A DNA stretch of 64,000 bases, taken from assembly GCA_965112735.1 (NCBI GenBank), contig OZ218956.1:2914001-2978000 (forward strand), written 5' to 3'. This document shows, piece by piece, positions 1 to 64,000 of the stretch. The notes beneath the pieces were generated by a model. It searched no databases. It was not told the origin of the DNA and worked only from the letters and a program-made list of their open reading frames with translations. The DNA is from Phaeosaccion multiseriatum (taxonomy: Eukaryota; Protista; Ochrophyta, other classes). How positions within the stretch are numbered: the stretch's first letter is position 1; every line of letters starts with the position of its first letter. The position numbers were made by a program, and so were the translations under genes.

Positions 1-859
1 TCCCTTCCTAGATGTATGTCTCTCCCTGTCTCAACCGCTTCCCCTCCCCCTTGGCCTTCCCCCCCCCCCCCTCTGGACAGGTCCGGCTGGTCGTAGCGCT
101 GCAGCTGCTCGTGTCCTATGCGCTCCTCCTCGCGCTCGTCATTTTGCCCATGCTCTACATCATTGACGTCATCGGGCACTTGGGTACGTGTCGTGTGGCA
201 GTGTATAACATTGCTGTGGCCGATATTTCTTCCCGTCTATCTTTCTGTCCATCTTTCTATCCATCAAGCAATCTATCGATCTTCTGTCTGTCTATATATC
301 TATCTATCTCTCTATCTGTCTATCAATGCATCTTTCTATCTCTCTATCTATGTATCTACACCAACCCCCCCCCTCTTCTCACCCAATGCCGCTCTCAGCA
401 AAGCTGCCTTCACTGAATCCTCCTGTCGCTCTCCCTGCCCTGCTCTGCTGCCACCCTGCCCTGTTCCGCTTTGCCCCTTCCCCTCCCCACACATGCACAC
501 ACGTAGGCCCTATCTTGAATCTGATTCTCCTGCGCAACCCCATATTGGTCGTCGCCAACACCGTCATTGGAGCCGGTGGAAAGGCCTCGGTGTACGCGTG
601 GGACTCACTCACGGGAAGGTTCTATGGTCACAGAAGACCCGACGTCTTGTGTCCGACAGGTGCGCACGAGGGACCGACAGACGAACAGGCCAGCGATAGA
701 CAGCCCATCCTCCGTCCTGTTGGTCTTGATCCCATACCCGATCCCATCTGATCCGTTTTTGGGGTGTGTGAGAGAGGAGGAGGTTGGACGTGCTGCACGT
801 CGAGGAGGACGTGGGGTATTTCCCCGACCGCCCCTCTTCTCCTCCTCCTCCTCCTCCTC

Positions 860-894
<35 letters not shown>

Positions 895-1624
895 CTCCTC
901 CTCCTCCTCCTCCTCCTCCTCCTCCTCCTCCTCCTCCTCCTCCTCCTCCTCCTCCTCCTCCTCCTCCTCCTCCTCCTCCTCCTCCTCCTCCTCCTCCTCC
1001 TCCTCCTCCTCCTCCTCCTCCTCCTCCTCCTCCTCCTCCTCCCCCTCCTCCTCCTCCTCCTCCTCCTCCTCCTCCTCCCCGACTACGCGTCCTCTTTGAG
1101 CCTGCTCTCCCCCTTCCAAAACTGGACATGTTGCTGCTCCTATGACATGGTCTGACGTAATGAGATGCGTTGCCCCCCCCCCCCCTGTACACTCCATACT
1201 CACACTCACGACCCGACGACATAGGGCTGCTCGGCCTGGACACATTGCTACAGGCAGTGGAGGGTGTGTGTGTGGCCTTCAAACTGGCGATGGGGTTGCT
1301 GGTCATCGTGGTGGGGCTGCAGCTGGGAGGCTTTGGACCAGTGGGAGGAGGTTTCACCATCCACTGGACCTTCCGCTCGCTGCAGGTACGGTCCACTGCC
1401 TGTCTTGTCTGTCTTGTCTGTCTTGTCTGTCTTGTCTGTCTGCCTATCTGTCTTTCAGTCAGTCAGTCAGTCTTTCAGTTTCTTTTTCCTCTTTTTGTCT
1501 GTCTGTCTGTCACCACAGAAGTATTGTGTTTGTTCCTCATCCGTATGTCTCGCACCCTCTCTCTCTGTATTGTGCGATTGTCTCCTCCCCCTCCTCTCCC
1601 GTCCCCCCACCCCCCTCCTACAAT

Positions 1625-1681
<57 letters not shown>

Positions 1682-2033
1682 AACAACGACAACGACAACG
1701 ACAATCAACAGGTGTGGTGGACAGAGGCCTCGACGCGATTCCTCCAACTCCGCACCTTCTGTCGAGCCGTGCGAGCTCGGCCGAGAATGGCCCGGCCCAC
1801 GCAGGCGGAGCTCGATGCCTTTGCCCCCGACGTGTGCGCCATCTGTATGGAGGACATCACCGAGTGCGTAGGGGCGGCCAAGACGCCGTGTGGACACCTG
1901 TTCCACGCATCCTGCTTGGGAAGGTGGTTGTACAGAGCCAAGACTTGTCCACAGTGCCTCAAGGATTTGTTCAATCCTCCTCCTGCTCCTCCTCCTCCTC
2001 CTGCTGCTGCTGCTGCTGCTGCTGCCACTACTA

Positions 2034-2071
<38 letters not shown>

Positions 2072-2437
2072 CCTGCTGGCGCTGGTGGTACACTCGATAC
2101 TGCTTCGCTGCCACAGCAACAGCGGCAGGCCGAGGAGGAGGAAGAAGAGCAGGAGGGGCAGCAGCAGCGGCAGGAGGAGGAGGAGAAGGGTCAGCGAGAG
2201 CAGCAGGAGAAGGTGGAGGAGGAGGAGGGTCTGCAAAATCAGCTGGAGGAGGTGGTGGTGGTGGTGGAGGAGGAGGAGGAGGAGGAGGAGGAGGAGGAGG
2301 AGGAGGAGGAGGAGGAGGAGGAGGAGGAGAGAACAGGGTTGAGTGTGGCTCGTGAAGCTGCGGCCCATCTGAGTGTGGCCTGCGGGGATGGGGACGGGCT
2401 GAGGCGGAGGAAGAACCTTCCACTGCCGCTGCCGTGA
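1..2437 (+). CDS. Membrane-anchored RING-H2 E3 ubiquitin ligase (TRC8/RNF145/Hrd1-like), 5'-truncated; exons ~<1-13, 81-183, 507-659, 1225-1385, 1712-2437
   Basis: Phase-compatible GT-AG exons encode hydrophobic segments (VRLVVALQLLVSYALLLALVILPML; AFKLAMGLLVIVVGLQL), then RING-H2 CAICMEDI...PCGHLFHASCLGRWLYRAKTCPQC and an acidic tail. The stop overlaps a (GTGA)n tract, so a further 3' exon is possible. Confidence 0.8.
838..1078. repeat. (CCT)n trinucleotide tract in a RING-gene intron
   Basis: Near-pure cct repeats, about 240 bp. Confidence 0.95.
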
Positions 2438-3528
2438 GTGAGTGAGTGAGTGAGTGAGTGAGTGAGTGAGTGAGTGAGTGAGTGAGTGAGTGTGTGAGTG
2501 AGCCCCGCCCTGGCTGGTCACGGTGGGGGGTCAGCACCACGCAGCATTCCCCTCCGACGGAAACGAAGAGGGCCACATACACGCACTCCTTGTGTATATA
2601 ATAGAGCAGGATTTGTTCTTTCCTCTCTACAAGAAGAGAGGGGAATTAATAAAGAGATACGAGGAGTAAAAAGCCCTAAGTACTACCATTACAACATGTA
2701 AAAAAGATACCCCTTTGATTCGGATAGGAGGCTGTGTTCTGTGGATTCTCATGTCGACGTACACAGAGACTTCATCCCCCATCCCACCCCCCACCCCTGC
2801 CCCAGACCTCGGAGTCCAACGCATGCCCCTGGCTGTGTGTGGGGGCTGCAAGCATTGCAACACCATACTGTACTCTCTACATGCCCATCTTTCATTCCTT
2901 CTTTCTTTCCCTGCTGTACTATTGCAAGGAGAAAAAGACTGACGGCCGCCCGTGCGGTGAGGAGGGAGGTACCGTACCACAGGATTCACTCCAAGACCCA
3001 TCAATCACAGACGAGGAACACACATGCCCATGCCGACTCCAGAGCCCCACACTGGGCCAAGCGAAGGCATGCGCGTTTCTCTCGGCTCTGCTTGATTGAA
3101 TGGGTCCCCAAGACCTCCCCTCCGTCCCACTCTCAGTCTTGAGTGCGCAAGCTTCGCCACTGAGGGCCTCTCTCCATCTGCCCCTCCTCGCGCAGCGCAT
3201 GGGAGCGAAACGCCAACCCGTTTGGCCTCACGGTCCACAAGAACGAACCCAAACCCAAACCTAACCGAAGCCTGCCTGCCTTTCGTAATGGCAAATCACG
3301 CGTGAATGTTTCTTCTGCACTCCTCCTTCTCCCTCCTCCACCCCCCCCCCCTCTCCCCTTCCTTATCCTCCTCTTCTTTCTCCGTGGTGTCGGGTGACAG
3401 GGCGGCATCTTTCGTTTAATGACGCAGAAAAGATCCCTACTCACACGTCCACATGCGCACACGCACCCATACACGCACGCACGCACCACCTCCCCCTCCC
3501 ACGCCGGCTGCAAGGCCTGCTCCGAGCC

Positions 3529-4559
3529 TTATGAGTAGACGAGGCGGAATATGTCATTATGTACATAGTACGCCCCCGGGCCTGTGGACACAAGCTGGAA
3601 GAACTCTGTGGCAGGCAGGAGCACACACAGCCAAAGAGAGAGAGAGGGAATACGTAATGGGGGGGAAGGGGTGAGACGACAGGAGAAGGGGGAATGATCG
3701 CGCTGAGAGAGAGCTTGGCAAGAGAGGGTGCGAGACAAGAGCATGCGTAAGCTGAGTTTCGTCATCACAATCGCAAAACCATACACCTCGACTCCCTCGG
3801 CCACTGTAGAACCTCTGGCGACCGCTACACACTCGGTCGTCACGACCAACACTTGGGCAGACCCGAGCGTGTCGTGTCCTGTAGGTGCACCTGATCAAAC
3901 CACACAAAACTGCCCCATCACCAACCCCAACCCCCCCCCAGCCCCCGCCAAATACACGTACCTGTAAAATGTAGTGGATTGTTGCTGTCAATCTGCAAGC
4001 ACAACGCCACGAAGGCGAGGATGGGGGGGAAGAGGTATGCCACACATTGAAGAGAGGCAGAGGAAGGGTTTGAATTGTGCTGGGGGTCCAATTGCCTGCA
4101 CCTGTGGCCGAAGCCAACCATAACATCACAATATCTATGCGAGTCTTGTAGTGCGGTCTGCCTCTCTAGCTCTTACCTTGACCTTCCCGACAGTAAAAAT
4201 GCAAATGGCGGTCGAGTTGGTCGACGGTTGGACGTCAACCTTATCCACAGTGAACTCCAGTTTTCCCACACTCTGTGCCATGGAAGCGAGAATCACATGC
4301 AATACGCAAGGGGGACACAGAGGGGACAAGGAAAGGTGCGTAAAAAGGAAGAGAGTGTGAAAAGAAGAATCACTTCCGCCTTTCAACCCACCGAGTACTT
4401 CTCGATGATAGCATCCGGGCCCTGCACTTGTGTTCCCTCGAAGGTGAGCATACTGCCCGGCTGGTAAAGGCCCTTGAGCTGCGCCACTCCGGCTGGACCC
4501 TGGGCGAACATACTGTAATAGTGCGCCACAAAGGCCTTGGCTACTTCTTCCGCTGCCAT
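3529..4559 (-). CDS. NTF2: Nuclear transport factor 2, 123 aa; exons 4559-4392, 4272-4177, 3992-3962, 3605-3529
   Basis: Spliced product MAAEEVAKAFVAHYYSMFAQGPAGVAQLKGLYQPGSMLTFEGTQVQGPDAIIEKYSSVGKLEFTVDKVDVQPSTNSTAICIFTVGKVKIDSNNPLHFTEFFQLVSTGPGAYYVHNDIFRLVYS. It has NTF2 hallmarks (F..HYY..F, LY...SMLTFEG, D.QP, V.NDIFRL). Exons total 372 nt, all GT-AG. Confidence 0.95.
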
Positions 4560-5277
4560 AGTGCTCCTCCCCTCCCTCCTCCAAGGCGGCTGCGCTGCTT
4601 GCTCCTCCTCCTCCTGCTGCTGCTGCTGCTACTGCTACTTCTGCTACTGCCACTGCTGCTCCTCCTACTGCTGCTATTCTGTTGCCACCGCTCCTGCTCC
4701 CTTGTATCTTCAGTACTCCTCCGCCTGGGGGGGGGAGAATCAAGCCAAGGGGCGGAAACCCGAAAAAGTTTTAGTTTGAGGACATTGAGACAGAGAGGAG
4801 GTGATAAAGGGGAATGAAAGGCGTCAGATAAAGCAAGGGAGCCACGACCCCAGCAGGTGAGAGCCAACAGGCGGAGAGCGGGAGGAGTTCTCTCTGTTCT
4901 TCCGATGGCTTTCCTGTGGTTGTCCGTAAACCCCGCTCTCTCTACAAAATCATTTTCTAACCTTCCATTATTTTCAAACGATGTCACCTTCCGTGAGGGC
5001 GCCACCCCCATCGTAGACTGACTCTGTGTGGCAGAGACATGATGGAGGAATGTCAAGATTGAGTTTTTTACTCTGTTTGCTCTCTCTTTAGCCTCCCCCC
5101 TCCCCCCCTCTTCTTTCTTCTCTAAGATCCTCTCCATCTGCCTCTCTCTCCTTCCCTCTCCTCTATCTCTACACACTCTCTCTGTCTCTCTCTATGCCCT
5201 CCCCCTCTGCCTCTCTCACACACTCCCTCTCTGCCCCCCCCCCCCCCCCCCCCCTCTATCTCTCTCTCTCTTCTGCG

Positions 5278-18768
<13,491 letters not shown>

Positions 18769-19664
18769 TTGCTTCGCCGACTGCTTCGCCCTCGCCCCAG
18801 GCCCAGGCGATGGTGAATCAGGGCAGGGCTGCTGCTGCTGCTGTATCACCAACTGCTGCGGCGGCTGCGGCTCCGGCTGCTGCTCCGTCTGTACCGGTGC
18901 CGGTCACCGCGAAAGCAGCGGCGGCGGCAGTAGCGGAAGGGTTCGTGTTGGAGCCGGATGCGAAACGCTCGCGAGTGGAGGGCGAGCGCGTACCCGCGGC
19001 GGCTCCTGGGCTGACCTCGGCATGATTGGGCATGGTTGGGCATGATTGGGGTAGGGCAAGGGAAGGGCAAGGGTCAAGGGTCAAGGGTCGGTTACATGTC
19101 AGGGGGAGAGAGCAGTCGAGGAGGGAAGGAGGGAGGGTATTATTAGATGTTAACCACTATTGATGAAGGAGGGGGAAAGAAACATTGACGAAGGAGGAAG
19201 GGGATTAGATGTTAAACCAATATTCCCAGGCGAGGTTTTTTATTTCTCTGGCTTCTGCCTCCCTCTTGCTTTCTGGCTTCTGGCTGGCTATGCTCGACCC
19301 CTGATACACTATCGCCCACATTCTCGATAGTGCGCTATCGGCCGCCGGCGATAGCGGATAGCGTAGCCAAACTGAACTATGATCCCCCCGGGTCACTGAC
19401 ATACTGTGAGGTGTGCTTTAGGGAAGGAATATGGGGGAAATATCCACAAAAGAGGGAAGGAGATGTTATAAATTGTTATGTGGATGGAGCGTGGAGTGTA
19501 TATCTCTAGTGGGTGGTGGCCTTCTTCTTGGGTAGAAGGCGGCGTTGCTTTTTGTTGAGTAGGACTTGTTGAAGGAGTCTGAAAGGAGGCGTGTTTTGAG
19601 CCAGCGTGATATTACAGAGTTGAACGAGTAGGTGGTGGCGAACAAGCGAACAAGCGGGACGGAG

Positions 19665-22600
19665 ATGGCGGAGGAGGCCCCAGGAGAGGGGCTGGAGCTG
19701 CAATGCCCGCAGTGCTATGAAGACTATCAGCCCTCCGGGCCCGGGTCGGAGGCCAAGAGAATCCCAAGGGCCCTGCACTGCGGGCATTTGATCTGTACCG
19801 AATGCGCCACCATTTTTGCAGAGGAGCAGAACTACTGCTGTAACAAGTGCTCTTTCGAGACGGTGCTCGACCCGAAGCTCCCTGCCGGGGGCTTGGCCGT
19901 TGCCGACTTGGCCGTTCTACCTCCGCCTCTCGCACTGCCTGCGGGGGAGGAGGTGCGACCACCGGAGGGCGCGAGTAACAAAGGAGGAGTGGAAGATGGA
20001 GAAGCGTCGGTGGCGGGGGACGTATTGACTCCCCGGACCAGGACTCCGAGTGCCCGGAGTGGCTCGATGGAGGGGAGCGATGGCGATGCGGATCTGGGGG
20101 CGACAGGGGGGGTGGGCGGTTCAGAGGGGACAGCACCAGCTCAAACAGCTCTGCTGAAGGAGTGAGGTGAGAGAGTATCATCAAAGACTTGGCTGTAGAG
20201 GACGGGCCATGTTTCTTTCTTTGCCTACTGAGGGCTTTACGAGGACGAATGAGTGACCCAGCATCCAACTGCAACTTCTCAGCATCTGTGCTGCCTCCTT
20301 CCTGTCCCCACGAACCCAAGAAGCGCTTCTTCTCACTTCTCACCCCATCGTTGTCTTTTTCCTCCTTTTGTCCCCCCCCCCCCAAGCCACCTGGATGAGT
20401 ATCTGAGGACGGCAGACATCCGGCGCGGAAGTGCAGGGGATAGCCTTGACTACCCAGCCTTTGCCACGCACACAGGTGCTTACCGCCCGGAGTTCGACGA
20501 GGACGGAGGAGGAGGGGGGGTGACCTGCATGCTCTGCGAGGAGGGGAGGGAGGAAGGCTACCTGTGTGCCCGGCACATGCGAGAGGACCAGGAGGGCGTG
20601 CTGCACGTGGGATCGATGCGTGGGGGCAGCGGCGACATTGATCAAAAGCACGTCATGAGGAAGCGGGTGTCCAAGCAGGGGGCGAGGCATTTTGGCGGCA
20701 AGGTGGCAGGCACCTCCCCCTTTCTGCTTCGGGTGAATCGGGACAAGCTAGAGCCGCAGCCCGAGCCGTCTTTGGAGGATGCGGATCCTGATTATTTGCG
20801 CAAACATTTCTTCCAGGACCAAAAGATGATCAGCGACGGCCTTGCGCTGTTCCTCATCTCCGAGTGCACCAAGAAGCTGCAGGAGGAGCCCAACGTGTTG
20901 CACATTCAGGCCCCTGTGAGGATTGTGGGCGACTTGCACGGGCAGTTCTTCGACCTTGTGAGCATGTTGGACACGTTTGGCACACCTTTGCAAGCGGACC
21001 ACAAGGGGCAGTACCTCTTTCTCGGGGTAAGTACCTTGCTTGCCGCTGTGGGCTTGCCTCTGTGGGGGTATGACTGTGGGGGTATGACTGTGGCTAGCGC
21101 GGGTATGGAACAACTCCCTCTCCTCCGTCCCCTCTTTGCCGCATCCCTTGCTGCTCACCACCACCCCTTTCAAGCACCTTGCTTGAAGAAAGGCCCCCAT
21201 CTCACACTTCAAGCCATCCATCCACATGCCACCAACCCCCCCTGCGCCATCGATGCCCCGGATTGTTAACCCCCCCACCAAACACAACTCTAACGACGGC
21301 CTGCCCCTCCTTCTCCCTCTCCCTCTACCCCACCACCGCAGGACTACGTGGATCGCGGCATGTTCTCCTGCGAGATACTGCTGTACCTTATGGCCCTAAA
21401 GTTGCGCTGCCCCGACCGAGTGCACCTCATCCGCGGCAATCACGAGTGCCGCAGCCTCACGCAGCACTTTGGCTTCAAGCAGGAGTGCGAGCGTAAGTGC
21501 GGCATCATCGCCTACAACTACTTTCTCAAGTGGTTCGAGCAGCTCCCGCTTTGTGCGGTGGTTACCAACGACCACGGAAAGTACTTTTGTACTCACGGTG
21601 AGTTTGAGTTTTGAGTTTGGGGCTCGTCTGTCTGGAGTTTTGCGCCGCCGCCGCGAATTAATTTCCGTGCACTTGTGTGCAGAGCCAGCAAGAGCAAAAG
21701 CGAGGGGGGTACTCACTCTTGCTGTGTTTCCTGTACTTCCCGCGAGCCCCCCTTCCCGCCAAGCAGAGAGAGGGAGAGGAGAGAGAGATAGAGACGGAGA
21801 AGTTACCCTGGGCTCCCGGCTCTGATCCTTTGGGACAGACACGCACGACGATGTTGTCTCTCTTCGTTCGTCTCTCCTCCCCATCTGAGCCAGCCCCTCA
21901 CCTCTACAATTGTAGCCTCCTCCGTCCACTTTTGCCCTCCTCAATCACGCTCATCTTTGTGCCTATCGAATCACCAATGGCTACACATTCACACACACAC
22001 ACACACACAGGCGGCATCTCCCCCGACCTCGACTCCATTGCGGACATTAACCTCATTAAGCGCGATGAGGAGCCCCCAAAGAACGGCATCATGTGCGACT
22101 TGTTGTGGGCAGACCCCGCCGACGACCCTGGCATCGTCAAGATTGAGGACCTTGAAGCAGAGGACTTGAGAGGGTTGCTCAACGACGACGGTTTCAAGAC
22201 CAACCCGTATCGGGGCTGCAGCGTGAGCTTCGGTATGCGCCCCGTGCTCAACTTTTTGGAGAACAATGGGTTGTTGACGGTGATTCGCGCACACGCGGTG
22301 CAGGAGCAGGGCTATTTCCGCCACTTTGAAAAGGTGCAGGAGCTGCTGCAGGCCAAAGATGATGGTGAGGAGGGGGAGGAGGAGAAGAAGAAGAAGCAAC
22401 GACTGCACGCGCACGCCAGCAGCGGAAACCCTCCCGAGGAGACGGGCCACGACATGTTGCTTGCAACGGAGACGAAGGAGCTCGCCACAGAGGGAGCTGA
22501 GGCTGCCTACCTCCCTCCCGCTATGGCTGGGAGTGGGCCTGCTTCTCCCGCTGGAACGGAGACTTCGTATCCAACTGAAGAGAGGTTTCTGATGGGCCAT

Positions 22601-24587
22601 GGCAATGGACGCGGCTTTGAAGACGAGAAGGAGTCGGGGGGGGATAAGGAGAACGAAGAGCAGGGGAGGGAGGGCATGCTGGTGCGGACGGCGGCACCGA
22701 GGGAGAGAAGCAACGGGCGAGCTCAAGCGCAGCAGGGACCCGTTTCGCCTTCGCCCATGTCTTGGTCTTTGAAGAACTTCTTCGGAACCGTTACGGCCGA
22801 CATTAAGAGCCTGATGAACCCGAACAGCCCTTCGGACAAGGCGGGCGGCTCCACCCCTTCGAAGCGGCCCAGGACGAAGACGTTGTTGTCTCCGGGGGGT
22901 TTGCTCCGGTCACGAGAGAGGGTGCCTTCTCCCGAGCCCTCCCCGTCACCACCGTCTTCGCCGTGCTCGGGAGACAGCAGCCCAGGGGGCAACCCCACCT
23001 TGGCCTATATCCGCAGAAAGGCCGCAATAGAGGAGCGGAGACGCAGCAACGGCGGTGGCAGCAGCGGTGGCGGTAGCCGCGGCAAAGGCAATGGTGTTGT
23101 GCATCGGGGGGCGGACGGATCACCGGTTATCTCTCCTCAAGGGTTGTTCTACTCTCCCTCCCACTCCTCCGGGCAGCGAAGCACAGACAAGAGCTTCTTC
23201 GGTGAGGGAAAGGAGGAAGAGCGGACCCGGAGGGCGAGCTCTCTCGTGGCGACGAAGGGAGAGGGAAGCGTAGCAGCAGCCGAAGCGCTGCGGAGGAGAT
23301 TGGAAGAGTTTGAGGAGGGTGCACAAGCACACGCTACAGCGGCTGCTCAGCTCCCGCCAGTCATCACGGTGTTCTCCGCCCCAAACTACTGCGGGAGGTA
23401 TGGCAACACGGCCGCGGTGCTGCTCATTAAGCAGACCGAGGCGGAGCCGGAGGTGGCTCAGTATCAGTGTGTGGTGGCACCCGTACCTGTGGACAGAGGC
23501 AATAGACACCAGGTATGTACGGTATGTATGTATGTATGTATGTATGTATGTATGTATGTATGTATGTACGGTACGTATATATGTATGTTTGTATGTATAT
23601 AACCACCGTCGCACCCAAGAGACACATGACTCGCGAACCGCCGTCACCCGTCACCCGTCACCCGTCACCCGTCACCCGTCACCCACTCGTACAAAGCTTG
23701 TTCTGTTCCCGCTTGTCCCCTCCTCCCTGCCGCTCTCGTTGTTGGGTTGGCTCTTGCTTTGGCTCTTGCTTTGGCTCTGGTCACCACCATCATGCCCATC
23801 CCATTGCGCATGCATTTTCACACTCGTAATTCTCCTTCCTTCCTTCCTTCCTTCCTTCCTTCCTTCCTTCCTTCACCACCCCCATTTCCCGCCCTTGGCG
23901 AACTGTGACTTGACCGTTACAATACAGGCCCACATTAGTGCGCTGTTGGACACTTGCCCATACATGCCCACGACTTTCAGAGACTTTGTGAGGATCGCGA
24001 TCCGCTTAGGACCGGCGCCACCGCTGTTGGAGTCCGAGGCGGGAGGAGGGGAGATGGCACCAGAAGCATCAGGAGGAGCAGCAGGAGGAGCTGGTGCCGT
24101 GGCAGGGCCAGGGGCGCAGAGTACTGGCGGGATGGGACAGACGGAGGCCGGAGGGGACGGAAAGGAGGGGCAAAGGCATGGAGAGGCTTCCGGGGAGAAG
24201 GGGGGGAGAGGAGGCGGAGGAGGAGAAGGAGGGGAAGGATCGCCTGGAGCAAGCAAAGCTGGGAGTCAAAATGGCGGAGGATTGACCCTACGGCCCGGCG
24301 CTGTGGACTTAGTGGTAACTCCTGGAGGGGCGTCGGGAGGAAGCGCAGGAGGGGGAGGGGGCTCGGGCGACAAGGCTCTTGTTGGGCGCTCCCCCGTCTC
24401 TCCTCGGCCCGTCAAGGTGAGAGGGTGAGCTCCGCACCTTCACTGACTTCAGGGAGATGGGGGGGAGGGGCTGTATGATTCGGTTTGACGTGGCCGAGCA
24501 CATGTCTCCCAGCTTTACCATACCATTCCCACGATTCGATTCTGCATGAGTTGTGGCTAGCTTGTATCTGTCTAGTTGTCGTCGTCG

Positions 24588-24630
<43 letters not shown>

Positions 24631-24740
24631 TATCATCATCATCATCGTCATCATCATCATTAGCATCATTAGCATCATCATGACCATCATCATCATCATC
24701 ACCATCATTATCATCATCATCATCATCATCATCACCATCA

Positions 24741-24794
<54 letters not shown>

Positions 24795-26891
24795 TTATGT
24801 CAATGGAAGGTCGCGCTCCGTGCACCCCTTGTGTGCCACAGCCCTTTTCGATGTACAAGCACCCCACCCCACCCCGTCACTCCCCTCCCCCCCCCCCTCC
24901 TCTCTCTTTTGTCTTTTTGTCCTCCTTCGCGGGCCCTCCACTCTCCTCCAGATCATGTCTGAGCACGATATTTACGAGCAGCGGGTAAGTGAGAGTTGGC
25001 AGAAGCAGTAGCAGCAGCAGCAGCTGCTGGAAGGGAAGGGAACGGAAGGAGTGCATGTATAAATGAGCGACTGAATAGCTTTTCATCGCAGCGGGCGGCG
25101 TGCAACAAGAGGAAAGCACCCCCCCCCCCCCGTTAAGGAGGATCTTGGTCTTGAACTGGGTCGCCGCCTCACTCCTCAGTGCTCGGCCCCTACTATGAGG
25201 TGCCCTTTTTGTTGACAGGGACGCCCCGTGTGTCTCCTTGCCTCCCGCCCCCCGCTGCCTCTGTCTCTGCCTCTCGCCGTCTCTGCCCCTCCCTCCCTGT
25301 CTCCCTCCCTCCCTCCCTCCCTCCCTCCCTCCCTCCCTCCCTCCCTCTCCTCTCTCAGGCGGCGCACGACCGCATCCATGAGCTTCACCCCGACAAGCTC
25401 CAGCGCATGACGGAGCAGCCCGCAGCCGCCGAAGTGCTGCAGGAGGTGAAGGAGGACGCCATTATCCCTAGCAGTGCCACGTTGAGCGTCAGTCAGCTCA
25501 CGCACATCTTTGGGGGCGGCGGTGCGAGTAGGAGAGACTCGTGTCCAGCGGAGATAAGTGGAGGAGGGGGGGGCGAGCAGAGCAGCGTGCGGGGGGGTGA
25601 AGAACAGTACCTCGCTGAGAAGGGCGGAGTCAGGAATCTGAAAAGGTATGTATGTAACGGGTACGTAAGGGGTACGGTGTTGGATGGGGGCTGGGATGAT
25701 GGATGGAGCACGGCCAGGCTTCTTGTAAATGGTTGATTTGGAGTGTGCTTCGCCGTTGAATTTAGTCGAAATGGTTACTGACGCTGTTCTGAATTGGAGA
25801 GAGACGGTTACTGACGCTGCGCCACCTTGTCCTCGGACACCGTTCGCTCGCCTATGCTGTGCTCCTCCCTCCCTCCCTGCTTGCCTCCCTCCTCCCCCTC
25901 TCCCTTCCTCCCTCCCTCCCTTCCTCCCTCCCTTCCTTCCTTCCTGCCCTCTCGGCACAGAGCCTATGAAAAGGAGAATCGCTCCCTTCGCGCCATGTCG
26001 CTGGTGTCTGTAGAGCGTCAGAAGATTGAAAAGATTGAAGGCGACCTCGCCAAAAGCGCCCAAAGATCGCGCCTGCAGAAGCGGCAGGGCATGGGGGTGG
26101 CAGCAGATGGCGCGGTAAGCCTATCAAGCACCCTGCCGAGTGACGGATCAGCTGTGATGTTCTCCCCCTCTGCGGGGAATTTCTCCCTGCAGGGTGAGGA
26201 CATGGGGGAGGAGGAGCGAGAGGCAGCGGTGCGGAGATCTGCGGTGGAGAAGGGGGTTGAGATGTTCGAGAAGCCCAAGAAGGACCGCAAGAGCAAGGAG
26301 CTGGCGGAGTGGTTCAAGAGGAGGGGCAGGAAGGCGAGTACGTCCAGCTCCACGCTCGCAGAGGGCAGGTACCTGAGTAACATTCGCTCTCCTCCGGTAG
26401 GAGGGGGAGGAGAGGGCGGAGGAGGGGAAGGCCAAGGACAAGGGCCTGAGGAGGCGGAGTCTGGGGACTCAGGAGGAGGAAGGAGCATGAGGGAGAAGGA
26501 GGAGGGTGAGGGTGAGGGTGTACAAAGTAGGGAGCAGGGCGGCGGCGTTGGGCTTGCCAGACACGTCAAGGCCATTCCATCGCAGATGCGCTTGGAGGCC
26601 TTGGGGCCACCGGTGGACAGCGACCAGCGCAGGATGAGGAAGGCTTCGTCGGTATCGGAGGAGGGGTTCGGGGGGGAAGAGGAAGGGCATGAAGCCGGCA
26701 AGGGGAGCGGGGGCAGTGGGGGGGGGGGGGCATCGGATGAGGCGGGTAAAGAGCCAGAGTCGACCCAGCTACACACGCAGCTACACACCCCGCCCTCGCG
26801 CGGAGGAGGCGGAAGAGGTGCGCTGGAGGTGTCGTTCAGCACGCCTTCTCCACGACTTGGGCAAGGAGGAGGAGAGCAATCACCAGCAGCC

Positions 26892-26924
<33 letters not shown>

Positions 26925-27239
26925 GAAGCACCAGAGCCGACTTCAGTGGAGCCGGCCCCGCTGCTGGGCCCCGACGAGCAGACCTTCACGCATGCGGAGA
27001 TGCTGGGGTTGAAGCTGCTCTTCTCTCTCATGAACCTCAACGACTCGGACTACATTGATTCCGCAGCACTGCAGATGTATGCGGAGAACGAGAACGACCA
27101 CGGCCTCGCTAAGGAGGTACAAGCGTGCATTGACGCAGCCGACGCGGACGGAGACGGCGTGATTGGTCTCATGGACTTTACGTGCTTCGCCGGACGGCTC
27201 AAGTGCTGCTATGAGCGGGGCTGGCTCACGGGCATCTGA
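19665..27239 (+). CDS. Calcineurin-A-like PPP Ser/Thr phosphatase fused to N-terminal RING-HC (plus possible B-box) and C-terminal EF-hand pair; exons ~19665-20161, 20387-21026, 21342-21597, 22011-23512, 23928-24416, 24952-24984, 25359-25644, 25961-27239
   Basis: PPP motifs GDLHG, GDYVDRG, RGNHE, HGG, DLLWADP, RAH, SAPNY. Calcineurin-like N-terminal LRKHFF..., NPYRGCSVSFG and autoinhibitory-like YEQRAAHDRIHELHP. RING: CPQC...IPRALHCGHLICTEC...CNKC. EF loop DADGDGVIGLMDF. Junctions are phase-compatible. Confidence 0.88.
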
Positions 27240-27294
27240 TCTGGGGGAAAACTTGTTATTCTTACTAAGAGAGATAGATGATTTTTATTTATAA

Positions 27295-27480
27295 CACACG
27301 ATTTGCGTAAGAATCGCCCAAATCGCCCGTTTTTTAGGGATCGACCGGCAAGGGCGAGTGCTCCTGCGGAAATGCTGAAGACTAGGGAAAGAACTCAAAG
27401 TTTGAACAAGAGGTATACAGTAGTAGCGCTTCTCCCAGCGTCATTTTGCGGAGTTGGGCGATTCTTACGCAAACCGAGTG
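27295..27480. mobile_element. MITE-like non-autonomous DNA transposon, 186 bp
   Basis: 27-bp terminal inverted repeats matching 25/27: cacacgatttgcgtaagaatcgcccaa (27295-27321) and ttgggcgattcttacgcaaaccgagtg (27454-27480). Flanks are ATAA and TTAA, also readable as a TA target duplication. No credible coding capacity. Confidence 0.65.
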
Positions 27481-28091
27481 TTAAAAAAAAGAGGCCCCAG
27501 GTTTGCAACACCTCTTTGAAGACTGAAGACTGAAGACTTGTGTGTATGATATGATTGCAAGCCCTGTCCTCCATCCAGCTCGTGGAAAGTTGAAGTTGCG
27601 GTTCATGACAGGCAGTTACAGTCGTAGCGGGCCTAACGCGCTGATACAGACAGGCCTTTCTTTTGGAAGGAAGGGTGAGGTAGGTAGGGAGGGAGGCAGG
27701 ATGGTAGGTAGGTAGGTAGGGAGGGAGGTAGATAGGTAGTTAGGGAGGGAGGGAGGGATGGGGAAGGGAGGGAGGGAGGGAGGGCGGGAGGGAGTGAGTG
27801 AGGGAGTGAGTGAGTGAGGTAGGTAGGGAGGTAGGGAGGGAGTGGCGGGGAACACACATCTCTCCTCTCCTCGGCCGACATGAAGCAGACGCAGCAGCAG
27901 AGCGGCAGCAGTTGGTGATACAGCAACAGGAGCTGCAATGAAGAGGCTTTGGATGGCAGAAGGAAGGATGGATGGAGGCGGGAAGACACAATGATTTGAG
28001 TCCACACCCCTCTCTGTCTCATCGTGTTATATTACAACATCGCATTGAAAAAGAAGCTCGGGAAGGAGAAGAAGGAAGCGACCGTGGTCCG

Positions 28092-29979
28092 TCACCTCAG
28101 CTGCAAGCGGAGGGTGAGTTCCCCACTCGGAGCACTGGCGGTATCCGCAAGGCCCTCCGGATCAGTCAGGCTCTCTTTGAAGGTCTCCTCCTGACGGACA
28201 GACGACAGGCAGTCAGTCACGCGAGAGAGAGAGAGGCGGGGGGGGGGGTGAGGGCGAGTAAGCTTGCAGCACACTGTACTGCACGCTCCAGGTTAGTGGT
28301 CGTGTCAACACTCCTTTCGTGTTGATATATTCCGTGATAAGAGCACAATAAAAATGGCCCCTTCCCCGCTCCCTCCTCTTGCTCTTCGTTGCCTACCCAT
28401 ATGATCTTCTCACCTTGCCATCTGTGAGTGGCTCAAGAGGTATACAAACTTTGCCCAGGAAGTTGTCGGTACCGATTGGCTTCTTGTTGAACACGCTCAC
28501 GGACAGGTGGCGCTTTGACGCTGGGGACTGGCACACATGGTCAATCACCACCAGTTCGTTCCATTTGGGGCTTGTCGTATTCAGCTGCAGCAGCAGGAGC
28601 AGCAGCAGGAGGAGGAGGAGGAGGAGGAGGAGGGAGGGGGAGGGGCAGGGAGTGTGGGAGGGAAAAGCTTAGCTCACCACGGATGGCATCCACCCACAGG
28701 GCAAGTAATGCCTCATCACCGCTCACATGTAGCAAACAACGTGGCGGTAGACACCCCACTCCCAACAGTCAAATCCAAATGCAGAGAGACAGCCATCCAT
28801 TGCCATCCATCCTTCTTCTACCCCGCCCAACCCCCCATCCATCCGTCCATCATGGCCTACCTTCATGAGGGTTTTGAACTTCTTCTGCCGACCCCGCCCC
28901 CCTCTGGCAGAGCTCTGTCCATCCCTCGCTACCTCAAGTACGCAATACGCGCACGTCTTGCCATCCGACCCCCCGGGGGGAAGGTTGGAGGCGGACACGA
29001 CCGTTACGCAAAGCTCGTAGTCGTCCTCCTCTTCCTGCACACCAGCCACAGAAACGTCACTGACTGACGCCACCGAAGAAGCCGTGTCGGGGCGGATTGA
29101 GAATGACGGTTTCGAGCTGGTGGTGGTGGTGGTGGTGGTGGTGGTGGTGGTGGTGCCCGCCGCCCCGGGCCCCGGCGACGTCTTGCCTCGTGCTTGCGCT
29201 GTGCCACCCAAGGCATGGCGTATGTGAGAGTCATACAGCAGCGTGGCGCCCTGTTGGTCCATGCATGGTCATATGGTCATAGGGGGGAGAGGGAGACGTG
29301 AAGTTTTACACGGTACGCGGGTGGCGGGCGGGCAAGGCGGCAGAGATTGATTGCACCACCGGCTGTGCGACCGTCTACTGCTCTCGCCTCCTTCTGTGGT
29401 ACTGCTGCTAATCGTGTGTCCTCTCCTCCGCCGAAACATCAACTACCCCCCAACAAGAACAGGCAGCAGGAGCCTTGTATCAACGGGCTCTTCATCCGCC
29501 CCAATCCTTTCCGATGATGGCGTACGTACCTGACGTTCACCGAAGCAGTAGTAGAGGAACGCCATCTTGGCGAGGTAGTAGATGGAGACGCTGTGGATGA
29601 AGGGGAGGGTTTGCTCCAGAATGGATAGGCCCGTGAAGATAATCCAGTACACGACCCACTGCTTTGTCTGTGCCTCGCCGGGAGGGGAGCTGCTGCTGCT
29701 GTTCACTCCGAGGGCCTGCATCAAAGGAAAGAACGCACATGCGCACATGCCAGAGATGAGGGCGAGAGTCGCGAGTGTCAAGGGCATGGGTGTGAGCACG
29801 GTCAGTGCACTGTCAGTCATCGTATGCCCACTGCCCGAGGAGGTCTGCCTGTCTGTACCTGGAGAGTGCGGTGGGCGGGGTACACAAAGCCCACGAGATC
29901 GGCAAGCAACGCCGTCCACCCCAGTAGGTGCATGCACATGGCAGCAAGTGCCGCAAATGCCCTGCAAGAGGGAGACAGG

Positions 29980-30025
<46 letters not shown>

Positions 30026-30191
30026 GAGAAAGGAGAAGCAGTCGGTAACATCACACGAGAAGTTTTTGCCCTGAAGCTCTCCTGAGACATTCACTTACAT
30101 GAGGAAAAAGGCTCGAGAATAGCCGTATTGCCGTTCCAGGGCGTGAAGTATCTCTGCCAGGGGGAGGGAGAGAAGGAGGCAAGTGTCCCTC

Positions 30192-30257
<66 letters not shown>

Positions 30258-30361
30258 GGGAGTCCCACCGGATACTCACTTCCAGGCATCTGCTCAGGGT
30301 TCAAGTAGCGGTCCATCCATCTCTCCACATTCACGCGTACTCGATCAAGCTCCTCCTCCAT
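28092..30361 (-). CDS. REEP/Yop1/HVA22 (TB2/DP1) membrane-shaping protein fused to a C-terminal C2 domain; ~7 exons, possible extra terminal exon to 27616
   Basis: Spliced: ...LLADLVGFVYPAHRTLQ|ALG...TKQWVVYWIIFTGLSILE...YYLAKMAFLYYCF..|GATLLYDSHIR (TB2/DP1 signature), then ELCVTVVSASNL...AYCVLEV...KFKT..|LNTTSPKWNE...LSVSVFNKK...DNFLGKVCIPL...GELTLRLQL (C2 fold). Confidence 0.85.
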
Positions 30362-31172
30362 TGCCGCCCAACGTCCCCCTCCCCTCCCCTCCCCGTCCAA
30401 TTCCCTCTTTTCCTCGTTGACTCTTGGTGCTCTTCCGGGATTTAACTCTCAATTATACCGTGTGTACTGTATGGCACGGCGTATCAGTAGGGAATGTAGC
30501 CAAAGGGAAAAAAAAAGAGGGAAAGGGGGGTGGGAAGTTGGATGACCCAAGATGGCCCGTATGCCTTTTCTGCTGTTCTCTCGCTCGGCGTGTTGTGCAA
30601 TTTTTTGTGAAAACCTCGAGCTCCCCTCTCTCCCTGCACAAGCACAAGCAGCATGTCGGAAGAGTCGGGACTTGTGTACAATAGCGACGATGAAGAAATC
30701 TTGGGGGTCGAGAAACTGGAGGGCGAAGAAAGGTGGGAGAAGGAAGATGGAGAAGGAGAGGCGAGGGGGTCGGAGAGGAGGAAGAGAATTGAGAGAGAGG
30801 AGAAGAGATACATTGAGGGGGCGGGGGGGTAATGTAGGAAAGGGGACGAGGTACACAGTAGGCTGCTCGATCTGCTGGAGTTAGTTTGCAGAGAGGGACG
30901 ATCCAAATCACGGTTTGCAGAAAGAGACTGCTCCTTGCTCCGCTTCAGAGTTCTAGCGGCGGCTTTGTATGTGAGAGGAGGCGCCATGGGGCGAAGGACC
31001 GAGTCTGCAGCGCGCCCATGCTTCCCCCACCTCACTCTGGCCCTCTCTTTTTTCTCTCTCTCTCTCTTGCTCTCTCTCTCTCCCCTTCACTACTGATTGC
31101 TGCACCGTTCCCAGGATTCTTGATCGGTTTGGCCCGGCTGGAAAGAGGGCCACAGGGGAGTTCGAATTAGAC

Positions 31173-31871
31173 ATGGAAGGCGCGGGCGCCGCCGAGGAGG
31201 GAGAGGTTGACGAAGCTGCGGAGGAGGCTGCTTTCTTTGGGGACGTCGATCTGGGCGTGGATGTGAACGGAGAGGTGGGAGGAGCCATGTTGGATCTGAC
31301 CTTGGGGAGGGAGGACGACGATGACGACGACGACGACGACGACGGAGGAGGAGAAGGAGAATCTGACGACGAATACGAGGAGGGGGAGGGCAGCGAGGGC
31401 TACAGCGGCGACTCGGGCGACAGCGAGGGGGAAGAAGCGGACGAGGACGCAGAGCGCCTGTACAACGCGAGTCGCGACGGAGACATGGTTGCAGTGAAGA
31501 GCAGCCTCGCAGCAGGGGCCTTTGTGGACCACAGGAGCATGAGTACTCGCCGCACCTGTCTCATCGAGGCCAGCAGGGAGGGGCACTTGGAGATCGTCAA
31601 GGTGCTTCTCGCCGCCGGAGCCGAGGTCAATGCAGAGACGGCCATGGGCGAGACGCCCTTGCTCATGGCCACCATGCAAAACCATCCCGCCGTCGTGGCG
31701 GAGCTCATTGGGGCAGGGGCGCACGTCTGCATACGAGACACTTATGGGGAGACGCCGCTGGGCGCCGCCAAGGTGTTGAAGCACTCGGAGGTGGCCACGC
31801 TGCTCGAGGCCGCCATGGAGAAGGAGGCGGCGGAGTCCGAGACGGAGGATGAGGAGGGCTCTGCGGCGTAA
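31173..31871 (+). CDS. Ankyrin-repeat protein with acidic N-terminus, single exon
   Basis: 3-4 ankyrin repeats: LYNASRDGD..VKSSLAAGA, TCLIEASREGHLEIVKVLLAAGAEVN, GETPLLMA...GA, GETPLGAA. Confidence 0.9.
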   Translation: MEGAGAAEEGEVDEAAEEAAFFGDVDLGVDVNGEVGGAMLDLTLGREDDDDDDDDDDGGGEGESDDEYEEGEGSEGYSGDSGDSEGEEADEDAERLYNASRDGDMVAVKSSLAAGAFVDHRSMSTRRTCLIEASREGHLEIVKVLLAAGAEVNAETAMGETPLLMATMQNHPAVVAELIGAGAHVCIRDTYGETPLGAAKVLKHSEVATLLEAAMEKEAAESETEDEEGSAA

Positions 31872-32584
31872 GCGTGGAAGGAGTGGAGTCGAAGGAAGAC
31901 GAAGGACTGAGTGTGTAAGGAGTCGAAGGAAGTCGAAGGAGCCTGCGGCGTCTCAACAAGAAGTGGGGGTTATTGGTGGTGCCTTAGAGACTGGAAGGAG
32001 CGCTACTATTGTGAGCTGAGCTGGGCCTGGTGGGCAAGCACGCAAGCAAGCAAGGCAGTAGCCGAGCGGAGCGGAGCGGTGGGGCTCCGGGGAGGGAGTG
32101 TAGGAGTGCGGGGGGGAAGGAAGCATGTGGTCTTGCCTCGTCAGGAACACTACCATGGGGGCTGTGTGGGCTGTGAGGGGGGGTGAAAGGGGCGGTAAGG
32201 TAAGGTTACATAATTTGGAGTGTGAGGAGTAGGTATAGCGAAGGAGGAAGAGAAGAGAACGAGGAGTATTGTAAAGGAGAGGATGGATCATAACACTTAA
32301 CGGAAGGGGCGATTTTAATGATCTCTGCCCGTCGGCAGAGACGGTCGTAAGATGCAAGATGCAGGTTACGAGAATCAACACACAATAAAAAGTGAGCTTC
32401 CCTTGGAAAGAAGAGTGGCAGATTGAAAAAAAGCGAAAAGGAGACATCGACTTTTTTCGATGACGTCCCGAATATCGATCGAATTATGTTTTTTTTACGG
32501 TTTCTCTCTCTCCCTCCCTCCCCTCCCTCCCTCCCTCCCTCCCTCCCTCCCTCCCTGGCTTTAGCAACTAGCATGAGCTCATAA

Positions 32585-35500
32585 ATGGCCTCAGAGACAG
32601 GGGAGACCCTCATGGTGGGGCCAGCGGCTTGTGCCTTCAGGCTGGCGGAGAAGGCCGAGTGCGAGAGGTTGTGCCTCGCGTTGGCCATGCTCGAGGTGCT
32701 CCGTGACCCTACCATGCAGGGCGGCTTTAGAAAGTATCTCGCTCGCAAGCACTTGGCAGAGGAGCTGCTCTTTTTCTGGGTGGAAGTGGATGAGCTGAAG
32801 AGCCTTGTAGCCCACAACAACAACAACCGCGTGGGGAGCTCTGGCGGGGGTTGTGAGGGGAGAGAGAACCCGCACACCACCCCGCATCGCTGGGTGGGTT
32901 CAAGCAAGAACCGGAGGTCCATACGGGGCTCCTCAGTGCTGCCAAGTGATGGAAAGGGCGCCAAGGTCACATGGTTGGGGACAAATCTGTCCCGGAGAGA
33001 GCTGTCCGGACGGGTGATGATTATGGTGGGTTCACCCGCCCGCTTCTCGAGTTTCGTGGCTGCTCTTGTCTGTCTGTCTTTCGTACAGGGTCGGGGGGTC
33101 CCATATCCTTCTTTCCACGCCACACCACCCACACGTTTGCCTGCTGGTCCGAATATAAACACATGACAGGCAACAACCATTTTCTATCGGTATATTGTCG
33201 ATGGGAGCGCGAGGACCATAGGCGGCTTCGTAGACAGAGACACGCGGCAGGATGTGCAGAAGGCGCTGGGGCTACACCTCAGCAGGGGAAGAAAGGGCAC
33301 CGCCGCCCACCGGGTGCGCGGCTTGTCCGTCGAGGGCGTGGTGGAGGCGTTCGAGGAGGCGCACGTCAAGGTCTTCAACAAGCTGCTCTTCGACTTTCTA
33401 CCAGGTGAAGCAAGTGTGGGCAAGTGTTTGTAGCTGGGTGTGTGCGTTTGCAAGGAGGTAGCAGCTGCTAGCCGCGGTTCACTCATCTGAATATCAGAAG
33501 AAGAGCTTCCATGGGCCTCATTGCTGCTCTTTTGGGCAGCCACCCGTAGCCTACGCCCTGTTGCTTGTTCCCACCAAGTGGCATCTTTCTCTAACGGATT
33601 CCCTCCGTCCTCGGCGTACCCCCATTCACATGTATATATGTATTTATATATGTATGTGTGTATGTGTGTATGTGTGTGTGTGTGTGTGCTTTCTCCATGT
33701 GCCGATCGATCGGGGATTGGATTGCAGGCTTCGTGGCCTCTCCCTTTCTTCTCGAGCTCGTGGAGAGCGTGCAAGAGATACAGGAGGTGCCCGAAATGAT
33801 GCGGACATGGAGACGCTCCAAATCCGACTGCACCTTCTCCTCCTCCTCCTCCTCCTCCTCCTCTGGCACCTGCCCCTCCGGCACCACCTCGCGGCGGACC
33901 TACAGACGCGTAAGGAGGAGACTCGACGAGCCACCCGCGGGGCAGCAGCAGAAGAAGAATGACTCAGGGGACGCCTGCCAAGGCTCCTCTCCGACATTCG
34001 CTGCTGAGACCGGCGGGGTACAGCGGAATACACCTGCTGCACCCTCCTTAGGCATAAGGAACCACTTTGCGAAGACGTTTTTGCCCGGCTTGCGACTCGG
34101 GTCGAAAAGGACACGCACTGTTGCTGCTGGTGCTGCTGCTGCTGCTGCTGCTGCTCCTTCTACTTCTGCTTCTGTTGCTGCTGCTCAGGAGAGCACTGGG
34201 GCCGATACCGCCTCAGTGATGGAGCCGAATTCCTCTGGTGGCCGAAGCGTCAGGGACGATCTCAAGAGCCCGGCCCTGATGATGAGAGTCGTTGTGGACA
34301 ACCCATGTCTCCTATACTACTTTCGGCGATACCTCCACGGGTCTGTGCTCGTAGCAAGGAGGAAGAGACGATTGAATGCTCCGAAGGTGTACTTCCCTGC
34401 GGACGTGCTGCTCAGTTGTCTGGTGGAGATGCACGACTTTCGATGCACCAATCGATCACATCTTCGTGCCCAGCGGGCAAAGCGCATATTCTCTCGATAC
34501 GCCATCCAAGGCTACGGCTGCTGGCCCCTCCTGCAGCTGCTGGGAGAGTACGACAAGCTTTGTGAAGGTCCTCGTCCCACGAAGAAGGGGGAAGTGCTCC
34601 TGCCCTTGGACTTCTTCGACGCCACCTTTGTGCCCCTGGCAGAGCAGCTGTACGCCATGCATGGTCGTGGCTTTGGGTTCAGCCACGAGTTGGTGGTACT
34701 CGAGTCCCTCGTGGATACGCAGGAGCATGCAATAGTGCGGTCGGCGAGCTATCGAATCAACCAATTGGCTGTCAAACAGCAGGAAAGTTTCGTCATCCCC
34801 AGGCTTGAGGATGGCAGCAGAGGGAGGGGTTCCATACCAAAGGCAATCGGCAGGGACCAGTCGTGCGTTACAGGAAGCATCAACGAGGGGGATCTGGGGG
34901 TTAGTGGCGGCATAGGGTTAACGGCAAGCCAGTCAGGCCTGAGCACGGCGATGGGTATTGAGTATCCTACCGGTCAGCTTCAGTTGCAAGGGGGGCAGCT
35001 TGGAGCGGTGCTGGAGGGGGATACAGACAAGGAACTGGAAACCACCGTTACCACAAAGATGGTGACGCATCAGGTCGACATGCTGCTACTCTTGCTGAAG
35101 GACAAGATTCCGCTCGTGGAGGTGGGTCAGGAGTGACAGGGCGGGGTCATCACCAGAAGGACACCCCTCGTCGAACGTAGAACCGGACTGGCTGGCTGAC
35201 TGACTGACTCACTCACTGACTCACTGACTGACTGACTGACGGACGGACGGACGGACGGACGGACGGACTGACTGACTGACTAACTGAGATGACGTGCGCG
35301 CCTGACCGGCCGTGAGCGCGCCTCTGTCCTTCCTTCCTTCCGTCCTTCCTTCCTTCCTTCCTTCCTTCCTTCCTTCCTTCCTGACTAACTGACTGACTGA
35401 CTGACTGACTGACTGACTGACTGACTGACTGATCCCAGGAGGAACACGGCGGGGAGTTGTCCGACGACGACGACGACGCGCGGCTGCTCGACGGCCTCTT

Positions 35501-36716
35501 GAGCGTTTCGGAGGGTTCCGACGGCTCTTGCACTTTGTTGGAGCCTCTCGCTGGGTCCGGCAGGGAGGGCGGCGGCAGCGGGGGGGGGGGGGGAGGGGAG
35601 GGGTGGGGCTCAGCTCGGCTGCAGCAGCAGGAGCAGGAGGTGCTGGAAAGGAAACATGCAAACTGCGCGCTCCCTCCCAACCCTCCCTATGAGGTGGACT
35701 GCCGAATAAAGGCCTTCATGGGGCTTATACAGGAGCGTTACGGAAGAGCACTGTTTCTGCGCTTCACCAAGCGAATGTACCAGGAGGAGAGCGTCATGTT
35801 TCTTTTCGACGTCCTCGACTTTCGCTCCTCCAAATTGGTGGGCACGCTGGCCAACGGCAACACCGCGCTTCCGCCCACGCCCCCCCCTCCCGCCCCCACC
35901 ACCACTGCTGTGCCCATTCCGAGGACTGGCGGGTGCGACATCGCAGAGAAGAAGAAGAAGAAGAAGACGAAGAAGAAGAAGAAGGGGGGGGGAGGGGGGG
36001 AGGAGGAGGCGGAGGAGGAGGAGGAGGAGGCGGAGGAGGAGGAGGAGCAGGAGGAGGAGGAGGAGGAGGAGGAGGAGGAGGAGGAGGAGGAGGAGGAGGA
36101 GGAGGAGGCGGAGGGGGGAGGGCAGGAGGCGCCCGACCAGCAGGAACGGGGTGGAGGGAAGGCGGCCAACTCCCGCTCCAGCCCCCCGCGATCAGCAGCA
36201 GCAGTTGGTGATACAGCAGCAGCAGCAGCCACTGCTTCGAAAGAGGAGGTGCAACAAGTGGAAACTTCATCCGCAGTGGTCTTGGCCAGACTTCTGCACG
36301 CCAAGACATTGTACGAGTGTTACGTTGCACCCGACGGGGAGTGGGCCATTAACGTCGACTCCATAATGGTGCATAACATCAAGGGGGAGTTAGACCAAGC
36401 AGTGGCGGGGGGGCCTGGCGGGGGTGAGGGTGGTGGTGGTGGTGTTAGTGATGTTAGTGGTGGTGGTGGCGGGGCTGTAGCGCCCCCCATCTCGCTGTTC
36501 GATGAGGCGTTTTGGGAGGTGCTCAAGCTTGTGGTGCAAAATCTGTGGCACAAGTTCCTGGACAATTCGCCCGAGTATAGGGCCTTTGTGACCTCCTTGC
36601 ACAACCGCATGAACAGGCAGGCGCTGCGCTTGGTCGGCACCGCCACGCGCATCGATGTCATCGCGGCCAAGGTGCGGGAGCGAGGTCTCGTGAGGAAAAA
36701 ACCTTCGCGGGCCTGA
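32585..36716 (+). CDS. Protein with three RGS (regulator of G-protein signalling) domains; exons ~32585-32965, 33170-33404, 33728-35121, 35438-36670/36716; possible extra exon ~37032-37283
   Basis: RGS1: LEVLRDP...FRKYLARKHLAEELLFFWVEVDEL...IFYRYIVDGS...FEEAH..VF..L..DFLPGFVAS. RGS2: VVDNPCLLYYFRRYL...AKRIFSRY...FFD. RGS3: FLRFTKRMYQEESVMFLFDVLDFR...AKTLYECYVAPDGEWAINVD...LFDEAFWEVL....NLWHKFLDNSPEY. Confidence 0.8.
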
Positions 36717-37441
36717 GTGCGTGAGGTGGCCGACCCAGTGATGAGCCTCCGATCTAAGCGTATTTTTTTTTGTATATGTTATTATATATAATAATATACA
36801 TACATATATATATTTGTATGTATATATATAATAATATATATATGCATTTACATGCCCATCCACTACCATCCCGTCGTGGGCACTGCTAGCTACACAAGCC
36901 TGTAACTCTCGGCAGTGACGCAGTGGAGGCACCCAGCCACCCACCCATCCACCACACGTTTGAAAGCACCCCCATGTCCATCCACCGCCCGATCCTCGCT
37001 GACTTCGCTGACTTGCTCTTGCTCTGTGCAGCGCCCCAGCCAAGCGGCCGTGTCGAGCCGTGGGCGCCTCCCGACGTCCGGCCTCGCCCCTCCCCGGGAG
37101 GTAATGAAGGTAAATAGTGTCAGGACTCGACTATGTCTCCAAACTAAAACAGGCGGTGACAGGAAGCACACCAGCACATATGCCACTGCCGCCGCCGCCG
37201 CCGCCGCCGCCGACAATCGAAAAAAAACAAAATTGACGTCAGCCCCCCTGACCCCTGACCCCGCCCGCGAGACGTTTCCCTGACTTACTACAGTCCTCAC
37301 TGACATGTGAAGGGGTGTACGCACGGATCGAATTGAATGTTTGATGGAATAAAATATTCGAAGGGCGAGGAGGTGGGGGAGCCAATATAGCCACACACAA
37401 AACACAGAGCTCTTTGTGGATCACACACAAAAGGAGGAGCC

Positions 37442-39157
37442 ATGGACTATGAACACCGTATGCTCGCGCCCGATGCCACGGAGGACTACCTCTGGATCGT
37501 GGTAGTCGGAGCCTTTGGTGCCTTTTTTGCTGCGTACGGCATCGGCGCGAACGATGTGGCGAACGCTTTCGCTACGTCTGTGGGCTCCAAGTCGCTGACC
37601 ATCAAGCAGGCCGTGGTGCTTGCTGCCATCTTCGAGTTCAGCGGAGCCCTCTTCCTGGGCTCGCACGTGGTGAAGACCATCCGCAAGGGCATTGCCGATG
37701 TGGAATGCTTTGAGGACAACCCGGGGGCCCTGATTTACGGTATGAGCTGCGTGGTGTACTCCACCGGCATCTGGCTGCTGCTCGCCTCCTTCCTGGAATT
37801 GCCCGTATCCACCACCCACTCCACGGTGGGCGGTATTGTCGGTATGGCCTTGGCTTTCAAGGGCTCGGGCTGCGTCGTGTGGTACGAGTCGACGGACACA
37901 TTCCCCTACATGAAGGGAGTCGCCGCCATTGTCGCCTCGTGGGGCATCTCGCCCCTCTTCTCGGGGGTCGCCGCCTTCCTGCTCTTCATTTTTGTGCGCA
38001 CCTTTGTGCTTCGCCACGAGAACTCGTACACCCGCTCCTTCTACTTCTTCCCCTTCCTCGTGGGCGCCACGCTCGTCGTCAACGTCTTCTTCATCATCTA
38101 CAAGGGAGCCAAGGGCCTGGACTTGGACGAGACCAGCCTCACTGACGCCTACGCGTATGCCTTCGGTATTGGCGGCGGCGTGGCCCTGCTCATGCCCTTT
38201 ACTCTCCTGCCCTTCCTTAGGAGGAAGATCGATGCCCAGTTCGAGCAAGAGGGATACGTTAACAAGTACGACACCTCGAGGGAGGGAACCAAGGTGAGCA
38301 GAGAAGAAGAAGAAGACGACGTGGGACCCTATGGAAGGACGGGAGTATTGCTATGTATGGCCCCAGCAAACTCGCGTTTCTGTGCTCACTGCCCTGTACT
38401 CTTGTCCTTGTGTGCTTGCTGCCCCTTTCTTCTTTTTGTTCAGGCCCTGGAGGAGGCACAAGCCGCCAAGGACGTCAGAGATGGGGTGGTATCGGGTGCG
38501 GGTGAAACCACGGGTGGCTACGTGGCCCAGCAGCTCAGCAACGACCCCCACGCAGTCATCAAACAGAGCGAATACGTGTCAAACATTCACGACAATGCCG
38601 AGAAGTTCGACCCCAAGGCCGAGGAGCTATTCAAGTATGTGCAGGTCTTCACCGCCATTTGTGACTCCTTCTCGCACGGCGCCAACGATGTGGCCAATGC
38701 CATGGGCCCGTTTACGGCCATTTACATCACCTTCAAGAACGGGGAGGTGGAGAGTTCAGCAGAGTCGGGAAGCGAGGGTTTCTGGATTCTGGCCCTGGGC
38801 GGTGTCGGTATTGTGCTGGGATTGTCTACTTACGGTTACAAGATTATCTCCGCCATTGGAGTCAAGATTGCCAAGATTACACCGTCCCGAGGCTTCGCCA
38901 TTGAGCTTGCCTCCGCCATTGTCATCATCATCGGCTCGCGCTTGGAGATTCCTCTGTCCACCACGCATTGCCAGGTGGGAGCTACCATGGGTGTGGCTTT
39001 GTTGGAGGGCAAGGGGGGTGTGAACTGGGTGGTCATCGGAAAGGCTGTGTTTGGGTGGCTCTTCACACTCGTCATTTGCGGATTCACTGCAGCCGCGCTC
39101 TTTGCGCAAGGATACTACGCGCCTTCACCGGACGGTGCCATCGACCTCGAGGCCTAA
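37442..39157 (+). CDS. PiT/SLC20 (PHO4 family) inorganic phosphate transporter; one in-frame intron 38294-38443
   Basis: Two PiT signatures (GIGANDVANAF, HGANDVANAMGP), PVSTTHS and PLSTTHCQVG motifs, and many TM helices. Intron AAG|gtgagc...tttgttcag|GCC. Confidence 0.95.
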   Translation: MDYEHRMLAPDATEDYLWIVVVGAFGAFFAAYGIGANDVANAFATSVGSKSLTIKQAVVLAAIFEFSGALFLGSHVVKTIRKGIADVECFEDNPGALIYGMSCVVYSTGIWLLLASFLELPVSTTHSTVGGIVGMALAFKGSGCVVWYESTDTFPYMKGVAAIVASWGISPLFSGVAAFLLFIFVRTFVLRHENSYTRSFYFFPFLVGATLVVNVFFIIYKGAKGLDLDETSLTDAYAYAFGIGGGVALLMPFTLLPFLRRKIDAQFEQEGYVNKYDTSREGTKVSREEEEDDVGPYGRTGVLLCMAPANSRFCAHCPVLLSLCACCPFLLFVQALEEAQAAKDVRDGVVSGAGETTGGYVAQQLSNDPHAVIKQSEYVSNIHDNAEKFDPKAEELFKYVQVFTAICDSFSHGANDVANAMGPFTAIYITFKNGEVESSAESGSEGFWILALGGVGIVLGLSTYGYKIISAIGVKIAKITPSRGFAIELASAIVIIIGSRLEIPLSTTHCQVGATMGVALLEGKGGVNWVVIGKAVFGWLFTLVICGFTAAALFAQGYYAPSPDGAIDLEA

Positions 39158-40094
39158 GCAGCGGGGGATGCTGGACTGTACACATACCAAATTAGAGAGG
39201 GGGGGATTGTCTTGATATATCATTAACTTTATTAGGGTCTGTGGGCTAACCTGTGTCCATTATGGCGGCAGGCACTCAAAAGCAAAATGATGTAATAAAA
39301 GTAGAAAAGCTCGACTACGAGGATGAAGCCGAGTTGAGCAAACTCTGAATCAAGTTGTGTTTATTAGGAGGAGGAGGGAAGGGATGGAGCAGACTTTTGA
39401 GCCTCGCAACTCTGAACCGAGATTGACCGACCTTCACCACCTTTTCGCCGCCAGAGCAGAGCCGCCGCCAGCAGCCTTCAGCAGCCTTCAGCAGCCTTCA
39501 GCAGCCTTCAGCAGCCTTCAGCAGCCCCCCTTCGCCACGCCATGACCCACAGCACGGGCTCAGAGTCTGCTCAAAGGCCTTTAAAGGTGGTTCAACGTGT
39601 GGTCAAACCCCTTCCAATCGATTCCAAAATCCATTCAGGGTTTGCTCAAATGGCTCCGAGGAGCCATTCAAACGCGTCATTAAGAGAGCCCACTCACCTC
39701 GGAGACACCTGAAAGGCGATTGGCGTTGTGCAGTGCCACTAATGCTACCACAGATTCGGAGGGTCTTGCTGCACTCCCCTTACCCACCCCTACCTGGGAC
39801 GAGTAACCAAAACTGCTCAACGGGGGAGAATGAGGGCCCTCTGGGCTGCAAGACACCCTTACGTAAGACCCGCATGGCCCTTACGTAAGGAACAGGAGTT
39901 TCAATTTGCTGGCCTTTCCCATTGCAGGACCATAGAACTGAACTTGATGGTTGCAGAAGCCAACGATGCCGGCATTCGACTTGTCTCGACGAGGGCAACA
40001 CGATGCGCATGTTCAAACTCGCTAAAACAGTAGTTTGGGGTGGAAGGTAGTACTCTTTTATCGACTCTTTTTTTCCCGTTTTAGTGATGGTTTG

Positions 40095-59282
<19,188 letters not shown>

Positions 59283-59490
59283 CCCTTTCTCTTTGCCGTG
59301 TTCCCTTACACAAGGCCACAGGTCCTGGAACCAGCGTGTATTCCTGCCGTTTCCCGCGGGATCGGTACGAGGAAGAGGGAGTTTAAGAGCTGTCCCTTTG
59401 GAAAACTGAAACTGTAGTTTGGATTTCCGCTGCCGCCTCGCCCCTGCCATCCACTCTTGAGCCAGTTGCAGAGAGATATAAAAGAGAACA
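59283..59490. promoter_or_regulatory. Putative compact bidirectional promoter between the IQ/BAH gene and ABC-F
   Basis: Divergent predicted ATGs only 208 bp apart. Positional inference only. Confidence 0.5.
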
Positions 59491-60251
59491 ATGGGTGTTC
59501 CCTCTGTGTTCAGGGCCCTCTGTGTGGCACTTGCAGCACACCATGCCGTCGGCCTGCTCTCTATGCCTGCGGGGGTTACAAGGTCCAGGGGAGTGGGAGC
59601 ATCTCGCCAAACTACACGTCATCCGCGTCATTGGACAACAACGAGTGGGCATGCAGGAAGGGCGGGGGCCCTGAGGATGTCGAGTACCACCACCATGGAG
59701 CCTGAGGTTGCTACTAAGGTCGCAGCTGTCAATCCCGCTTACGGTAAGCCAAGAAGGTCTCGGGTAAACTATTATTATTATCATGACGACTCCAAGCCAC
59801 TCACGTCTCGATGAGTCTGTGCGGTGGGCGCTGGACTACAGAGTGTTCCCGCGCCCATATCGTTTGTTGCCCCTTGCTCCAATAAGGCGTACTCGCTTGA
59901 TAGCTGTGGGCTCGCTTCCTTCTACACCCAGGCCTTGGTCCTTCCTCCCCCCACTCGCTTCCTCTCTCTCAGCCCCCCCCTCTCACACATTATTACCACC
60001 TTTTCTCTGTATGCTTATCCGTCCAGGCGACACGGCCGGCGCTATGATCAAGATGGAGAACGGGGTGTTGAGTCGGGGCGACACCGAGCTCATCGCCGAC
60101 ATGCACTTCACCATCATGCCAGGGGATAGGGTGGCACTGGTCGGGCAGAACGGCGCAGGCAAGAGCACTCTCCTGTCGGCCGTCGCAGGCATGAAGGTAG
60201 GAGGAGGGGAGAAAGAAGGAGGTGGTGGTGGTGGAGGTGGGGGTGGTGGTG

Positions 60252-60295
<44 letters not shown>

Positions 60296-61577
60296 AGACG
60301 AGGGGTTCTCCACGCACGGTGCACTTGACTCATCACCCCCCCCCCCCCCCGACTTTGCTGACTATCCTTCCACCCTTCATTCAGTCTCTGGACGAGGGCT
60401 CTCTGCGCATCAAGAACGGACAGCGAGTTGGGTACTTGATCCAGACCGCGGTGTCGGGGTCCACCAGGACGGTGTACGAGGAGGCGTGCTCACAGATGGA
60501 TCACATCAACGAGGCCAGGGCTGAGATGGACAAAGCCGAGGAAGAGATGGTGAGGGAGGGGAACAAGAGGGAGAACGAGGCTTAAAGTTTGGACTGTGTA
60601 GAAACGTCTCCATGGCTAGACTGCTCCGCCACAAGGGTCGCGGTCGGTTGTGGTGACAACCGCACTTTTCTCTCTCACTCATTCACTCACTCACACACAC
60701 GCACACACACTCAATCACTCTCACACTCACCCACTCACTCACTCACTCACTCACTCACTCACTCAACCCGTCTGCACAGGTGGCGGGTGTGGAGGTCGAG
60801 GGCGCCGATATCGCAGCCCTCATGGAGAAATTCACAGATGCGCAGGCCCAGTTCCAAGCAGTCGGGGGGCCCACCCAGGAAAAGACGGTGGCCGGGGTGC
60901 TGTCGGGCCTGGGCTTTACGGTGCCTGATCAGGAACGCAACGTTTCGGAGTTCAGCGGGGGCTGGCAGATGCGCATCGCACTGGCGAGGATGCTGCTATC
61001 CTCCAGCGACATGCTGCTGCTCGACGAGCCATCCAACCATTTGGATATGAAGAGCAAGCGATGGCTGCGCTCCTACCTGGCCAAGTACGACGGGACCATT
61101 GTGACAGTGAGCCACGACGAGGAGCTGCTGGAGGGGCTGGACCTGACCACCGTCATTGAAGTGCGCTCCAAGCGGCTCGAGTTCTTCAAGGGCTTCAACT
61201 GGAGGACCTTCAAGACCGAGAGGATTGAGAGAGTGAAGCGCGCACAGGCCCAGTACGAGCAGGAGCGGCGTGAGATTGCGCACTTGCAAAAGTTTGTGGA
61301 TCGATGGGGTGCCCAAGCCACCAAGGCCACGGCCGCGCAGAGTCGCGTCAAGCAAATCGCCAAGCTAGAGGCCAACGCCATCGCCAATCCGGAGGGAGAT
61401 TTGCGCATGTTTCAAGCGGCCATCAAGCTGCCCGCACCGCCCGCCTGCGCCGTGGAGCAGTTGGAGCTCAAGAAGGCAGCCTACGGGTGGGACGCGGACC
61501 CCATTGTCAGCGACGTGGACCTCAAGGTGGAGAAGGGCAATCGGCTCGCCATTCTCGGGCCCAACGGATGCGGCAAG

Positions 61578-61627
<50 letters not shown>

Positions 61628-63880
61628 CTCCTAGACGAGAGGAGAGGAGAGGCGAGGCGAGGCGCTGTGCCCGTGGTGGTCGTGTAGATAGTAGTTGAGC
61701 TGTGCCCTTGGTGGTCGTGTAGATAGTAGTTGATCCTCTCCCCTTGGTGGTCGTGTAGATAGTAGTTGATCCCCTCCCCTTGGTGGTCGTGTAGATAGTA
61801 GTTGATCCTCTCAACTTCCTTGCCCCCTCCTGACTCCGCCCCCCCAACCCCCCCCCTGCACTCTATCCTCTTCTCTCTTGTCTCTGTTTCCGTCCTCCCC
61901 TCCCCCTCACCCCTTGACTTATGCCCTTTAGTACCACTCTGAAGGCTCTGGCAGGCATGCTGGACATCAAGTCCGGTGAGCGCAAGGTGGGGTCCGGCGT
62001 CAAGATGGGCGTCTTCACGCAGGTGCGGTACTGTACGGTAGGGCACGGTGTGTTCTGTGGTATGTGGTAGGGGTTCTGTGTCTGTCGTCATTCGTGTGTG
62101 GTCTGTCTGTAGTTGGCGGTGGGCGTCCAGAAAGGCGTCCAGGGAGGTGTGTATGGCTCACCACCTTCTTGGCACGTTTGTTCGTTCGTGGGTGTGTGAT
62201 GTGACTCTCTCTCTCTCTGCCTGAATGCTCCGCTTGTGCGTGAAACTTGTGCTTGACGCTTGTGCATAAAATGGTTTTTGTGCTTGACGCTTGACGCTTG
62301 TGCTTTTTGTTGTTGTTGTTTCCTTTCCCCTCCTCAACAGGACCTGGCGCAGGATCTGCCTCAGGAGCGAGTGGCGCTGGACCTCGTGCTGGAGAGGGTG
62401 AGACAGCACGACGCTTCTTGCACTGACCAGGTAAGTCAGTCAGTCAGTCAGTCAGTCAGTCAAGCACTTGCTGTGAGTGCGCAGGACCCTCAAGCAAATG
62501 GAGGCGGGACCTGTGTGTGTGTGTGGTGGTGCTCTGCCGTGTTTGTTGCCTGTGAAAGGACGAAAAGAGGTTGTAACTTAGCACATCAGAAAGAATTGGT
62601 CCCCTTCGCGCTTTTCCCCTAAGCGACGCACATCTCCCCGCCCCACGTGCATGCATTCCCCTCTGCCCAGACACACCTCCTTGCCTTGCTTTGTCTCTCA
62701 CCAACCTATGCACCTTCTCGCCTTGCTCTTGTCTCCCCCCCCCCTTAATCTCGATAGGTTGCGCGCTCCACGCTCGGTGCGCTAGGCCTTACTGGCCCAA
62801 AGGCACTTCGCAAGATTGGGTGGCTGTCTGGGGGCGAGAAGGCGAGGGTTGCGCTGGCTATCTTCGTACTCATTCCCTACAACGTGCTGCTGCTGGACGA
62901 GCCCAGCAATGTGAGTCCCCTGCTCTGTCCATATTCCCATTCTGTCTCTTCTCTAGCTAGTAGGGCCGCCTTTCTGAACTGACTCTTCTCGGGACCGCTC
63001 GGCCCGTCAGAGCCCTCCCCCCCCCCCCCCGTTCTTTCCTCCCCATGTCATCCTCTGAGGGACAAAAAGAAAGACCCGTACCTGAACCCATTCCCTCTCC
63101 CCCCACCCACTCTTTTGTCCTCTTGCGATGTTGCTCTACTGGACGCCCAATCCAATCCAACCCCATCGTTGGCATTCACAGCACTTGGACGCGGAGACTC
63201 TTGACTCGCTGGTGAATGCCGTCAAGAAGTGGCCAGGCACGGCCATTGTGGTGAGCCACAACCAGGCCTTCGTAGAGGCCATGAGGGCCACGCATGTTGC
63301 CGTGGTGAAGCAAGGGAAGCTCCACTTCTACGACAGGCCTCCTGAGCCCGAAGATTGGATCTGGACGGGTGAGTGGAGGAGTGGGGACGGAGGGAGGGGA
63401 GGAAAAGGCACTCGACAATTCCTTGTACTTGCTTGTTTGTTTGTTTGTTCAGGTCAGCTTTGGCTGGGCATCTGACGGCCTGACGAACTCGAGCTTTTGT
63501 TGCTGTCATTTTTCTTTATTCTCGTTTTTGTTTTTGTTCTTGCAGAGGAAGCAGGCGGAGACGCTACAGCCACCATTGAAGCCAGCAAGGTGCCCGCAAA
63601 GGTGCTGACGAAGGAGGAGAAGAGGGCGGCAGAGCAAGAACGCAAGAAGATTGCCAAAATTCCGAGTCGCATTACACGTATCCAGAGCATTCTCGATAAG
63701 GTGGAGAAGGAAGTTGAAGGCTTGGAGGCGGACATGATCAAGGCGGGCACCGACCTCGACAAGACAATGGCGCTGTCTGAGAAGGCAGAGAAGAAGAAGA
63801 AGGAGGTGGAGCGCCTCTATTCGGAGTGGGACGAACTCGAGGCCGTGCTGGCTGAACAAGCGGGGGCTGACGCAGCTTGA
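59491..63880 (+). CDS. ABC-F family ATPase (YheS/Uup-like) with predicted bipartite plastid-targeting presequence; 9 exons
   Basis: Two NBDs: GQNGAGKST / FSGGWQMR / LLDEPSNHLD and GPNGCGKST / LSGGEKAR / LLDEPSNHLD. Inter-ABC linker FVDRWGAQATKATAAQSRVKQI, C-terminal coiled coil, no TM domain. N-terminus MGVPSVFRALCVALAAHHAVG-LLS followed by an R/S/T-rich stretch ending ALRM. Confidence 0.92.
61674..61808. repeat. ~36-bp tandem repeat x4 (GGTGGTCGTGTAGATAGTAGTTGA...) in an ABC-F intron
   Basis: Four visible copies. Confidence 0.9.
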
Positions 63881-64000
63881 TGGGAGGAGCGAGCGGAAGC
63901 TGGCCCCGCGGGGGTGACGGCCCGTACGCGCGCGCGCGCGTGTGTGTGTGTGTATGTGGGGGGGGGGGGGTGCAAGGTCTAGGGGCGCTCAGGCTGAGCA

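Follow-up and report, generated by a model that had tools for sequence, protein, structure and literature searches.

A predicted single-chain RING finger, calcineurin-like phosphatase and EF-hand protein from a stramenopile alga and its conserved family

Judged from its sequence, a locus in the 64,000-nucleotide stretch of DNA analyzed here (referred to as the window) is predicted to be one protein-coding gene of a stramenopile (ochrophyte-type) alga, encoding one chain. In this chain, a TRIM-type RING finger would be followed by an RLxxFL-like motif, a CCCH zinc knuckle, a PPP phosphatase domain, the motif CPYMPTTFRDF, an autoinhibitory peptide, a linker and a pair of EF-hands. Each part has its counterpart in dozens of homologues, arranged in the same order, showing that the architecture is more than a chance arrangement. 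We consider it likely that the account holds as a whole, i.e., that this is a single gene of a calcineurin-derived family whose autoinhibition is opened by Ca2+. The gene model has eight exons on the + strand (19665-27239) with consistent phases, as checked by hand and by script. The exons sum to 4983 nt, corresponding to 1660 codons plus a stop. Every feature listed in the original prediction was recovered on the + strand where it had been placed. The features are as follows, with a slash marking an exon boundary.

19665-20161, + strand: exon 1, with the start codon, the RING finger and a low-complexity tail; donor GGA/GTGAGG
19704-19850, + strand: C3HC4 RING of the TRIM type, ligands C14, C17, C39, H41, C44, C47, C59 and C62
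20387-21026, + strand: exon 2, with the HLDEYL motif, the CCCH knuckle and the first part of the catalytic domain, including GDLHGQ; last residues YLFLG
20526-20576, + strand: CCCH zinc knuckle CMLCEEGREEGYLCARH, C-x2-C-x9-C-x2-H
21342-21597, + strand: exon 3, with DYVDRG and GNHE; Pfam Metallophos, E 4.6e-13
22011-23512, + strand: exon 4, with, in order, (H)GGISP, RGCS, RAHAVQEQGY, the large insertion and PPVITVFSAPNYCGRYGN
22361-23347, + strand: low-complexity insertion of ~330 amino acids, rich in E, K, G, S and P, in the RAH-SAPNY loop (beta12-beta13)
23928-24416, + strand: exon 5, with the hallmark AHISALLDTCPYMPTTFRDFVRIAIRLGP at 23928-24014, then low complexity
24952-24984, + strand: exon 6, a 33-nt mini-exon (IMSEHDIYEQR), first half of the autoinhibitory-like motif
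25359-25645, + strand: exon 7, with the autoinhibitory-like core AAHDRIHELHPDKL at 25359-25400 and a second conserved motif, ATLSVSQLTHIF, at 25476-25511
25961-27239, + strand: exon 8, with a low-complexity linker, the EF-hand pair and the stop codon TGA at 27237-27239
27009-27188, + strand: EF-hand pair, EF1 degenerate NLNDSDYIDSAA and EF2 canonical DADGDGVIGLMD, with Asp at loop position 12

All introns of this model are of the GT..AG type, with strong donors and pyrimidine-rich acceptors. The GC content at third codon positions (GC3) is 0.68 to 0.81 in seven of the eight exons and 0.56 in exon 5, which is largely low complexity; the overall GC content of the introns is 0.49 to 0.62. Given that the public runs containing the window's DNA are genomic only and from a single sample, every splice junction is supported by homology and splice signals. 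Comparison with homologues showed that conserved motifs are rebuilt exactly at five of the seven junctions. Exons 2 and 3 rebuild GDYVDRG, exons 3 and 4 HGG, exons 4 and 5 the post-catalytic motif DRGNRHQ/AHISALLDTCPYMP, and exons 6 and 7 the autoinhibitory motif HDLYELEAAHDRINELHP, as conserved in orthologues. The start of exon 2 coincides with a motif that homologues conserve between RING and knuckle, where HLDEYL aligns with their RLxxFL. Short-read contigs (runs X1-X3) contain one extra G in exon 1, at the G-run 20106-20112 (8 G). With 8 G, exon 1 ends at 20166 with the donor GAG/GTGAGA, 5 nt downstream of the first donor, and either version leaves an open frame that continues into exon 2. 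The window sequence may thus be one G wrong in exon 1, with the adjacent donor rescuing the frame.

To survey the architecture, each exon was compared with 150 representatives by local phmmer. The RING, the catalytic domain, the CPYMP motif and the EF pair are co-linear in P0005, P0032, P0034, P0026, P0031, P0058 and P0085, as confirmed by Pfam, and homologues with the same order came from brown algae, Chrysoparadoxa, Mallomonas and metagenomes (with Pylaiella, Ectocarpus, Scytosiphon and Cladosiphon among the named sources). P0005 (1077 amino acids, contig L001 3001-6234) and P0032 (983 amino acids, contig L002 2200-5151) are single uninterrupted open reading frames (ORFs), in keeping with the original prediction of one gene and one chain. 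Exon 3 shares ~71% identity with brown-algal orthologues (blastp). In a tree of catalytic domains, the family and canonical calcineurin A fall on opposite sides of a split with an SH-like support of 97, and one clade holds all members with RING and knuckle (92). Within the tree, P0004, P0005 and P0166-P0168, also the best blastp matches of the window, form a subclade (100). An architecture already described as common would have counted against the original prediction; the family is conserved and common in public sequence data, yet apparently without a published description, and no account of a RING–calcineurin-like phosphatase family was found in the literature searched.

The catalytic motifs are complete (GDLHGQ, G/DYVDRG, GNHE, H/GG, RGC, RAH and SAPNY), and among solved structures the domain comes nearest to calcineurin A (E 1e-20 to 5e-22), compared with 1e-14 for PP1. 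The catalytic domain of P0005 scored 222 to 248 bits against calcineurin A versus at most 187 against PP1, and a homologue model compared with full-length calcineurin gave VIA Z 48, an rmsd of 1.9 Å and 40% identity, bearing out the calcineurin-type domain originally proposed. The insertion is in open frame with a GC3 of 0.69, and the PDB alignment passes over this region (query residues 117-454). Orthologues have ~20 amino acids at this site and other family members have insertions of 50 to 130, making that of the window the largest at the beta12-beta13 loop among the family members examined. Located beside the active site, it could impair activity.

Downstream of the catalytic domain, the motif CPYMPTTFRDF is family specific, and the hallmark motif occurs in 87 proteins. 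A calcineurin-B-binding-like segment had been predicted here; however, exon 5 gave no phmmer match in the PDB, even at E 10, and structural alignments of the homologue model to calcineurin A end before the B-binding helix, whose place is occupied by CPYMPTTFRDF and two short helices. The proposed autoinhibitory-like motif fared better. In the window it reads YEQR/AAHDRIHELHP, and 17 of 48 family members in a script-made list have Y..A.A.D.INE[MLV]HP, which resembles SDMTNERMP of a basidiomycete calcineurin A. In the AlphaFold model of the closest homologue this segment (pLDDT 76-87) forms a helix that superposes on the calcineurin autoinhibitory helix, a placement predicted for a homologue by a program trained on calcineurin structures. 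The top five structural matches coincide exactly with the calcineurin entries containing the autoinhibitory helix, with model residues 212-678 aligned to chain residues 30-486 (1aui) over 324 to 329 residues, versus an alignment only to model residue ~560, over 306 to 314 residues, for the next 15 calcineurin entries listed. On this basis of sequence conservation and modeling, we regard the calcineurin-like autoinhibitory motif as real and as a conserved family hallmark.

The RING has the complete spacing C-x2-C-x21-C-x-H-x2-C-x2-C-x11-C-x2-C. Its Pfam matches are weak (zf-RING_UBOX, E 6e-4, under the cut-off), and among solved structures the TRIM32 RING is the closest to it by sequence (E 0.003). 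All eight ligands are present in the window and in most homologues; seven of them (all the Cys) are nearly invariant across 13 aligned sequences, and in P0032 and P0058 Asp replaces the ligand His. The homologue RING is predicted with a pLDDT of ~90 and matches the RINGs of TRIM23, TRIM32, TRIM2, TRIM21 and TRIM25 (Foldseek), in agreement with the TRIM-like RING first suggested; alignments to TRIM structures cover the RING region alone. The contact position of C-P-x-C is usually Ile or Val in RINGs that bind an E2. At the hydrophobic E2-contact site between Cys1 and Cys2, the window has Gln (Gln or Asn in the nearest orthologues), at the Pro site of the final C-P-x-C it has Asn (Pro in most homologues), and there is no basic “linchpin” after the last Cys. 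These features make the E3 activity of the window protein uncertain; ligase activity is plausible, with the case for and against it about evenly balanced. The second zinc motif had been taken for a B-box, but no Pfam B-box match was found in the window or homologues, and the motif has four ligands only. Instead, it is a CCCH knuckle, spaced C-x4-C-x9-11-C-x2-H in homologues, with ligands nearly invariant across 25 of them and weak Pfam matches to Zf_WRKY19 in homologues (E 0.008 and 0.069).

The predicted terminal EF pair is supported by a match to Pfam EF-hand_7 (E 5.7e-6, 27 bits; cut-off of 30), by calmodulin-type PDB matches of up to E 5e-6 and by its canonical EF2. EF1 lacks an acid at loop position 12 in the window and is degenerate in many family members as well. 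In EF2, D1, D3, D5, G6, I/V8 and D12 are kept in 48 to 66 of 71 family members (Asp at position 12 in 66), and the ligand positions are far more conserved than the remaining linker. Asp instead of Glu at position 12 is associated with lower Ca2+ affinity or selectivity in other EF-hands. The pair always lies C terminal of the autoinhibitory motif, and Pfam searches of the window and homologues detected no IQ motif or calmodulin-binding domain.

Could the locus instead hold two genes, a stand-alone RING protein (19665-20165, ending at an in-frame TGA) and a phosphatase gene downstream, joined by a coincidental junction? The unspliced RING ORF does stop at 20163-20165, and the database models of some relatives, e.g., P0004 and P0167, lack the RING. 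However, the gap is just 225 nt, pyrimidine rich, and runs from GTGAG to the first AG downstream of the tract; exon 2 opens with the RING-knuckle linker motif and has no ATG upstream in its frame. Given that its first in-frame ATG falls inside the conserved knuckle, which would be cut, exon 2 has no independent start preserving the conserved motifs. With RING, knuckle and phosphatase also uninterrupted in P0005 and P0032, and with all RING and knuckle members in one clade, we regard two genes as very improbable. We are just as skeptical of a decaying or inactive paralogue, as might be suggested by the exceptional insertion, the divergent E2-contact positions of the RING and a knuckle with C-x2-C, not C-x4-C: the frame of ~1660 codons and all catalytic motifs are intact, the GC3 of the insertion is coding-like, and other members have insertions in the same loop.

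A single gene would also accommodate a RING-knuckle that serves as a zinc-stabilized dimerization or targeting module, with no ubiquitination coupled to dephosphorylation. The Gln or Asn at the hydrophobic E2-contact site, which the window shares with its nearest orthologues, the Pro and linchpin Arg/Lys missing from the window and the Asp in P0032 and P0058 point this way, as does the similarity to TRIM RINGs, which work as dimers. On the other hand, neither the window nor most homologues have lost any of the eight ligands, the confidently predicted fold most resembles the RINGs of active TRIM E3s (several solved in the presence of E2~Ub), and Ile/Val and Pro are retained at the E2-contact positions in other subclades; such a nonligase role is a real possibility, somewhat short of probable. 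It is rather unlikely that the EF pair is a permanent structural partner (a calcineurin B- or myosin light chain-like scaffold) or a Mg2+ site instead of a Ca2+ switch, with external calmodulin or phosphorylation activating the enzyme. The degenerate EF1, the prevailing Asp at EF2 position 12, the single pair, where calcineurin B and calmodulin each have four EF-hands, and long disordered Ser-rich linkers that could bear regulatory phosphosites would fit this role, but the strong conservation of the EF2 ligands, the CDPK-type switch order of autoinhibitory motif and EF pair, and the lack of a detected IQ or calmodulin-binding domain argue against it.

We thus favor a Ca2+-opened phosphatase, whose family would have branched off calcineurin A, retaining the autoinhibitory element, losing a recognizable calcineurin-B-binding helix and carrying its Ca2+ sensor in cis. 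One subfamily, including the window gene, would have gained the N-terminal RING and knuckle, and the disordered beta12-beta13 insertion of the calcineurin-derived PPP domain would be lineage specific. At rest, the autoinhibitory helix is predicted to occupy the active site. Once Ca2+ binds the well-conserved second EF loop, the EF pair would close around a regulatory-region helix and withdraw the autoinhibitory peptide without a separate calcineurin B, following the opening logic of CDPKs and PPEF phosphatases. The RING-knuckle may recruit E2~ubiquitin, leading to ubiquitination of the enzyme or of docked substrates, or else act in dimerization or targeting. Ubiquitination may be coupled to Ca2+-regulated dephosphorylation, as originally proposed.

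Among known systems, calcineurin A (PP2B/PPP3C) has the closest catalytic domain by sequence and predicted structure. It shares all metal and phosphate ligand motifs and the C-terminal autoinhibitory peptide D.INE.(M/H)P, predicted to occupy the active site as it does in 1AUI/4OR9. Canonical members fall across a well-supported tree split, and the window protein differs by having no detectable calcineurin-B-binding helix or calmodulin-binding domain, by its Ca2+ sensor in cis and by its N-terminal RING and knuckle. The RING-less stramenopile phosphatases of oomycetes and Aureococcus belong to the same family by tree, with a P[YF][MIL]P-type post-catalytic motif (mostly CPYMP, TLPF[LI]P in oomycetes) and the EF pair, but they lack RING and knuckle, and some have other N-terminal modules (a kinase domain in P0182, a CH domain in P0199). 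Their database titles are “Serine/threonine-protein phosphatase” in oomycetes and “calcium-dependent protein serine/threonine phosphatase” in Aureococcus.

The TRIM E3s (TRIM32, TRIM23, TRIM2, TRIM21 and TRIM25) have the closest RING in sequence and predicted fold; the window protein differs in having no B-box, coiled coil or TRIM-type C-terminal substrate domain, and a four-ligand knuckle as its second zinc motif. PPEF/RdgC/PP7 phosphatases likewise combine a PPP catalytic domain and a following EF-hand tandem in one chain, and in RDGC Ca2+ relieves autoinhibition (PMC11962071). No PPEF chain was among the matches listed (best 60 by sequence, best 50 by structure). The window protein has an N-terminal RING where PPEF has an IQ motif, and a calcineurin-type C-terminal inhibitory peptide in contrast to the extended IQ helix held by calmodulin. 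Finally, CDPK kinases show the same single-chain order of catalytic domain, pseudosubstrate or autoinhibitory peptide and EF sensor in cis. This is a functional analogy only, as CDPKs combine a kinase with four EF-hands, whereas the window protein combines a phosphatase with one EF pair and long disordered linkers.

We rebuilt the predicted eight-exon gene (19665-27239, forward strand) base by base, and the model held throughout; its exons sum to 4983 nt, corresponding to 1660 codons plus a TGA stop:

19665-20161, + strand: exon 1, the RING exon
20387-21026, + strand: exon 2, starting at an HLDEYL motif
21342-21597, + strand: exon 3
22011-23512, + strand: exon 4
23928-24416, + strand: exon 5, mostly low-complexity
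24952-24984, + strand: exon 6, a mini-exon
25359-25645, + strand: exon 7
25961-27239, + strand: exon 8, ending in an EF-hand pair

All seven introns (225 to 535 nt) run from GT to AG, with pyrimidine-rich acceptors and the donors GTGAGG, GTAAGT, GTGAGT, GTATGT, GTGAGA, GTAAGT, and GTATGT. Third-position GC is 0.68 to 0.81 in every exon except exon 5 (0.56), and overall GC is 0.49 to 0.62 in the introns and falls to ∼0.49 in the flanks. Five of the seven junctions are supported by homology, given the motifs that splicing restores and the start of exon 2 at a conserved site between two zinc motifs. GDYVDRG and HGG are each restored across one junction within exons 2 to 4; exons 4 and 5 together restore ...DRGNRHQ/AHISALLDTCPYMP..., and exons 6 and 7 restore ...EHDIYEQR/AAHDRIHELHP, a stretch that is contiguous in relatives (compare the brown-algal AHDLYELEAAHDRINELHP). 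The HLDEYL motif at the start of exon 2 corresponds to RLxxFL in relatives, where it falls between the RING and the zinc motif that follows; the frame of exon 2 has no upstream ATG, and its first ATG would land within that conserved zinc motif. Both ends of the gene fit the family as well, with 13 residues before the first Cys and a stretch of 37 between the beginning of the last EF loop and the C terminus. Upstream of the ATG, the AT-richer interval 19026-19664 follows the end of another forward-strand gene, and its composition and position are as would be expected of a promoter. That neighbor (17980-18768, + strand) has a Cys/His-rich end (CPHHSCTTC...YCSPKC, 14 protein letters omitted) resembling a PHD or zinc-finger tail. 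The introns of the gene are full of microsatellites, namely, (ATGT)n, (CCTT)n, an ∼215-bp (ATC)n, and (CCCT)n, at 23513-23600, 23836-23872, 24580-24795, 25290-25350, and 25860-25945; (CCCT)n tracts stand directly 5' of two acceptors, and short-read contigs break at these repeats.

A search of public sequencing runs for the locus returned no RNA run, so that the question of whether this is one gene was addressed comparatively. Four runs (X1 to X4, from one sample) hold the DNA and are genomic, as their contigs continue through the introns. We rejected a few apparent joints in these contigs as splice evidence, since they are low-complexity artefacts of 20 to 23 nt whose ends are not GT-AG. In the G-run at 20106-20112, the window has seven G's and short-read contigs from three of the four runs have eight. 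With seven, the donor at 20161 meets exon 2 in frame; with eight, the frame shifts, and a donor 5 nt downstream (GAG/GTGAGA, exon end 20166) meets exon 2 in frame without a stop. On the sequence, the RING exon should thus splice in frame with either length, and the real length of the run sets which donor is used. Run X4 agrees with the window at the G-run but has deletions of one to two bases at the homopolymers at 20514, 21236, and 24459. These disagreements suggest that the assembly is based on long reads and still contains some indel errors, which could shift frames at its other G/C runs.

Sequence searches were run exon by exon, and structural work used the closest single-ORF homologue, P0005, as a proxy. 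A word-index protein search with exon 2, whose length limit hides long relatives, gave just three short pieces of calcineurin that span the catalytic third. Exon 4, used as the query of a full HMMER scan over 1.84 billion representatives, gave many long relatives, against which each exon was then searched singly. Exon 1 matches the extreme N terminus of these homologues, the catalytic exons match the middle, exon 5 matches a short stretch right after SAPNY, and exon 8 matches the extreme C terminus. All of these matches co-occur in seven proteins (P0005, P0032, P0034, P0026, P0031, P0058, and P0085), in which Pfam also identifies RING, Metallophos, and EF-hand_7 domains. Two of the seven are encoded by single uninterrupted ORFs on metagenome contigs, P0005 (1077 aa) at 3001-6234 of L001 and P0032 (983 aa) at 2200-5151 of L002, showing that the three-part chain is not an artefact of gene models. 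The proposed union of a RING, a calcineurin-type phosphatase, and an EF pair in one chain is therefore borne out, in the same order, by its homologues. A second search added annotated homologues in Pylaiella, Ectocarpus, Scytosiphon, Cladosiphon (two paralogues), Chrysoparadoxa, Mallomonas, and others, with two RING paralogues in Ectocarpus; the best blastp matches, from Ectocarpales, Chrysoparadoxa, and a metagenome eukaryote, are equally distant from the window protein (50 to 72% identity in the conserved parts). Contig L001 (45.8 kb, JGI 3300068088) is eukaryotic and intron-poor, and its gene for P0005, which among full-length relatives is the closest, is intron-free and adjoins BEACH, SDR, IQ, and WW-domain genes. 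The P0005 protein is also found on a contig of SRR33577138, a 2025-era SRA run.

The phosphatase signatures GDxHG, GDxVDRG, GNHE, HGG, RG, RAH/H, and SAPNY are all present in the translated exons, which also match Pfam Metallophos (E values of 4.6e-13 and 3e-4). When exon 4 was compared with the PDB by phmmer, calcineurin A was nearest (1e-20 to 5e-22), followed by PP1 (1e-14), and the closest solved relatives of the catalytic domain are calcineurin A by both sequence and predicted structure. We rejected membership in PPEF, since the 60 sequence matches and 50 structure matches listed contain no PPEF/RDGC chain and are filled by calcineurin, PP5, PP1, and PP2A. In addition, no IQ motif was found in the window exons or in ten homologues, and the N terminus is occupied by the RING. 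The phmmer alignment of exon 4 jumps ∼340 residues from RAH...GY to PPVITVFSAPNY. At 22361-23347 lies a disordered insertion of ∼330 aa, rich in E, K, G, S, and P, in the β12-β13 loop beside the active site; this loop has ∼20 residues in orthologues, and several other family members carry insertions of 50 to 130 aa.

In a FastTree phylogeny of 166 catalytic domains, from which the window's own sequence is absent, 76 rows belong to the family sharing a CPYMPTTFRDF-like motif after the catalytic domain (the CPYMP family) and 90 are canonical calcineurin A-like sequences, and the branch between the two groups has an SH-like support of 97. With no PP1/PP2A outgroup in the tree, the family may either be sister to calcineurin A or branch deeply inside it. 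All members with a RING or the CCCH zinc knuckle described below fall into one clade (support, 92). P0004, P0005, and P0166 to P0168, the best blastp matches of the window, group in a subclade of their own (support, 100), and brown-algal and Chrysoparadoxa members are found in a second RING subclade as well. RING-less members include oomycete and Aureococcus proteins, along with some that have other N-terminal modules; P0182 has an N-terminal protein kinase domain (PF07714), and P0199 has a CH domain (PF00307). P0102, recorded as a protein of the chytrid Batrachochytrium salamandrivorans, is an oddity in a family that is otherwise rich in stramenopiles. P0166 (Pylaiella) and P0167 (Cladosiphon) extend 250 to 317 aa beyond the EF pair, compared with 26 to 127 aa in most others, and these long ends may be run-on gene models. 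On these sequence data, stramenopile algae and their relatives appear to keep a large sister family of calcineurin with an in-chain sensor, one clade of which probably gained a TRIM-type RING.

Exon 1 encodes a complete C3HC4 RING with eight zinc ligands in cross-brace spacing, although its Pfam match is weak (zf-RING_UBOX, E value of 6e-4). Its seven Cys ligands hardly vary among homologues, and the His is replaced by Asp in P0032 and P0058. The best solved relative of the window RING is that of TRIM32, and the N-terminal 215 residues of P0005, modeled with AlphaFold, match TRIM23, TRIM32, TRIM2, TRIM21, and TRIM25 over the RING alone (∼65 columns; root mean square deviation, ∼2 Å). RINGs usually contact the E2 enzyme through a hydrophobic residue between Cys1 and Cys2, a Pro after Cys7, and a basic linchpin. 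At these sites the window RING has Gln, Asn, and no basic linchpin, and many homologues have Val/Ile and Pro at the first two. The modeled P0005 RING has the fold of active TRIM E3s; judged from fold and contact residues together, the case for E3 ligase activity would be evenly balanced. The CMLCEE...LCARH motif, which the original prediction had read as a possible B-box, is real and conserved, with its C, C, C, and H ligands nearly invariant in 25 relatives (usually C-x4-(G)C-x9-11-C-x2-H), but it is not a B-box. It has four ligands, no zf-B_box match follows the RING in Pfam up to an E value of 10, and only the ∼65 RING columns were aligned by Foldseek, even with 5olm, an entry that contains both the RING and the B-box of TRIM21. 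Instead, this knuckle weakly matches Pfam Zf_WRKY19 (E values of 0.008 and 0.069).

The whole family is marked by the motif CPYMPT[ST]F[RK][DE]F, and the looser pattern P[YF][MIL]P was found in 87 proteins. In the window it lies in exon 5, where a calcineurin B-binding-like segment had been proposed; this reading did not hold. Exon 5 has no match in the PDB by sequence up to an E value of 10, its motif, which is different and family-specific, corresponds to fungal and Plasmodium calcineurin A in position only, and structural alignments of the P0005 model with B-bound calcineurin A break off at about chain residue 347, short of the B-binding helix. The region in which any calmodulin-binding segment would lie, from the place of the B-binding helix to the autoinhibitory element, is low-complexity in the window and has no Pfam match.

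The predicted autoinhibitory motif fared better. The pattern Y..A.A.D.INE[MLV]HP recurs in the family and resembles ...SDMTNERMP of a basidiomycete calcineurin A, and the corresponding segment of the P0005 model, built from an alignment of 69 sequences, aligns with the calcineurin autoinhibitory helix (pLDDT of 76 to 87, against >90 in the catalytic core). The five best structure matches of this model (4or9, 4ora, 1aui, 4orb, and 4il1; Z of ∼48) are exactly the full-length, autoinhibited calcineurin entries. They align model residues 212 to 678 to chain residues up to 486 to 495 (486 in 1AUI and 495 in 4OR9), so that the autoinhibitory helix is included, whereas the next 15 calcineurin entries listed align only to about model residue 560. 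The C-terminal peptide is thus predicted, on the model, to occupy the active site. Many family members also carry a short motif, hSVxxL[RT]xxF (e.g., ISVRDLRKRF and ITVSELRNRF), ∼40 to 60 residues after the autoinhibitory motif; in the window it is at 25476-25511 (ATLSVSQLTHIF), and in the P0005 model it forms a strand and a helix (pLDDT, ∼79). It may be a target of the EF pair or a phosphosite.

The EF pair placed at the C terminus of the same chain is likewise confirmed. In exon 8 it matches EF-hand_7 with an E value of 5.7e-6 (27 bits, for a cutoff of 30), a model that scores above the cutoff in seven of ten scanned homologues, and its PDB matches are of the calmodulin type (5e-6). The second loop of the window is canonical, and the first is without the position-12 acid. 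Correspondingly, D1, D3, D5, G6, I/V8, and D12 of the second loop are kept in 48 to 66 of 71 members, among which the first loop is variable.

In the window chain, the PPP active site is complete, the autoinhibitory peptide is of the calcineurin type, and an EF pair with one well-kept metal loop is present in cis. We class it as a PPP phosphatase of calcineurin descent, presumably regulated by Ca2+. In the resting state the autoinhibitory peptide would fill the active site, and Ca2+ binding to the EF pair would take it out without calcineurin B. That Ca2+ would, in one chain, switch on RING ubiquitination together with this release, acting on the same docked substrates or on the enzyme itself, seems to us unlikely; if true, a Ca2+ pulse would erase phosphorylation marks and also set a ubiquitin timer, a signaling module for which no counterpart is described from animals, fungi, or plants. 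In the full-text literature searched, which covers few subscription journals and included work on the oomycete phosphatome, Phytophthora RNA-seq, Saccharina CaM/CML genes, evolution of the ER Ca2+ system, and PPEF structure, we found no account of a family with RING-calcineurin-EF or calcineurin-EF architecture. Public family members are labeled "unnamed protein product," "hypothetical," or generic phosphatase, so that naming and testing the family would improve the annotation of many genomes. Should the mechanism be true, it would bear on Ca2+ signaling in brown algae and other ochrophytes and on the evolution of calcineurin regulation, and would offer a compact Ca2+-gated tool.

The textbook example of a Ca2+-activated phosphatase, calcineurin is, to our knowledge, always described as a heterodimer that needs calmodulin as well. 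The CPYMP family shares its autoinhibitory switch but has the sensor moved into the same chain. The logic proposed for this cis EF pair is that of CDPKs, in which a calmodulin-like domain frees the catalytic domain, and the family would then be the CDPK counterpart among phosphatases. With TRIM proteins, the window protein shares the RING but not the B-box, and it would join phosphatase and ubiquitin ligase in one natural fusion protein. In PPEF, calmodulin and the EF tandem relieve autoinhibition (PMC11962071); the window protein has the C-terminal EF tandem in common with PPEF/PP7, but neither the IQ motif nor the PPEF-type catalytic domain.
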